This document shows positions 1 through 64,000 of a stretch of DNA of 64,000 bases, in pieces. This stretch comes from an uncultured Chloroflexia bacterium (GTDB taxonomy: Bacteria; Chloroflexota; Limnocylindria; Limnocylindrales; CSP1-4), in NCBI GenBank assembly GCA_963720715.1, contig CAVRGM010000002.1, positions 220,446-284,445 of the forward strand. The letters run 5' to 3'. The notes below the pieces were generated by a model that was not told where the DNA came from, did not search any database, and saw only the letters and a program-made list of their open reading frames with translations. Each line of letters begins with the position of its first letter. Position 1 is the stretch's first letter. The position numbers were made by a program, and so were the translations under genes.

Positions 1-1486
1 CGCCCGACAACGCACGATCCGTGACCCGGACGATGACCGACTGCGCGGTGGTCTCGACTTCGATATCGACCGGGACCTCGGCCTGTCCCTGGCTGCCGTA
101 TTCGATGGCGTTCATCGCCGTCTCGCTCACGGCGGTCTTGAAGCGTTCGAAACGGGCGGGCGAGAGGCCCAGATCTGCGATCGCGGCCGCCACCCGGTCC
201 ATGGCCAGGCGTTCGTTGCCTTCTTCGCCGGGGACGGAGAATGCCGTGACGATCGCGGGATCGGCCGCGGCTCCCCCGGTGTCTTCCGCGACACCCGCGG
301 ACCGGTGGAGGGTGACGAGGGTGATGTCGTCTTCCTGTTCCCAGTCCGGGCCGGTGAACAGGTGGAGCGTATCGAGCAAACGGTCGAGCAGCTCGCTGCC
401 CGCATCGTCAACGGCCATCTCATCGCGGAGCCGCGGGAAGCCGTACATCGCCTGACTCGGATCGTGGGCCTCGACGAGGCCGTCCGAGTAGAGGAGGACG
501 TTGTTGCCGGGGGCGATGATGCCTTCCGTCTCCTCGTAGTGGATCCCCGGCATCAGGCCAAGCGGCATCCCGGTCGCACGGAGCTCGATGACGCCCTCGT
601 CGGTGCGGATGTACGGCAGGTTATGGCCGGCATTGGCCATCACGATCCGGCCGGTTTCCGGTTCGAGGATGGCGAACAGACAGGTCACGAACATGCGCGC
701 CGGCATCTCCGGGCAGAGCAGTTCGTTGGCCCGCTCGAGGATCACGCCCGGCGAGTCGCTCCTGGACGCCTCTGCGCGAAGGACGCTGTGGGTCCGGGCC
801 ATGACCAGGGCCGCCGGGACACCCTTGTCGGTCACATCGCCGACGGCGATCCCGATGCGCCCGTCGGACATCTCGATGAAATCGTAGAAGTCACCACCCA
901 CGGCGCGCGCAGGCCCGTAGTACGCGGCGATCTGCCATTGGGCCAGTTTCGGCAGCTCCCGTGGCAAGAACTGCTGCTGGATGAGGGTCGCGACGCGCAT
1001 CTCCTGCTCCAGGCGCTCGCGCTCGGCCGCTTCGTGGGCCTGCTCGCGCACGAGCTGGGCGACCCGGATCGCCGGCGCGGCCTGTGCAGCGAGGGTCGTC
1101 AGGAGCCGCCGGTCGTCGGTGGAATAGTCCTGCTCGGAAAGTCGCGGGCCGAGGTTGAGGGTGCCGATGAGCTCGCCCTGCGACACGAGCGGGACGATGA
1201 GGGCGACCCCTGCCGCGCGCATGGCATCGACCGCCGGTGTGTCCAATTCCAGTCGAGAAAGGTCGACCGGGCCAGGAGCTGTCTGAAGGTAGGCCAGAAG
1301 CGGGTCCGACTCCGGGATGTCCACGTTGATCATGTCGGTCGCCGGCGCAGTAGCGGCCGCCGGGCCGACGCCGGCGGCATCTGATGCCTCGGGGTCGACA
1401 ACGGCATCCGACATCGGACGGGCCGTGTCGCGGACGTCGCCGCCTCGACCAAGGAGGCGGCGGATCGGACGGGTCAATTCACTCAT
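1..1486 (-). CDS. GAF + SpoIIE/PP2C phosphatase + HATPase_c (RsbW-like) fusion; runs off the window edge
   Basis: Manual translation gives PARAVGGDFYDF, GDVTDKGVPAAL, ANAGHNLP, LLYSDGLVEA and QEDDITLV, then TAVSETAMNAIEYG. ATG at 1486 is preceded by GAGG. Absent from the ORF track because the stop lies outside the window. Confidence 0.9.
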   Translation of the reverse strand, partial: MSELTRPIRRLLGRGGDVRDTARPMSDAVVDPEASDAAGVGPAAATAPATDMINVDIPESDPLLAYLQTAPGPVDLSRLELDTPAVDAMRAAGVALIVPLVSQGELIGTLNLGPRLSEQDYSTDDRRLLTTLAAQAAPAIRVAQLVREQAHEAAERERLEQEMRVATLIQQQFLPRELPKLAQWQIAAYYGPARAVGGDFYDFIEMSDGRIGIAVGDVTDKGVPAALVMARTHSVLRAEASRSDSPGVILERANELLCPEMPARMFVTCLFAILEPETGRIVMANAGHNLPYIRTDEGVIELRATGMPLGLMPGIHYEETEGIIAPGNNVLLYSDGLVEAHDPSQAMYGFPRLRDEMAVDDAGSELLDRLLDTLHLFTGPDWEQEDDITLVTLHRSAGVAEDTGGAAADPAIVTAFSVPGEEGNERLAMDRVAAAIADLGLSPARFERFKTAVSETAMNAIEYGSQGQAEVPVDIEVETTAQSVIVRVTDRALSG

Positions 1487-1558
1487 CTCGGACCTCACGA
1501 TGCGGGACAGCCGTCCGGGAATCGTTACGAAGTCGTCGGCTGTACGGAACTCGTGATG

Positions 1559-1736
1559 TCACACCGCGTCCTCGGGGTCGCCGCGCAGCCAGATCCGGCC
1601 ATTCGCCGGCCGGACGGCGGCATCGACGGTCGCCAGCGCGTCGTGCCTGATGGTCGGCAGATCGACTTCGTCCCGCAGCCGGGCCGAGCAAGGCCGGGGA
1701 GCGTTCGGCTCCCGTCTCGACTCGTGCCGTGCTCAT
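1559..1736 (-). pseudogene. Frameshifted remnant of a membrane-sensor paralog (3' end only)
   Basis: Alternate frame reads SARLRDEVDLPTIRHDALATVDAAVRPANGRIWLRG, which matches the C-termini of the three adjacent paralogs. Confidence 0.7.
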
Positions 1737-2926
1737 GTGTCGCCTCCGGGATGCCGGAGCCACAACCTGACACCGACCGGCCGGACCGCTGCATCGACCG
1801 CGGCCCGCGTCTCATGACTGATGGTCGGCAGGTCGAGCTGGTCGCGAAGACGCTCGCCGAATTCGGCCTGTAGTCGCTCGCCGTCGTAGCGGCGACGATC
1901 GAATCGGTGGTCGACAGCCCCCTGGACGCGAGAGCGGACCCGGGCGAATGATGCAGCAACCACGAGCGTCGAGCCGGCGACCGCCAATGTGCTGCCGTTG
2001 GTCAGTGGTTCGAGCGCAGCCGTCAGTGCGAGCACCAGCAGGACGAAACCTCCCACGAGCAACCCGGTGACGACGGCCCAGCCGATCGTCCGACTGATTA
2101 TCCGGTCGATCTCGTACAGCCGATAGCGCAGGACCGCGATGCCGATGGCGATCGGAAACAGGGTCAGGGCGACCCCCACCGCAAGGTCGCCCACGTCGGA
2201 GTACTGGTTCGGTCCGGTTCCCGCCCCGTAGGTGAGCATCGCCGTAGCGACGACCGCCGCGGCGGCGGCGGCCCACTTGAGTTGTGCGCGTTCCACGGCT
2301 CCGGCATGTCGCCATCGGCCGACGAGCGAGAGTGCGGCGATCCCGACGCACACGACCAGCAATCCGTAAACGGCCTCCCACGCCGTCGCCAGGCTATTCG
2401 GTGGTGGGTCGAGCGGGTTCCGCAACCATGCGTAGTAGGGAAACAGGCCGGGCCGGAGCGCCACTCCGAGGACGAGGTAGGCGGCAGCAGCGGCGGCGAT
2501 CGCCACGAGCCAGCGCCACCGAGGCGACGGCAATCGCCCATCTGGAAAGATGAGGAAGAGGATCGCGACGAGGAAGAACAACGGCCCATCGAGCAGACTG
2601 ACCGTCAGCGCGGCGACCTCTGCCCCCGGCGGAGCATCGGTCTGGCGGATCCAGGCGTCCAGCGAGACGTAGCCGGCGACCGGTAGCCCGAGCGCCAAGA
2701 CCACAGGGCCGACCCGATTGCCGGGTCGTCGCACCATGATGAGCCAGCCGACGATGAGATAGGCGCTGGTGGCGGCGAGGAATACGAGGCTGAGGATCCT
2801 GTGGGACGGGTCCTGCACGATGCGCGCGATCGTCGCGATCGTGGCCAACAGGATGGCGCCACCTGCCAAGCCACCGACACCCAACGTTCGACCTCGGGCC
2901 ACCGCCGGCTGCCCCAAACTCGTCAT
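1733..2926 (-). CDS. Multi-pass membrane sensor-like protein, paralog 3 (no catalytic output domain)
   Basis: Many hydrophobic helices; motifs FPDGRLPSPRWRW, ERAQLKW and IGIAVLRYRLYEIDRII. ATG at 2926 overlaps the upstream stop (ATGA). Confidence 0.85.
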   Translation of the reverse strand: MTSLGQPAVARGRTLGVGGLAGGAILLATIATIARIVQDPSHRILSLVFLAATSAYLIVGWLIMVRRPGNRVGPVVLALGLPVAGYVSLDAWIRQTDAPPGAEVAALTVSLLDGPLFFLVAILFLIFPDGRLPSPRWRWLVAIAAAAAAYLVLGVALRPGLFPYYAWLRNPLDPPPNSLATAWEAVYGLLVVCVGIAALSLVGRWRHAGAVERAQLKWAAAAAAVVATAMLTYGAGTGPNQYSDVGDLAVGVALTLFPIAIGIAVLRYRLYEIDRIISRTIGWAVVTGLLVGGFVLLVLALTAALEPLTNGSTLAVAGSTLVVAASFARVRSRVQGAVDHRFDRRRYDGERLQAEFGERLRDQLDLPTISHETRAAVDAAVRPVGVRLWLRHPGGDT

Positions 2927-4110
2927 CGCGTCCCGTCCCGCAGCCACACGCTCATGACGGTCGGTGCCATGACCCCCCGGACGGTGGCATCGAGATCGGC
3001 GGTGACGGTGGCGAGATCGACCTCGTCACGCAAGCGTTCGGAGAACGCGGCACTTGTCCGCTCCCCGTCGTAGCGGCTCCGATCGAACCGTCGGTCGACC
3101 GCCCGCTGGACCCGCCGGCGCAAGGGCTGGAACAGGGCGAACGCGAGCAGGGTGGAACCGGCCACGGCCAGCGTCTCTCCGCCGGTATCGGTCACCCCGG
3201 CCAGGACCGCCTCGAAGGCGATGACCGCACCCGAGAACACGATCACCAGCAGCCCGGTCACCAGGCCATAGCCGATGGTCCGCGACACGATCCGGTCGAT
3301 GTCGTACAGCCGATAACGCAGCACGGCGATCCCGACGGAGATCGGGAGGAGAAGCATCGCCACGAAACCCAGGAGGAACAGACCGTCCCCCAACCCCGAC
3401 AGCGCCGGGACACTGAATGCTGATAACACGAATGCGGCCGGGAACGCGATCGTGGCAAGACCGGCCGTTGCCAGCAACCACTTGACCTGCTCGCGGAGGA
3501 TCGGGTCGCCCCGATGGAACCTGACCCACAGAGCTGCCGCCCCACCCCCGAACCCGATCAAAGCCGTCAGGTTCGCGAAGTCATCGAGCGCATCAAGGAA
3601 CGGCACGAGCGCGGGGATCCCGAGCGGGTTATCGGGTCCCGTCTGCCCCGCCTTGCCGGGGTAGAAGAGGCTGGCGATCGTGATGGCCGCCATGGCGAGG
3701 AGCGTGAGCCAGGCGACCCACCGGAAGCGGCGCGACGGAAGGTGGCCATCCGGAAATACCAGGGGGATGCCGATCAGTGCGATGACGACCGGAAAGACAT
3801 AGAACAGATCGGCCACCACGCCAAACGCCACGGATCCCGGCCAGATCGGTTCTGCCGCGGATCCGAGTCGCGAATAGGTCGACAGACTCACCCCCGCGGT
3901 CAACAGGATCCCCGACCCGAGGAGCAGGACGCCGACGAGATTGCCCGGGGCGCGTGTCATGAGTAGTGCGCCGACGAGCATGAGCGATGCCGCGATGCTG
4001 AAGAAGAGGGCGTTCGCGCTGAGGTCCGATGCTTGGTCGACCGCCGCCGCCAGTACGAATGTGGCCATCGCCATGGCGGCAACGACCCATGGCCATCTCC
4101 TCCGCCTCAT
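2923..4110 (-). CDS. Multi-pass membrane sensor-like protein, paralog 2
   Basis: FPDGHLPSRRFRW, REQVKW, VGIAVLRYRLYDIDRIV and RLRDEVDL. Confidence 0.85.
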   Translation of the reverse strand: MRRRRWPWVVAAMAMATFVLAAAVDQASDLSANALFFSIAASLMLVGALLMTRAPGNLVGVLLLGSGILLTAGVSLSTYSRLGSAAEPIWPGSVAFGVVADLFYVFPVVIALIGIPLVFPDGHLPSRRFRWVAWLTLLAMAAITIASLFYPGKAGQTGPDNPLGIPALVPFLDALDDFANLTALIGFGGGAAALWVRFHRGDPILREQVKWLLATAGLATIAFPAAFVLSAFSVPALSGLGDGLFLLGFVAMLLLPISVGIAVLRYRLYDIDRIVSRTIGYGLVTGLLVIVFSGAVIAFEAVLAGVTDTGGETLAVAGSTLLAFALFQPLRRRVQRAVDRRFDRSRYDGERTSAAFSERLRDEVDLATVTADLDATVRGVMAPTVMSVWLRDGTR

Positions 4111-4231
4111 CGTGACCTGCCCAGGAACCGGGGGTCCCGACGTGGGCCGTGCCGTGACTGCCCGGATCGTGGATCGAGGTCGGCGCCGACGGGGGCACGC
4201 TCGATTCCGTTTGGATGGCAGGTCAGCGGGA

Positions 4232-5419
4232 TCACGTCGTCACCTTCTGACTTGTCCGTCCGGGGGTCGTCACGCGGACCGCGTCGGACGGATCTCCGTG
4301 ACGAGGACGCAACCACAACCCGAGCCGGGTCGGCCTGACAGCCGCTCGAACCGTCGCATCCAGATCGGCCGTGACCGTCATGATCTCCACCTGGTCCCGA
4401 AGGCGGTTCGCGAATGCTTCGGTCGTCCGCACCGCGTCGTATCGGGCGCGGTTGAACCGCCGGTCGACTCGGTCGCGAACGATTCGAAGCGCCGGCTGGA
4501 AGATCGTGAATATCACCAGGGTCGAGACGGCCACGGCGATCGAAGCGCCCTGGCCGTACTGGGCGAGGGCGGTCGAGAGGGTCAGCACCATGGCTCCGAA
4601 GGCCGTGGCGAGGGCGCCGGTCACGACGGCATACGACACGGTCCGGCTGACGATGCGGTCGATCTCGTACAGGCGATAGCGCAGGACCGCGATCCCGATC
4701 ACGACCGGCAGGAGGAGGAGCGTCAGGATGGCCACGAGCCAGAAGGCGGCGGCCAACGCCGGGTACGGGGTGCTGTCAGGATCGGCGTTCGACAGCGCGA
4801 GGGGGAACGCGATCGCGGCGAGCGCAGCGTCCGCCATGAACCACTTGACCTGCTGGCGCTGGATGGCGTCGCCACTGCGGAATCTGACGCCGACGGCGAT
4901 GACGGCTCCCGCGAATCCGATGAGCGTGGACACCAGGACGATCGGGTCGGTAACGCTGCCCGAGCTCGAGTCCGGGCCGCGGAGGACTCCGACCGTCCAG
5001 GCGGCCAGGCTGAGGACCAGCGCCCCGCCCACCCAGCGGAACCGACGGGAGGGCAGGTGACCATCGGGGAACACGAGCGGGATCCCGATCAGCGCGATCA
5101 TGATCGGGTAGAAGAACAGGATGTCGTTCAGGGTGTGGGCGACGTCCGAGCCGGGCCACGGCGGGGAAGCCGCCCCGCCGACGTTCGCGTAGGCGCCAAA
5201 GCCACTTGATGCCACGATCAGGATCCCGGCGACCATGAACATCGGGCCGATCGGGTTCGACGGCACTCGCGTCCAGAGCAGCGCTCCGATGAGGACGAAC
5301 AGGATCACGATCGGCAGCCACAGCAGGACGGAGGGATCCGAAAGCTGGACCAGGCTGATGCCGACGAAGGTGGAGATGGCGAGGCAAGCCGCTGACCAGG
5401 CGATGACGCGGCGGTTCAT
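4232..5419 (-). CDS. Multi-pass membrane sensor-like protein, paralog 1
   Basis: FPDGHLPSRRFRW, RQQVKW, IGIAVLRYRLYEIDRIV and RLRDQVEI. Confidence 0.85.
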   Translation of the reverse strand: MNRRVIAWSAACLAISTFVGISLVQLSDPSVLLWLPIVILFVLIGALLWTRVPSNPIGPMFMVAGILIVASSGFGAYANVGGAASPPWPGSDVAHTLNDILFFYPIMIALIGIPLVFPDGHLPSRRFRWVGGALVLSLAAWTVGVLRGPDSSSGSVTDPIVLVSTLIGFAGAVIAVGVRFRSGDAIQRQQVKWFMADAALAAIAFPLALSNADPDSTPYPALAAAFWLVAILTLLLLPVVIGIAVLRYRLYEIDRIVSRTVSYAVVTGALATAFGAMVLTLSTALAQYGQGASIAVAVSTLVIFTIFQPALRIVRDRVDRRFNRARYDAVRTTEAFANRLRDQVEIMTVTADLDATVRAAVRPTRLGLWLRPRHGDPSDAVRVTTPGRTSQKVTT

Positions 5420-5582
5420 CGAACCGCGCCTCGTTCGGCGAGGCGGGCGGAGGCGTACCGGGTCATGGGGCAGGCTCTCGGCAGGCCGGTCGAGCGGCGA
5501 TCGGGGTCATCACGTTGGATCCTGGCCCTTCAGCGTCCGCATAACGTTACGGGATGCGGATGTTGCGCGGTACCGTTACGGC

Positions 5583-8438
5583 ATGACATCGAGCCGGCCC
5601 ATCTTGCATGTTCGCCTGCTCGGACCGATGGAGTTGATGGTCCGCGACCGCCCTGTCGTCGTGGATACCCGCAAGGCCCTGGCGATCGTCGCGCTGGTCG
5701 CGGCTGAGCATCGGCCGTTCGCGCGGGAGGAACTGGCCGCCATGTTCTGGCCCGATGCCGATGACGAAGCGGCGCGGGGCGCGCTGCGAAGGACGCTCTC
5801 GTCGCTCAGGACGGCCATCGGGCAGTCGGGCTTGATCATCGAGCGGAGCCAGGTCGCGCTCGACCCCGCGCACTCCCAAGTCGATCTGGACGATCTGGAG
5901 CGCCTGGCCGCGTCAGATCGTCTCGACGACCTCGATGCAGCGTCGCGGCTCGCCCGTGGCCCATTCATGGCCGGCTTCGCACTCCGGGACAGCCCCGACT
6001 TCGACGATTGGCTGGCCGTCCGAACCAGCCGGGTAGAGCGCCTCGTCGGCGACCTGCTCGACCGGCTGGCCGCGGCTCGGAGCGGACACGGGGACCTGCC
6101 GGGAGCGATCGAGGCGGCCAGCCGCCGAGTCGACCTGGACCCTCTTGACGAAGCGGGTCAACGGCGCGTCATGGCTCTCCTCGCAGCGTCGGGTGACCGG
6201 GCCGGCGCGATCCGCCAATACCGCGGGTTGGTCGGCCTGTTCGAGCGTGAACTCGGCGTGGCCCCACTGCGCGAGACGACCGACTTGTACGAAGCAATTC
6301 GCGAAGGTCGGATCATCCCGGACGAGACCCCGGCCCCGGTCGACGTGCCCGCATCCGGCGTGGATCCCTCCGCCGAGCGCCCTGGGCTGACGCGGCCGCG
6401 ACTGGTCGGGCGCGACCACGATCTCGCGGCGATCCTCGATCCCATCGGTAGGGCGCGCCGGGACGGTCGTCTCGTGATCATCGAGGGTGAGGCCGGTATC
6501 GGAAAGACGCACCTGGTCGAGACCGCGGTGGCGGCGATCCAGGCGGGCGGGGGCAGGGTCCTCGCGGGACGAGGCTATCCGGGCGAACATGGCATCCCGT
6601 ACGGGCCGATCGCCGAGCTCCTTCTCGCCGGGATGGCCATGCCCGGTGGGCTCGAACGAATGGCTGACCTTGACCCTCTGACCCGACTCGAGATCGGTCG
6701 CCTCGTGGACCTGCCCGCATCGGTGCGTCCGCCGGCGCACGCCTCGCCGGCGACCGGCGAGGGCGCGCAGTTGCGGCTTCTCGAATCGCTCAGCCGAGCC
6801 CTCACGAGCCTGGTAATGGTTCCGGGCCGTGGCGTGATCTGGCTTGACGACCTCCACCTGGTCGACGACCCCACTCGCGAAACCGTGGCCTACCTTTCCC
6901 GACGACTGGCCGGCCGACCGGTGACCCTGATCGTCGCCTGGCGTCGTGAAGACCTGTCCGCCGAAGCCGTCGTGACGGCGGGCGAACTCGTCAAGCTTCG
7001 AGGAACGACGCGGCTCGTTCTTGGCCGCCTCGATCGGACCGGCGTTGCCGAGATGGTTCGTGCGACGCGACCCACGCTGGCGGTCGATGACGCGTTCGTG
7101 GACGCGCTGAGCGCGAGTTCAGAAGGACTACCCCTCCATGTCGCCGAGGTGCTGGCGAGTGGTGAGGATCCGGGCCTGGCGATGCCCGGCGGCGTCAGAG
7201 CCCTGCTCACCGAGCGGATCGCGTCGGTCGGCGAAGCGGCGGGGCAGATCCTGGCCGCCGCCGCGGTGATCGGTCGAGTCTTCGATCTGGGCACCTTGCG
7301 ACAGGCAAGCGGCCGGTCGGAGGATGAGACCGTGACGGCGCTCGAAGAGCTCATCCGGCGCGGCTTCATCCGTGAGTATCCGGATCCCGTGGGTGGGTCC
7401 GTCCGCTACGATTTCAGCCACGGCAACCTGCGCGACGCCGCGTACGAATCGACCAGCCTGGCTCGCCGCCGGTTGCTGCACCGGCGGACTGCGGATGCGT
7501 TCCGCGCCGAGCCCGGGATGGCGGCCCGGGACGACGTCAGCCTCCCCGCCCTGGTCGCCTTCCACGAACACGAAGCCGGTCGTTTTCCGGAAGCAGCCGA
7601 GGCATATCGCGAGGCTGGAGAACGAGCCCTCGCGGTCTTCGCGAATCGCGAGGCGATCGCCTACCTGGAGGCGGCATTGGCGCTCGGCCATCCCGACACG
7701 TCAGGGATCCACGTCCGCATCGGCGAATCACGGGCGCGTCTCGGACGGTATCCCGCGGCCATCGAATCGTTCGAGGCGGCGGCCGCGGCGGCCGATCCGG
7801 ATCAGCTGCCGGCGATCGAACTGAGCCTGGGACGGGTGGACCGCCGGCGGGGCGATCTCCCAGGGGCCGCCAGCCACCTTGATGCCGCGCTTGCGGCTGC
7901 GGACCTGGACCCCCTCGTGCGTGTCCGGGTCCTCGTGGAACAAAGTCTGGTCTCGCTCGGGCGCGGCGCGCTAGACCAGGCGTCGGCATCAGCGGGCCTG
8001 GCGCTCCAGGCGGCGGACCAGGCTGACGACGACCCGGGTGCCGGCATGGCCGAGCGGATCATCGGACTCGTGGCGCTCGAACGGGGTGACGTCATCGGTG
8101 CGCGGTCCGCACTCGATCGGAGCCTGGCCCTGGCGAGGTATGACCCGGAGCCGACCGCCTCGATCGCGGCGATGACCGCGCTTGCCCGGGCGTTGGCCGC
8201 GGATGGATCAGTCGACGACGCGATCCGGTACGCCATGGAAGCGATCGAGGCCTGTCAGCGTATCGGGGATCACCACCTCGAAGCTGCCGTCGAGAATCAC
8301 CTGGCCGACCTGCTTCATGACGCTGGTCGCGAGCTCGACTCGATGGCGCACCTCAAACGAGCCGTTGCCCTGTTCGCCGAGATCGGTGATGGCGTCCCGG
8401 CTTCCGAGCCTGGGATCTGGGCGCTGGCGGCCTGGTAG
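5583..8438 (+). CDS. SARP/BTAD transcriptional regulator with AAA ATPase and TPR-like C-terminus
   Basis: N-terminal VRLLGP winged helix; BTAD (FDDWL, DPLDE); Walker A GEAGIGKT; Walker B WLDDLH. TACCGT lies 6 nt before ATG 5583. Confidence 0.9.
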   Translation: MTSSRPILHVRLLGPMELMVRDRPVVVDTRKALAIVALVAAEHRPFAREELAAMFWPDADDEAARGALRRTLSSLRTAIGQSGLIIERSQVALDPAHSQVDLDDLERLAASDRLDDLDAASRLARGPFMAGFALRDSPDFDDWLAVRTSRVERLVGDLLDRLAAARSGHGDLPGAIEAASRRVDLDPLDEAGQRRVMALLAASGDRAGAIRQYRGLVGLFERELGVAPLRETTDLYEAIREGRIIPDETPAPVDVPASGVDPSAERPGLTRPRLVGRDHDLAAILDPIGRARRDGRLVIIEGEAGIGKTHLVETAVAAIQAGGGRVLAGRGYPGEHGIPYGPIAELLLAGMAMPGGLERMADLDPLTRLEIGRLVDLPASVRPPAHASPATGEGAQLRLLESLSRALTSLVMVPGRGVIWLDDLHLVDDPTRETVAYLSRRLAGRPVTLIVAWRREDLSAEAVVTAGELVKLRGTTRLVLGRLDRTGVAEMVRATRPTLAVDDAFVDALSASSEGLPLHVAEVLASGEDPGLAMPGGVRALLTERIASVGEAAGQILAAAAVIGRVFDLGTLRQASGRSEDETVTALEELIRRGFIREYPDPVGGSVRYDFSHGNLRDAAYESTSLARRRLLHRRTADAFRAEPGMAARDDVSLPALVAFHEHEAGRFPEAAEAYREAGERALAVFANREAIAYLEAALALGHPDTSGIHVRIGESRARLGRYPAAIESFEAAAAAADPDQLPAIELSLGRVDRRRGDLPGAASHLDAALAAADLDPLVRVRVLVEQSLVSLGRGALDQASASAGLALQAADQADDDPGAGMAERIIGLVALERGDVIGARSALDRSLALARYDPEPTASIAAMTALARALAADGSVDDAIRYAMEAIEACQRIGDHHLEAAVENHLADLLHDAGRELDSMAHLKRAVALFAEIGDGVPASEPGIWALAAW

Positions 8439-8456
8439 TCGGGCCGGGGGTCAGGG

Positions 8457-9200
8457 TCAGTTCGGCGCCTGCACCTGATTGGCCGGATCGTCGATGTGGG
8501 TCACCTCGATGGAGAAGTTCTCCTGACCGGCGAAGCCGGAGGACTCCCAGGCGACGAGGATCCCGCTGTCGTCGGCGATCCATAGATCGATGATCGCGTC
8601 CGCTGGAACGCCGGTGAGACCGCCGGCCAGCGTCGACGAGTCGATCCGATAGTGGGTCGCACTGACCCCGTTCTTCTCCTCGGTACCGACGGCCAGGGCG
8701 CTCTGGGTCCATGCCGGTGAGGCAAAGGCCGCGACGTACAGGGACGGATCGAAGGCCTGGAGCATCGTGCCGGCGAGCCCGGACGTGTCCTTCTGGAACG
8801 ATACGCCATCTTCCGAGACCCAGATGTCGGACCCGATGACGATGAACGTGGAGCCACCGGCGCTGACCTTGCGTGAGAGCGTCGGCTTGGTCACGACCGT
8901 CGCCGAGAACGCTTCAGCGCCATCGGCAGTCACGCTGACCTGATACGAATCCACCTTGTCCAGGTTGGCGACCAACCCGCTGACATCGAACGATGGGATC
9001 GCGCCGGCCGGGATGCCCGGCGTGGCCTCACCACCGGGCTCGGCCGAAGTGGGCGTGGCCTGTGGCTCGACGGAAGTCGGAGTGGGCTGGGCGTCGCCCG
9101 GAGCCGTGGTGGCTGCAGAGCCGCCACAGGCGCTGACAACGATCGCACTGAACATGAGCAGCGAAGCAGCGCCGGGCAGGGCGCGACGAGATCGGTTCAC
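8457..9200 (-). CDS. Lipoprotein (possibly LppX/LprAFG-like fold)
   Basis: Signal peptide with lipobox VSAC, Pro/Thr linker, and GTEEKNGVSATHY motif. Confidence 0.7.
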   Translation of the reverse strand: MNRSRRALPGAASLLMFSAIVVSACGGSAATTAPGDAQPTPTSVEPQATPTSAEPGGEATPGIPAGAIPSFDVSGLVANLDKVDSYQVSVTADGAEAFSATVVTKPTLSRKVSAGGSTFIVIGSDIWVSEDGVSFQKDTSGLAGTMLQAFDPSLYVAAFASPAWTQSALAVGTEEKNGVSATHYRIDSSTLAGGLTGVPADAIIDLWIADDSGILVAWESSGFAGQENFSIEVTHIDDPANQVQAPN

Positions 9201-9285
9201 GGATGGATCCCCCGAGTCGGGCCGGACGGATCGCCGGCGGCCACGATGATGGCGGGCGCAGCCCCGACACGCAACAGGACTCTCG

Positions 9286-9732
9286 TCAGAGGGCCCCGCG
9301 ATCGAACCAGATGCGCTCCCCGCCGAATCGTCGGGCGGATGGGTCCCACGGGAACTCGATGATGACCTCGAGTGTCATGGCCAGTCCGGACGGCGCCACA
9401 CCCGCCCATGGACCTTCGTTCGTCGCGGTCAGCGTCGCCACCTCGAACACACCCTGTGGCCCGATGACGATCTCGGATAGCGCGAACGCGTTGTCAGGAA
9501 AGGCCGCGAACAACTCCGTGTAGAAGGATCGAGCGCCCGAATGACCGAGCCAGCGTTGTCGGGTCGGCACGATCTCGTAGACACAGTCCTCCGCGAGCGT
9601 GGCGATCAGTCCGTCGATGTCGCGCAGGTCCTCCGCGATCGAATGGCGGACCCAGAGCTTCTTGATCCGACGGAGCTCGACCGGGTCGAACGGGCGGGCC
9701 AGTCGGCTCCGGATCGACGGACGGTCGGGCAT
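9286..9732 (-). CDS. SnoaL-like / ester cyclase (NTF2 fold)
   Basis: FYTELFAAFPD, GPWAGVAPSG and GERIWFD. Confidence 0.8.
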   Translation of the reverse strand: MPDRPSIRSRLARPFDPVELRRIKKLWVRHSIAEDLRDIDGLIATLAEDCVYEIVPTRQRWLGHSGARSFYTELFAAFPDNAFALSEIVIGPQGVFEVATLTATNEGPWAGVAPSGLAMTLEVIIEFPWDPSARRFGGERIWFDRGAL

Positions 9733-9739
9733 CCGACTC

Positions 9740-10999
9740 TCAGCGGCCGGCCGCGATGCGCCCGAGCGCCTCGATGGTTCGGTCGACCTCGGCCGGCGTG
9801 TTGTAGTGGACGAGCCCGAGCCGCAGGACACCGCCGATATCCGCCTTGCCCAGGCGCTCGATCAGGCCGGTCGCGTAGAAGTCGCCGTCCCAGACATAGA
9901 TCCCCTCCTGGCCGAGTGCTTCGGCAGCGGTCCGTGGTGCGATGCCATCGACCGACACCGACACGGTCGGGACCCGCGCATCGAACCGGGCATGGTCGGT
10001 GATCCCGTGGATGGTCACCTCTGGGATGCGCTCGAGACCGTCGATCAGGCGGGTCACGAGCACCCGTTCGTGGGCGGCGATCGCGGACATCGCCGCGATG
10101 AGTTCGCCGCGCCGCTCGCTAACCCCGGTGACCCCGACCCGGTCCCCGTACCGGCGTCCGACCTCACGCAGGTAGTCGGTCGCGGCCAGTGTCCCGGCGA
10201 TCGATTCGAATGACTGCGTCCCGGTCTCCCAGCGGTCGTGCGCCGGCCGGACCTTGAATGCCGGTAGCCGGTCCAGGACCTCGGCCTTCCCGTACAACGC
10301 GCCGAGATGTGGACCGAACCACTTGTACGCCGAGCAGACCAGGAAGTCGGTGTCGAGGGCGGTCACGTCGATGGGACCGTGCGGCGCATAGGCGACCGCG
10401 TCGACGTAGGTGAGCGCCCCGACCTCGTGCGCTCGTGCCACGATCTCGCCGACCGGGTTGATCGTTCCGACCGCGTTGCTGGCGTAGCCCACCGCGACCA
10501 ACTTGGTCTTCGACGACAGCTTCGCCTCGAGGTCCTCAAGATCCAGGGTCACGTCATCCAGGCGGATGTCCACCGTCTGGACGGTCACACCCCGGTCGGC
10601 TGCCATGGCCCGCCAGGTGCTGACATTGGCCTCGTGATCGAGCGTCGTCACGAGGATCTCGTCGCCCGGACCCAACGTCGTCCCGATCGATCGGCCGATC
10701 TGGAACGTCAGGCTGGTCATGTTCTGACCGAACTTGATCTCGTCGGGATCGGCGGCACCGAGGAAGTCGGCCACAGCGGCGTGGGCCTCGGCGACGATCG
10801 CGTCGGACAGCCGGCTCGTGGTGAATGCACCGTCGGCGTTGGCGTTGGCGTCACGGTAGTAGCCGGCGACGGCATCGATGACCCGCTGCGGGACCTGGGT
10901 GCCGCCCGGCCCGTCGAGGAACGCGACTGGGCGGCCATCCTGTTCGCGGGCGAGGGCCGGGAATTCGGACCGGATCGCATCGACGTCGAAGGCGGGCAT
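9740..10999 (-). CDS. Cysteine desulfurase-like PLP enzyme (aminotransferase class V, VC1184-like)
   Basis: FLDGPGGTQVP, DHEAN, DAV, and CSAYKWFGPH carrying the PLP lysine. Confidence 0.9.
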   Translation of the reverse strand: MPAFDVDAIRSEFPALAREQDGRPVAFLDGPGGTQVPQRVIDAVAGYYRDANANADGAFTTSRLSDAIVAEAHAAVADFLGAADPDEIKFGQNMTSLTFQIGRSIGTTLGPGDEILVTTLDHEANVSTWRAMAADRGVTVQTVDIRLDDVTLDLEDLEAKLSSKTKLVAVGYASNAVGTINPVGEIVARAHEVGALTYVDAVAYAPHGPIDVTALDTDFLVCSAYKWFGPHLGALYGKAEVLDRLPAFKVRPAHDRWETGTQSFESIAGTLAATDYLREVGRRYGDRVGVTGVSERRGELIAAMSAIAAHERVLVTRLIDGLERIPEVTIHGITDHARFDARVPTVSVSVDGIAPRTAAEALGQEGIYVWDGDFYATGLIERLGKADIGGVLRLGLVHYNTPAEVDRTIEALGRIAAGR

Positions 11000-11080
11000 C
11001 GGTGGCGGAAACCTCGGCTGCGGTGCTGGAACGCGAGGGTACCCGACCGGTGGCGCCCAGATGGGACGGTGGCGGTGACC

Positions 11081-12130
11081 TTACGGCAGACGGCCGAACC
11101 AGACGGCCGACATCGCCGCTCCGGCAACGACCAGGATGAGTCCGGCTGCCACCAGAGCGAACGTCACTTCCTGGCGTTCCTCGGTGTATCCGACCCGGGA
11201 CTCCAGGTTGTCGTAGACGCTGGCCAGGTCCTGCGCGGTCGGTGCGTCGAACGCGGTTCCACCGGTCCGATCGGCGATCTGCTGCAGCGTTTCCGTGTCG
11301 GGCGGAACGTCGAGGGTGACCATCTGGCCGAATCCATCGCGGACCTGGACCGTACCGTTGGCAGTGCCGAGGGCGATGGTGTAGATCGGGACGCCGAGCG
11401 AGCTGGCCCGGTCAGCGGCGTCGAGCGGCTGGGCCTGGCCGACGGAATTGGCGCCATCCGACAGCAGGATCGCGGCGACCAGCGGCTGGCCGGACGGCTG
11501 GTCGACCGGGCCGTTCGGATCCGCCGACGAGGACGGGTCTGCGCTGGCATCCGGAGCCGCCGTCGTATCGGGTGTCTCCGCCTGGTCCGCCTGGATCTGC
11601 TCGGCGATGTCGAGGACCTGCATCAGGGCGTCGCCCATGGCCGTGCCATCACGGGCGGCGAGGCTGTCGATTGCCGATCGCAATCGCTCCCGGTCCGCGG
11701 TCGGTTCGACCAGGGTGATCGGCTGCGAGGCGAACGCCACGATCCCGACCCGGACATCTTCCGGGAGCTGGTCGATGAACGACAGGGCCGCGGCTTTCGC
11801 CGCGTCGAGGCGGGTCGGCGAGACATCGGTCGCACGCATCGAACCGGACACGTCCATGGCCAGGATCACACTGGCATCGTCCCGGGGGACAGGCACGACC
11901 ATCGTCGGTCGGGCGAGCCCGATCAGCAGGGCCGCGATCGCGCCGAGGTAGAGGACCGGAGGCAGATGGCGGCGCCAGGACGGTCGCTTGACCGCCAGGT
12001 TGGCCAGCAGGTCGAGGTTCGTGAAGCGCACGGCGTATCTGGTCCGTCGGCGCTGCGCCCACACGTAGAAGGCGATCGCGACAGGGATGAGGAGGAGGCC
12101 GAGCAGCATCGTCGGAGCGAGGAAATTCAT
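11081..12130 (-). CDS. vWA-domain membrane protein (BatA-like)
   Basis: MIDAS DVSGSM, LLSDG, N- and C-terminal transmembrane helices. Confidence 0.9.
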   Translation of the reverse strand: MNFLAPTMLLGLLLIPVAIAFYVWAQRRRTRYAVRFTNLDLLANLAVKRPSWRRHLPPVLYLGAIAALLIGLARPTMVVPVPRDDASVILAMDVSGSMRATDVSPTRLDAAKAAALSFIDQLPEDVRVGIVAFASQPITLVEPTADRERLRSAIDSLAARDGTAMGDALMQVLDIAEQIQADQAETPDTTAAPDASADPSSSADPNGPVDQPSGQPLVAAILLSDGANSVGQAQPLDAADRASSLGVPIYTIALGTANGTVQVRDGFGQMVTLDVPPDTETLQQIADRTGGTAFDAPTAQDLASVYDNLESRVGYTEERQEVTFALVAAGLILVVAGAAMSAVWFGRLP

Positions 12131-13104
12131 GCGATTCGTCCTGTACGGTCGGGGTTTCGGGAGAAGCCCTGGGCAAGGGTCGGAAGCCAGGGGCCATCAG
12201 TGGACAATCGGAGGTGGCGGATCGCCAGCCGTCGGAATTCGCGGGCGAGCGAGGCGCGCTCCGCGGCGGCCGCCTGGTCGAACGCGGCACGCAGGCCACG
12301 ATCGCCGGTGTCGACCCGGAGCGAACGGCCGGTCTCCGGATCGACCATCGTCAGGTCGCCGACGTCCACGAGTCGTTCCTCGCGAGGATCGAAGATCTCG
12401 AGTGCGACGACCGTATGCCGGCCGGCGACCTCGGTCAGCGTCGGGACCCAGTCACGCGGACCGCGAAAGTCGGACACGACGATCACCACGCCCGGGGTGC
12501 TGCGGACGGCACCGATGAGCGCGAGGGCGCGGCTGGGTGAGGTCTGGCCGGCGTCCCCTTCGGTCGGCTCTTCAGCGACCGCTCGAAGCAGGCCCAGCAG
12601 GCCGCGGCGCCCACCGACCGGCGGGCTGACCTGCTCGCGTCCGGCACCGAAGGTCACGACTCCCAGTCGGTTGCCGCGCCGGGCGGCGAAGCGTCCGACG
12701 ACCAGGGCGGCCCCCTCGGCGACGTCCGCCTTGCGACGGTCGGCGGTCCCGAATTGCATGGAAGGTGACTGATCGAGCAACAGCCAGGCCGAGAGCTGCC
12801 GGTCGGGCACGTCCTCGCGAACCTGCGGGACGGTCGTCCGCGCCGTGGCGTTCCAGTCGATCTTGCGCACGTCGTCACCGGGTTCGTACGGCCGGACCCG
12901 GTCGAGTTCGAGACCCGTGCCGCGCCCGATCCCCAGGTGGTCGCCGCTCATCCGGCCGCCGACGCGCCGTTCGAGACTCAGCTCGAGCTGGCGGACCAGC
13001 TGATCGGCGATCGGGCCTGGCCCCGGTCTGGCCGGTGTCCGCTGACGCCCACCGATCAGGGCCAGATCCGACGGGCGACGGGCCACCGGTGTGGCCACCG
13101 TCAT
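12127..13104 (-). CDS. DUF58 protein
   Basis: RPYEPGDDVRKIDWNATAR, DQSPSM and VVSDF. Confidence 0.9.
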   Translation of the reverse strand: MTVATPVARRPSDLALIGGRQRTPARPGPGPIADQLVRQLELSLERRVGGRMSGDHLGIGRGTGLELDRVRPYEPGDDVRKIDWNATARTTVPQVREDVPDRQLSAWLLLDQSPSMQFGTADRRKADVAEGAALVVGRFAARRGNRLGVVTFGAGREQVSPPVGGRRGLLGLLRAVAEEPTEGDAGQTSPSRALALIGAVRSTPGVVIVVSDFRGPRDWVPTLTEVAGRHTVVALEIFDPREERLVDVGDLTMVDPETGRSLRVDTGDRGLRAAFDQAAAAERASLAREFRRLAIRHLRLSTDGPWLPTLAQGFSRNPDRTGRIA

Positions 13105-14138
13105 GCGGTCGGCTCCATCGCCATCTCGAGGCGTGGTGCCGGCACCAGCTGGACGACGCGCTCGATGACCGTGTCGGCGGTGATGCCATCGGCCAGCGCG
13201 CTGTAGCTCATGACCAGCCGGTGACGCAGCACGTCCGGGGCCAGCGCGACGATGTCGGATGGCAGGACGTACCGCCGACCATGGAGCAGGGCCATGGCAC
13301 GCGCGCCATGGATGAGGTTGATCGAGCCGCGCGGGCTGGCGCCGTAGGAGACGTAACTGTCCAGCTCCGGTGCGCCCCAGTACGTGAGCTTGCGCGTGGC
13401 CTCCACGAGACCGACCGCGTAGCTGATCAGGCGCGGGTCGACATAGACCTCGAACACGGACTGCTGGAGGCGAATGAGCCCGGCCGCATCAAGGATCTCG
13501 CGCGGTGGGGTCATCGGCACGAGCGAGCGGGCCACGATCTGGGCCTCGTCGGTCGGATTCGGATAGTCCAGCAGGATCTTGAGCATGAACCGGTCGACCT
13601 GGGCTTCGGGCAACGGATAGGTCCCCTCGGCCTCGATGGGGTTTTCCGTGGCCAGGACGAGGAACGGGGTCGGGACCTTGAACGTGTCATGGCCGATCGT
13701 GACCTGGTGTTCCTGCATGACCTCGAGCAGCGCCGACTGGACCTTGGCCGGGGCTCGGTTGATCTCATCGGCGAGGAGGAAGTTCGCGAAGACGGGTCCT
13801 TGCTCGACCGCGAAGGTGGCCTGGTCCGGGCGATAGATCCGGGTCCCGACCAGGTCGGACGGCATGAGGTCCGGGGTGAACTGGATCCGCTTGAACGAGC
13901 CACCAAGGACCTCGGCCAGGGTCTTGATGGTCAAGGTCTTGGCCAGTCCCGGGACGCCTTCGAGCAGCACGTGTCCGCCGCTCAGCAGGCCCACGAGGAT
14001 CCGCTCGAGCATCGCGTCCTGGCCGACGATGACTCGTCGGACCTCGAACAGGATGGCCTCCGCCGTCGCCCGCGGGTCGGTCGGGTCGGGCAGGGCGTGG
14101 AGGTCGGTGGCGGACGGATTCGAGCGCTGATCGGTCAT
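13101..14138 (-). CDS. moxR: MoxR-family AAA+ ATPase
   Basis: EGVPGLAKT, RIQFTPDLMPSD, DEINRAPAKVQSALLE and GTYPLPEAQVDRF. Confidence 0.95.
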   Translation of the reverse strand: MTDQRSNPSATDLHALPDPTDPRATAEAILFEVRRVIVGQDAMLERILVGLLSGGHVLLEGVPGLAKTLTIKTLAEVLGGSFKRIQFTPDLMPSDLVGTRIYRPDQATFAVEQGPVFANFLLADEINRAPAKVQSALLEVMQEHQVTIGHDTFKVPTPFLVLATENPIEAEGTYPLPEAQVDRFMLKILLDYPNPTDEAQIVARSLVPMTPPREILDAAGLIRLQQSVFEVYVDPRLISYAVGLVEATRKLTYWGAPELDSYVSYGASPRGSINLIHGARAMALLHGRRYVLPSDIVALAPDVLRHRLVMSYSALADGITADTVIERVVQLVPAPRLEMAMEPTA

Positions 14139-14184
14139 GAGTGGTCTCCGCAGACGAGAGTTCGGGAACCCCATGAACGGGGCG

Positions 14185-14226
14185 TTTCCCTGACGGTCGC
14201 GGAGATTTCTGAGTGTTTCCTGAGAA
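14185..14226 (-). promoter_or_regulatory. Direct-repeat operator upstream of moxR (CTCAG repeats 11 bp apart)
   Basis: Minus strand reads TCTCAGGA-AAC-ACTCAGAA, plus a third GTCAGGGAAA. The spacing is typical of OmpR/PhoB-family boxes. Confidence 0.5.
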
Positions 14227-14311
14227 CGTCCGGGGGCCGGGTGGAGATTCCGAAACCTCCGGCCGTGGCGCCGGTCTGGCGAGCGTGGCGTGCGGCTCGC
14301 GCCCGGCCGGT

Positions 14312-15667
14312 CTAGTGCTCGGTGCCCCCCGTGAACGTCCAGCCCTCGATCCGAACGGCCGGCACCACCACGCCGCCGAGGAAGCCCTTGAGCGTCCGGC
14401 GATCATCGGCCACGGCCACGATCCCAGCCAGCGCATCGAGGTAACTCTGCGTATAGCGGAGATTGCGGACCGGCCCGACGATCCGTCCGCCCTCGACGAG
14501 GAACGTCCCATCTCGGGTCATCCCGGTGACGATGGCGAGCTTGGGGTGGACCGGGTTCGTGTAGTGGAAGCGAGTGACCAGCAGCCCCCGATCAAGCCCA
14601 CCGATGAGGGCTTCGCGAGACGTCATGCCCGGATCCATCACCATGTTGAGTGGGAACGGTCCCCACGGGTTTGGTGCCGGCAGGCCGTGCCCGGTGGAGG
14701 ACACGCCGCCGCGTGCGGCGGTCTGGGCGTCATAGACCACGTCGCGACAGACGCCTTGCTCGACCAGGGAGACACGCTGCTTGGCGACGCCCTCGAAGTC
14801 GAAGGCGAGAGGCAGGCCGGCCGGATCGTAGCCGTCATCGGCGATGGTGACCAGGTCACTGCCGATCCGACGGCCGGGCTCGGCGAAGCTCCGACCCTCC
14901 TGCACGGCCAGCGCCGAGAACCCGAGGTACCCGAGCATGTCGACGATGTCCACGACGGCGTATTCCTCGAGGACGACCGGGTAGTCGCCCGGTTCGATGG
15001 AGATCGCCTCGGCGGTGGCGCGCGCCTTGCCGGACGCTTCACGACCGATCGCACCCGGGTCGATCGTCGACACGTCGACTGCCGCGGCCTCCGCATAGCC
15101 GCTCCCGCCGCCAGGACCCATCGACACGGTGATGAGCTGTGACGACGTCCTGGTGCCGCTCGCCCGGACCCCGTTCGAATTCGCCACCGCCATGGACTCG
15201 AGGCTGGTCGCGAGCGATCCGTAGGCCGTCACCCCGACGAGGTCGGCAGCGGCGATGACCGCCCGGACCGCCTCGGCCCGGAGGTCGGGACTGGCTGACG
15301 CGGTCGTCTGGCTGTACGCCTCCGGCACCTCGCGGATCTCGGTCGCCTCCGGCAGCCCGCCCCAGTCCTCGAGTTCCTCAACGACCCGGGCGATGGCCGT
15401 CGCATCCTCGGCCAATCGGCGGATGCCTTCGCGGTCCGTCCGGCCGGACGAAGCCACCCCGACCCGCTGGCCGACCACGACCCGCAGGTTGATGCTCACG
15501 TTCGTTTCGGCCACGTTCTGATGGATCTCGCTGTTGGCGAATCGGGTCAGGGCGGCGTCGTCGGCGGTGACCAGCGCCTCTGCCTCGGTGACCCCATCAC
15601 GAAGCGTCTCGGCGAGGACGGCCTCGGCCAGGGCCAGCGCGTCCGCCGCTCGATCGTCGTGGATCAC
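14312..15667 (-). CDS. TldE/PmbA-family protein
   Basis: TRFANSEIHQN, FDFEG and TGMTRDG; follows tldD; GTG start at 15667. Confidence 0.9.
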   Translation of the reverse strand: MIHDDRAADALALAEAVLAETLRDGVTEAEALVTADDAALTRFANSEIHQNVAETNVSINLRVVVGQRVGVASSGRTDREGIRRLAEDATAIARVVEELEDWGGLPEATEIREVPEAYSQTTASASPDLRAEAVRAVIAAADLVGVTAYGSLATSLESMAVANSNGVRASGTRTSSQLITVSMGPGGGSGYAEAAAVDVSTIDPGAIGREASGKARATAEAISIEPGDYPVVLEEYAVVDIVDMLGYLGFSALAVQEGRSFAEPGRRIGSDLVTIADDGYDPAGLPLAFDFEGVAKQRVSLVEQGVCRDVVYDAQTAARGGVSSTGHGLPAPNPWGPFPLNMVMDPGMTSREALIGGLDRGLLVTRFHYTNPVHPKLAIVTGMTRDGTFLVEGGRIVGPVRNLRYTQSYLDALAGIVAVADDRRTLKGFLGGVVVPAVRIEGWTFTGGTEH

Positions 15668-15677
15668 CGGCGTGCGC

Positions 15678-17126
15678 CTACCATTTGCCGACGCCGACCT
15701 GGACATTCCGGAACCGGGCGCCCGGGACCGCATGGCCGACGTGGCCGGTCTGGCCCGGCTCACCCTTGCCGCAGTTGGGCGTTCCGAGCATGACGTAGCT
15801 CGACTCGTCGCCGACCGCGTCGCATGACCGCCAGAACTCGTAGGTGATGCCGGTGTAGGTCGGGTTCTTGAACAGTCGACCCTTCTTGCCGCCCTTGATC
15901 TCGTAGGCGACCTCTGTCGCGAACTGGAAATTGAGGCGCCGGTCGTCGATCGACCAGGACCGGTTCGAGGCGAGGTACAGACCGTCGTCCGTGTCGGCCA
16001 CGATGTCGTCCAGGCTCATCCCGGGCTTTGGCAGCAGGTTGATGTTGGTCATGCGGATGAGCGGGATCCGGTTCCACCCGTCGGCCCGCATCGCGCCACC
16101 ACTCTGCCGGCCGATCCGGGGCGCCGTCTCCCGGCTGGACAGGTAGCCGACCAGGATCCCACCCTGGATCAGCGGCACGGCCTGGGCGGCCACGCCCTCG
16201 TCGTCCCAACCGAACGTGCCCATCCCGCCCGGCGCGGTGGCGTCGGCGACGATATCGATGAGGTCCGAGCCGTAGCGGAACCCGTCGTCGAGCTTGTCGG
16301 TCGTCAGGAAACTCGTCCCGGCGTACGACGCCTCGGTCCCGAACACGCGGTCAAGTTCGGTCGGGTGGCCACACAATTCATGGACCTGGAGGTACAGCTG
16401 GCTCGGGTCCAGGATGATCGTGAACCTGCCTGAGGGACATTGCGGGGCGGTCAATAGCTCGACCGCCTCTTCTGCCAGTGGTTCGGCCCGATCGGCCAGG
16501 CCCAGTCCGCGGATGTATTCGTAGCCGGCTGCCTGCCAGCCGCCGCCGGAGTCCGGGTAGCTCCGCCGCTGGTGCTCGTCCCCGTCGACGGCATTGGCCT
16601 CGACCGCGGCGCCGACATGGGTGATGACCTGTTCGGTCAGACTGCCGTCCGTCGCCGCGAATGTCTTCCACTCGCGCTGGGCCGCGTAGCTCGACTCCGT
16701 GTAGGCGATGCCCTTGACCGCGGCCGCCGCGCGGTCGGCGCCGAGCAGGTCCGCGATCTTCGTCTCGAGCGCTACGCCGAACGGATCCTCGAGGAGGGGC
16801 GTCTCGTAGGTGCCATGGGCGGCGGGTCGGTCGTCGAGTCGGGTCTGGTGACGAAGCGCGGTAGCGCTTGCCCGGGCGATCCGCACCGCCTCTCCGGCCA
16901 CCCGATCAGCTTCGGCGGCGGTCAGGATATGCGATGCCGCGAACCCCCAGGCGCCATCGACCAGGACGCGAACGCCGAAGCCCTCGTTCTCGCCGGAGGC
17001 GACACCCTCGACCCGCCCTGACTTGATCGCGATGCTCTCTTCGCGACGTCGGACGACGCGCACATCGGCATATGTGGCGCCTCTGGCAGTGGCCGTATCC
17101 AGGGCGCGTTCGGTCACGTCTCGCAT
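15678..17126 (-). CDS. tldD: TldD-family metalloprotease
   Basis: HELCGHPTELDR zinc motif, DDEG, RMTN and C-terminal CGKGEPGQ. Confidence 0.92.
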   Translation of the reverse strand: MRDVTERALDTATARGATYADVRVVRRREESIAIKSGRVEGVASGENEGFGVRVLVDGAWGFAASHILTAAEADRVAGEAVRIARASATALRHQTRLDDRPAAHGTYETPLLEDPFGVALETKIADLLGADRAAAAVKGIAYTESSYAAQREWKTFAATDGSLTEQVITHVGAAVEANAVDGDEHQRRSYPDSGGGWQAAGYEYIRGLGLADRAEPLAEEAVELLTAPQCPSGRFTIILDPSQLYLQVHELCGHPTELDRVFGTEASYAGTSFLTTDKLDDGFRYGSDLIDIVADATAPGGMGTFGWDDEGVAAQAVPLIQGGILVGYLSSRETAPRIGRQSGGAMRADGWNRIPLIRMTNINLLPKPGMSLDDIVADTDDGLYLASNRSWSIDDRRLNFQFATEVAYEIKGGKKGRLFKNPTYTGITYEFWRSCDAVGDESSYVMLGTPNCGKGEPGQTGHVGHAVPGARFRNVQVGVGKW

Positions 17127-17196
17127 GCGCGGCGGAGCCTACCAGAGCGATGACCGGCCGACATCATGGGCAAATGCCGTAGTGGGGTTCCGGCGT

Positions 17197-18825
17197 TCAC
17201 AACGTGGTGGTGCCTGCGACCGCCTGGACCGTCAGGTACAGGCCAAGGCCGAATACGAGGACGGCGGCGGCAAGCGGGACGTACGTGCTGGCCCGCCCCA
17301 GGGGCGATCGACGATCGACCCGATCGAGTCGGCCACGGGCCATGACCAGGGCGAAGCCGACGCCGCCAAGGACGACCGCCATGCCGATCCCGAAGGCGAC
17401 CACGAGGACGAACCCGAATGCGGGCCGCCCCGCTGCGATCGATCCGAGCAGGATGAGCAGGGCGCTCGTCGAGGGGATCAGCCCGCCGGCGAGGCCGAGC
17501 ACGAACAGGCTCCGCCAGGAGATCGTCGTGCCGCCTGGCGGCAGATGGCTGTGGCTGACGCCGCCGTGCTGATGCGCACCACCCGCGGCCACTGCGTGAT
17601 CGTGCTCGGGCTCGTGGTCATGGTCCTCGCCCGCAACGTGCGCCTGCTGATGGGCATCCGCCGCCGCCCGGGCCCGCCATCGCCGTCGACCTTCCGAGAA
17701 GAGCATCCAGCCGCCGATCAGGACGATCGAGATGGCAGCGACGATCGGGGCCGTCTTGACCACCAGGTCGGGCGCGAGGATCCCCTGTGCGCCCAGAACC
17801 ACGGCCGCCAGGACGAGGATGCCCAGGGTATGGGAGAAGGTCACCGAGAGGCCGAGTCCGACCGCATGCAGCGCGGTCCCGCGGGTCCCGACGAGATATG
17901 CAGCCATCAGCGTCTTGCCATGCCCCGGCGTCAGGGCGTGGCCGGCCCCGAGCGCGGCTGCGGTCAGGAGCGACACGATGAGCACCAGCGGCGACAGGTC
18001 CGCCGAGCGAAAGATCGCCGGGAGGTCGCCCGCGCCGACACCCCCGGGCACGACGGCCGCTGCCGGGGCCAGGTCCGGTTCGGCGGTCGACGTCGGTTTG
18101 GGTGCCGGCACCTCGTTCGCCGCCGCCGGGATCGCTGCCGGGATCAGGGGTTGCGCATCCGAGATGACGACCGGCTCCCGGATGGGACCGCCCGGCGAGA
18201 CGTCAAACGTCACTTCAATGTCGGCAAGCGCCTGGGTCAGGAGGTCGGTAGGGTACGACGTCAATCTGGCGGAGCTGCTGGTCGACCGCAGGTCATCGTC
18301 GCTGGAGATCGTCACACCGGAGCCCTGGACCACGATCTCACGCCAACCGAGACGGTCCGCGAACGATGGGTCGACGAAACGTACGGTCGTACCGGCCGTG
18401 AATCCATCCGGGACCGCGATGACGAACTCACACACGGAGCGCATCGTCGACAACCCACCGACGCCGGGCGGGAACGTCAGGCCGGTCGCCTCGAGGGCCG
18501 GCGCCTGGCGGATCCCACCGATCTCGATCCGAAGGTCATGCCCGAGCGAGGCGCAGAACGTCCGCCCGCCGGTGACGGCCTCGTCGTCGGAGATCTCGCC
18601 ATCTCCGTCCGCATCGATGTCGAGGCGGGTCTGGAACGTCGGGATCTCGGCCTGATCGACCACCACGTCGATGAGCACGCGATCCGGCTCCACCCGCAGG
18701 CCAGCGTAGTGATTGATCGTGAAATTGCCCAACGGGTGGGCGCTGGCCAGGGCGGGCAGCAGGAGCAGGCCTGCGACCGCCGCAAGGGCGGCCACGCTCC
18801 ACGTCGGGCGCCGACGCCGCCTCAT
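17197..18825 (-). CDS. NicO/RcnA-family Ni/Co transporter with extracytoplasmic N-terminal domain
   Basis: Signal peptide then HPLGNFTINHY; HALTPGHGKT; His-rich loop; GLAGGLIPS. Confidence 0.9.
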   Translation of the reverse strand: MRRRRRPTWSVAALAAVAGLLLLPALASAHPLGNFTINHYAGLRVEPDRVLIDVVVDQAEIPTFQTRLDIDADGDGEISDDEAVTGGRTFCASLGHDLRIEIGGIRQAPALEATGLTFPPGVGGLSTMRSVCEFVIAVPDGFTAGTTVRFVDPSFADRLGWREIVVQGSGVTISSDDDLRSTSSSARLTSYPTDLLTQALADIEVTFDVSPGGPIREPVVISDAQPLIPAAIPAAANEVPAPKPTSTAEPDLAPAAAVVPGGVGAGDLPAIFRSADLSPLVLIVSLLTAAALGAGHALTPGHGKTLMAAYLVGTRGTALHAVGLGLSVTFSHTLGILVLAAVVLGAQGILAPDLVVKTAPIVAAISIVLIGGWMLFSEGRRRWRARAAADAHQQAHVAGEDHDHEPEHDHAVAAGGAHQHGGVSHSHLPPGGTTISWRSLFVLGLAGGLIPSTSALLILLGSIAAGRPAFGFVLVVAFGIGMAVVLGGVGFALVMARGRLDRVDRRSPLGRASTYVPLAAAVLVFGLGLYLTVQAVAGTTTL

Positions 18826-20306
18826 CGGAGTCCGGCCAGGGTGGCGCGCGCGATCGACGCTTCGAGCGGGTCGTAGCTCGGATCGAGGTCGAGCGCCTGG
18901 CCGAGCAGCATCCGTGCGCGGTCGTCCTGGTGAAGGGCGGCCGCGATCATCCCGGCATGCGCCAGTAATCTCGCGTCTTTCGTCCCGAAGGCCAGGGCTG
19001 TGGTCATCGCCTCATCGGCTTCTGCCGGGCGGTCATTGGCGAGCAGCGCCCAGGCCAGCGCATCGTAGCCGTAGACATCCTTCCGGATGGCGATCTCGTC
19101 CTCGGCCAGGGTCAGGGCCAGCGCCGGGTCGTCCCCGGAACCGGCCAGGTAGAGCGACAGGACCCGGTCGTAGACGTCCGCCGCCGACCCCGCCAACCGG
19201 GCGATGGCAAGGACGGTCTTGCGGTCGTTCTGCTCGCGCTGCGCGTCCCCATCGGCCCCGCGCAGGCGGTACAGATCGGCTCGTCGAGCGAGGGACTGCG
19301 GAAGCGGGATGATGGCGATCGCCTTGTCGAGCTGGGCGATGGCTTCGTCGAGATCGCCGTCCGCAGCGGCGACCCGGGCCAGTCCCCAGCGAGCAAGATG
19401 CGAACGCGGTTCGGACCTGAGGGCACCGGCATAGGCCTTCTTCGCCCCGGCCCGGTCGCCGGTCGCGATCAGCGTGTCGCCCAGCTGATACTGGAACCAG
19501 GCGAGCCCGTTGCTGACACCTTCGTCGCGTCGCGCCGCCGCCACGGCCCCGCGGGACGCCCTTACCGCGTCGGCGGTCCGGCCCTCGATGAAGGCCAGGT
19601 GACTCGAGCGGACGAGAGACGCCGCCGAATCGTCGATCGCGCGCAGGCGTCCGATGGCGTCGGCCGCTGCGGCGACGTCGCCAAGTTCGAGTGTGGCATC
19701 GCCGAGCGTCGCAAGGGCGGCGGGATCCTCGGGATTCGTGGCGAGGATCGCGGTCGCGCTGGCGCGCGCATCCTGGAACTGGTGCAGCGCGATCTGGATG
19801 ACCCCGCGGTAATCGAGCGCCGGGCCGTAGGTCGGGTACGCGTCTAATGCGCCCTCGACGGCCGCGCTCGCGGCGAGGTAGGCGGTCAGGTCACCGGTCG
19901 CCCGGGCCAGCTCGATCTCCGAGGCGGCCAGTCGAACGGCGCTCACGAAATCGCCGGGGCTCTCGGCGAATCGGCCGCCCCAGAATGCGACATCGGCGCG
20001 GATCCGCTTGAGGTCGCGGCTCACCTGGATCTCGTCGGCCGGTACGAGCGCGTCAGTCCCAAGGAGGTCCGGGGACGGAGCGACGACCGGCTGCTGGCCC
20101 GCTGCCGGATCGCCGGTGACCGGGTCGCCGACGACCGGCGCCGACGGTGCGACCGACTGACCGGCTGCGTTCGGCGCGCCGGCCCGGGTCGACGTCGGGC
20201 TCGTTCGCGGCAAGAGCTGGCTGACGATGGCGAAGACGATGGCCAGCAGGAGGACGGCGAGGGGGACTCGCGGCAGGCCGGCGATGGTGTTGCTCGGAGG
20301 GTTCAT
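18822..20306 (-). CDS. Membrane-anchored TPR protein
   Basis: N-terminal transmembrane helix, Ala-rich TPR repeats, and RKDVYGYDALAWAL. Confidence 0.85.
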   Translation of the reverse strand: MNPPSNTIAGLPRVPLAVLLLAIVFAIVSQLLPRTSPTSTRAGAPNAAGQSVAPSAPVVGDPVTGDPAAGQQPVVAPSPDLLGTDALVPADEIQVSRDLKRIRADVAFWGGRFAESPGDFVSAVRLAASEIELARATGDLTAYLAASAAVEGALDAYPTYGPALDYRGVIQIALHQFQDARASATAILATNPEDPAALATLGDATLELGDVAAAADAIGRLRAIDDSAASLVRSSHLAFIEGRTADAVRASRGAVAAARRDEGVSNGLAWFQYQLGDTLIATGDRAGAKKAYAGALRSEPRSHLARWGLARVAAADGDLDEAIAQLDKAIAIIPLPQSLARRADLYRLRGADGDAQREQNDRKTVLAIARLAGSAADVYDRVLSLYLAGSGDDPALALTLAEDEIAIRKDVYGYDALAWALLANDRPAEADEAMTTALAFGTKDARLLAHAGMIAAALHQDDRARMLLGQALDLDPSYDPLEASIARATLAGLR

Positions 20307-20358
20307 GTGGATCGTCGCGTCCCGTCTGGTCGAGGTTTGATGGAGGGGTGGAAGACGG

Positions 20359-20385
20359 CGCGGGCCGACCGGGGGCCGGCCCGCG
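20359..20385 (-). terminator. GC-rich hairpin after the DUF4331 gene (terminator or stabiliser)
   Basis: CGCGGGCCG/CGGCCCGCG 9-bp stem immediately after the stop codon. Confidence 0.45.
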
Positions 20386-20394
20386 TCCGCGGGG

Positions 20395-21534
20395 CTAGAA
20401 GGGCTTCTGGATGTACGGGAAGTGGGTCCGGAACGACCGGTCGTTGGCGTCGACCCCATCGCTCGTGACGTTGCCGTTGGTCAGCAACCCGAACTCGGCG
20501 TCGATGACGTCATCGCCCAGCTTCCGTCCATTGAGGAACCCGGCGCCGTCACCGAGCTTGATCGTCAGCAGGTCGGGGAGGAGGACCTCCGCGATGCCTG
20601 AGATCGTCGCATCGTCGTAGGCGGGCAGGCTGTTCGCATCGAGCACGTTGCCGATCGCGTTCAGGACGCCCTTGACGTTATCCGTGTCGTACGCCCGGTC
20701 ACCGGTCGGCTTGATGCGATTGGCACCTTCCTTCTCGGCGTCGGTCGTGTTGAACACGGTGTTGATGGCCGGTCGACCCATCCGGTCGATCTGCCGCCAG
20801 TGCGAGCCGCTCCGACGGAGCGTGGTGGCCCAGACGCCGACGGTCGTGCCGCTGCCGCCGAGGCGCTTGTTCGGGAGTTCGATCGCCAGTGAGCTGACGT
20901 TCGTGCCACGGAAGGTGTCCTCACCGGTGAATCCACCTAGGAGGTCGCCCAGATCCGTGCTGCCCGCGAGGAGCTGCGTCTTGAACTGGACGAAGCCCGG
21001 CAGGTCGAAGAAGAACGGATCGTCTCGGGGACCGGCGAAGACCTTGCCGCCGCCGTCGATCTTGACGATCTTCTGCTTGTGGCCGTAGGCGCTCGTGCGC
21101 CCGGTGGCGACGACCTTGCCGTACCAACCGTTGCGGTCCGCCGACTTGCCGGTGTCGCGCATGACGACGAAGTCCTGGATGACCGCGCCGTCGTTCAGGG
21201 TCGAACGGTTGCGGAACTTGACTCGATAGGCGATCTCCGCTCGGGCGTCGCCGTCGGTGTCGATCTGGAACTGGTAGATGGCCCTGCCGCGGAACCGCGT
21301 CGTCGCGGTGTCGCCCGGGCTGGTCAGGGGGTTCGTGTTGAGGATGAGGGTCGTGCCACCGGTCGACTTGAACGCGAACAGGTCGGTGATGTCGATCCGA
21401 TGGGCCGATTTGGTCGTGGGTGCATCGAGGTGGTCGGCGGCGCTGACGAACAGCGCGCTGGAGCCGAGGCTGGCGACGAGTCCGGCCATGGCCAGCAGGC
21501 CTGCCGATGACGCGACGCGTCGATTGGATCTCAT
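20395..21534 (-). CDS. Secreted DUF4331-family protein
   Basis: Signal peptide; ADHLDAP, DITDLFAF, GPRDDPFFFDL, QIDRMGRPAIN, NGRKLGDDVID and FPY. Confidence 0.9.
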   Translation of the reverse strand: MRSNRRVASSAGLLAMAGLVASLGSSALFVSAADHLDAPTTKSAHRIDITDLFAFKSTGGTTLILNTNPLTSPGDTATTRFRGRAIYQFQIDTDGDARAEIAYRVKFRNRSTLNDGAVIQDFVVMRDTGKSADRNGWYGKVVATGRTSAYGHKQKIVKIDGGGKVFAGPRDDPFFFDLPGFVQFKTQLLAGSTDLGDLLGGFTGEDTFRGTNVSSLAIELPNKRLGGSGTTVGVWATTLRRSGSHWRQIDRMGRPAINTVFNTTDAEKEGANRIKPTGDRAYDTDNVKGVLNAIGNVLDANSLPAYDDATISGIAEVLLPDLLTIKLGDGAGFLNGRKLGDDVIDAEFGLLTNGNVTSDGVDANDRSFRTHFPYIQKPF

Positions 21535-21654
21535 GGTCGTCGTACCTTCTGTGTCGGATGGGTGGGCGTGGGGATGGGTCTCATGGACAGTCGGACGGTC
21601 GAGCCTCCCTCTCGTCCCTCAGGTCTCGAGCCCCAGGTGGGGCGCATGGCACGT

Positions 21655-21681
21655 ATTCGCGACAACGAGTGACGCGGATGA
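21655..21681 (-). promoter_or_regulatory. SigK-like ECF promoter for the DUF4331 operon
   Basis: TCATCC-N15-GCGAAT on the minus strand, close to the mycobacterial SigK consensus CCATCC-N15-CCGAA (recalled from memory). Confidence 0.55.
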
Positions 21682-21720
21682 CCGACGGGCGGCGACAGGG
21701 GGTCGGCTACACTCGACCGC

Positions 21721-22407
21721 GTGAACGGTTCAGGGGTGGAGGCCGACGGCTGGTTCATCACCGTCGAGGGACCCGAGGGCGCCGGCAAGACGACGCTGGC
21801 TGCCGACCTGGCGCGCGACCTCGAACGAGACGATCGGGACATCTGCCTGACCCGGGAACCGGGTGGCACCCGGCTTGGCGAGCGGATCCGCGATGTGATC
21901 CTGGCTCGGACCGATGCGACCAGCAAGACCGACCCACTGACCGATGCGCTGCTGTTCAATGCCGCGCGGCGCCAGTTGGTCGGCGAGGTGATCCGCCCGG
22001 CCATGGCGGCCGGTAGAGTCGTGGTCTGTGCCCGGTTCGCCGATTCGACCCTGGCCTACCAGGGGTACGGCGCCGGTATCCCGCTGGCGGCGTTGCACGA
22101 CCTGGAACGGGTCGCGACGGACGGTCTGCGTCCGGACCTGACGATCCTTCTCGACCTCCCGGCCGAGGATGGCCTGAAGCGCAAGGGGCTGACCGACCTG
22201 ACCCGGTTCGAGACCGAGTTCGACCTCGCGTTCCATCGTCGGGTCCGGGACGGGTTCCTGGCCCTCGCCGCGGCCGAGCCGGATCGATTCGTGGTCATCG
22301 ATGCCGGCCGGTCACCGGCCGAGGTCCTGCGCGCTGCTCGGTCGGCCGTCGATCGACGGATGGGCAGCGATGAACCAAGATCGCCGACGTTGCGCACAAC
22401 CGTATGA
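21721..22407 (+). CDS. tmk: Thymidylate kinase
   Basis: FITVEGPEGAGKTT, TREPGGT, RFADSTLAYQG and PDLTILLD. Confidence 0.95.
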   Translation: MNGSGVEADGWFITVEGPEGAGKTTLAADLARDLERDDRDICLTREPGGTRLGERIRDVILARTDATSKTDPLTDALLFNAARRQLVGEVIRPAMAAGRVVVCARFADSTLAYQGYGAGIPLAALHDLERVATDGLRPDLTILLDLPAEDGLKRKGLTDLTRFETEFDLAFHRRVRDGFLALAAAEPDRFVVIDAGRSPAEVLRAARSAVDRRMGSDEPRSPTLRTTV

Positions 22408-23000
22408 ACCAGGCGGATCCGTCACGACGCCTTCGTACCTCGACCCCTGCGGACGAGGCCGATCGGGCCGTGCTCAGCCGCCTGGCCGACGGAGAGCTCG
22501 ATGCTCTCGGGGACCTGTACGACCGCTACAAGACCATGGCCTTCTCCATCGCCTATCGAATCACGAATGATGCAACCCTTGCCGAGGACGTCGTCCAGGA
22601 GGCGTTCCTGGGTGCCTGGCGCAACGCCGCCCGTTATGTCGAGGGCCGTGGCAGCGTCAAGACGTGGTTGCTCGCGATCGTCCATCACCGGGCCATCGAT
22701 GCTGTCCGTCGGCGCAAGCCGACGACGGAGTTGCCCGATGTCGAATCGCCGCCACCGACCGCATTCCGACTGCCCGACGTGTGGGCCGAGGTCGCGGCTG
22801 GGCTGGACGCGGAGACGGTTCGCGACGCGCTCGGGGTATTGTCCGATGTCCAGCGTGAGGCGATCGAGCTTGCCTACTTCGGCGGCCTGACCCAGCAGGA
22901 GATCGCAGATCGGACCGCTACGCCGCTGGGCACGGTCAAGAGCCGGATGCGGCTGGGCCTGTTGGCGATGCGCCGGACGCTGGAAGAGGAGCCGTCGTGA
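22404..23000 (+). CDS. ECF sigma factor (SigK-like)
   Basis: AEDVVQEAFL, TWLLAIVHHRAID, LAYFGGLTQQEIA and PLGTVKSRMRLGL. Confidence 0.92.
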   Translation: MNQADPSRRLRTSTPADEADRAVLSRLADGELDALGDLYDRYKTMAFSIAYRITNDATLAEDVVQEAFLGAWRNAARYVEGRGSVKTWLLAIVHHRAIDAVRRRKPTTELPDVESPPPTAFRLPDVWAEVAAGLDAETVRDALGVLSDVQREAIELAYFGGLTQQEIADRTATPLGTVKSRMRLGLLAMRRTLEEEPS

Positions 23001-23833
23001 CCGAGCGGACGGGCGGGACCGAACTGACCTGCGGCGATGTCGAAGAGCTGGCGGGTGCCTATGTGCTGGGCGCGCTCGACCCGGCTACCGACGCAGCCGT
23101 TCGGGCGCATCTCGAGACGCACGGCGCGGCACACCCTGAGATCGCCGAACTCGGGTCCGTATTGCCCGTGCTGGACGCGAGCGCGCCGATCATGGAGCCA
23201 CCGGTCGAGTTGCGTGCCAGGATCATGGCCGCAGCCGCCGCCGAGGTCGCGGCGCGGCCCGCGGTCTCGGCTGCCCTGGACCAGCCGTCCCCGGCTCACG
23301 GTCCAGTCGCGTTCCCGAGCGCGAACGAACGGACCCCTCGGCGAGATCGGGCAGGTGTCGGCGTTTGGCTGGTGCGGATCGCGGCGGTCGTCGCCATCGT
23401 GGGCCTGGTCGGCTGGAATCTCGTATTACAGAACCAGTTGAGTGCCGCGAAGACCTACGAACAGACCGTGGCCGCGGTGATGGATGCGGCAGCCCAGCCT
23501 GGCTCCTTGACCGCCGTACTGACCGGTGTCGATCCGGCCACCGGCGCCGGCGTGGCGGCCGTGACGGCCGACGGCGATGTCACGCTGGCGATGCAGGACC
23601 TCGCTCCCACGACCGGGCAGTCAGTCTACGAAGCCTGGGTCATCGCCGGTGACGGTGTACCCGTCGCCTTGGGCGGCTTCACGGTCGGGAGCAGCGGGAC
23701 CGCGGCGTTCCAGGCGGCGGGCCTGCCGACGGAGGATGGGATCGTCCTGGCCCTGACCCTCGAGCCGGCACCGGGTGCGACCGTCGCTGCCGGACCACTC
23801 GTCTCGAAAGGTGTGGCGACGACTCCGGGTTGA
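22997..23833 (+). CDS. RskA-family anti-sigma factor
   Basis: ELAGAYVLGALD N-terminus, single transmembrane helix, VYEAWVI and LALTLEP. Confidence 0.88.
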   Translation: MTERTGGTELTCGDVEELAGAYVLGALDPATDAAVRAHLETHGAAHPEIAELGSVLPVLDASAPIMEPPVELRARIMAAAAAEVAARPAVSAALDQPSPAHGPVAFPSANERTPRRDRAGVGVWLVRIAAVVAIVGLVGWNLVLQNQLSAAKTYEQTVAAVMDAAAQPGSLTAVLTGVDPATGAGVAAVTADGDVTLAMQDLAPTTGQSVYEAWVIAGDGVPVALGGFTVGSSGTAAFQAAGLPTEDGIVLALTLEPAPGATVAAGPLVSKGVATTPG

Positions 23834-24853
23834 TCAGGCGTCCGGCCCGACCCCCGACGATACGGTGCCCCGTCCCTCGCGCCTGGCTCGAGCCAGAGCT
23901 TCGGTCGCCGCGGCGATCAGCGCCTGCGCCTCGGTCCCGTCCGCGGGGAAGCGGGCGACCCCGGCCGAGACCGTGATCGGTCGCCCGCCGATCGCAGGCA
24001 GAGCGGCGATACCGCCGAGAACCCGTTGGGCGACGACGGCACCGGCCGGGCCTGGGGCGATCAGGACGAATTCGTCGCCACCGACGCGGCCGACCGTGTC
24101 GACCAGTCGGACTGATTCGGCGAGGACCGCAGCGACCTGGCGAAGGACGTCGTCGCCGGCCGCATGACCTCCATCCCGGTTGGTCGCCTGGAAGTCGTCG
24201 ACGTCGAACAAGGCCAGCGACACTTCGCCGCCCTGCCGGCCCGCCCGGACCAGCTCGGCCTCGAGGATCCGGCCGATCGTTCGCTCGTTGGCGAGGCCGG
24301 TCAGCGGGTCCGTATGGGCCATCCGCTCGAACCATTCGCTCCGCTCGGCAACGGTCGAGGCCAGCCGGGCTCGCTCGATGGCGACCGCAGCCAGCGAGGC
24401 AAGGGCGAGCAACGCCTCCTGCTCCTGGGCATCGACCTCGCGCGGCGCCGGCCACCCGAATCCGATCGACCCGAGCGACATCTCGACCCCGCCGCTGACG
24501 ACCGTCAAGGGCAGGTAGGCGCCGACGGATGGTCCCGCCTCGGCGACCACCGAAGCCCGATCGAATGTCGCCTCACCGGTCGTCGTGGCTGCCGTGAACG
24601 GGTGCGATGGGTCGCGGATCTCGTCGGCAAGCCGGTCCGTGGCGGCTGCGTCCATGCCATGCGCGGCCACGACCTGGAGACCGTCTCGATCCGGATCGGC
24701 CACGATGACGGCGCTCATCGCCGGGCTCACGGCGATGTCAGCCGCGGACAGGATGCCGTCGAGGATCGCGTCGAGGTCGGCGCCTCTCGCGAGTGCATGT
24801 ATCGCGGCGCTGACGGCAAGGCGTGGATCGCTGGTTGGTCGGTCGGTCGGCAC
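23834..24853 (-). CDS. GAF-GGDEF diguanylate cyclase
   Basis: TDPLTGLAN, intact GGDEF, and RLVD I-site. Confidence 0.9.
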   Translation of the reverse strand: MPTDRPTSDPRLAVSAAIHALARGADLDAILDGILSAADIAVSPAMSAVIVADPDRDGLQVVAAHGMDAAATDRLADEIRDPSHPFTAATTTGEATFDRASVVAEAGPSVGAYLPLTVVSGGVEMSLGSIGFGWPAPREVDAQEQEALLALASLAAVAIERARLASTVAERSEWFERMAHTDPLTGLANERTIGRILEAELVRAGRQGGEVSLALFDVDDFQATNRDGGHAAGDDVLRQVAAVLAESVRLVDTVGRVGGDEFVLIAPGPAGAVVAQRVLGGIAALPAIGGRPITVSAGVARFPADGTEAQALIAAATEALARARREGRGTVSSGVGPDA

Positions 24854-24954
24854 GGACGACTCCTACACGTCGGGAACGGCTTCGCGGGAGAGGCATCGTA
24901 CACCTCACGCTCGGTGCATTGACCCGGGTCGCTCGTGGCCCCGATACTCCGGGC

Positions 24955-25284
24955 GTGAAGATCGTCTTGGCCATCGTGCACAGCGAGGACGCCGGCGCCC
25001 TGGTGACGGCCCTCCTCGACAAGGAATTCCGGGCGACGCGGCTGCAGAGTTCCGGCGGATTCCTCAAGCAATCCAATGCGACCATCATCCTCGGCGTTGA
25101 CGACGGCGATGTGGATGAGGTCATGGGCATCGTCCGGGCCAACTGCACGTCACGTACCCAGGTCGTCAATCCGATGCCACCGATCATGGAACCCGGCGAA
25201 TTCTTCATGCCCTATCCGCTCGAAGTGGAGGTCGGTGGCGCCACGGTCTTCGTCCTTCCGGTCGAACGCTTCGAACGTCTCTGA
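24955..25284 (+). CDS. darA: Cyclic-di-AMP receptor, PII-like (DarA/PstA)
   Basis: KIVLAIVHSEDA, TRLQSSGGFLKQSNAT and VEVGGATVFV. TTGACC and GATACT boxes lie directly before the GTG. Confidence 0.92.
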   Translation: MKIVLAIVHSEDAGALVTALLDKEFRATRLQSSGGFLKQSNATIILGVDDGDVDEVMGIVRANCTSRTQVVNPMPPIMEPGEFFMPYPLEVEVGGATVFVLPVERFERL

Positions 25285-25313
25285 ATGATGCTCGACATCG
25301 CCGTCGTCGCCCG

Positions 25314-25850
25314 GTGAGCCCACTCCGACCGGATCTTGTCGACTGCTGGATATTCCGCGTCGGGATGACGGCCCGGGCCGTTGAACGGCCCGAGATCCTC
25401 CTCCTGCGACGGGCGCCCGGTCGGATCCTGCCTGGGCTCTGGCAGTGCGTGTCCGGCACCCTCGAACCGGGTGAGCGGGTATCGGTCGGCGCCCTGCGTG
25501 AACTCCAGGAGGAGACGGGCTTCGGGCCGGACGATATCGAGGCCTTCTATGACCTCGACCTCGTCAATCAATTCCATGAGCCGTCGTACGACGCGATCGT
25601 GAGCGCCGCCGTGTTCGCTGTCCGGTTGCGTCCCGAGGCCGAACCACGGATCTCGGCCGAGCACGACGACCTGCGCTGGCACGACCTCGATGAGGCCCAC
25701 CAGCAGGTCATCTGGCCCGGTTATCGAACGGCGATCGAGCGCATCCGCGACGACCTGTCCGAGCCGGAACGGGCGGCCTGGTTCGAACTGACCCTGGCCG
25801 GCGATCGGGCCGGATCGGACCTGGGGTCCCCGAAGCTGACACGCTGGTAG
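25314..25850 (+). CDS. NUDIX hydrolase
   Basis: GTLEPGERVSVGALRELQEETG Nudix box and SAEHD. Confidence 0.9.
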   Translation: MSPLRPDLVDCWIFRVGMTARAVERPEILLLRRAPGRILPGLWQCVSGTLEPGERVSVGALRELQEETGFGPDDIEAFYDLDLVNQFHEPSYDAIVSAAVFAVRLRPEAEPRISAEHDDLRWHDLDEAHQQVIWPGYRTAIERIRDDLSEPERAAWFELTLAGDRAGSDLGSPKLTRW

Positions 25851-25866
25851 ACTCCGGCGAGGGCCG

Positions 25867-27096
25867 ATGACCGACGGGGACGCGGCACAGGAGGGCCAGG
25901 TGATCGACCGAAACGCAGGCATGCTGGACGCAGGCGTCGCGACGGCCGCGAACCGTCGGGTCTTCCGGTCCAAGGTCGACAGTATCCGTCCGACCTACGG
26001 CTTCGATGACGTGTCCCTGGCGCCGGGCACGGACACCATCGAGCCAGCGGACGTCGACCTCGCCCAGTCGTTCGCCGGGATCGATCTTGCCATCCCTATC
26101 CTCGCGTCCGCCATGGATGCCGTCGTGGACCCGGCATTCAGTGGGACCCTGGCTCGGCTCGGCGGTCTCGCGATCCTGAACCTCGAAGGTGTCCAGACCC
26201 GGTACGAGGAGCCGGCCGAGATCCTCGACCGGATCGCGACGGCACCCGATGACGCCGTCCAGGCGCTTCTCGCCGAGGCCTATCAGCAACCGATCCGCGA
26301 GGACCTGATCGCTCGCAGGATCGATGCCATCCACGAGGCGGGATCGCCGGCCGCCGTCGCTGCCACGCCAGGCGCGGCCCAGCGGTTCGGGTCGTTCTGT
26401 GCCGATCACGGCGCGGACCTGTTCCTGGTCCAGAGCCAGGTCTCTTCGGCACGACACATCGCCACCGAGTACGAGCCGCTGTCGCTGGCTGATTTCGCGA
26501 GGTCGATGCCCATCCCGGTCGCGGTCGGGAACACGACGAATGCCGAGGCAGCGTTCGCATTGATGGAGCAGGGGGCCGCCGCGGTCTTCGTCGGGGTCGG
26601 CCCGGGGGCAGCCTGCACGACCCGCGAGGTCCTCGGCATCGGGGTCCCGCAGGTCACGGCGGTCAGCGATGTCGCCGCAGCCCGCGACGCGTATATGGCC
26701 GAGACCGGGCGGTACGTGCCGGTCGTGGCCGATGGCGGGATGCGACGCGGCGGCGAGTTGGCCAAGGCGATCGCGGCCGGTGCGGATGTGTTGATGATCG
26801 GCTCGCCACTGGCGCGTGCAGCGGAAGCTCCGGGCAAGGGGATGAACTGGGGGATGGCGGCCCCGTCACCGACCTTGCCGCGGGGGACCCGGATCCAGGT
26901 TCGGACCGTCGGCAGCCTGGAGCGCATCCTGTTCGGCCCGGCGCACGTCACGGACGGTTCCGAGAATCTCGTCGGGGCGTTGCGACAGTCGATGGCCGCA
27001 CTCGGCGCCCGGACGATCCGCGACATGCAGCGGGTCGAACTCGTCTACGCTCCGTCGACCCAGACCGAGGGCAAGTCCTGGCAGCGGGCTCGCTGA
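25867..27096 (+). CDS. IMP dehydrogenase-family protein (GuaB3-like, no CBS domains)
   Basis: [29 protein letters not shown] and WGMA. Confidence 0.9.
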
Positions 27097-28943
27097 CCAT
27101 CGCACCGGGCGCCGATCCGGGGATCGACCCGAGGCGTATCGTCCGCGCCTGGCTCATCGTCGTTGCCGGAGCCGGGCTTTCCCTGGCGCTCGGTGCATGT
27201 TCGTCCGGGACGAGCGGCACCAGCTGGACCTATGGCCCGGTGCTGGCCGAGGTCCCGGAAGCATCCGCCTCGATCGGGCCATCGGTCGGGCCATCGGTCG
27301 CGCCCTCCGCGGGGCCGTCGACAGCTGCCTCGGCCGAACCCACGCCCGTACCTACGCCCACGACCGGTCCGGTCCCGTCCGGATCCGAACCGACGATCGC
27401 ACCATCGCCCGTCCCGGCTGGGGCGGACGCCAGCTGGACATATGTCGGCACCAGGCCCTGCCCGGAGAGCCGATTCGAGTGCGTGACGCTGGCAGTGCCG
27501 AAAGACCACACCGCTCCCGCGGGCGGTCCGACGTTGGATGTCACCTTCGCCATCCTGCGCGCGGCCAAGGACCGGATCGGCACGTTCGTGGTCATCACCG
27601 GTGGCCCGGGGACGAGCGGCATCTCAGTCGCGGATGACTACACCGACTACTACGCCAAGAAGATCACCGACGCCTACGACATCGTGTTCATCGACCAGCG
27701 CGGGATCGGCCTTTCGGGTGAGATCCAGTGCGTCGATGCCGCGGCAGCCTTCTACCGCTCCCCGGCACGACCGCAGGCACCTGAGGAACGCGATGCGGCC
27801 GTCGATGCGGCGCGCACGTTCGCGACCGATTGTGTCGCCGAAGCGGGGATCGACGAAGCGGACCTGCCCTTCTACGCCACCAGCCAGGCGGCCGAGGACC
27901 TCGAAGCGATCCGGGAATACCTGGATGCCGACAAGCTGGACCTGTACGGCGAGAGTTACGGGACACAGTTCGCCCAGACCTACGCAGCGGGCCATGCCGA
28001 CCATCTGGCCGCGCTGTTCCTGGATGGCCCGGTCGACATGGCGCTGGATGGCCCGACCTACTACATCGAAACCACTCGGTCGGCTGACGACACGCTGGTC
28101 GCCACCTTGTCTGACTGCACGCACGAGAAGCGCTGCGCCGCTGACGTCAAGGGTCGTGATGCGCTGGCCGCCTACGATGACCTGGCCGCCCGCCTGGACG
28201 GGGGGCCTCTGCCCTACGACTTCACGACCGCGACCGGTGGGACGCAAGGCCGCGAGCTGACCATCGCCGATCTCGAGAACGCGGCCTACGGGTACATCTA
28301 CGGGCGGACCGACCGGGAGATCCTCCAGCGAGCGATCGCATCCGCTTCGCACGGCAACCTGGTGCCCCTCGCGAGGGCCGCCGACGACAGCCTCGGGATC
28401 GACCCCGACACGGGTGAAGCCGTGGTCGATCCCGGCTGGTCCGATGCGCTCTACTACGCGGTCGAGTGCCAGGACTACGCGTTCTATCCGGACGCCGGTG
28501 ACGACGACGCTCGGCTCGATGCCTGGGTCGACGCTGCCAGCGGCGCCCGGATCGAGGATGCGCGCTTGGCGACCAGCTTCTTCGGCGACCTGCCGTGCCT
28601 GTACTGGCCAAACGCAACGACCGTCGACGACCGACCCGACCCACTCATCGACCCGCCGTTCCCGGTCTTCGTGCTGACCTCGACGACCGACCCAGCGACG
28701 CCGATCGCGAACGGGATGCGCATCTATTCGCGACTCTCCGACGGCTGGTTCTTCCAGGCTCTCGGCGGACCGCACGTCATCTTCGCCTGGGGTGATGCCT
28801 GCCCCGATGACCAGATCTCGGATTTCCTCGCGCACGGCACGTTCCCGGAGACCCGGGTGACGACCTGCGCCGGCGAGGTCGCCGACCCGTACGTGCCCAT
28901 CGCCCCCCACGGGCGGCCGGCTATCGCGACGCCCTCGACCTGA
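27093..28943 (+). CDS. Lipoprotein alpha/beta hydrolase (TAP-like peptidase); probable CTG start; C-terminus probably continues into 28943..29272
   Basis: In-frame lipobox LALGAC upstream of the track start; GGPG, DQRG, GESYG nucleophile and DPATP. Confidence 0.8.
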   Translation: MTIAPGADPGIDPRRIVRAWLIVVAGAGLSLALGACSSGTSGTSWTYGPVLAEVPEASASIGPSVGPSVAPSAGPSTAASAEPTPVPTPTTGPVPSGSEPTIAPSPVPAGADASWTYVGTRPCPESRFECVTLAVPKDHTAPAGGPTLDVTFAILRAAKDRIGTFVVITGGPGTSGISVADDYTDYYAKKITDAYDIVFIDQRGIGLSGEIQCVDAAAAFYRSPARPQAPEERDAAVDAARTFATDCVAEAGIDEADLPFYATSQAAEDLEAIREYLDADKLDLYGESYGTQFAQTYAAGHADHLAALFLDGPVDMALDGPTYYIETTRSADDTLVATLSDCTHEKRCAADVKGRDALAAYDDLAARLDGGPLPYDFTTATGGTQGRELTIADLENAAYGYIYGRTDREILQRAIASASHGNLVPLARAADDSLGIDPDTGEAVVDPGWSDALYYAVECQDYAFYPDAGDDDARLDAWVDAASGARIEDARLATSFFGDLPCLYWPNATTVDDRPDPLIDPPFPVFVLTSTTDPATPIANGMRIYSRLSDGWFFQALGGPHVIFAWGDACPDDQISDFLAHGTFPETRVTTCAGEVADPYVPIAPHGRPAIATPST

Positions 28944-29272
28944 TGACCACCACAGACGATCAGATCTTCAACACCGACGACTATGTCTATCGATTCGACT
29001 ATGAGACGCCGCTCACCATCGGCTGCGACTACGGCGGTACGCTGACCTACGCGCCGACGAAGACCGGGATGAAGATCACCATGGACCGATGTGCCTTCAC
29101 ATCCGGCATGCGACTCACCGGTGCCGGCAGATCGAACGACGACACCGGCGTGTTTCGGTTGGCGATCCGGCATGGCTCGGATCGGCTCGACTACGTGCGC
29201 GGTCGTCGAGGGGTCGTATCGGTGACCGGCACGTACCGCGGACAGGCGGTCGAATTGCGGGCGGCCGGGTGA
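28943..29272 (+). CDS. C-terminal domain of the preceding hydrolase (split by a frameshift) or a small coupled protein
   Basis: The frame extends upstream as RAAGYRDALDL to the C6 tract at 28903-28908. Confidence 0.55.
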   Translation: MTTTDDQIFNTDDYVYRFDYETPLTIGCDYGGTLTYAPTKTGMKITMDRCAFTSGMRLTGAGRSNDDTGVFRLAIRHGSDRLDYVRGRRGVVSVTGTYRGQAVELRAAG

Positions 29273-29661
29273 CACGGGTCCCCGCGCAGGGCGGCACGGA
29301 CTCGGCCATGGATGACGAACTCGTCGCCTCTGGTCGCTACGCCAGGATCGAGTCCATCGGTCGGCGTACGGGGCAGACACGGGCCGTGACCGTCGGCTAT
29401 GCCGAGGAGCCAGGTCCCGGTCGATCCATCGTCGTCGCCGCCAGATCCGAGTCGGATGGCTGGGCTCGCAACCTGCTGGCCGAACCAGCCTGCCGGGTGA
29501 CGATCGGGGACCGGACATTCGCGGCGGTCGCCGAACCACTCGATCCCCCCGAGCACGGACGCGCGATCCGTGACTTGATCCTCCGCTACGGCACGCCGTC
29601 CGAGTCACTCGGGCGCGGTCCGTCGTTCCGGCTCCGGCCCGTCGAAGGGGATGGGCGATGA
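29269..29661 (+). CDS. Deazaflavin (F420)-dependent nitroreductase family (DDN)
   Basis: IGRRTGQTR and WARNLLAEP; start at GTG 29269 or ATG 29308. Confidence 0.8.
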   Translation: MTRVPAQGGTDSAMDDELVASGRYARIESIGRRTGQTRAVTVGYAEEPGPGRSIVVAARSESDGWARNLLAEPACRVTIGDRTFAAVAEPLDPPEHGRAIRDLILRYGTPSESLGRGPSFRLRPVEGDGR

Positions 29662-30113
29662 CGGTCACGGTGGAGCTCGAGACCGTGATCGACCGTCCGG
29701 CTGCCGACGTGTTCGCCGCGCTGGCCGATGTCGAGCACTATCCCGACTGGCTGATCGCCTCGGGCATCGTCAAGGTCGAACGCCTGGACAGCAATCCCCT
29801 CGGGCCGGGCTCCCGACTCCGGATCTCGCAGAACGTCGCCGGGCGTTCGACCGTCCTGGATGGGGCGATCACCACGTTCGCCTCCGGATCCGAATTCGCC
29901 TTGAGCGGCAAGGATCGCGACGGGGTCACCATCGAGATCCACGCCACGCTCACCGGCGACGGATCGTCGACCCGGCTTCGCTGGTCCCTTCGCCTGCGTC
30001 TGCCCATGCGCTACCGGATGTTCGAATCGATGGTCGCCCCACAGGCCAAACGGGCGGCAGCGCTCGATCTCGAGGCATTGAGGCGCCGTTTGAGTTCGGT
30101 CGCCGAGACCTGA
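29658..30113 (+). CDS. SRPBCC-family protein
   Basis: IDRPAADVFAALAD..YPDW and a C-terminal helix. Confidence 0.85.
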   Translation: MTVTVELETVIDRPAADVFAALADVEHYPDWLIASGIVKVERLDSNPLGPGSRLRISQNVAGRSTVLDGAITTFASGSEFALSGKDRDGVTIEIHATLTGDGSSTRLRWSLRLRLPMRYRMFESMVAPQAKRAAALDLEALRRRLSSVAET

Positions 30114-30222
30114 CGCCAGGCCGGTCCTGGGGCTCGACGATCCTGTACCTGGTCGTTGCCGGCTCGGTCGCGGCGGCACGCCACTCGCAGCCGCACCACC
30201 GTAGCCGGTCTATGCTCGGGCA

Positions 30223-30609
30223 GTGACCACGGATCGACCCCCGACTCTGTACCAGCGCGCCGGGGGCACGCCGTTCTTCGAGACGCTCGTCGGCCACTTC
30301 TATCAGGCGGTCGGCGCCGATCCGGTCCTTCGACCGGTCTACCCGGAAGCGGATCTCGCCGGCGCGCGCCACCGGCTGACCCTGTTCCTCATCCAGTACT
30401 GGGGTGGCCCGACGACCTACGACCAGGAGCGAGGCCACCCGCGTCTGCGGATGCGGCACGGACCGTTCGCCATCGGTCCGACGGAGCGCGATCGGTGGCT
30501 GACCCACATGCGCGCAGCTATCGGGACGGTCGCTCCGCCGCCTGACGTCGCCGCGGAGCTCGAACGATATTTCGCGGCGGCTGCCGAGGCGATGCGCAAC
30601 CGCGAGTGA
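30223..30609 (+). CDS. Truncated hemoglobin, group II (GlbO-like)
   Basis: LYQRAGG, FY, QYWGGP and GHPRLRMRH. Confidence 0.93.
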   Translation: MTTDRPPTLYQRAGGTPFFETLVGHFYQAVGADPVLRPVYPEADLAGARHRLTLFLIQYWGGPTTYDQERGHPRLRMRHGPFAIGPTERDRWLTHMRAAIGTVAPPPDVAAELERYFAAAAEAMRNRE

Positions 30610-30701
30610 CGCGAGCAGGACCGCGGTCGTGGCTACCTGACCCGGGCAGCACGCATCGGAAGCAGAGGCATCTCCTCTGCTGGTTGGGGCCGCGGTGATG
30701 G

Positions 30702-31223
30702 CTACCAGACCGGCAGACACACTCGGGAGAGTAGCGGAACGGGCATGATGGCGAGCGGATCCCAAGCGACCGGCTCCTGGAACAGGCTCAGGACCACCTT
30801 GATCCCCACGACATACCCGTACAGCAGCGGCACGAACCGCCGGTCGAACGGGTCGGCAAGCCGTCCCGATGGATAGGCGAGGACGAGGTGGACGAAGATC
30901 GCCACCCAAAGCTCGCCGAACAGGAACCAGGGCAGGAATTCCAGCCACGGCTGCGCGAACGGGATGTACGACATCACCGCGATTAGGTTCACCGCGATCG
31001 AGGCCAACATGATCCGCCACAGGCGACCGTCCGGGTGGCGAACCATGTCGACGGCATACGCGGCGATCCAGGCAAGGTTCACGATCGCCATCCACGCGCG
31101 TGCTTCCGGCGTGATCGTCCGGAACAGGGGGACCGGCGTCAAGACCAGGACCAGCTGCTCGATCGCGACCACGCCCAGGCCCGCCAGGACGGCCAGGATG
31201 ACCTGTGATCGCGGACGTTCCAT
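30702..31223 (-). pseudogene. Truncated membrane domain of a sensor kinase-type protein
   Basis: Several transmembrane helices with [18 protein letters not shown]; the ORF ends abruptly. Confidence 0.5.
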
Positions 31224-31438
31224 GAGGCGAATGGTCCCATCGGCGTCCAGTGGGCGACACCGGGCCGTCCCGCGATCCTCGTCGCCTGGTCGGGGGGCTG
31301 GCCCCCTGTCGCCGAGCATCGATCGACCTGCATCGTGGATCGAGTTCGAAGTGGATCGAACCGAGCGCGGAGGATCGCAAGATGATGGGAAGCACGACAC
31401 ACCGTCAGCTGTCGCTTGCTCGGACTCGAACGCGTCCA

Positions 31439-31651
31439 ATGACCGGACACCGGACCTTGAAGAGGCCGCGCGCGAATGCCCTCGGTCTTGGATCTATCCT
31501 TCTCGTGATCCTGTTCGCTTTCGTGATGGGTGCCACGATGTCGTCGTCGGCAGACCATGGTTCCGCCTCCAGGTCAGGTCCGTCGATCGACCTTCCCGCG
31601 CCCGCGCCCGTCCCGGGGCCCGCGCCCGTCTCCGGGCGTCGGCCGACCTAG
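31439..31651 (+). CDS. Small membrane or secreted protein with a Pro-rich tail
   Basis: Basic N-terminus, one hydrophobic helix and PAPAPVPGP tail. Confidence 0.4.
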
Positions 31652-31743
31652 GGATCCGATCGGCGATTGACGTCTCATCGATCGGTTCGGACCGGTACAC
31701 TGCGACAAGGACGGCCGAGCGCCGACGACAGACCGGAGGGACA

Positions 31744-33525
31744 TTGGCGGACGCGACCTCGACGCGGGACGAGCCGCTGGACGACGCGTCCGATCTGCGG
31801 CCGCCTGACCGCGGCAAGACGGTCCACGGCGAGGCGGCCAATGCCGGCCATCGTGTCCTCGCTCCTGACGATGCCGAGGTCGAGGCGTATCTCGAGACAG
31901 CGCTGAACGCGGCCGCTCCGGCCCGTTCTGCCGATGATCACCCCGGCGGGGCCGAGACCGCGGGATCGGGCACGGTCGCGGTCCTCGATTTCGGCAGCCA
32001 GTTCGCCCAGCTCATCGCACGACGCGTCCGCGAGCTCGACGTCTACTCGGAGCTGTTGCCCCACGACACGACGCTTGAAGAGCTGGAACGGCGCGGGACG
32101 CGCGCGATCATCCTGTCGGGCGGACCGATGTCGGTCTACGACGCGGACGCGCCACGCCCCGATCCGGCCATCTGGTCGGGTCGCATCCCGGTCCTGGGCA
32201 TCTGCTACGGAGCCCAGATGATGGCCCTCGAACTCGGTGGCGACGTGATGGCGGCGGATCGCCGCGAATATGGCCCAGCGAACGTGACCATCACCGATGG
32301 AGACGGCCTGTTCAGCGAGATCGACCGCGAACAGCCCGTCTGGATGAGTCATGGCGATTCGATCACCCGATTGCCTGAGGGCTTCATCGCCACCGCCCAG
32401 TCCAATTCCACGCCATATGCGGGGTTGGCGGCGCCCGATCGCCACCTTTACGGGATCCAATTCCACCCGGAGGTGGTGCATACGCCTCGCGGCCGGCAGG
32501 TCCTCCGGAACTTCGTGGAAGGGATCGCCGGGATCTCGCCGACGTGGACCGCCGTCAACTTCATCGAGACCACCGTGACCGGGATCCGCGAACGGGTGGA
32601 TGCCCACGCCCGGCTCACCGGCTCCGATGGCCTGGTCATCTGCGCGCTGTCCGGTGGCGTGGATTCGGCCGTGGCCGCGGCGCTCGTCCATCGGGCCGTC
32701 GGCGACCGCCTGACCTGTATCTACGTGGATCACGGCCTGATGCGCAAGAAGGAATCCGAGCTGCTCCGAGTGACCTTCGAGCGAGATCTCGGGATGAACC
32801 TGATCATGGTCGACGCCCGCGATCGCTTCCTCGCCCGGCTCGCCGGTGTCGAGGATCCCGAGGAGAAGCGGCGGATCATCGGTGATGAGTTCATCCGCGT
32901 GTTCGAGGAGGAAGCGGCCAGACTTGGCAGCATCGACTTCCTGACCCAGGGCACGCTCTATCCGGACGTCATCGAGAGTGCCACCGCGGAGACCAAGACC
33001 GCACAGAAGATCAAGACCCATCACAACGTGGGTGGCCTGCCGGCCGATCTTCGCTTCCAGCTCATCGAGCCGCTTCGATACCTGTTCAAGGACGAGGTCC
33101 GCAAGGTCGGTCTCGAACTCGGCCTGCCTGACGCGATGGTCCTCCGCCAGCCATTCCCAGGTCCCGGTCTCGCCATCCGGATCATCGGCGAAGTCACCGC
33201 AGAGCGGCTCGATACGCTTCGCGAGGCGGACTGGATCGTCATCGACGAGATCAAGGGGGCCAACCTGTATCGGAGCCTGTGGCAGTCATTCGCCATCCTG
33301 ACCCCCGTCCGGTCGGTCGGGGTGATGGGCGATGGCCGGACGTATGCCAACGTCGTCGCGATCCGGGCCGTGACGAGCGAGGACGGCATGACGGCCGACT
33401 GGGCAAAGCTCCCGTACGACGTCCTGGGCAAGATCTCGTCCCGGATCGTCAATGAGGTCCCGGGCGTCAACCGGGTCGTGTACGACATCAGCTCGAAGCC
33501 GCCGGCCACCATCGAATGGGAATGA
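31744..33525 (+). CDS. guaA: GMP synthase (glutamine-hydrolysing)
   Basis: [32 protein letters not shown] and [14 protein letters not shown] precedes TTG 31744. Confidence 0.97.
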
Positions 33526-33591
33526 GCCCCCTGACCATCACCTGACGGATGGGTCATCGAAACGGTCGCGCGACGCGCTAGGATTTCGCCC

Positions 33592-34320
33592 ATGGCTGAA
33601 TCGAGACCGGCTCCGGATCCCGCGACCGGACAGATCTGCCCGTGGTGTTCGGCTGCGCTGCCACCCGGTGTGGCAGATTGCCCCTCGTGTGGTGCCCAAC
33701 TCATCGCCGAGCACGACTCCGATCTGCCCGGCCTGACGACCGTCGACGCACGAGCAAAACGGCCCGAGATCAAGGTGCGCTCGAAGAACCGCCTGCTGTC
33801 CTGGATCAGTGGCGATTACGCCGACGACGTGACCAGCAAGGCCGATGCGCTCGCGGTCGCACCGCCAGACCTGGCGGTCCAGCAGGAGATCCTCCGCTTG
33901 CAGATCGCCGCGGACCTGGCCGACCTCCAGGCCGAGGTGGCCTCCATGGCGGCCGATGAACTGGTCGAGACGGGGGTGCGCGATGATGCCGGCGAAGGCT
34001 CGACCGGATCGGCCGAGTCGCTCGCTGCTGTGGCTCCCTCCGACGACGAGGCGAGTGTCGAGGCCCGGCAAGAGACCGGCGAGATAGCCGAGGCGGGCGC
34101 CGAAGCCGAGGAGTCGACCGTCGGCCAGGCCGAAGCAGCGCCGGCGGAGCCCGAGGCCGAGGCCGCGCCGGCAGGCGATCCACCAGAGGAAGATCCGGCG
34201 GCCGAGCGCGAGCGGCTCCGGCTTGATCTCGAAGCGCAGATCGCCGCGCTCCAGGCCCAGATGGAGGCGATGACGGCAGAGGTGCCCGAGACTCCTGCCG
34301 AGGGTCCGACGGCGAGCTGA
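33592..34320 (+). CDS. Zinc-ribbon protein with an acidic tail
   Basis: CPWC..CPSCG; Glu/Ala-rich; leaderless -10 element. Confidence 0.7.
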   Translation: MAESRPAPDPATGQICPWCSAALPPGVADCPSCGAQLIAEHDSDLPGLTTVDARAKRPEIKVRSKNRLLSWISGDYADDVTSKADALAVAPPDLAVQQEILRLQIAADLADLQAEVASMAADELVETGVRDDAGEGSTGSAESLAAVAPSDDEASVEARQETGEIAEAGAEAEESTVGQAEAAPAEPEAEAAPAGDPPEEDPAAERERLRLDLEAQIAALQAQMEAMTAEVPETPAEGPTAS

Positions 34321-34341
34321 CCCCGGGCTATCCTGCCATCC

Positions 34342-34800
34342 ATGCCCGATGGCCTTCCACCTCCTGGCCCGTCATACCTGCGCGAGCGACCGGTCCGTGT
34401 ATCCGGGCGGACGGTCCTGGCCGGCATGGCCCGCCCGACGGAAGCGCCCGATGGCTGGTGGCTGGGGATCCTGTGGGCCGTCAGTGACGGAGCCGTGGTG
34501 AGCTTCGCCGACATCGCGCCGACCGGCGGACCGCCCCCGGATCCACCATTGTCACGGTTGGGCCCGGCGATGAGCGGGGCACTGTCGGGGTTCATCCTTG
34601 AGGACGCCGGACGGCTCCAGATGCGCCTCGGGCTGATCTCGCCACCGGCCGATCCGACCCGGCCATGGCGCGTCCCGCTGGCGATCCGCGCCGCCTTCCG
34701 GTTCGAACCGGCCCGAGCTGCCACCTTGCTTCCGAACGAGCTTGCCGACACCGTGCTCGTCGGATTCGTCCATGCGCTGGAGCGGCTCCACCGGCCCTGA
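34342..34800 (+). CDS. Hypothetical protein
   Basis: Fills the gap, has globular composition, and TATCCT lies 7 nt before the ATG. Confidence 0.65.
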   Translation: MPDGLPPPGPSYLRERPVRVSGRTVLAGMARPTEAPDGWWLGILWAVSDGAVVSFADIAPTGGPPPDPPLSRLGPAMSGALSGFILEDAGRLQMRLGLISPPADPTRPWRVPLAIRAAFRFEPARAATLLPNELADTVLVGFVHALERLHRP

Positions 34801-34827
34801 TGTCTCACCCCGGGTAGACTCCCCCGG

Positions 34828-37800
34828 ATGCGCGACCTGTTCGACGACTTCATGGAAGAGCTGCGCAAACGCGAGGCGTTGGCCCGCGGCCAGGACCCGG
34901 GTCCGGATCGAGGCGACCGGTCGGGCGACGACGACCTGGCCGGATCCGACCCTGATGAGTCCATCGACGACGACGATGCATCCGATGCTGACGACGAGGC
35001 CGATGGCGAGGCGGACGGCGAGGCCGACGAGACCCGGACGCCGGAACCAGTGTCGATCGTGCCCGACGGACGAGCCGACAAGCGACCTCCACGGCGTCGA
35101 GGGCCGGGCGGGCCGGACGACGGTGGGTCGAGCCGGGCGGCCCGAGCGGGTCGTCGAATTCGGCCTGGTCCTTGGGATCATCGTCGTCATCGCGATCTTC
35201 CTGCTGTTCAGTGTGGGCATCGACCTGTGGACCGATGCCGAGTGGTACCAGAGCGTTTCATTCGATTCCGTCTTCTGGACGCGCCTGATCGCGACGTTCG
35301 GCCTTGGGGTCGGTGCCTTCGTCGTCGCCCTTGGAGTCCTGCTCGGGAACATCTGGCTGGCGGGCCGGCTGGCACCGGTCGGCGATGGGAGTGGCGGAGG
35401 CCTGCGGTCCATCGTCGACCGCCTCAACGACGCCGCTCGGGCCGCCGATGAGGGCAGGGGCCGTGGCGGTTCGGCGTTCAGTGGCGGTCGCTCCCCGTTC
35501 GGGGACCGCGGGGCCGGGACGGGCCGTGGCGGTCAGGCGATCGTCTTCGAAGCGGGCGACCTGCCCGACCTGACACCACTTGCCGGCTGGGCCCTTGGCG
35601 GGCTGGCCATCTTCATCGCCCTGATCGTCGCGGCATCGGTCTCCGGAGCCTGGGAGACGGTCCTGCTCTGGATCCACCGGGTGCCATTCTCGCCGACGGC
35701 TTCGGTCACCGATCCCATCTTCAACCGCGACATCGGGTACTTCCTGTTCGAATTGCCGTTCCTGCGCCTGATCCAGGGCCTGTTCAACGGCCTGATCGTC
35801 GCCGCGCTCCTGGTGACCTTGACCCGCTATCTGATCAGCGCCTCGAGCGGCGGCCTGGTATTCGGCACGCCGATCCGGCTCCACCTTGCGGTGCTCGGTG
35901 CGCTGTTCCTGCTGTCGGTCGCGTTCGGCTACCAGCTGGACAAACTGGAGCTGGTGTACAGCACGCGGGGTGTGGCGACGGGCGTCAGCTTCACCGACCA
36001 GAACGCCCAGTTCATGGCGTACGACGTGCTCACCGTCATCTCCGGGATGGCCGCGGCGCTGCTTGTCGGCGGGGCCTTCACGCGGGTCCTGTGGCCGCTT
36101 GGGCTGACCATCGCGGTCTGGTTCCTGGCCTCGATCATCATCGGTCGGCTCTACCCGGAAGCGATCCAGCGCTTCACCGTCGATCCCAACAAGAATGCCC
36201 AGGAAGCCCGGTACGTCGGCAACAACATCGCGATGACCCGGCTCGCGTACGACCTCGAGTCGTGGCAGGACATCCCGTTCCAGGGTGACCAGATCCTGAC
36301 CGAGGCCCAGATCGAGGCCGAATCCGACACGTTCCAGAGCGCCCGCCTGTGGGACTACCGGCCGCTGCGAACGACCCTCGATCAGCTCCAGACGGTCCGC
36401 AAGTACTACGACTTCACTGACGTCGACACGGACCGCTACGTCATCAACGACGTCCAACGCCAGGTCATGCTGTCGGCGCGCGAACTGGCGATCGAGCAGA
36501 ACCCCGATGCCACGGGCTGGGTGAACCAGCGGATCGTCTTCACCCACGGGATCGGCGCGGCCATGGTCCCGGTCAACGAGGTCACCAACGAGGGCCAGCC
36601 CCGGCTGCTGATCGGCAACATCCCGCCGACGTCGGTCGCCGGTGCGCCGGAGATCACCCAGCCGCGGATCTATTTCGGAGAGCGGCCCAGCCCGTACCTG
36701 GTGGTCGGCGCACAGCAGAACGAATTCGACTACCCGACCGGTGAGTCGGACAGCGGCAGCGATCCGACGACGCGCTGGAGCGGCACGACCGGGATCCCGC
36801 TCGACACGACGCTCCAGCGGATGCTGTTCGCGCTCCGGTTCCGCGATCTCGACCTGCTCATCAGCGACCAGGTGACGCAGTCCAGCCAGCTCCTGTTCCA
36901 TCGGTCGCTGGACGACCGACTGTCGCGCATCGCGCCGTTCCTCTCGTTCGACAAGGATCCGTACATCGTCATCGATGACGCCGGACGGATCGTCTATGTC
37001 CAGGACGCGTTCACGACGTCCGACCGGTTCCCGAACGCCCAGGCATTCGACCCGACGACGCTCGTCGGGACCGGCCTGGGCCGCAGCCCGTTCGACTACA
37101 TCCGGAACAGCGTCAAGATCACCGTCGACGCGTACGACGGCACGATGCACTTCTACATCAGCGACCCGGACGACCCGATCATCCGGGCGTATGCGGGCGT
37201 CTTCCCGGATCTGTTCGAGCCGATGGACGCGATGCCGACCGACCTTCAGGCCCATCTGCGCGTCCCGGAGGAGCTATTCAACGTCCAGACCCGGATGTTC
37301 GGCCGGTATCACGTGACGGATATCCAGCAATTCATCCAGAAGAACGACCTGTGGAGCGTGCCGGAGCAGACCAGCGAGCAGACCCTGCCGAGCGAGGCCT
37401 ACTACGTCGAGATGCGGCTGCCCAATGAGGAGGGCGTGGAGTTCCTCCTCCTTCAACCGATGGTCCCGACCCAGCGCCCGAACATGATCGCCTGGATCGC
37501 AGCCCGGATGGATGCCCCGAACTACGGCCAGACCCAGGTCTACCGCTTCCCATCCGACACGACGGTCTTCGGGCCGGCCCAGATCGAGGCCCGGATCGAC
37601 CAGGACCCCGCGATCAGTGCCCAGATCTCCCTCTGGAACCAGTCTGGCAGCGATGTCATCCGGGGCAGCCTCATCGTCGTCGCGCTCGACGATTCGCTGA
37701 TCTATCTCCAGCCGGTCTACCTCCAGTCCACTGGCTCGGCCTTTCCGGAGTTCAAGCGGATCGTCGTTGCCTCGCCACGCCAGGTCGTCTGGGCGGAATC

Positions 37801-38146
37801 GCTCGGCGACGCCCTGCAACAGCTGGTCTCGGCCGAAACGTCACGACCCCCGGGCGGACCGTCGCCCAGCCCATCCGGTGGACCGGGTCCGTCGGCGTCA
37901 CCGGGCCCAGCTTCCAGTGCGACCCCGGGTCCGACTCCGAGTGTCCTCCTGCCCAGCGATGTGACCGGTCTGATCGCCTACGCCAACGTCCACTTCGAAG
38001 CCGCGCAGGCCGCGTTGCGGGCCGGTGACTTCTCGACGTATGGCGATGAGATGGCACTCGTCGAGGCCGCCCTTCGGCAGCTCCAGATCCTCGCTCCTGG
38101 CCTGGCCGCCCCGACACTCGCGCCGGCCGACAGTCCGGCACCGTGA
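34828..38146 (+). CDS. UPF0182 membrane protein with a +1 frameshift near 35157
   Basis: DPIFNRDIGYFLFELP, RLWD, YDFTDVDTDRY, FTHG, PRIYFGE and YIRNSVK. The real start at ATG 34828 is in another frame. Confidence 0.88.
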
Positions 38147-39129
38147 ACCGGGGAGCGGGGCTCGTCGGAGCGCTGCTCGTGACCATCGCGATACCGACGA
38201 CCTGGTCGCTGGCCCTGGCCGCGTTCCTCATCCGTGGCGGTGCCATCGTGTTCTTCGTCCCGATCGCCGTCCTGCCGACGGCGGCCGGGCTTGGCAACGC
38301 GCTGGGCCCGACCCTGACATCGATCGCCTTCGGGTCCATGTCGACCAGCACGGTCCTGCTGGCTGTCGGCCTCGTCGTGGGCATGATCGTCGCCCTCGGC
38401 CTGATCGGCTGGCTGGCGGCTGCGCTTGAGGCGGAAGGGATCCGGATCGTCGCCGTCGACGATGAGAGCAGTGGGCCGCGGGTCGTGCCGATCGCTCCCA
38501 TCGGTGCGGGCGTCGCCGGGCGAGTCCTGGCGGCCCGGCTCATCGCCAACGTGCCACTCGTGATCAGCCTGGTCTGGGCGGCGATCCGATTGGTGAACCT
38601 GACCTATGTCGAACTGACCCGCCCAGTCGACGTCGGTACCCCGTTGTTCGGACGAGTCCTGGGCGGCGCGCCGGAGGTCATCGCGATCGTCGTCCTGGCC
38701 TGGATCGCCGGCCAGACCGTCGGCGCGATGGCCGCCCGCGCGATCGTGATCGACGGGTATGGGCCTGCCGACGCCGTTCGTTCGGCCCTCCGCGCGTCGA
38801 TTCGTCATCCGGTTCGATCCGCTGCCCGGTTCCTGATCCCGACCCTGGTGCTCGGCCTTGTGATCCTGCCGTCGGTCCTGGCCGCGGCGGCCGCATGGTC
38901 CGCCGTCGCAGACGTCCTCCACGACCCGCTCGACCCGATCGGGATCCTCGCCGCCGTCCTCGTCTTCGTCGCCCTGTGGGCCACCGGGCTGCTGTTGACG
39001 AGTGTCGTCGTCGCATGGCGATCTGCGGTCTGGACCGTTGCCGCGGTCGACGAGAAGAGGACGTTCGGGGGGTCGATCGGTAGCCGACCGGGTGACTGGC
39101 GCCCGGACGGTCCGTCTGCCAAGGTGTGA
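38143..39129 (+). CDS. Hypothetical multi-pass membrane protein
   Basis: Hydrophobic helices; GTGA coupling to UPF0182. Confidence 0.7.
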   Translation: MNRGAGLVGALLVTIAIPTTWSLALAAFLIRGGAIVFFVPIAVLPTAAGLGNALGPTLTSIAFGSMSTSTVLLAVGLVVGMIVALGLIGWLAAALEAEGIRIVAVDDESSGPRVVPIAPIGAGVAGRVLAARLIANVPLVISLVWAAIRLVNLTYVELTRPVDVGTPLFGRVLGGAPEVIAIVVLAWIAGQTVGAMAARAIVIDGYGPADAVRSALRASIRHPVRSAARFLIPTLVLGLVILPSVLAAAAAWSAVADVLHDPLDPIGILAAVLVFVALWATGLLLTSVVVAWRSAVWTVAAVDEKRTFGGSIGSRPGDWRPDGPSAKV

Positions 39130-39166
39130 CCGATCGGCCGATCGGCCGGGACGGCGAGGATCGAAG

Positions 39167-39991
39167 ATGACGGCACGGACCATCGACTGCGCCGAATGCG
39201 GTGCGTCGGTCGCCTACGGGCGACTGTCGTGTCCCGAATGTGGTGCGCTCCTGGCCTCGCTGGCCGGCGCCGCGACCCCGGCAACGCGACCGAGCGCCAC
39301 GCCACTCAACCCCCCCGACTCGATCGACGACCCGATCCCGGTCGAACCGGTCGCGACCACCGTGGTCGGTCCGGCCGTCGCTGTTGCGGTCCCATCCATC
39401 CCGTCGGTGCTCCGGGACTCGCCCAACGTCGTCCGAGCGCCTGCCTTCGTGCCGGCGATAGCGGGCGGCGCGCCGGTCTGGCCGGCGGACGCCAACGGGA
39501 TCGGGCAGACGAGTCAGGGTGGACCTGACACCTCGCCCGACCGACCACCCACGACCATCGGGCCGAGCTCCATGGATGCGAGCCGAGTCGCTGAGGTCGC
39601 TGGTTGGTTCATCCTCGTCGGCGCGGCCATGTCCGTGGTCGGGTTCCTGCTGCCTTGGTCAAGAGTCGTCATCGGCGCCGGCTCGTATGGCGGGTATCTC
39701 AGCACCTGGGGGCTGGCCAGCCCGACCCACCTGTTCGTATTCGTCGTGATCGTCGGCCTGCTGGCTGTCGCGACGCTTCGTCCGGACCGGGTGCCGACCT
39801 GGGTGGCCTTCGGTGTCGTCGGGCTGGGGCTGGGTGGCCTGTTGCTCGGCCTCGCCTGGCCGTATCTCGTCGGGCCGCTCGGAGCGCAGCTCGGCGTGCT
39901 CATCGTCGGGCTCGGCGGTCTCGCCCTCGTGATCGGCGGCACGCTCAGCGTCTGGTCGTCACGTCACCTCGGGGACGGACCAGCCGTCTGA
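39167..39991 (+). CDS. Zinc-ribbon + Pro-rich linker + membrane domain protein
   Basis: CAECG..CPECG, about four C-terminal transmembrane helices, and GAGGA RBS. Confidence 0.75.
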   Translation: MTARTIDCAECGASVAYGRLSCPECGALLASLAGAATPATRPSATPLNPPDSIDDPIPVEPVATTVVGPAVAVAVPSIPSVLRDSPNVVRAPAFVPAIAGGAPVWPADANGIGQTSQGGPDTSPDRPPTTIGPSSMDASRVAEVAGWFILVGAAMSVVGFLLPWSRVVIGAGSYGGYLSTWGLASPTHLFVFVVIVGLLAVATLRPDRVPTWVAFGVVGLGLGGLLLGLAWPYLVGPLGAQLGVLIVGLGGLALVIGGTLSVWSSRHLGDGPAV

Positions 39992-40108
39992 CCCTGCGGA
40001 CGTCGCACAGCCAGCCGAACGGCCCCTGCTACACTGCCCCGAGCGAATCGGGGCGTGCCCCGGTCGCCCTGGCCATGGTGAGGCTCACGGAGGCAGCGAC
40101 CCAGGCGC

Positions 40109-40786
40109 ATGGATCAGATCTTCCAGACGATCGGAGATTCGCTCAGCGGGTTCTTCGGCAGCCCTCCGGTCCAGTTCGGGCTCCGTGCGGTCGGCGTCTA
40201 CCTCGTCGTCATCTGGCTGGCCACGGCCTACTGGGCCTTCCGTGACATGCAGCAGCGTTCGGACAACCCGATCCTGCCCTACGTCGCCGCGGCCGGGATC
40301 ATCCTGTTCACGCCCATCTTCTTCATCCTCGCCGTGTGGATCTACCGGATCGTCCGACCCCACGAGAAGATCGGTGAAGTCTGGGAGCGGAACCTCGCCG
40401 AAGAGGCGCTCCTCGCCGAGGTCGAGTCGATCCATCACTGCCCGGGTTGCGACCGTCGCATCGACGACGAATGGATCATCTGCCCGAGTTGCCGGACCCG
40501 ACTCAAGCGCGTCTGTCCGAACTGCAGCCGACTGGTCGGGATGGACTGGTCACTGTGCGCCTGGTGTGGCAAGGACTTCGAGCGACGCGAGGTCCCGGCG
40601 GCCGCGATCGAGGCGCTGCCCGAGGGCCGTGAGGCGACAGACCGGGTCGCCATCGCGCCGCCGACCAAGGCCGCGGCCGCGACTCGCTCTCGACCGAAAG
40701 CGGCCCCTTCGTCGGCCCGTGAGCAGACGCGACCCGCGACGACGCCGATCCCGGCATCTGCCCAGGATCCGCTGCCCGAGCGTTGA
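40109..40786 (+). CDS. Membrane protein with a double zinc ribbon
   Basis: N-terminal transmembrane helices; CPGC, CPSC, CPNC and CAWC. Confidence 0.85.
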   Translation: MDQIFQTIGDSLSGFFGSPPVQFGLRAVGVYLVVIWLATAYWAFRDMQQRSDNPILPYVAAAGIILFTPIFFILAVWIYRIVRPHEKIGEVWERNLAEEALLAEVESIHHCPGCDRRIDDEWIICPSCRTRLKRVCPNCSRLVGMDWSLCAWCGKDFERREVPAAAIEALPEGREATDRVAIAPPTKAAAATRSRPKAAPSSAREQTRPATTPIPASAQDPLPER

Positions 40787-41805
40787 ACCCGGCGGCCCCG
40801 CCGCCCGGTCCGGACGCTGATCCCGGCCCGGAAGATCGCGCCGGGCCCGTCGCCCGACCAGGGATCTCCACGTTCACGATCGAAGGTCGCTCCGCTCCGG
40901 GCCTGTTCGTCGTCGGCTGGCTGGCGACGGTCATCGGCCTCGGCCTGATCCTGACGGCCGTCCTGGCCGGGAATCCAGACGCCAGCTTGATCCTGTTGCT
41001 GGTCGGGCTCTCGCTGGTGGCCGTCGGGTTGATCGCCGGTGCCGGGTCGCAAGGCATCGAACGGCGTTCCCGCGGACGCCTGGCCTATCAGGGGCCATCA
41101 CCGTTCCTGGTCCTGGCAGCCTCCGTCCCGGTGGCCATCCTGGCGATCTGGCTCGTCAGCCTGCCGCTGGGGTGGGCAGGGATCGACCTCGAGGGCGCAT
41201 TCGGGGCGCTCGTGTCGGTCTCCGTCCAGGCGTTGGTCTATGTCGGGTTGGTCCGCCTGCTGGTCGTCGACGCCGGCGCCCTGGACTGGCGCGCGATGGG
41301 CATCGGCCGACTCGATCAGCCGGCGCTCGCGGCGATGCTCGGCGGGGCGGTCTGGGCGCTCCCGATCGTGCTCATCACGGCCCTGCTGGCCAACGTACTC
41401 GTGTCGATATTCCCGGTCCAGCCGGACAGCCCGTTGCCACCGACCGGGACCGATATCGGCCTTGCACTGTCGCTTCTCGCCGGTGCGGTGATCGCCCCGT
41501 TCGGCGAGGAGGTGCTGTTCCGCGGGTTCGCGACCACGGCCTGGACACGTGGTCTTGGGGCCCGACGCGGTGTCGCCACAGGCGCGATCGTGTTCGCCTT
41601 CGCCCATATCATCTCGATCGCGGGCGCCACGGCGGGCCAGGCGATCGGGCTGGCAGTCGTCGCCTTTCTCGTTCGCCTCCCGGTCGCATTCGCTCTTGGC
41701 TGGATCTTCGTCCGGCGCGGCACGATCTGGGCCTCGTTCGGGCTCCATGCCGCGTACAACGCCATCCTGATCATCCTGGCCGAGGCGGCCCTTCGATCGA
41801 GTTGA
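40783..41805 (+). CDS. CPBP (CAAX/Abi) intramembrane protease
   Basis: EEVLFRG, FAFAH and HAAYN. Confidence 0.9.
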   Translation: MNPAAPPPGPDADPGPEDRAGPVARPGISTFTIEGRSAPGLFVVGWLATVIGLGLILTAVLAGNPDASLILLLVGLSLVAVGLIAGAGSQGIERRSRGRLAYQGPSPFLVLAASVPVAILAIWLVSLPLGWAGIDLEGAFGALVSVSVQALVYVGLVRLLVVDAGALDWRAMGIGRLDQPALAAMLGGAVWALPIVLITALLANVLVSIFPVQPDSPLPPTGTDIGLALSLLAGAVIAPFGEEVLFRGFATTAWTRGLGARRGVATGAIVFAFAHIISIAGATAGQAIGLAVVAFLVRLPVAFALGWIFVRRGTIWASFGLHAAYNAILIILAEAALRSS

Positions 41806-41955
41806 TGACCGGCGATGGAGGGCTTGGTGAGCCGCGGATGAGGGCCTGCCGGTAGGCTGCGCAGCGTCCTCGAGGTCGGGATGGCGGAGGGAATCGGCGG
41901 GCTTCCGTCGTCCGGACCCGGGGACATCCACCCAGTTCGCCCAGGGAGGTCCCCG

Positions 41956-42687
41956 ATGGACGATCGCGGCAGGGCGATCCGAGCGGTACCCGCCGAGGAG
42001 CGTCCGCGAGAACGGCTGGCGAGTCGCGGCGTCGGCGGACTCACCAGTGCCGAATTGATCGGCTTGATCTGGTCTTCCGGCACCCGTGGGCGATCCGCGG
42101 TCGACCTTGCGGCCGACGCCCTTGCGCGTCATGACGGTCTGACCGGCCTGGCTCGGGCGACGGAGCAGGAACTGGCGACGATGAGCGGGATCGGCGCGGC
42201 CAAGGCAGCCCAACTGATCGCGGCATTCGAACTCGGTCGCCGACTGCTCGCCGACTGGCCCGCCGGACGATGGTCGATCCGCGGACCACACGATGTCGCC
42301 GACCGGCTGATCCTCCAGATGGGACGCCTCGAGCGCGAGGAGTTGCGTGTCGTCCTGCTCGACACCAAGAACCATGTGCTCCGGGTCAGCACGGTCTACC
42401 AGGGCAACGTTTCCGCGTCGCTGGTTCGCGTCGGGGAGCTCTTTCGTGATGCCGTCAGGCTCAATGCGGCGGGTGTCATCCTCGTCCACAACCACCCCTC
42501 CGGCGACCCGACACCCTCACCGGATGACCTCCACCTGACGGCTGAGGCGCTGGCGGCGGGCCGGTTGCTGGACATCCAGCTCCTCGATCATCTGGTCATC
42601 GGGCACGACGCCTATGTGTCGTTGCGCGACCGCGGCATCGCCTTCGATCGACCGCCTGGCGGAGGTACCGCGCGGGTAGCCGACTGA
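41956..42687 (+). CDS. radC: RadC/JAB-domain protein
   Basis: ERPRERL, GIGAAKA, HNHPSGDPTPSPDD and LLDHLVIG. GGGAGG precedes ATG 41956. Confidence 0.93.
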   Translation: MDDRGRAIRAVPAEERPRERLASRGVGGLTSAELIGLIWSSGTRGRSAVDLAADALARHDGLTGLARATEQELATMSGIGAAKAAQLIAAFELGRRLLADWPAGRWSIRGPHDVADRLILQMGRLEREELRVVLLDTKNHVLRVSTVYQGNVSASLVRVGELFRDAVRLNAAGVILVHNHPSGDPTPSPDDLHLTAEALAAGRLLDIQLLDHLVIGHDAYVSLRDRGIAFDRPPGGGTARVAD

Positions 42688-42800
42688 TCACGACCGAACC
42701 GGCGGCCGGCCGGACGTTCCGAGGGGACCGGGTATACTGCCCCGGCTGCCGTCCCGGTCGGCTCCGCACGCACCGACCGCTCTCGGCGGCGCGCTCGAGT

Positions 42801-42828
42801 GCGACCACCGCCCAGCGACCACCGCCCA
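42801..42828. repeat. Perfect 14-bp tandem repeat in the mreB leader
   Basis: GCGACCACCGCCCA occurs twice in tandem. Confidence 0.8.
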
Positions 42829-42863
42829 TCCAGTCCATCCCTCGACGAAGGACCCGCCCCCTC

Positions 42864-43916
42864 ATGCTCGACCGGATCCTCGGCCTCTTCTCCCGCGACA
42901 TCGGGATCGATCTCGGGACCGCCAACACGCTGGTTCACGTCCGGGACCGCGGGATCGTCATGAGTGAGCCGTCGGTCGTGGCCATCGACGCGAAGTCCAA
43001 GCGGGTCCTCGCCGTCGGGGCGGAGGCCAAGCGGATGGTCGGCCGGACGCCCGCCAACATCATCGCCGTCCGGCCCCTGCGCGACGGGGTCATCAGCGAC
43101 TTCGATGTGACCGAACAGATGATCAAGTACTTCGTCGACAAGGTCCACGATCGGGTCGGCACCATCGCCCGGCCGCGGATGTTGCTGGGCATCCCATCGG
43201 GTGTGACGGAGGTCGAGAAGCGAGCCGTCCGCGATGCCGCGCTCAATGCCGGCGCCCGCTGGGCCGGGCTGATCGAGGAACCGATGGCCGCCGCCATCGG
43301 CGCCGGCCTGCCGGTCAGTGAACCATCCGGCAGTCTCATCGTCGACATCGGTGGCGGGACGACCGAGGTGGCCGTGATCAGCCTGGGCGGCATCGTCGTC
43401 AGCCGGAGCATCCGGATCGGCGGTGACGAGATGGACCAGGACATCGTCACCTTCGCCAGGCGCGAGTACAACCTGTTCCTCGGCGAGCGGACAGCCGAGG
43501 ACATCAAGATCGCAATCGGTTCGGCCTACCCGGGTGAGTGGGATGCCCAGCGGGTCGCCCTTCGCGGCCGTGATCTGCTGACCGGGCTGCCGCGCAGCGT
43601 CGAGGTCGGCGCCGACCAGATCCGAGAGGCGATCGAGCCATCGGTCCAACAGATCGTCGATACGGTCAAGGACACCATCGAGGAGACACCGCCCGAACTC
43701 GTCGCGGACATCATGGACCAGGGCATCGTCCTGGCCGGTGGTGGCGCGCTCCTGGCAGGTCTCGACCGACGCGTCGCGGAAGCGACCCAGATGCCGGTCC
43801 ATATCGCCGACGATCCGCTGACCTGCGTCGCCCGGGGGACGGGGGTCGTCCTCCAGGATCTCGACCAGATGAGTCGCGTCCTCGTGTCCGAGACGTACTC
43901 GCGCCCGCCGCGCTGA
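42864..43916 (+). CDS. mreB: Rod shape-determining actin MreB
   Basis: IGIDLGTANT, EPMAAAIGAG, DIGGGTTE and AGGGALL. Confidence 0.97.
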   Translation: MLDRILGLFSRDIGIDLGTANTLVHVRDRGIVMSEPSVVAIDAKSKRVLAVGAEAKRMVGRTPANIIAVRPLRDGVISDFDVTEQMIKYFVDKVHDRVGTIARPRMLLGIPSGVTEVEKRAVRDAALNAGARWAGLIEEPMAAAIGAGLPVSEPSGSLIVDIGGGTTEVAVISLGGIVVSRSIRIGGDEMDQDIVTFARREYNLFLGERTAEDIKIAIGSAYPGEWDAQRVALRGRDLLTGLPRSVEVGADQIREAIEPSVQQIVDTVKDTIEETPPELVADIMDQGIVLAGGGALLAGLDRRVAEATQMPVHIADDPLTCVARGTGVVLQDLDQMSRVLVSETYSRPPR

Positions 43917-43932
43917 GTCCAGGCCCGTCGCT

Positions 43933-44865
43933 GTGACGTCCATGCTCGCCAACCGCGCCGCACGCCGTCGCTGGGCGGTGTTCGCGACGCTGCTCGTGAT
44001 CAGCGTCCTGCTCATGGGCTTCTCGTCGAATCCGGCGGTTCGCGAGATGCAGAATGGCGTCAGTTTCGCCTTTCGGCCGCTCCAGGCGTCGCTCGAGGAG
44101 TTGTCCCGGGGCGTGTCGTCGATCGCGACGGCCATCTCCGAGATCGATCGCTTGCGGGTCGACAACGGCGCGTTGCGGGCGGAGAACGACCGCCTTCGGG
44201 CCGAGAACGCCGGTGCCCTCGAATCTCGCCGCGAGAACGAATTGCTGACCGCGCTGCTGCAGCTGCGGGCCGGACTGGATCACGAGACGACAGCAGCCAC
44301 GGTGATCGCTCGCGAATCATCCGAATTCCGGCGCCTGGTGGTCCTCGATCGCGGCACGGACGACGGGATCGTGGTCGGTGACGTGGCGATCGCGGCCGGA
44401 GGCGCCCTGGCCGGGCGCGTCGTCGAGGTCGGCCCGAACAGCGCCAAGGTCGTTCTGCTGACCGACAGCGAGTCGACCGTCGTCGGTCAGATGGTGTCGA
44501 ACTCCGCGACGGGTGAGGTGGTCGGTGAGCTGGGCGGCGTGCTGGTCATGGGTCAGATCGATTCAGGCGAGACGATCACCGTCGGCGACGAGGTCGTGAC
44601 CGCCGGCATCGAGCTGGGCGGCGGCGTCCGTTCGCCGTACCCGAAGGGCCTGCTCATCGGTCAGGTCGTGGATTTCCGGCGCGACGCGAACGACGTCGTC
44701 CAGACGGCGTTCCTGCAGCCTGCGGCGAATCTCGACAAGCTCGAATACGTGCTGGTCATCACCGACTACGACGGTGGCCTCCCACCGATCGAACAGCAGC
44801 CGATCGACTGCGGCACCGGCGGGACGCTGCCACAGGGCGAACAGCCCTGCCTGCCCTCGAAATGA
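43933..44865 (+). CDS. mreC: Rod shape-determining protein MreC
   Basis: Transmembrane helix, coiled coil, LDRGTDDGI and YPKGLLIG. Confidence 0.92.
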   Translation: MTSMLANRAARRRWAVFATLLVISVLLMGFSSNPAVREMQNGVSFAFRPLQASLEELSRGVSSIATAISEIDRLRVDNGALRAENDRLRAENAGALESRRENELLTALLQLRAGLDHETTAATVIARESSEFRRLVVLDRGTDDGIVVGDVAIAAGGALAGRVVEVGPNSAKVVLLTDSESTVVGQMVSNSATGEVVGELGGVLVMGQIDSGETITVGDEVVTAGIELGGGVRSPYPKGLLIGQVVDFRRDANDVVQTAFLQPAANLDKLEYVLVITDYDGGLPPIEQQPIDCGTGGTLPQGEQPCLPSK

Positions 44866-45623
44866 AGGGGATCGTCCTGGCCGGGGGCACGGCCACCCGC
44901 CTGTACCCGCTGACGATCGTGACGAACAAGCATCTCCTGCCGATCTACGACCGGCCGATGATCTATTACCCCATCGAGACACTCGCCTCGATGGGCATCC
45001 GCGAGGTGATGGTCATCGTCGGCGGCAAGAGCGTCGGCGATGTCGTCGAGCTGCTCGGCGACGGCTCGGCGTTCGGGATCGATCTGACCTACCGCTACCA
45101 GCCCGGCCCACTCGGGATCGCCCACGCCATCGGGTTGGCCCGCGATTTCGTCGGGGCGGATGCGTTCTGCTGCATCCTCGGCGACAACGTCCTGCGCGGA
45201 CCGAGTCTCAGCCAGGTCGCCACCGAGTTCGAGCGCGGACCATACGGCGCCGGGACACTGCTCCACCGGGTGTCCGACCCCGAGCGGTTCGGTGTCGCCG
45301 AGTTCGACGCCGACGGCCGGGTCATCGGGTTCGAGGAGAAGCCGGCCGCGCCCAAGAGCGACCTGATCCCGATCGGCGTCTATTTCCTCCGTCCGGACGC
45401 CTTCGATGTCATCGCCGCGCTGCGCCCGTCGGGGCGAGGGGAACTCGAGATCACCGACGTCCTCAATCACTACATCCCGGCCGGAGACCTGTTCAGTCCG
45501 GTCTACGACGGACACTGGACCGATGCGGGCACGGTGCCGTCACTCTTGCGGGCCGCCGAACTCGCCGCCGCAGATGACGCGGCGGGCACGCTCGCTCCGC
45601 CGGTCAATCGATCGCCGGCCTGA
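44862..45623 (+). CDS. rmlA: Glucose-1-phosphate thymidylyltransferase (short form)
   Basis: GIVLAGGTATRLYPLT, NKHLLPIYD, EEKP and RGELEITD. Confidence 0.9.
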   Translation: MKGIVLAGGTATRLYPLTIVTNKHLLPIYDRPMIYYPIETLASMGIREVMVIVGGKSVGDVVELLGDGSAFGIDLTYRYQPGPLGIAHAIGLARDFVGADAFCCILGDNVLRGPSLSQVATEFERGPYGAGTLLHRVSDPERFGVAEFDADGRVIGFEEKPAAPKSDLIPIGVYFLRPDAFDVIAALRPSGRGELEITDVLNHYIPAGDLFSPVYDGHWTDAGTVPSLLRAAELAAADDAAGTLAPPVNRSPA

Positions 45624-45628
45624 AGTCC

Positions 45629-46702
45629 GTGACATCCGCCCGCTCGGAGCCGATGCGCGCGTACGATCGGTTGCTGGTGACCGGCGGCGCCGGGTTCATC
45701 GGTTCCGCCTTCGTCCGGGACGTGCTGGCCCGGCGAGACGGGACCCGGATCACCGTCCTCGACAAGCTCACCTATGCCGGGAACGAGGCGAATCTCGCCG
45801 AGGTTCGGGCGGACCCGGATCTGGGCGATCGGCTGACCTTCGTTCGTGGCGATATCGCCGATGGTGCCGTCGTCGGGCCACTGGTCGGATCGGTCGATGC
45901 GGTCATCAACTTCGCGGCCGAATCGCACGTGGACCGCTCCATCCTGGACCCGGCGGCGTTCCTCACGACCGGGGTCATCGGGGTCCACGTGCTGCTCGAG
46001 GCCTGCCGGAGCGTGCCCGGGCGACCACGGTTCGTGCAGGTCTCCACCGACGAGGTCTACGGTTCCGTGGACGAGGGCCGAGCCGATGAACAGGCGCCGC
46101 TCGCGCCACGCTCGCCATACGCGGCGGCCAAGGCCGCCGGCGAACTGCTGGTCCGGAGTTATGTCGTGACGCACGGTCTCGACGCCGTCGTGACTCGAGG
46201 CTCGAATACCTATGGGCCATATCACCACCCGGAGAAGCTGATCCCGTTGTTCATCACCAACGCCATCGACGACCAGCCCTTGCCCCTGTACGGCGACGGC
46301 CTGCAACGTCGCGAGTGGCTGTACGTGTCCGACCATGCCGCCGCGATCGACCACGTCCTGCGATACGGAACGAGCGGCGAGACCTACAACATCGCCGGTG
46401 GGTCGGAGCGCACCAACCGCGAGGTCGTGACGCTGCTGCTGGCCGCGCTCGACAAGCCCTGGTCGCTGGTGCGGGAGGTCGAGGATCGACCGGGGCATGA
46501 TCGCCGGTACGCGATGGACGGCTCCAAGCTGGCCGCGCTCGGCTGGCGGCCCTCGACGACCTTCGAGGCTGGTCTGCCGGCCACGGTCGATTGGTACCTG
46601 GCGAACGAGGCCTGGTGGCGGGCGACACGCAGCGGCGCTTGGGACGATTGGTATGCGCGCCAGTACGGGCGACGTCTGGCGCCCCTCGAGCCGACCGACT
46701 GA
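45629..46702 (+). CDS. rmlB: dTDP-glucose 4,6-dehydratase
   Basis: TGGAGFIGS, DKLTYAGN, AAESHVDRSI, STDEVYG, YAAAK and DRPGHDRRY. Confidence 0.95.
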   Translation: MTSARSEPMRAYDRLLVTGGAGFIGSAFVRDVLARRDGTRITVLDKLTYAGNEANLAEVRADPDLGDRLTFVRGDIADGAVVGPLVGSVDAVINFAAESHVDRSILDPAAFLTTGVIGVHVLLEACRSVPGRPRFVQVSTDEVYGSVDEGRADEQAPLAPRSPYAAAKAAGELLVRSYVVTHGLDAVVTRGSNTYGPYHHPEKLIPLFITNAIDDQPLPLYGDGLQRREWLYVSDHAAAIDHVLRYGTSGETYNIAGGSERTNREVVTLLLAALDKPWSLVREVEDRPGHDRRYAMDGSKLAALGWRPSTTFEAGLPATVDWYLANEAWWRATRSGAWDDWYARQYGRRLAPLEPTD

Positions 46703-47604
46703 TGCGGGTCGCGGTGACCGGTGCTGCGGGCGGACTGGGGAGCGCGGTCGTGCACGCCCTTGCCGATGCCCCGTTCACCGGCCCGGCCGGCCCGATCGGC
46801 TGGGGCCGGGATGCATTCGACCTGGACGAGCCGGACCTCGTCGGCTCGCGCCTCGACCGCGACCGTCCCGAGGTCGTGATCCATTGCGCGGCCTGGACCG
46901 ATGTCGATGGCTGTGCCCGTGATCCGGACCTCGCGTACCGTCGGAACGGGCTCGCGACCGGTGTCCTGAGCATGGCCTGCGCGACCCGCGCCATCGACCT
47001 TCTGGTCATCTCGACCAACGAGGTGTTCGACGGAGCCCGGCAGGATGGCCTTGCGTATCTGCCCGGCGATCCGCGCTCGCCGGCCAACCCGTACGGGGCG
47101 TCGAAGGCGGACGGTGAGGTACGGGCCGGGACCGCCTTCCGTGGTTCCGGTGCATCCCTCGGGATCGCCCGCACGGCCTGGCTGTTCGGGCGGCCCGGGC
47201 ACGACTTCCCCAGCCGGATCATCGATGCCGCGCTTGCCGCCCGCGGTTCGAACGAGCCGCTGCGACTCGTCGCCGATGAATGGGGAACGCCGACGTATGT
47301 CGCGGATGTCGCCGAAGCGATCATCGAGCTGTTGGCCGAGAACTCCGTGGCTGGCATCCATCACCTGATCGATGGCGGCGTCGCGACCAGGGCGGAGTGG
47401 GCGCGGGCCGTCCTGGCCGAGATGGCGATCGAAGTCGAAACGGTCGACGTCCCGTCCTCGACCTGGCCGCGACCGTCCAGCCCGCCGCGATGGGGTGTCC
47501 TGGCTCCGACGGTCCTGCCGTCCGGAGAGCCGATGCGGCCATGGCGTTCCGCCCTGGCCGACTATCTGCCGATGCTTCGCCGGTCGATGCGGAGTCGGGC
47601 GTGA
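46702..47604 (+). CDS. rmlD: dTDP-4-dehydrorhamnose reductase
   Basis: TGAAGGLG, HCAAWTDVDGC, YGASK and RTAWLFG. Confidence 0.9.
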   Translation: MRVAVTGAAGGLGSAVVHALADAPFTGPAGPIGWGRDAFDLDEPDLVGSRLDRDRPEVVIHCAAWTDVDGCARDPDLAYRRNGLATGVLSMACATRAIDLLVISTNEVFDGARQDGLAYLPGDPRSPANPYGASKADGEVRAGTAFRGSGASLGIARTAWLFGRPGHDFPSRIIDAALAARGSNEPLRLVADEWGTPTYVADVAEAIIELLAENSVAGIHHLIDGGVATRAEWARAVLAEMAIEVETVDVPSSTWPRPSSPPRWGVLAPTVLPSGEPMRPWRSALADYLPMLRRSMRSRA

Positions 47605-48158
47605 CCGCCGCGCGACCGCGATCCGCCATCCCGGGGGTCGAGTTCGGGGCGCTCGACCGGCACGACGACGAGCGAGGATCGTTCCGGGAGTTGTGGCGCG
47701 ACAGTGGCCGGCCACAGCAACGGTTCGTCCAGGCCAACCTGTCGGTCTCGCGCCGCGGCGTCCTGCGCGGGCTTCATCTCCACCGGCGCCAGGATGACCT
47801 GTGGATCGTGGTCGATGGCCGCGCGCTGGTCGCCCTCGTCGATGTCCGCCCGTTGTTGGCCGGAAGCGGCCCGTCGATCGTCGAAACCCGCGATCTGGGC
47901 GCCGACGACCAGGTCGTCATCCCGGCCGGCGTCGCCCACGGATTCCTGGCGCTCGAGCCGCTCCAGCTGGCCTACTTCGTGACCAATGAGTTCGACGGTT
48001 CGGACGAGTATGGCTTCGCCTGGGACGACCCTGCCGTCGCTGTCCCCTGGCCGTCGACCGCCCGGATCCCCGGCGGCTCGCCCATCCTCTCGCCACGCGA
48101 TCGCACGAACCCACCGCTGGCCGAGCTCGTGATCCGCCTGCGCGATCTCGCCGGCTGA
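47601..48158 (+). CDS. rmlC: dTDP-4-dehydrorhamnose 3,5-epimerase
   Basis: DERGSFRE, GVLRGLH, IPAGVAHGF and WDDP. Confidence 0.92.
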   Translation: MTAARPRSAIPGVEFGALDRHDDERGSFRELWRDSGRPQQRFVQANLSVSRRGVLRGLHLHRRQDDLWIVVDGRALVALVDVRPLLAGSGPSIVETRDLGADDQVVIPAGVAHGFLALEPLQLAYFVTNEFDGSDEYGFAWDDPAVAVPWPSTARIPGGSPILSPRDRTNPPLAELVIRLRDLAG

Positions 48159-48276
48159 GCTCGCCCCCCCGGACCCTACCGGTCTGCCCGGCTCCCCACT
48201 CGTCCGAGCCCGATGGGGCTAGGCGGGCCCGGACCATCCTGCGATTGAGCGGGTCGCGCTCGGCGGCGAGTCTGGA

Positions 48277-50574
48277 GTGGTGCGCAGAATCGCCGTCTTC
48301 TTCCTCGCCCTCGTCCTGGTCGCCAGTCTCGGCGTCGCCGTGTCGCCGGTGGCTGCCGCGAGCGCGCCCTCGAGCGAGCCGAAGGTCGTGATCATCGTGG
48401 GTGCCACCCATGGCGCGACGGCTGGCTATCGGGCGGACGCTGACCGAGCCTATGCCGAGGCGATCCGCTACACCTCCGACGTGACCAAGGTCTACAGCCC
48501 CAACGCCACCTGGTCCAGGGTCAAGGCCGCGACCGTCGGGGCGTCGATCGTCATCTACATGGGCCATGGCAATGGCTGGCCAAGTCCGTACACCTACGAT
48601 CCGGAATACACGACCAAGGACGGCTTCGGGTTGAATGCGAGCGCCGGAAACGGCGACTACAACAACAAGTACTACGGGGAGCCGTTCGTCTCCACCCTCG
48701 ACCTCGCGCCGGGCGCGATCGTTCTCCTTCATCACCTGTGCTACGCGTCGGGAAACTCGGAACCCGGGAATGCGGAGCCGACGGTCACGGTCGCTCGCAA
48801 GCGGGCCGACAACTACGCCGCCGGGTTCCTGAAGGCCGGTGCCGCCGCGGTCATCGCCGATGGGCATGCCGGTGCCGAGTCCTACCTGCGGGCACTGTTC
48901 ACGACCCACCAGTCGCTCGAAGCGATGTGGCGGACGATGCCGAACCAGAACGGACACGTCTCGAGCTTCCCCTCCAGCCGGACGCCCGGTGCCACCATCT
49001 TCCAGGACCCGACCAAGGTGTCCTCCGGCTACTACCGATCGCTGGCCGTCAGGACCGTTGGCGCGACCACCGATGATGTGGTCGCCGGCGGGATCGGCGA
49101 TACGAGCGCGGATCCGGTCGACCTGCAGATCCCCGGCAATGCCGAGGTCGCCAGCGACGGCGCGGGCCTGTTCGAGGGGCCGGGCATCGCAGATCCGGAA
49201 CGCACCCTGCCGATCGGGACGCGACTGCGGGTCGTCGACGGTCCCGTCCAGGCGGCTGCCCCGGAGGGCGTCGCCATGGTCGAAGTCGTCGGCATCGACG
49301 ATCCGAGCATCGGCGGGTTCATCGCCACGTCCGACCTGGCCGCCCGTGACAGCACGGCTCCGGTCATACGAGGGCTCGACACTGGCGGGAGCTTCTCCCC
49401 GAACGGCGACGGCCAGGTCGACACGACGACGATCTCGGCGCGATTCAGCGAGACCGCGACCTGGTCGCTGTCGATCCGCGACGACACGGGGAGCGTGTTC
49501 GACAAGACCGGACAGGGCTCGACCCTGGACGTGACCTGGAAGGGTCTCGTGGGCGGTGCACCGGTGGCCGACGGCACGTACCGGATCCGGGTAACGGCCG
49601 TCGATGATTGGGGCAACGGCCCCGCCGAAGCCAGTCAGGCTGTCGTCGTCGACACGCGACCTCCGGCCCTCTCCGAGCTCGACCCGGCAGCCTCGACGAC
49701 CCAGTGGTTCTCGCCCAACGGCGACGGCGTGCGAGACCGGGTCACCTTCAGGGCAACGAACGACGAGGCAGGCGACATCGTGGTCAAGGTCCGGGACACG
49801 AGCGGCGCCCTCGTCGCCAAATGGTCCGTCGTCAACGGCCCAGGGCCGGTCGACCTGGTCTGGGATGGGCGCACCGATGCCGGCACCACGGCGCCCGACG
49901 GTGTCTACACGATCACGGCATCACCGCAGGACGGGGCGGGCAACACCGGGTCGGCCGTCGGCCGGACCGTCCAGCTGATCGGCGCTCTGCGATCGGTCGC
50001 CACGAGTCGTCGGATCCTCTTTCCGCAGGACCTTGACGGCCTGGCCCGAACGACGAACCTCTCGTTCGTCCTGCAGCGCCCGATGACCGTCGACTGGGCG
50101 GTGCTTGATTCGGATGGCGTCCCGGTCGCGACCCATCTTGATGCGGTACACCTGTCGGCGGGCAGCCAGTCCTGGACCTTCGACGGCCGTGACGATGCAG
50201 GCGCGATGCTGCCCCGCGGCGTGTACACGGCACAGGTCACCGCCACCGACGGCAGCCTGACCGCGACCCAGACGGCCACCTTCGTCCTTGATGCCTTCGA
50301 CGTGCACGCGAGTGACACCAGCCCGGCTCGAGGACAGGTCGTCAGCCTAACGATCGGATCGGCCGAAGTCCTTGCCAAGGCGCCGCGGCTCATCATCGAC
50401 CAGCCCGGGCTGTCGCGCTGGAAGGCCCTGACGACCAAGGCCGGCAAGCACACCTATACCGTGACGATCCGGCTGAGGACCGGTGGCGGGGTCGGCCCGT
50501 TGTCGCTCAAGGTCAAGGGCATCGACAAGCACGGGGGCAAGCAATCGACAACGGTGGTTTACGGCCTGCATTGA
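48277..50574 (+). CDS. Secreted protein: putative clan-CD-like catalytic domain, SH3-like segment and FlgD-Ig repeats
   Basis: Signal peptide; IYMGHG and HHLCYA; repeated FSPNGDG and WDG...DGxY motifs. Confidence 0.8.
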   Translation: MVRRIAVFFLALVLVASLGVAVSPVAAASAPSSEPKVVIIVGATHGATAGYRADADRAYAEAIRYTSDVTKVYSPNATWSRVKAATVGASIVIYMGHGNGWPSPYTYDPEYTTKDGFGLNASAGNGDYNNKYYGEPFVSTLDLAPGAIVLLHHLCYASGNSEPGNAEPTVTVARKRADNYAAGFLKAGAAAVIADGHAGAESYLRALFTTHQSLEAMWRTMPNQNGHVSSFPSSRTPGATIFQDPTKVSSGYYRSLAVRTVGATTDDVVAGGIGDTSADPVDLQIPGNAEVASDGAGLFEGPGIADPERTLPIGTRLRVVDGPVQAAAPEGVAMVEVVGIDDPSIGGFIATSDLAARDSTAPVIRGLDTGGSFSPNGDGQVDTTTISARFSETATWSLSIRDDTGSVFDKTGQGSTLDVTWKGLVGGAPVADGTYRIRVTAVDDWGNGPAEASQAVVVDTRPPALSELDPAASTTQWFSPNGDGVRDRVTFRATNDEAGDIVVKVRDTSGALVAKWSVVNGPGPVDLVWDGRTDAGTTAPDGVYTITASPQDGAGNTGSAVGRTVQLIGALRSVATSRRILFPQDLDGLARTTNLSFVLQRPMTVDWAVLDSDGVPVATHLDAVHLSAGSQSWTFDGRDDAGAMLPRGVYTAQVTATDGSLTATQTATFVLDAFDVHASDTSPARGQVVSLTIGSAEVLAKAPRLIIDQPGLSRWKALTTKAGKHTYTVTIRLRTGGGVGPLSLKVKGIDKHGGKQSTTVVYGLH

Positions 50575-50708
50575 GCCGGCGTAGCATCTGGGCTCGCGTC
50601 GGACCACACCAGACTGCACCGTACCATCCCCGACCGGGACCTTCGGGCGATGGCCGAGTCCCGGTCGCGCACCGAGACTCCGCAGTCCAGGATCAGCGGA
50701 GGAACGTC

Positions 50709-53156
50709 GTGTCATCGCCCGCCCGCCGCCCACGCCCCCGGTCCGTGGCGCTCGCCGCCAGCCTGTTCCTGCTCATGGCCGGCGCCCAGTGGAGCGTCGC
50801 GCAGGCGGCCAGGCCCACGACGCCCGATCCGGCCGGCGCCGGGCAGCCGTCGATCCAGTACGAAGAGTCCCTGGCTCATGCCGCAGACCGGCTCGATCTG
50901 GAACCCGGCGGGCGGGTGACCGTCGGGTTCACGCCCCGACGCAGCGACCGCTGGACGGTCGGCGGGGTCAGACCGCTGGCCTTGCCTGCCGGACGATTGA
51001 GCGGCCGCGCGATCCGGTCGGGCGACGCGACTCTGCCCGCGCCCTCCACCGGTGACACATCGGTGGACACGCTCGGGTCGGCCGGCCCGATCGACACGCC
51101 CTACGTGCCTCCGCGATCGCTCGTTCCGGCCCAGCCTGCCGCCGCGGTCGACCCCGGCGGTCTGAAGCGCGAGGTCTTCGGTTTCCTCCCGTACTGGGAG
51201 TTGACCGACAGTTCGACTCGGCTCGATTGGCAGACGCTGTCGACCGTCGCCTACTTCGGGGTCGGTGCGACCAAGACCGGCGACCTCCAGCGGACCGATA
51301 GCGATGGGTCCAGCTCGGTCGGCTGGAGCGGTTGGACCAGCGCGAAGTTGACCGGCGTCATCGATGATGCGCACGCGAACGGAACACGCGTGGTCCTGAC
51401 CGTCCAGAGCTTCGCCTGGACTTCGACCGGGGCCAGCCACCAGAAGTCGCTCCTCGGCAGTTCGGCCAATCGGGCCAATTTGGCCCGCCAGATCGCCGGT
51501 GCCGTTCGGGATCGGGGAGCGGACGGCGTCAATCTGGATTTCGAGCCCATCGCCGCGACCTACGCGGACGAGTTCACCGCGCTGGTCAAGAAGGTCCGGG
51601 TGGAGTTGGACAAGGTCCATCGGGGCTACCAGCTGACGTTCGATGCGACCGGCTGGATCGGCAACTACCCGATCGAGGATGCGACCGTCTCCGGCGCGGC
51701 CGATGCGGTCGTGATCATGGGCTACGACTACCGGACGGCCTCTTCGGCGTCGGTCGGGTCGATCGCCCCGATCGGGGGCAGCACGTACGACGTCCGCGAC
51801 ACCGTGAAGAGCTATGTCAGCCGGGTCCCCGCATCCAAGGTGATCCTTGGGGTCCCGTACTACGGGCGAGCCTGGTCGACCGCCAGCTCGGCGCTCGGAG
51901 CAAAGAACATCTCGGGCACCAAGAACGGGGCTTCGGCGTCGGTCGTGTACGGCACCGCCCGCCAATACGCGCTCGACCACGGCAAATCGTGGGACCCGGT
52001 CGAGGGCGTGGCCTGGACCGCGTACCGGCGCCAGAACTGCACGGCCACCTACGGGTGTGTCAACCCGTGGCGACAGCTCTACTTCGATGACGCGAAGGCG
52101 CTCAAGGCCAAGTACGACCTGGTCAACCAGAAGGACCTCCGCGGCGTCGGGATCTGGGCCTTGGGCTATGACGGCACGAGGACCGAGCTGTACCAGGCGC
52201 TGGAGGACAAGTTCATCACCGACACGATCCCGCCGGTCATCTCCTCGGCATCGATCAGTTCGGGGCTCATCTCCCCGAATGGTGACGGACGCTACGACTC
52301 CACGACGATGAGCGTCAGCGTCACGGGCCAGCTCACGTTCGGCTGGGTGGTCGAGCCGTATTTCGGCGGCACCCCCGGCCCGAAGGTCGCGTCGGGCTCA
52401 TCGACGAGCAAGACCGTCCGGTTCACCTGGGGCGGCCGGGACAGTGCCGGCGCTCGTGTCCCGGATGGTCCCTACCGGATCACCATCTGGACGGCAGACG
52501 CCTCGAACAATCGGGCGACCGTTGCCCGGGTCGTGACCGTGGATACTCGGCCGGCCAGCGTCACGATGTCGGCCGATCCCGGATCGATCTCCCCGGATGG
52601 GGACGGTCGATCGGACGCCACCGCGCTCCGGATGTCGGCGAATGAGCGGCTGACCGGCAAGGCCCGGTTGATCGACAAGGATGGGCGGACGGTCCGGCGT
52701 TGGACCATCGCTGGATCGACGGCCGGCACCTGGCACTGGGACGGCCACGACAGCGACGGCAGGCGGGTCCGAGATGACCGATACACGTTCCGGGTCAAGG
52801 GCCGGGACGCTGCCGGCAATCTGACCAGCCGGGACATCGTCGTTCGCGTCGATCGAACCATCAAGTCGGTCGCCTGGGCCAGGACGTCGTTCAAGCCGAA
52901 AGCCGGACAGTCCGATCGTCTCGCCTTCGCCCTGCGTCGCTCGGCCAAGGTCACCGTCGCGATCTACCAGGGGTCGAACCGGATCAGGACGATCTGGTCG
53001 GGCCAGACCCTGTCGGCCGGATCGCACACGTGGACCTGGAACGGCAAGGCCGGCGGCGCGTGGGTCAAACCCGGCACCTACAAGGTCGTCATCCAGGCGT
53101 CGAGTCGCATCGGCCCGTCCTCACAGACCCGGTCGGTCGTGGTCAAGGCTCCATAG
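50709..53156 (+). CDS. Secreted GH18 glycoside hydrolase with FlgD-Ig repeats
   Basis: DGVNLDFE catalytic motif, MGYDY, LGVPYYG and GIWALG; SPNGDG repeats; GGAGG precedes GTG 50709. Confidence 0.88.
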   Translation: MSSPARRPRPRSVALAASLFLLMAGAQWSVAQAARPTTPDPAGAGQPSIQYEESLAHAADRLDLEPGGRVTVGFTPRRSDRWTVGGVRPLALPAGRLSGRAIRSGDATLPAPSTGDTSVDTLGSAGPIDTPYVPPRSLVPAQPAAAVDPGGLKREVFGFLPYWELTDSSTRLDWQTLSTVAYFGVGATKTGDLQRTDSDGSSSVGWSGWTSAKLTGVIDDAHANGTRVVLTVQSFAWTSTGASHQKSLLGSSANRANLARQIAGAVRDRGADGVNLDFEPIAATYADEFTALVKKVRVELDKVHRGYQLTFDATGWIGNYPIEDATVSGAADAVVIMGYDYRTASSASVGSIAPIGGSTYDVRDTVKSYVSRVPASKVILGVPYYGRAWSTASSALGAKNISGTKNGASASVVYGTARQYALDHGKSWDPVEGVAWTAYRRQNCTATYGCVNPWRQLYFDDAKALKAKYDLVNQKDLRGVGIWALGYDGTRTELYQALEDKFITDTIPPVISSASISSGLISPNGDGRYDSTTMSVSVTGQLTFGWVVEPYFGGTPGPKVASGSSTSKTVRFTWGGRDSAGARVPDGPYRITIWTADASNNRATVARVVTVDTRPASVTMSADPGSISPDGDGRSDATALRMSANERLTGKARLIDKDGRTVRRWTIAGSTAGTWHWDGHDSDGRRVRDDRYTFRVKGRDAAGNLTSRDIVVRVDRTIKSVAWARTSFKPKAGQSDRLAFALRRSAKVTVAIYQGSNRIRTIWSGQTLSAGSHTWTWNGKAGGAWVKPGTYKVVIQASSRIGPSSQTRSVVVKAP

Positions 53157-53184
53157 TCGCCGCGCGGCCCGTAGACTCCGACGC

Positions 53185-53982
53185 GTGACCACAGCCGAGG
53201 CAACCAGCGCATCGCCTCCGGACCCCTCATCCGGGTCGGGCGTCTGGGTCGTCCTGCCCACGTACGACGAGGCCGAGAACATCGGACCGGTGGCGGCCGC
53301 CGTCTTCGACGCGCTGCCGAAGGCGACCCTGCTGATCGTCGACGACGATTCGCCCGATGGGACCGGTCGGCTGGCCGATGCCCTCGCCGCCGCGGACCCA
53401 CGTATCCAGGTGCGCCATCGGACGGCCAAGCAGGGGCTCGGTCGGGCCTACCTTGACGGCTTCCGCCTGGCGCTGGCGGGCGGAGCCGAGACCATCGTCC
53501 AGATGGATGCCGACTTCAGCCACGATCCAGCGAGCCTGCCGATGCTGGTCGGACCGATCGCTCGTGGTGAAGCCGATCTGGTCATCGGGTCGCGCTATGC
53601 CGAAGGTGGCTCGGTCGCGGACTGGGGTCTCGGCCGCCGGATCGTCTCGCGCGGCGGCAGCCTGTTCAGTCGGCTCGTCCTGCGTCTTGGCCCTCGGGAC
53701 CTGACCGGTGGTTTCAAGGCATGGCGAGCCGAGACGCTGGCCGCGGTGCCGTTCGCCGGTGTCCACGCCGGCGGCTATGTGTTCCAGATCGAGATGACAT
53801 TCCGGGCAAGTCGCGCCGGGGCTCGGATCATCGAGACGCCGATCACCTTCCGTGACCGGCGGGTCGGCCAGTCGAAGATGAGTCGGCGGATCGTGGTCGA
53901 AGCGCTGGTCGTCGTCGTCCAGCTGCGAATCGAGGAACTGGCCGGGCGCCTGCCCGGGATCGGCCGTCGACCAGGGCGATGA
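53185..53982 (+). CDS. Polyprenol-phosphate glycosyltransferase (GT2, Ppm1/Dpm1-like)
   Basis: LPTYDE, VDDDSPDGT, QMDADFSH, GSRY and GYVFQIEM. Confidence 0.92.
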   Translation: MTTAEATSASPPDPSSGSGVWVVLPTYDEAENIGPVAAAVFDALPKATLLIVDDDSPDGTGRLADALAAADPRIQVRHRTAKQGLGRAYLDGFRLALAGGAETIVQMDADFSHDPASLPMLVGPIARGEADLVIGSRYAEGGSVADWGLGRRIVSRGGSLFSRLVLRLGPRDLTGGFKAWRAETLAAVPFAGVHAGGYVFQIEMTFRASRAGARIIETPITFRDRRVGQSKMSRRIVVEALVVVVQLRIEELAGRLPGIGRRPGR

Positions 53983-55295
53983 GCGAATCATCCGGCGCGC
54001 GGGCCATCGAGCCCGTCGTCGGCCGCCGGTTGGGCGGCGAGCCGATGGAACGGCCGGCCGGGATGCGGGTCGTCCTGGACGCGCGACCGCTCCAGGCGCC
54101 CGATCGGGCTCCGCTCGCGGCGACGTATCTTGACGGCCTGCTTGGCGCCTACGATGCCGACCCGCTGGACGGCGAGTCGTTCTCGTTCCTGATCGCCGCC
54201 GACCTCGCCGACGTGACCGACCGGTACGAGCATCTTGATGTGGCGGGTCGCCGCCGGATGCCGCCGACCCGACTGCTACGGGCGGGGTCGATGACCCTCG
54301 ACCCGTTCTTCCTGCGTGGCGCGGCGTTCGGGACGGCCTGGCGAGCCGATCGTCGCGGCGCCGCGGGAGCCGTCTACCACGCGGTCGGCAGCGGACCGTT
54401 GCCGATCGCATCCGGCCTGCCGCTCGTCGTCACCCTGCTCGACCAGGCGCCATGGGACCTTCCCGAGGTTTTCGCGCGCTCGAGGGCTGGTCGGTTCGGC
54501 CAGCGAATCAGAACGCAGCTGCTCCGGGACGCCGCTGCCGTGATCGTCGGCAGTGAAGCGACGGCGAGCGCCGCCAGCCGGCTGATCCGGATCCGACCGG
54601 ACCGGATCCACGTCGTCCGCCTCGCGCCCCGGGCCGGCTTCGGTGTGCCGTCGGGCCGGGTGTCGGACGATGCGATCGAGTTGGGTGATCGTCTGGGTCT
54701 GGGCACCCGCTATCTGGTCCTGTCGGGTCGGTTCGATGCGCGGCTGGACCTGTCGACCCTCCTGGCCGCCCTCGCCCTCCTCGCGGCCGCAGGCCGCCCG
54801 CCCGAACTGGACGTCGAGGTGGAGTGGCCACCGCGGGTCCTGCTGGTCGGAGCCACCCCGGCTGACCGTGCGTCGATCGCCAGGGCGGCCGCGCGACGGA
54901 GTATCGGCGAAGCCATCAGGTACGCGCCCGGTCTCGGCGGCGAGGAGCTTGCCGGCCTCGTATCCGGCGCGCGGGCCGTCGTCATGCCAGCCGTCTCGGA
55001 GGCGGCCGGTCTGCCGGTCGTGGAGGCCATCGCGTCGGGCGTACCGGTGATCGCGTCGGCCGTCGGGCCGCTGCCTGAGCTTGTCGGGCAGGCCGGCCTG
55101 CTCGTCGAGCCTGGCGATCCGGATCGACTCGCCCGGGCCCTGGCCGCGATGTGGGCCGATGACGATGTCCACGGGCGGTTGGCCGGACTGGCCGCGATGC
55201 GGGCGGCCGGCGAACGGCGGACGTGGATCGATGTCGCCGGCGAGACTCGAACGATCTATGCGCGCGTCGGTGCGGCTGTCGCCGGCCCGTCCTGA
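53979..55295 (+). CDS. GT4 glycosyltransferase
   Basis: EAAGLPVVEAIASGVPVI and GLLVEP. Confidence 0.85.
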   Translation: MSESSGARAIEPVVGRRLGGEPMERPAGMRVVLDARPLQAPDRAPLAATYLDGLLGAYDADPLDGESFSFLIAADLADVTDRYEHLDVAGRRRMPPTRLLRAGSMTLDPFFLRGAAFGTAWRADRRGAAGAVYHAVGSGPLPIASGLPLVVTLLDQAPWDLPEVFARSRAGRFGQRIRTQLLRDAAAVIVGSEATASAASRLIRIRPDRIHVVRLAPRAGFGVPSGRVSDDAIELGDRLGLGTRYLVLSGRFDARLDLSTLLAALALLAAAGRPPELDVEVEWPPRVLLVGATPADRASIARAAARRSIGEAIRYAPGLGGEELAGLVSGARAVVMPAVSEAAGLPVVEAIASGVPVIASAVGPLPELVGQAGLLVEPGDPDRLARALAAMWADDDVHGRLAGLAAMRAAGERRTWIDVAGETRTIYARVGAAVAGPS

Positions 55296-55327
55296 GGGTC
55301 AGTCCGGATGCGGAGCGCGCCCGTCGA

Positions 55328-56518
55328 TCAGGCAGGCGGCGTGTCTGAACCGGCCCTGAACGAGGCGGGATACTGACTGGTGCTGGTGGTCAGCACCTGG
55401 ATGAACGTCTGGCCGATCGTGAGGGTGACCTCGTTGCCGCGGCGGTCGTAGAAGCGGGTCGGCTTCTTGACGCCATCCTTGCGCCACGTGCCCTTGATCG
55501 TCCGGCCATTCGTCGAGATCCAGGCCGGGCCGCTCCCGACGACGTCGGCCTCGAGCCGGTGCTTGTCGGGATGACCGTCGTTGAGCGGGCCGAATGACAT
55601 CCGCATGACGATGACGTTCTTGGGGGCGATGCGCTCGCCATTCGCCGCGTCTGTCTGCTTCTTCTGGCCGGTCACGGACCGCCGGTAGGTGTTCGTGTCG
55701 CGGTCGTAGGTGTACTTGATCTTGTTGGCCGGGTAGCCGACGCTGATCGTGCCCCCGTACGGCCGTTCCTCGAGGGGCGCATCCGGCGCGAACTGCCAGG
55801 CCGACTTCCTGGCCTTGTCCGCCGCACCAGCGTTGCCGCCGACGTTTCGGAGCTGCTTGCCGGTCGTGTACAGGTTGTGCGGCGCATATCGGTTGGTGAC
55901 ACGCGTGAACGTCCCGCTATAGCGGAATTCGTCGATGTTGTAGACCCACTGGCCGGCGCCCTTGGCCCGCAATGTGTCGATCGCCTGTGGCGAGCCCCCG
56001 GCGTGCGCGTAGATGGCCCGCCATTCCGCGGCCCAGGCGATGTAGTAGTAGCGCGAGCTTCTGACCGGCCCGATGGCCTTCGGCACGATGTCCTGGAAGA
56101 TCGCCATGTAGCGCGGGATGCCGCCCTCCGCCGGGGCGTGCCACACGACCGCCGCATCGGACAGGCCGGATTGCGGCCGGGCCGGGCTCAGGTCGTCGAT
56201 CATGACCGCGATGGGGTGCCGCGCCGCGACGTTCGGCGAGACGAGGCGGCCGGTCATCGGTGCCGGCATGGTCGTCGGGGTGGGTTCCGGGGTGGGTTCG
56301 AGCGATGCCGACGGGCTGGGCGTCGGCGATGAGGATGCCGGTGGGCTGGTCATCCCGCTGGGGGACGGCGTCGCCCCCGCTGGCGTGGGCGTGCCGACCT
56401 GCCCGACCGGCCCGGGGCTGGAGGCAGGCTGGCCGCTACCCAGCGCCACGGCTCCGAGCGCGACCACGAGTACGACCACGACGACCACTCCGATGACCCC
56501 GCCGGTCGTCCGATTCAC
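55328..56518 (-). CDS. DUF3048 (YerB-like) exported protein
   Basis: AVMIDD, ARPQSGL, EGGIPR, GPVRS and APHN; AAGGAG RBS. Confidence 0.9.
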   Translation of the reverse strand: MNRTTGGVIGVVVVVVLVVALGAVALGSGQPASSPGPVGQVGTPTPAGATPSPSGMTSPPASSSPTPSPSASLEPTPEPTPTTMPAPMTGRLVSPNVAARHPIAVMIDDLSPARPQSGLSDAAVVWHAPAEGGIPRYMAIFQDIVPKAIGPVRSSRYYYIAWAAEWRAIYAHAGGSPQAIDTLRAKGAGQWVYNIDEFRYSGTFTRVTNRYAPHNLYTTGKQLRNVGGNAGAADKARKSAWQFAPDAPLEERPYGGTISVGYPANKIKYTYDRDTNTYRRSVTGQKKQTDAANGERIAPKNVIVMRMSFGPLNDGHPDKHRLEADVVGSGPAWISTNGRTIKGTWRKDGVKKPTRFYDRRGNEVTLTIGQTFIQVLTTSTSQYPASFRAGSDTPPA

Positions 56519-56672
56519 GGTCGTGCTCCTTCATGCCGATGCCATGGACTTGGCGCAGGATACAAGAGGAAGTGACAACCGGTTCGCGACCGCTGCCTGG
56601 ACTCGCTCTGCCGCGACCTCGCCGGTCGGGCTGCGGCTCGCGCGACCGGGCGATGCGCAGTAGGCTCTACTC

Positions 56673-57347
56673 ATGACGGACAAGGCGACACCGCCGGACG
56701 GGACTCCCGACCCGGCCCCGAAACCGGCCCCGAAAGCTCGCAAGCCTCGCACGACGTCAACGACCCGGAGTACGGTGGCGAAGTCCTCGGCCGCGGCGAA
56801 GCCGCCTGCCGCGGCGAAGCCGCCTGCCGCGGCAACGCCCCCTGCGCCAAAGACGCCGACAGAACCTGTGGCTCGGACCCCGGACGTCGTGAATATCGAG
56901 CGCGGCGGGATCGACCTTGCGCAGGCCGAGACCGTCAAGGTCAGCCGTGGTGGGATCACCCGGGTCGAAGCGACGAACGTGGATCTCCGTCAGGGTGGCA
57001 TCGCGAGGGTCGAAGCCCAGGATGTCGCGGTCAGCTTGGGCGGCATCGCCCTGGCGCGGGCCGACACGGTGTCAGCGGAGATGAGCGGGCTGGCCCTGTC
57101 GATCGCCGGCGATGCCCGTGTCAGTCAATCCTTCGTCCGGGCGATGTTCGCGCGGGAAGTCAGACTCGATCAAGCCGCGGTCTGGAGCCTGCTGGCCGGC
57201 AAGGTCACCTTCCAGCGACGCGGGGTGGCAGGCGTCGTCATCGCGGGCAAGGTCGACGGCGAGGTCACGACGTTGGTCGACTGGCGCGCAGCCCTGGCGA
57301 TCGGCGCCCTCGTCGGCATCATCGTGGGCATCAGCCGCCGCCGCTGA
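56673..57347 (+). CDS. Hypothetical protein: Pro/Lys-rich N-terminus, 15-aa beta repeats and C-terminal transmembrane helix
   Basis: GGI motifs every 15 aa; hydrophobic C-terminus ending RRR. Confidence 0.75.
   Translation: MTDKATPPDGTPDPAPKPAPKARKPRTTSTTRSTVAKSSAAAKPPAAAKPPAAATPPAPKTPTEPVARTPDVVNIERGGIDLAQAETVKVSRGGITRVEATNVDLRQGGIARVEAQDVAVSLGGIALARADTVSAEMSGLALSIAGDARVSQSFVRAMFAREVRLDQAAVWSLLAGKVTFQRRGVAGVVIAGKVDGEVTTLVDWRAALAIGALVGIIVGISRRR
56790..56843 (+). repeat. In-frame 18-bp tandem repeat encoding AAAKPP
   Basis: GCCGCGGCGAAGCCGCCT twice, plus one degenerate copy. Confidence 0.8.
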
Positions 57348-57385
57348 TCGGCCCTCCCGCCCGCTCCGCGTGCGCGGTCGCCGCG

Positions 57386-58237
57386 CTATCGGCGCTTCTT
57401 CTTCCTGATGATCCTCGGATCAAGACCGGCGGCCAGCGCCTCCGCCGCGCCCCGGGCTCGCAATTCGGCGGTGTGCAGCTCGTGGAGCTCGACGACCTCC
57501 GCCGGCTCGCCCTCCATCACCATCTTGCCCCGCTCCAAGAGGACGGCGCGGTTGCAGTATTCGGTCACCCAGTTCATGTCGTGGGTCACCAGCACGACCG
57601 CTTTCGCCGCGCTGACGATCTCGATGACGCGGGCCTTCGACTTCGCCCGGAAATTCGCATCCCCGGTCGCGAGGACCTCGTCGAGGAGCAGGATGTCGGG
57701 ATCGACCGATGTCGCGATGGAGAAGCCGAGCCGGGCGCGCATCCCCGATGAATAGGTCTTGAGCGGGGCGTCGATGAACTCGCCGAGTTCCGCGTAGGCG
57801 ATGATCGATGGCAACAACTCGCGGGTGATCGCATCGTCCAGCCCGAGGAACGCTCCACCGAGCAGGATGTTGTCGCGACCGGTCAATTCCTTGTCGAAAC
57901 CGGCGCCCAGGGTCAGCAGTCCGGACACGTGACCGACCACGTCGACCGCGCCCTCTGACGGACGGATGATCCCGGCCAGGACCTGGAGCAGGGTGCTTTT
58001 GCCGGCGCCGTTGGGCCCGATCACCGCCAGTGACTCGCCTCGTTGGACCCGGAGGTCCAGGTGACGCAACGCCCAGAACTGATCCATCCCGCTGCGCCCG
58101 AGCATCTGGCCGACCGAGTTCCGGATGGTCGTCTTGCGGGTGAATCGGAGGTCGTAATTGACTCCCAGGTCGGTCGTCATGATGGCATGACCCGAGTGGG
58201 CGTCGACATTCGGAGGTCGGTCCTCGACTATCGCCAT
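57386..58237 (-). CDS. ABC transporter ATPase (Wzt/TagH)
   Basis: [27 protein letters not shown] and VTHD. Confidence 0.93.
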
Positions 58238-59121
58238 CAGATGACCTTGGCGAAGTTGGGTTCGAGGCGCTTGAACGTGACCGTCGTGATCGCCAGCAGG
58301 ACGACGCTGACGGCGAGGAGGACCGCCAGGGAGGCGAAGTCCGGCGGCGTGGGCTTCCCGTCTGGCGTGCCGTAGATGACCGATCGGTAGGCGGTGAACA
58401 GGATCGCGAATGGGTTCGCCTTGGCGAGCACGCCCAGGGCCGGGTTTTCCTGGAAGACATTCAACTCGTCGAGGGCGGCCAGGCTGTACAGGCCGGGTGA
58501 CAGGAACCACCACAGACGCAGCGCATGTGTTTCGACATTGCCCAGGTCGCGGAAGAAGACATTCCCGGCCGCCACCAGGTAGGCGCAGGCCAGGGTGAAC
58601 ACGAACTGGACGGCCGCGATGACCGGGATCAGGACCAGATAGATGGAGACCCGGTCCGAGAAGAAGATCATGAGCAGGCCGAGGGCGACCGTCCCGAACA
58701 CGAAGCTGACCACCCCGGAGAAGACCGCCGCGGTCGGCAGGACGATCTTGGGGAATTGGATCTGTTTGATCAGCTGGTCGTGGCTGACGATCGACGCCGT
58801 CGCGCCACCGATCGTCGAGGTGAACCATTTCCAGGGCAGGATCGCCGAGAAGACGAACAGCGGGTAGTCGACGGTCTTGCGTGGCGCCACGATGGTCACG
58901 AAAACGACGTAGACGGCCATCTGGAGAAGCGGGTCCAGGACCCACCACACGTTGCCAAGGAAGGTGTCCGCGCCGCGCTTGCGAACGTCCGCCTGGACAA
59001 GGTAGCGGACCAGGCGCTGCCTGGAACGCAGGTCCCAGATCGCCTCTCGGATAAGCCGGATCGGCCCCCGGCTGCCGGCGGCATGGCGAAAAGCAGCCGG
59101 GACCTCACTCGTGGCGGACAT
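58237..59121 (-). CDS. ABC-2 permease (Wzm/TagG)
   Basis: LGNVWWVLDPL, FPKIVLP, FFRD and NP motif. Confidence 0.92.
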   Translation of the reverse strand: MSATSEVPAAFRHAAGSRGPIRLIREAIWDLRSRQRLVRYLVQADVRKRGADTFLGNVWWVLDPLLQMAVYVVFVTIVAPRKTVDYPLFVFSAILPWKWFTSTIGGATASIVSHDQLIKQIQFPKIVLPTAAVFSGVVSFVFGTVALGLLMIFFSDRVSIYLVLIPVIAAVQFVFTLACAYLVAAGNVFFRDLGNVETHALRLWWFLSPGLYSLAALDELNVFQENPALGVLAKANPFAILFTAYRSVIYGTPDGKPTPPDFASLAVLLAVSVVLLAITTVTFKRLEPNFAKVI

Positions 59122-60284
59122 CGCGCGGAAGCGTACCATCCTGCCCATCAGAGCCTGTGCGGCCGTCAACGAAGTGATCGACGAAGCGGTCGCTGGCACC
59201 GCCCCGCTGCGGCCCGAGTTGGCGTCGCACGAACGCGTCGTAGCCGTCCGTCTCGAAGCGATCATCGAGGATCGTGGCCAGGACCCCGTCCGTGTCGCCC
59301 ACCTGGGTGCCGATCATCTCGGTCCGATAGTCGAGATACAGACCTGGATCCTTCTCGTACGAGTCCAGGTCCGGCACGAGCAGGATGATCGGGCGAGCTG
59401 AGGGCGGCGAATTCGATGACCGATGACGAGTAGTCGGTGACGAGGAAGTCGGCGAGCGCGAGAAGATCGTTGATGTCGCCGGCGGGATCGGCCACGACGT
59501 CGAACCCTTCGATCGGCGTCGTTGCCGGATCGAGGTTCGGGTGCGTCTTGAGGACCAGGCTGTAGTCCATCGGAAGCCCGGCCCGGAGTCTCCGCGCATC
59601 GAGGAACGGCGCTGGACGCTTGTCGACCCCGCGGCCCCGGAAGGTCGGCGCGTACAGGACCACCCGACGCCCGGCCAGGCCCGGATGCGCCGCCAGTGCC
59701 CGCTCCCGCGCGGCGGCCAACTCGACATCGTCGAAGAACAGGTCGGTCCGTGGGACGCCCAACGCCACGACCCGATCGATGGGCGTTCGCAACGCCGCCG
59801 CGTACGGCGCGCGGCTCCACTCCCCGCCGACGACGACGGCGTCGTAATTGCGGTGCAGGAAGGTCCGCTCTGGCTCGGCCGGTGGCGGATCGGTGTCAAG
59901 CCCGAACCGCTTGAGGGCGCCGGCAGCGTGCCAGACCTGGACGACCGTCGTGGTCTGTCGATGTGGCGCCACGTGGACTGGCAGATACGCGTTGTCGAGG
60001 ATGAACAGGCCGGCGGTCTGCAGGTGATACATGCCGCGCACGACACGGGCCAGATAGGACAGCTTGGCAGTCAGGCCGTAGCCGTAGGGTTCCAGGAGCA
60101 GGACGATGTCACGGTCCGGATGACGGGCCAGCAGGGCGCGATGGATGAACAGCAGGTTCCCATCCAGGGTGCGCACGCGGGCCGTTGCCAGGACGACGCG
60201 ATCAGGATGGACCGGGAGGCGAATAGCGATGAGCCGGACAAGCCGCAGCAGCGCACTCGCGAGTCGATATTCGAACTGGCGCAT
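59105..60284 (-). CDS. CDP-glycerol/ribitol phosphotransferase (TagB/TagF family) with a frameshift near 59399
   Basis: QVWHAAGALKRFG, GVPRTD, YAPTFR, KTHP and TDYSS; the protein continues as RPIILLVPDLDSY in another frame. Confidence 0.85.
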
Positions 60285-60292
60285 CCGCCCGG

Positions 60293-60997
60293 CTAGGCCC
60301 GCGTCCGGACGATGATGTTCTGGCCGTCCATCGTGACTTCGTCATCGCTCATCAGCTGGGCGATGACGTCGGCCACCTGGCTCGGCTGCATGATCGACGC
60401 CGGGTCCTCCTCCGGGGCGAGCTTCCGTCGCAGCTCGGTCGCGGTCCGACCCGGCGAGATGCTGTAGACCTTGATCCCGCTGCCCGCCAGTTCGTCGGCC
60501 AGGGTCGCCGAGAGGGAGACGACCGCCGCCTTGGACGACGCGTAGGCCAGCCAGCCGGGCCGCGACGTGATCCCGGCGGTCGATGCGACGTTGAGGATCT
60601 TGGCCGGTCGGTCGTACATGTGCCGGACGGCTTCCCGGATGAGCAGGAGCATCGCAAAGACGTTGATCGTGTAGGTCTTCTGGATGTTGTCGGCGTCGGT
60701 GTCGAGGAGTGACTTCGGATCGGCATAGCCGGCGATGTTGAGCAGGACGTCGATCCGGCCGTACCGGTCGTGGATGCGGCGCACGAGCGCGGGGATCCCG
60801 TCGAGGTCCATGAGGTCATAGGGGATCAGCTCCACGACCTTGTCGTGGGCGCCCATCTCGGCCAGCGTCCCTTCGAGTCCGGCCGCGTTGCGAGCCACGA
60901 GAACGAGGGTATCGATGTCGGGCTCCCGACTCATCCGGACGGCCGCCGCACGACCGATGCCCTGGCTCGCGCCGGTGATGACGCAGACCTTGCCCAT
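60293..60997 (-). CDS. SDR oxidoreductase, probably a polyol-phosphate dehydrogenase
   Basis: TGASQGIG and YASSK; adjacent to the cytidylyltransferase. Confidence 0.8.
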   Translation of the reverse strand: MGKVCVITGASQGIGRAAAVRMSREPDIDTLVLVARNAAGLEGTLAEMGAHDKVVELIPYDLMDLDGIPALVRRIHDRYGRIDVLLNIAGYADPKSLLDTDADNIQKTYTINVFAMLLLIREAVRHMYDRPAKILNVASTAGITSRPGWLAYASSKAAVVSLSATLADELAGSGIKVYSISPGRTATELRRKLAPEEDPASIMQPSQVADVIAQLMSDDEVTMDGQNIIVRTRA

Positions 60998-60998
60998 G

Positions 60999-61685
60999 TC
61001 AGCCGACGCGTCCGATGGAGTCCGCGTAGATGGCCTCTGCCGTCACGATATCGCTCGGGACCGTGATCTTGATGTTCCGCTCCGACCCGGGCAGGATCCG
61101 GACCGGCTTCCCGGCGTACTGGTGGAACAGGCTGGCGTCCTCGGTGAAGGACGTGCCATCTGCGCGAGCCGCCTCATGGGCCGCCGTCAGCAACGCCCGG
61201 TCGAACTTCTGCGGAAGCTGGACATTTACGAGCTCGTCGCGTTCGAGCAGATCCTCGACGTACTCGCGACCCTTGAGGACGGTGAACGGGATCGGGATGC
61301 CGAACATCGCGTTCGGATCCTCGGCCGCGATGAGCGTCCGGAACTCATCGACCGTGACCAACGGACGCACGGCTTCATGGATGATCACCGAGTCGCACGC
61401 GGCCAGCACCTGGAGCCCGAGGTACGCGGACTCCTGCCGCGACGAACCGCCGACGATGCAGGTGAACCGGTCATCGAAGCCGTGGTTGTCGATGAGTTCG
61501 CGGGTCTCCGCGAGATGAGCCTCCGGGCAGGTGATGACGACCTGGTCGATGTCCTGGATGACTCGCGCCTTCTCCAGGACATGGATGATGAGCGGCTTGC
61601 CGCCGAGCAGGAGGAACTGCTTCGGGAAGGGGCGGCCGATCCGTTTCCCGATCCCACCCGCGAGGACGATCATCCCGATCTTCAT
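60999..61685 (-). CDS. IspD/TarI-family cytidylyltransferase
   Basis: LAGGIGKR, PKQF, GGSSRQES, HEAVRP and NIKIT. Confidence 0.9.
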   Translation of the reverse strand: MKIGMIVLAGGIGKRIGRPFPKQFLLLGGKPLIIHVLEKARVIQDIDQVVITCPEAHLAETRELIDNHGFDDRFTCIVGGSSRQESAYLGLQVLAACDSVIIHEAVRPLVTVDEFRTLIAAEDPNAMFGIPIPFTVLKGREYVEDLLERDELVNVQLPQKFDRALLTAAHEAARADGTSFTEDASLFHQYAGKPVRILPGSERNIKITVPSDIVTAEAIYADSIGRVG

Positions 61686-61798
61686 ACGGACCTCCGGTGC
61701 GACCAGGGCCGCCGCCGACAAGCAGGGGGCGACTCGGGCTGTCGGTCAGAGCGTACGCGAAATGCCCCCTCGGTCGCAGCCCGGCTATCATCCGCCCG

Positions 61799-63367
61799 AT
61801 GCCTAGGACCACTCCGGCGCTCGTGATCGAACTCGAAGGGATCCACTGGGAACGAGTCCAGATGGTCATCGAGGGCCGCATCACCGGTGAAGCGGAGCCG
61901 GACCCAGACGACATCGCGATGGTCCACGGATCGGACGGGATCCGGATGGCTGCGACACGGGCCACCATCGCCGACGGCCGCCTGAAGGCCCGGTTCAACG
62001 TCATGACCGGCCCGGGTCTCCAGCCCATGGCGACCGGATCGTGGAGTCTCGACGGACGCATCCTCGCCGCGACGTCCCTCGACCTCCAAGCGAGCATCGG
62101 CATCTTCCCGCTCGGCCGCCGGACCTACACCGTGACACCCCATCTGGATGCCGCGACCGAGCGCCTGTCGATCGACATCGCGCTCGACGAAGACGAGCCG
62201 ATCATCCAGCCACGCTCGCGTCTCATCCGGACGCACCGGATCCGGCGTCGCGCGTTCTCGATCGTCGCTGCCGTCGCCCGCCGGTGGCGTCCGGGCGGGC
62301 GACGGCGGGTCCTGTTCGCGTCGAGACTGATCTCCGAGATGTCCGGCAACCTCCAGGTCGTCCACGATCGGATGCTCGAGCGCGGCCTCGATCGAGAGCT
62401 GGACATCGTGACCCTGCTCAAGCCGGGCTTGACCGCCCGCTGGTCGTTCCGTGACCGCTTCCGGCTGGCTCGCGCCCTCGTCAGTTCGGACGTGATCCTG
62501 GTCGACGACGTCTTTCCCGCGTTGAACTGGGCACAGCCCGGCCCGAATGTCCGGATCGTCCAGCTGTGGCACGCATCTGGGGCGTTCAAGACCGTGGGCT
62601 ACAGCCGCGCCGGGAAGCCTGGTGGGCCGGGTCCGTTCGGAACGCTCCACCGCAACTATTCGAAGGCGATCGTGAGTTCGGACCACGACGTCCCGTTCTA
62701 CGCCGAAGCGTTCGGCATCCCCGAGGCGAACGTCATCCCCACCGGCATCCCGCGGATGGACCGCTACTTCGATGCCGGCCAGCGGGAGGTCGCCGTGGCC
62801 GCCGCCAGGGCGGCCTTTCCCGAGATCGTCGGACGGCGGCTCTTCCTGTTCGCGCCGACGTACCGGGGCGAATCCTTCCGCGATGCGTACTACGACTTCG
62901 AGCTGATCGACTACGCCGCCCTGCATGCCGTGTGTGTCGAGCGCGACGCGGTCGTGGTCATCAAGATGCACCCGTTCGTGCAGGAACGGCCGGCGATCCC
63001 CGAGGCGTTCCGCGACCGCATCCTTGATGGGTCAAGCACGAACATCGATGTCAACGACCTCCTGTTCGCGGTCGATCTCCTCATCACCGACTACTCGTCC
63101 ATCGTCTTCGAATACTCGGTCTTCGACCGACCGATGCTCTTCTACGCGTACGACCTCGAGGAATATGTCGCGACCCGTGATTTCTACGTGCCGTTCGAGG
63201 ACTTCGTGCCCGGCCGGATCGTCTCGACCTTCGACGCGATGCTTGACGCCATCCGTCGCGAGGACTACCAGGCCGACAAGGTCGGCCCGTTCGCGAGTCG
63301 GCATTTCGCCCATCTCGACGGCGGATCCACCGACCGGGTCATCGACGAGCTGATCCTGGCCCCGTGA
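61799..63367 (+). CDS. TagF/TarL-like polyol-phosphate polymerase
   Basis: QLWHASGAFKTVG, TGIPRMD, FAPTYRG, KMHPF and ITDYSS. Confidence 0.92.
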   Translation: MPRTTPALVIELEGIHWERVQMVIEGRITGEAEPDPDDIAMVHGSDGIRMAATRATIADGRLKARFNVMTGPGLQPMATGSWSLDGRILAATSLDLQASIGIFPLGRRTYTVTPHLDAATERLSIDIALDEDEPIIQPRSRLIRTHRIRRRAFSIVAAVARRWRPGGRRRVLFASRLISEMSGNLQVVHDRMLERGLDRELDIVTLLKPGLTARWSFRDRFRLARALVSSDVILVDDVFPALNWAQPGPNVRIVQLWHASGAFKTVGYSRAGKPGGPGPFGTLHRNYSKAIVSSDHDVPFYAEAFGIPEANVIPTGIPRMDRYFDAGQREVAVAAARAAFPEIVGRRLFLFAPTYRGESFRDAYYDFELIDYAALHAVCVERDAVVVIKMHPFVQERPAIPEAFRDRILDGSSTNIDVNDLLFAVDLLITDYSSIVFEYSVFDRPMLFYAYDLEEYVATRDFYVPFEDFVPGRIVSTFDAMLDAIRREDYQADKVGPFASRHFAHLDGGSTDRVIDELILAP

Positions 63368-64000
63368 ACGGGCTTGTCCTGACACTCCGGATCGGCCTCG
63401 TCCGGGCCGGCTTTGCGTTCGGTCGGCGGCTCGCGCTCAGACGGCGGGTCGTCCTGGCGACCGCCCATTCGGCCCGCCTCGCGGGAAACCTCGCCTCTCT
63501 CCAGGACGAGCTCGGCGGGCGGACCCCGGCGATCCGGGTGATCGTCCTCGCCCGGCGACCGGCTCGCGGGATCCGCGGTCGGCTGGCGGCGATGGCCCAG
63601 GCCCTGTCGGCGGGCTACTACCTGGCCACCTCGCGAGTGTTCATCGTGGATGACTACTTCTTCCCGATCTACGTCGTCCGGCCCCGTGATGGGACGACCA
63701 TCATCCAGACCTGGCACGCCTGCGGGGCGTTCAAGAAGATCGGCTACAGCCTGCTCGACCGCTCATTCGGAGCTGACGAGGCGCTTGTCGAGCGCGTCCC
63801 GATCCATTCCAACTACGACGTCTGCCTGGTCGCGTCAGCGGGGGCGGCTCCGGCCTATGCGGAGGCGTTCCGCCAGCCGCTTGAGCGCTTCCGGTCGGAC
63901 CTGGGTATCCCGCGCACCGACGTCTTCTTCGGGGACGATCGCCTCACCGCGATCCGTGCCGCGGTCCGGTCAAAGTACGGGTTGGACGGCCGCCGACGAG
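63364..64000 (+). CDS. TagB/TagF-family protein; runs off the window edge
   Basis: Manual translation from GTG 63364 gives VDDYFFP, QTWHACGAFKKIG and LGIPRTD. Confidence 0.88.
   Translation, partial: MNGLVLTLRIGLVRAGFAFGRRLALRRRVVLATAHSARLAGNLASLQDELGGRTPAIRVIVLARRPARGIRGRLAAMAQALSAGYYLATSRVFIVDDYFFPIYVVRPRDGTTIIQTWHACGAFKKIGYSLLDRSFGADEALVERVPIHSNYDVCLVASAGAAPAYAEAFRQPLERFRSDLGIPRTDVFFGDDRLTAIRAAVRSKYGLDGRRR

Follow-up and report, generated by a model that had tools for sequence, protein, structure and literature searches.

What can a row of membrane proteins without an assigned output domain act on, when the phosphatase encoded next to them has no membrane domain? This question is raised by the beginning of a 64,000-nucleotide stretch of DNA from an uncultured soil bacterium of the Chloroflexia (the window), where three membrane protein genes (heads A, B and C) lie between a divergent regulator gene and the gene of a phosphatase/kinase (the hub; Table 1). 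The first-pass annotation had proposed that the heads are sensors docking in trans on one output. Since the head tails correspond to the start of a GAF domain and the hub carries its remainder, it seems that many sensors probably plug into one switch, and the probability that alternative heads dock on a single partner-switching hub by completing its GAF fold is put here at roughly 0.6.

Table 1 Features of the head-hub locus (window coordinates)
Feature	Position	Strand	Remarks
Hub (headless GAF-rest + PP2C + HATPase_c_2, RsbW-like)	2..1498	-	cut by window start; 558 aa in genome
SpoIIE/PPM phosphatase domain of hub	302..868	-	PF07228
GAF remainder of hub	1043..1333	-	~ residues 56-152; helix 1 and strand 1 absent
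Direct-repeat box CGTAACG-N6-GGACG	1512..1529	-	just upstream of hub; putative SARP site and hub promoter
Relic of another head	1559..1687	-	~43 codons of tail (RLRD..WLR) and TGA stop
Head C	1733..2947	-	404 aa counted from GTG at 2947
Head B	2923..4110	-	395 aa; AF2 pLDDT 88.4; ends in strand-1 segment
Head A	4232..5419	-	395 aa, 10-helix membrane protein; tail end predicted as GAF helix 1 + strand 1
Divergent intergenic region	5534..5580	-	two CGTAACG boxes, 29 nt apart: 5545-5551, 5574-5580
Large SARP-like regulator (BTAD + AAA_16 + TPR)	5583..8438	+	divergent from head array

Membrane heads and cytoplasmic hub

The heads are tandem paralogs, all on the minus strand, with an overall identity of 49% between A and B and 36% between A and C. 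In the alignment of the three, pairwise identity is 28-43% over residues 1-262, as opposed to 46-61% over residues 263-391 (53-61% over 263-330 and 46-59% over 331-391), and the motifs LRYRLY.IDR, RF.R.RYD, RLRD and WLR are all invariant, which bears out the earlier description of ~395-aa paralogs with divergent N-terminal membrane regions and a conserved tail. For head C, the ATG at 2926, which overlaps the stop codon of head B as ATGA (translational coupling), is a more likely start than the GTG at 2947. The AF2 model of head B consists of 10 long membrane helices followed by three tail helices. Pfam and NCBIfam searches assigned no family to heads A, B and C, and HisKA_7TM (PF16927) gave no match to them at E<=0.1; the head homolog P0159 reaches 19.1 bits against that model, under the gathering cut-off of 28.6. 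The nearest named Atlas cluster scores 0.84, which is a lead only, and the 7TM-like structural matches have Z values of 10-12, below the caution line of ~13 for helical bundles.

The genome holds five heads, i.e. A-C, head D just outside the window (downstream of two STAS genes) and head E on another contig, none of which (0/5) is fused to anything. Among 8000 candidates scored, 5032 standalone relatives were found at E<=0.001, and because of these and of the five unfused heads the observation is not a matter of chance. Across 97 heads, the cytoplasmic loops and the tail helices are the most conserved parts (top-residue frequency 0.76-0.87) and the outer loops the least conserved (0.18-0.52).

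The hub gene was correctly described as encoding GAF, PP2C and RsbW-like HATPase parts without a membrane domain, with the qualification that its GAF match is partial. Its PF07228 match (E 1.4e-48, profile 1-191 of 192) is the sole SpoIIE match in the genome, and the residues of GGDFYD, GDV.D, SDG and DD.T, which we take to be the acidic metal-binding residues, are invariant across 35 hubs. The hub as cut by the window matches HATPase_c_2 (PF13581) at E 5.2e-08, the full domain being present in the genome copy, and the anti-sigma F model TIGR01925 at 2.5e-06 (under its cut-off), so that an RsbW/SpoIIAB-like kinase domain is predicted by family match. Directly 3' of the hub, outside the window, are two STAS genes (14497-14829 and 14153-14500 of locus L001; PF01740, E 4.1e-08 and 2.9e-15), which are kept in 12/12 same-genus loci. 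With a PPM/SpoIIE domain, a HATPase_c_2 domain and STAS genes alongside, the locus is a candidate partner-switching system; no sigma factor or other target of the hub was found among 10 neighbouring ORFs scanned.

A GAF domain divided between two gene products

The hub matches the Pfam GAF profile from position 80/91 to 133/135 only, and heads A-C on their own give no GAF match at all (PF01590, PF13185, PF13492). In the single-chain homologs P0145, P0142, P0143, P0147 and P0159, the GAF match runs from 2-3 to 132-133 and begins within the tail. As judged from these profile matches, the whole GAF profile is covered only by head and hub together and by no single chain here, the heads stopping inside the domain, after helix 1 and strand 1, and the hub opening with the remainder. 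The earlier claim that each head ends where a GAF domain would follow needs one correction: GAF does follow in homologs, but the stop lies within it. No other ORF in the genome matches the start of the GAF remainder, which makes the hub the only one of its type; the other GAF hits cover only profile positions ~18-93 and lie within long multi-GAF proteins.

As monomers, both pieces look incomplete. The last 14 residues of head B (382-395, the strand-1 segment) have a pLDDT below 50, while the GAF part of the hub forms only a two-strand beta-hairpin with helices, the C-terminal one of which is long and runs into PP2C. Modelling the head B tail with the hub GAF remainder gave an ipSAE of 0.78 (runs 0.77-0.80), compared to 0.00 for the best control, with at least 93% of contacts shared between runs and a partner pLDDT of 76. 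Tail residues 383-391 pair in this model with hub strand 110-118 (numbering of P0004), and tail helix 366-381 packs against the C-terminal GAF helix of the hub. In the calibration, 58 of 80 solved complexes and 2 of 110 mismatched pairs attain this ipSAE mark, counts that hold only roughly here because own alignments were used. Because both chains are halves of one domain, the model could also have passed by reproducing solved GAF folds, to which its score may owe something. Docking in trans, as proposed earlier, is favoured by the model, with the physical contact itself being something we infer. Conservation points the other way, since in the 97 heads the helix-1/strand-1 columns (0.55-0.61) are less conserved than the preceding tail helices (0.80-0.87).

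Fused homologs and conservation of the cassette

Homologs with the membrane module fused to SpoIIE had been expected, and indeed, of 120 long relatives listed for head B, 9 carry SpoIIE and most others HisKA_3/HATPase_c. The best 150 cluster representatives found with the hub profile include 75 single chains of head, GAF and PP2C and 25 headless proteins; on the tree, the fused proteins closest to the window's hub are P0250 and P0142. That the module is usually fused is only partly correct: fused SpoIIE and kinase forms exist, but the standalone form is commoner among close head relatives.

The neighbourhood survey found the cassette, hub included, in 12/12 same-genus loci and the hub in 48 of 78 wider loci from several phyla, where, in 40 of the 48, the distance from the end of a head to the hub downstream is below 1 kb. 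In the remaining 30 loci it was not seen within the fetched DNA, many of these being cut by contig ends. Loci carry from 1 to 8 heads, and one cultured carrier, a Nocardioides isolate (locus L085), has eight. Co-occurrence extends to genomes sampled through a solitary head, 11/14 of which encode a headless hub elsewhere; none was found in the other 3/14, genomes that are not necessarily complete. Literature searches gave no description of this widely conserved layout. Homologs, neighbourhoods, complex model and dN/dS, the checks suggested earlier, all came out in favour of the first-pass interpretation.

The most serious alternative is that heads and hub are co-regulated but do not touch, the short GAF of the hub being a self-sufficient dimerisation or linker module and the heads acting otherwise in the membrane, with their tails paired together or with another protein. 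The hub GAF remainder is indeed confidently modelled alone (pLDDT 85-95), heads without a family assignment may have another function, and solitary heads occur far from any hub. It is nevertheless rather improbable, since the break falls inside what is one Pfam GAF match in the fused homologs, of which there are 75 among the best 150 representatives, the tail strand, which is disordered in the head monomer, enters the GAF sheet in the complex model with its score far above the controls, and most of the solitary-head genomes carry the hub as well. Alternatively, the heads could serve another output, such as a headless GAF-histidine kinase encoded elsewhere in the genome, and lie next to the PP2C hub only by coincidence. 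Most long head relatives are, in fact, fused to GAF, HisKA_3 and HATPase_c rather than to PP2C, but a HisKA_3-type match lies near heads in only 1 of 78 loci and the genome offers no second ORF with the start of the GAF remainder, which makes this a very unlikely explanation.

A shared direct-repeat box, a probable hub start and a relic head

For the regulator, whose ORF is open from 5235, the most likely start is the conserved ATG at 5583. The protein matches PF03704 (3.8e-14), PF13191 (1.1e-19) and TPR_12 (6.1e-13), i.e. a BTAD, NTPase and TPR architecture, with no match at E<=0.1 to Trans_reg_C, the N-terminal winged-helix DNA-binding domain of OmpR type; residues 151-417 match the NCBIfam SARP model BagI/FevR at 5.8e-05, far under its cut-off, and NCBIfam AfsR matches weakly as well. 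Large SARP regulators of the AfsR type consist of SARP, NTPase and TPR parts and recognise heptamer direct repeats at target promoters. The regulator resembles them in domains and in the direct repeats at its putative target promoters, but would act on a sensor array and a partner-switching hub instead of on antibiotic biosynthesis genes.

The repeats are ~11 bp apart and lie just upstream of a -10-like element. In the divergent region, the proximal CGTAACG box carries the second repeat GGACG and is the putative head-array promoter. Of the 4 CGTAACG-N6-GRACG sites in the 3.0 Mb genome, one each lies ahead of the head array, of the hub and of head E, and an exact box is missing in front of head D. 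In other genomes, a same-strand CGTAACG lies upstream of 44/48 hubs and in 45/45 regulator-head intergenic regions. The conserved box lends weight to the suggestion that the divergent regulator controls the system. Head array, hub and solitary head E are probably all driven by this regulator from the shared box, presumably by its binding to CGTAACG-N6-GRACG.

The likely true start of the hub is the ATG at 1486, as indicated by a conserved N-terminal peptide, which is followed by a disordered stretch ahead of the GAF remainder and is docked nowhere in the hub monomer model. These features bear on the idea that read-through of stop codons or frameshifting yields the last head and the hub as one chain. 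Head C, the relic and the hub do share one frame in the window, with two TGA codons between them, but a frame common to last head and hub was found in just 8 of 40 loci (less than the one third expected by chance) and the hub has its own promoter-like box and N-terminal peptide, both conserved, so that such a fusion product is highly improbable.

The relic, for which no canonical start codon was found, occupies the position of a full-length last head in the two closest genomes. Close genomes differ by gains and losses of heads in the array. That the heads are decaying leftovers of gene fission or duplication (i.e. pseudogenes in waiting), for which the relic and this turnover would speak, is already largely refuted by dN/dS values of 0.19-0.22 for head B and 0.18-0.21 for head C (far from the value near 1 of a pseudogene, and compared to 0.09-0.14 for the hub), by intact frames and thousands of standalone relatives and by a layout kept across several phyla, and is the least credible of the alternatives.

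Proposed mechanism and relation to known systems

The cassette would thus be a partner-switching unit whose sensor is cut in two inside a GAF domain. A head would donate helix 1 and strand 1, thereby completing the GAF sheet of the hub and tethering it to the membrane, and the state of the head would be relayed by the completed GAF and the linker helix to the balance of phosphatase and kinase output on STAS proteins, the two encoded alongside being the presumed substrates. The heads differ chiefly in their membrane and outer parts, and one hub would be shared by several of them, either in competition or by turns; the count of one hub versus five heads in the genome speaks for such an arrangement. 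What the data show are the split of the domain, the kept synteny, the fused homologs, purifying selection on the heads and the common box, whereas the sign of the regulation, the ligand and the final target, like the docking, belong to what we infer.

The closest known relatives are single-chain head-GAF-SpoIIE(-HATPase_c_2) phosphatases (P0145, P0142 and P0250; uncharacterised), which have the same parts in the same order and can be aligned over their full length with a head followed by the hub; P0145 (908 aa) bears the source name 'ATP-binding SpoIIE family protein phosphatase [Acidimicrobiales bacterium]'. Compared to these, the chain is here cut after GAF strand 1 and its N-terminal piece multiplied into 3-8 divergent genes, and compared to P0145 and P0142 the hub has the extra conserved N-terminal peptide and disordered linker. 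The proposed completion of a fold by a second protein resembles donor-strand complementation in chaperone-usher pilus subunits, where a strand of one protein completes the incomplete beta-sheet fold of another. That case, however, concerns an unrelated fold and is extracellular and structural rather than signalling, whereas here a helix would be donated along with the strand, by receptors that are alternatives to one another.

RsbU and RsbP of B. subtilis, RsbZ of C. difficile (GAF-GAF-PPM), OsaC of S. coelicolor and Rv1364c of M. tuberculosis are sensor-linker-PPM phosphatases of partner-switching pathways (Baral et al., eLife 2025, PMC12143880). The system described here shares with them an N-terminal sensor, a long helical linker, a PPM phosphatase and the presence of STAS substrates, and with Rv1364c also a fused anti-sigma-type kinase domain. 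Their sensor is whole in one chain or bound by a separate whole protein (RsbT), whereas here two gene products each supply a part of the sensor domain and the donors are many and alternative, and the cassette has a direct membrane input and no sigma factor was seen in it.

A further-reaching version, in which the 7TM-like receptors of a fast-turnover array (1-8 per locus) compete among themselves for one phosphatase/kinase hub in the cytoplasm, with fold completion as the coupling step, the basic N-terminal peptide of the hub as a second tether to the conserved cytoplasmic face of the heads and the SARP regulator closing a feedback loop through the same box, is put forward tentatively and is doubtful as a whole. 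If true, this 'plug-in receptor' system would allow the receptor repertoire to be swapped with the output untouched, and the repeated separation and joining of head and hub seen on the tree would mean that either state can functionally replace the other.

Both partner-switching phosphatases and GAF sensors belong to textbook knowledge. A divided sensor with many donors and one acceptor would, if true, be a new wiring of many inputs to one output and a natural case of protein-fragment complementation used for signalling. A direct test is feasible in the cultured Nocardioides isolate. Soil lineages that are abundant but little known (Limnocylindria, Actinomycetota) commonly carry the cassette, and the reading proposed here offers a function for a very large family of membrane proteins that lack annotation.

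A GAF domain divided between heads and hub

The hub, i.e. the membrane-less gene that follows the three tandem membrane paralogs (heads A, B and C), leaves the window as an open frame of 499 residues and has a full length of 558 aa on contig C2 of the genome. Besides SpoIIE/PP2C (E = 1.4e-48) and HATPase_c_2, Pfam recognises in it a GAF match that is restricted to the last third of the profile. In single-chain relatives of head B the membrane module is followed by a GAF domain and then by either SpoIIE or HisKA_3/HATPase_c, so that the fusion to SpoIIE to which the first-pass annotation referred does exist (9 of the 120 long relatives of B listed, some of these nine also with HATPase_c_2). The Pfam GAF match of five single-chain homologs extends from profile position 2-3 to 132-133 and begins inside the tail; in P0145, a head-GAF-PP2C database protein, it begins at residue 368, where the last tail helix starts. 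Since the match begins within the tail, it follows that the heads hold helix 1 and strand 1 of the GAF domain, and the hub the remainder (GAF-rest). The heads had been described as stopping where a GAF or output domain would follow, but the break lies inside the GAF domain, after strand 1.

Modelled alone with AF2 (pLDDT 86.5), the GAF part of the hub contains, apart from short helices, just a two-strand hairpin and a single long helix (127-177) that leads into PP2C. For the proposed docking of the heads in trans, the model of the hub GAF-rest with the tail of head B gave an ipSAE of 0.78 (0.77-0.80), compared to 0.00 in all three controls (this ipSAE mark is attained in 58 of 80 solved complexes versus 2 of 110 mismatched pairs), with contacts agreeing for at least 93% between runs and a partner pLDDT of 76. 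In this model the strand of the B tail pairs with the last GAF strand of the hub, while the tail helix packs on the C-terminal GAF helix of the hub. As each chain is one half of a well-known fold, the score may in part stem from solved GAF structures that the predictor has learned, and what the model shows is a predicted fit between the B tail and the GAF-rest, as opposed to binding.

At its N-terminus (window 1321-1486, hub residues about 5-60) the hub carries a conserved basic peptide of the type M..LTRPIRRLLGR, which is also found at the hub starts in loci L016-L083, and in which two arginines reach a conservation of 90% or more among 35 hubs. Between it and the GAF-rest lies a linker of 25-60 residues that is rich in Ala and Pro and variable. 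Both the peptide and the linker are absent from the fused homologs P0145 and P0142, and the peptide may serve to tether the hub to the heads. That it would serve in cis as a stand-in for GAF strand 1 is unsupported, as residues 1-53 are disordered (pLDDT <50) in the model of the hub alone.

The closest known relatives of the head and hub combination are the single-chain head-GAF-PP2C database proteins, which are uncharacterised. Among systems that have been studied, partner-switching phosphatases come closest, and their sensor domains are whole. The output side of the hub matches the sensor-linker-PPM scheme that PMC12143880 describes for RsbU, RsbP, RsbZ, OsaC and Rv1364c. No description of the split layout was found in the literature searched, supplementary files aside.

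Fused and headless forms

A search of 1.84 billion proteins with the hub profile, of which the best 150 representatives (50% clusters) were classified, returned 75 fused head-GAF-PP2C proteins, 25 headless ones (i.e. without membrane module) and 3 of other forms, while in the remaining 47 the start of the GAF-rest was not covered. In a FastTree phylogeny of 94 hub regions (74 of them fused and 19 headless, with the window's hub added as the 20th split row; incomplete coverage or an ambiguous label led to the exclusion of 57 of the 150 representatives) the fused and headless forms are mixed, with 15 changes between fused and split, at least 6 of which are forced by starred branches, against a mean of 18.2 after shuffling. 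Since some headless rows may stem from truncated gene calls, and branch support is of the SH-like kind alone, no count of fission events is claimed.

Head C, the relic of a head tail that follows it and the hub all share one frame in the window, which would allow them to be joined by read-through. The last head and the hub are in frame in just 8 of 40 loci, however, and read-through fusion of head and hub is therefore unlikely.

Conservation of the cassette

The hub is the sole SpoIIE-family match in the 90%-complete source genome, as well as the sole GAF-rest of its kind there, next to five heads, none of which is fused. Directly past the window edge, beyond the hub, lie two STAS genes and then the fourth full head (D); the roughly 850 nt between STAS_b and head D contain no ORF with a Pfam match. 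The regulator, which is divergent from head A, combines BTAD, AAA_16 and TPR and has a conserved start at 5583. Right after it (8457-9200, minus strand) lies a 247-aa ORF without a Pfam family, the N-terminus of which resembles by eye a lipoprotein signal (a hydrophobic stretch ending in ..SAC). The features are collected in the table.

Features of the head-hub cassette and of further heads in the source genome (window positions, unless a locus is named)
Feature	Position	Strand	Remarks
Head A	4232-5419	minus	tandem paralog
Head B	2923-4110	minus	tandem paralog
Head C	1733-2947	minus	tandem paralog, ORF as called
Relic of head tail	1559-1687		between C and hub; last ~43 codons, open, no start codon
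CGTAACG	1523-1529	gene strand	directly upstream of hub
CGTAACG pair	5545-5551 and 5574-5580	gene strand	between A and regulator
Head D	L001 12086-13297		after STAS genes; then FAD/NAD-binding amine-oxidase-like gene at 10666-12213
Head E (fifth)	contig C3, L002 8904-10109		solitary; between mandelate-racemase-like gene and photolyase gene

Hub orthologs at E<=1e-20 are present in 20 of 24 same-genus genomes, and no match at this threshold was obtained in the 16 small genomes (1.0-1.4 Mb) of a neighbouring family of the same order. The near-full-length matches sit in open frames of 523-677 aa, which makes these orthologs headless. The expected co-occurrence of heads and hub was borne out by the neighbourhoods in relatives: all 12 fetched same-genus loci have the order heads, hub and two STAS genes, with a BTAD regulator in the locus and 3 to 6 copies counted per locus (4 of the 12 are broken by frame shifts that resemble assembly errors).

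A wider scan of species-representative genomes yielded 78 loci, which stem from MAGs of Limnocylindria and other Chloroflexota, from Actinomycetota (a Nocardioides isolate and MAGs labelled Cellulomonas, Rubrobacteraceae, Acidimicrobiia, Solirubrobacterales and Thermoleophilia) and from a few bins labelled Acidobacteriota or Gemmatimonadota. The hub is found in 48 of them (47 of which include the PP2C part) and the regulator in 50, and a same-strand head ends less than 1 kb upstream of the hub in 40. Eight loci have, by the filter used, no head ending within 1 kb upstream of the hub; in six of these eight the hub directly follows the regulator, and the heads are elsewhere in the locus, mostly past the STAS genes. 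Head and hub share one open frame in only 1 of the 78, a locus that is ridden with frame shifts. A headless hub elsewhere was found for 11 of 14 genomes that had been sampled by way of a solitary head.

A conserved box upstream of the head array, hub and head E

By count, exact CGTAACG is not enriched over the whole window (3 copies versus 3.41 expected), and the weight of these sites comes solely from their position and their conservation across genomes. All three copies are on the gene strand in intergenic DNA of the cassette, and the pair between head A and the regulator is the only one, among 70 copies in the source genome, with a spacing of 60 nt or less. In the 78 other loci, same-strand CGTAACG lies ahead of 44 of 48 hubs and is present in all 45 regulator-head intergenic regions. 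The composite CGTAACG-N6-GRACG has four sites in 3.0 Mb, of which one lies on contig C4 and the other three are found at the hub, at the head array and at head E. At head E it reads CGTAACG-N6-GAACG (C3:642817, about 8818 in L002), 86 nt before the start, and judged from this box head E seems to be in one regulon with the cassette. The C4 site (C4:360103), which lies within an apparent coding sequence resembling the P-loop region of an AAA+-type protein, is probably due to chance. No exact copy is found upstream of head D.

The boxes share a context in which two repeats about 11 nt apart are followed after 12-14 nt by a -10-like hexamer and about 7 nt later by an ATG. With the ATG this close to the hexamer the transcripts are probably nearly leaderless, and the same spacing would place the hub start at the ATG at 1486, where the conserved basic peptide begins. 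By analogy with SARP regulators, we infer that the divergent regulator may bind the box. A scan of 1-5700 for consensus sigma-70 promoters gave no sites, and the terminator-like sites in this region (2 versus 1.6 expected) are uninformative.

Selection and turnover of the heads

The heads are encoded in DNA of 67-70% G+C (the value for the window), and A is separated from B by 121 nt. The start of head C is most likely the ATG at 2926, which overlaps the stop codon of B as ATGA (2923-2926) and suggests translational coupling. In alignment, head A shows 49% identity with B and 36% with C; pairwise, the three heads are 28-43% identical over the N-terminal 262 residues, compared to 46-61% from the LRYRLY.IDR motif onward. 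When compared with the two closest genomes, B has a dN/dS of 0.19-0.22 and C one of 0.18-0.21 (hub 0.09-0.14, STAS_a 0.17-0.20, STAS_b 0.07-0.08), which is far from the value near 1 that the first-pass annotation had named as pseudogene-like and as contradicting its proposal.

The hub shares 75% identity or more with its counterpart in 14 of 24 same-genus genomes, whereas the best match to B in those genomes is at most 53%, and an ortholog of B is found in only 2 of 80 genus genomes (79% and 75%). From these sequence comparisons the turnover of heads would be faster than that of the hub, although differential loss of paralogs could also produce the contrast in identity. In the two closest genomes a full head occupies the position of the relic, and the 3' end of this head aligns with the relic as well as with the intergenic DNA that follows the relic. 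Similar head relics are present in one more locus (L003). Such relics are the scars left by contracting arrays. Against its orthologs in loci L103 and L104, head B has a dS of 0.23-0.34 in the tail versus 1.1-1.2 in the membrane part (i.e. about 4 times lower), and in the closest genome the tail of the last head strongly resembles that of B, which hints at gene conversion among the tail-coding ends.

Neither Pfam nor NCBIfam has a family for heads A-C. The AF2 model of head B (97 homologs, pLDDT 88.4) consists of ten long membrane helices and three cytoplasmic tail helices, with a pLDDT below 50 in the final segment (382-395, the P..WLR piece). Foldseek retrieved nothing from the PDB at E<=0.001 with the head model. 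Residues 25-279 superpose on 7TM bundles (rhodopsins and GPCRs) with a Z of 10-12 in a wide VIA-align search, which is under the tool's caution line for helical bundles and possibly a generic likeness, and no fold is therefore assigned to the membrane part. Within the heads, conservation is concentrated in the tail, the last membrane helix and the four cytoplasmic loops, while the outer loops and most membrane helices are variable, a pattern consistent with a shared transducing face that receives different inputs.
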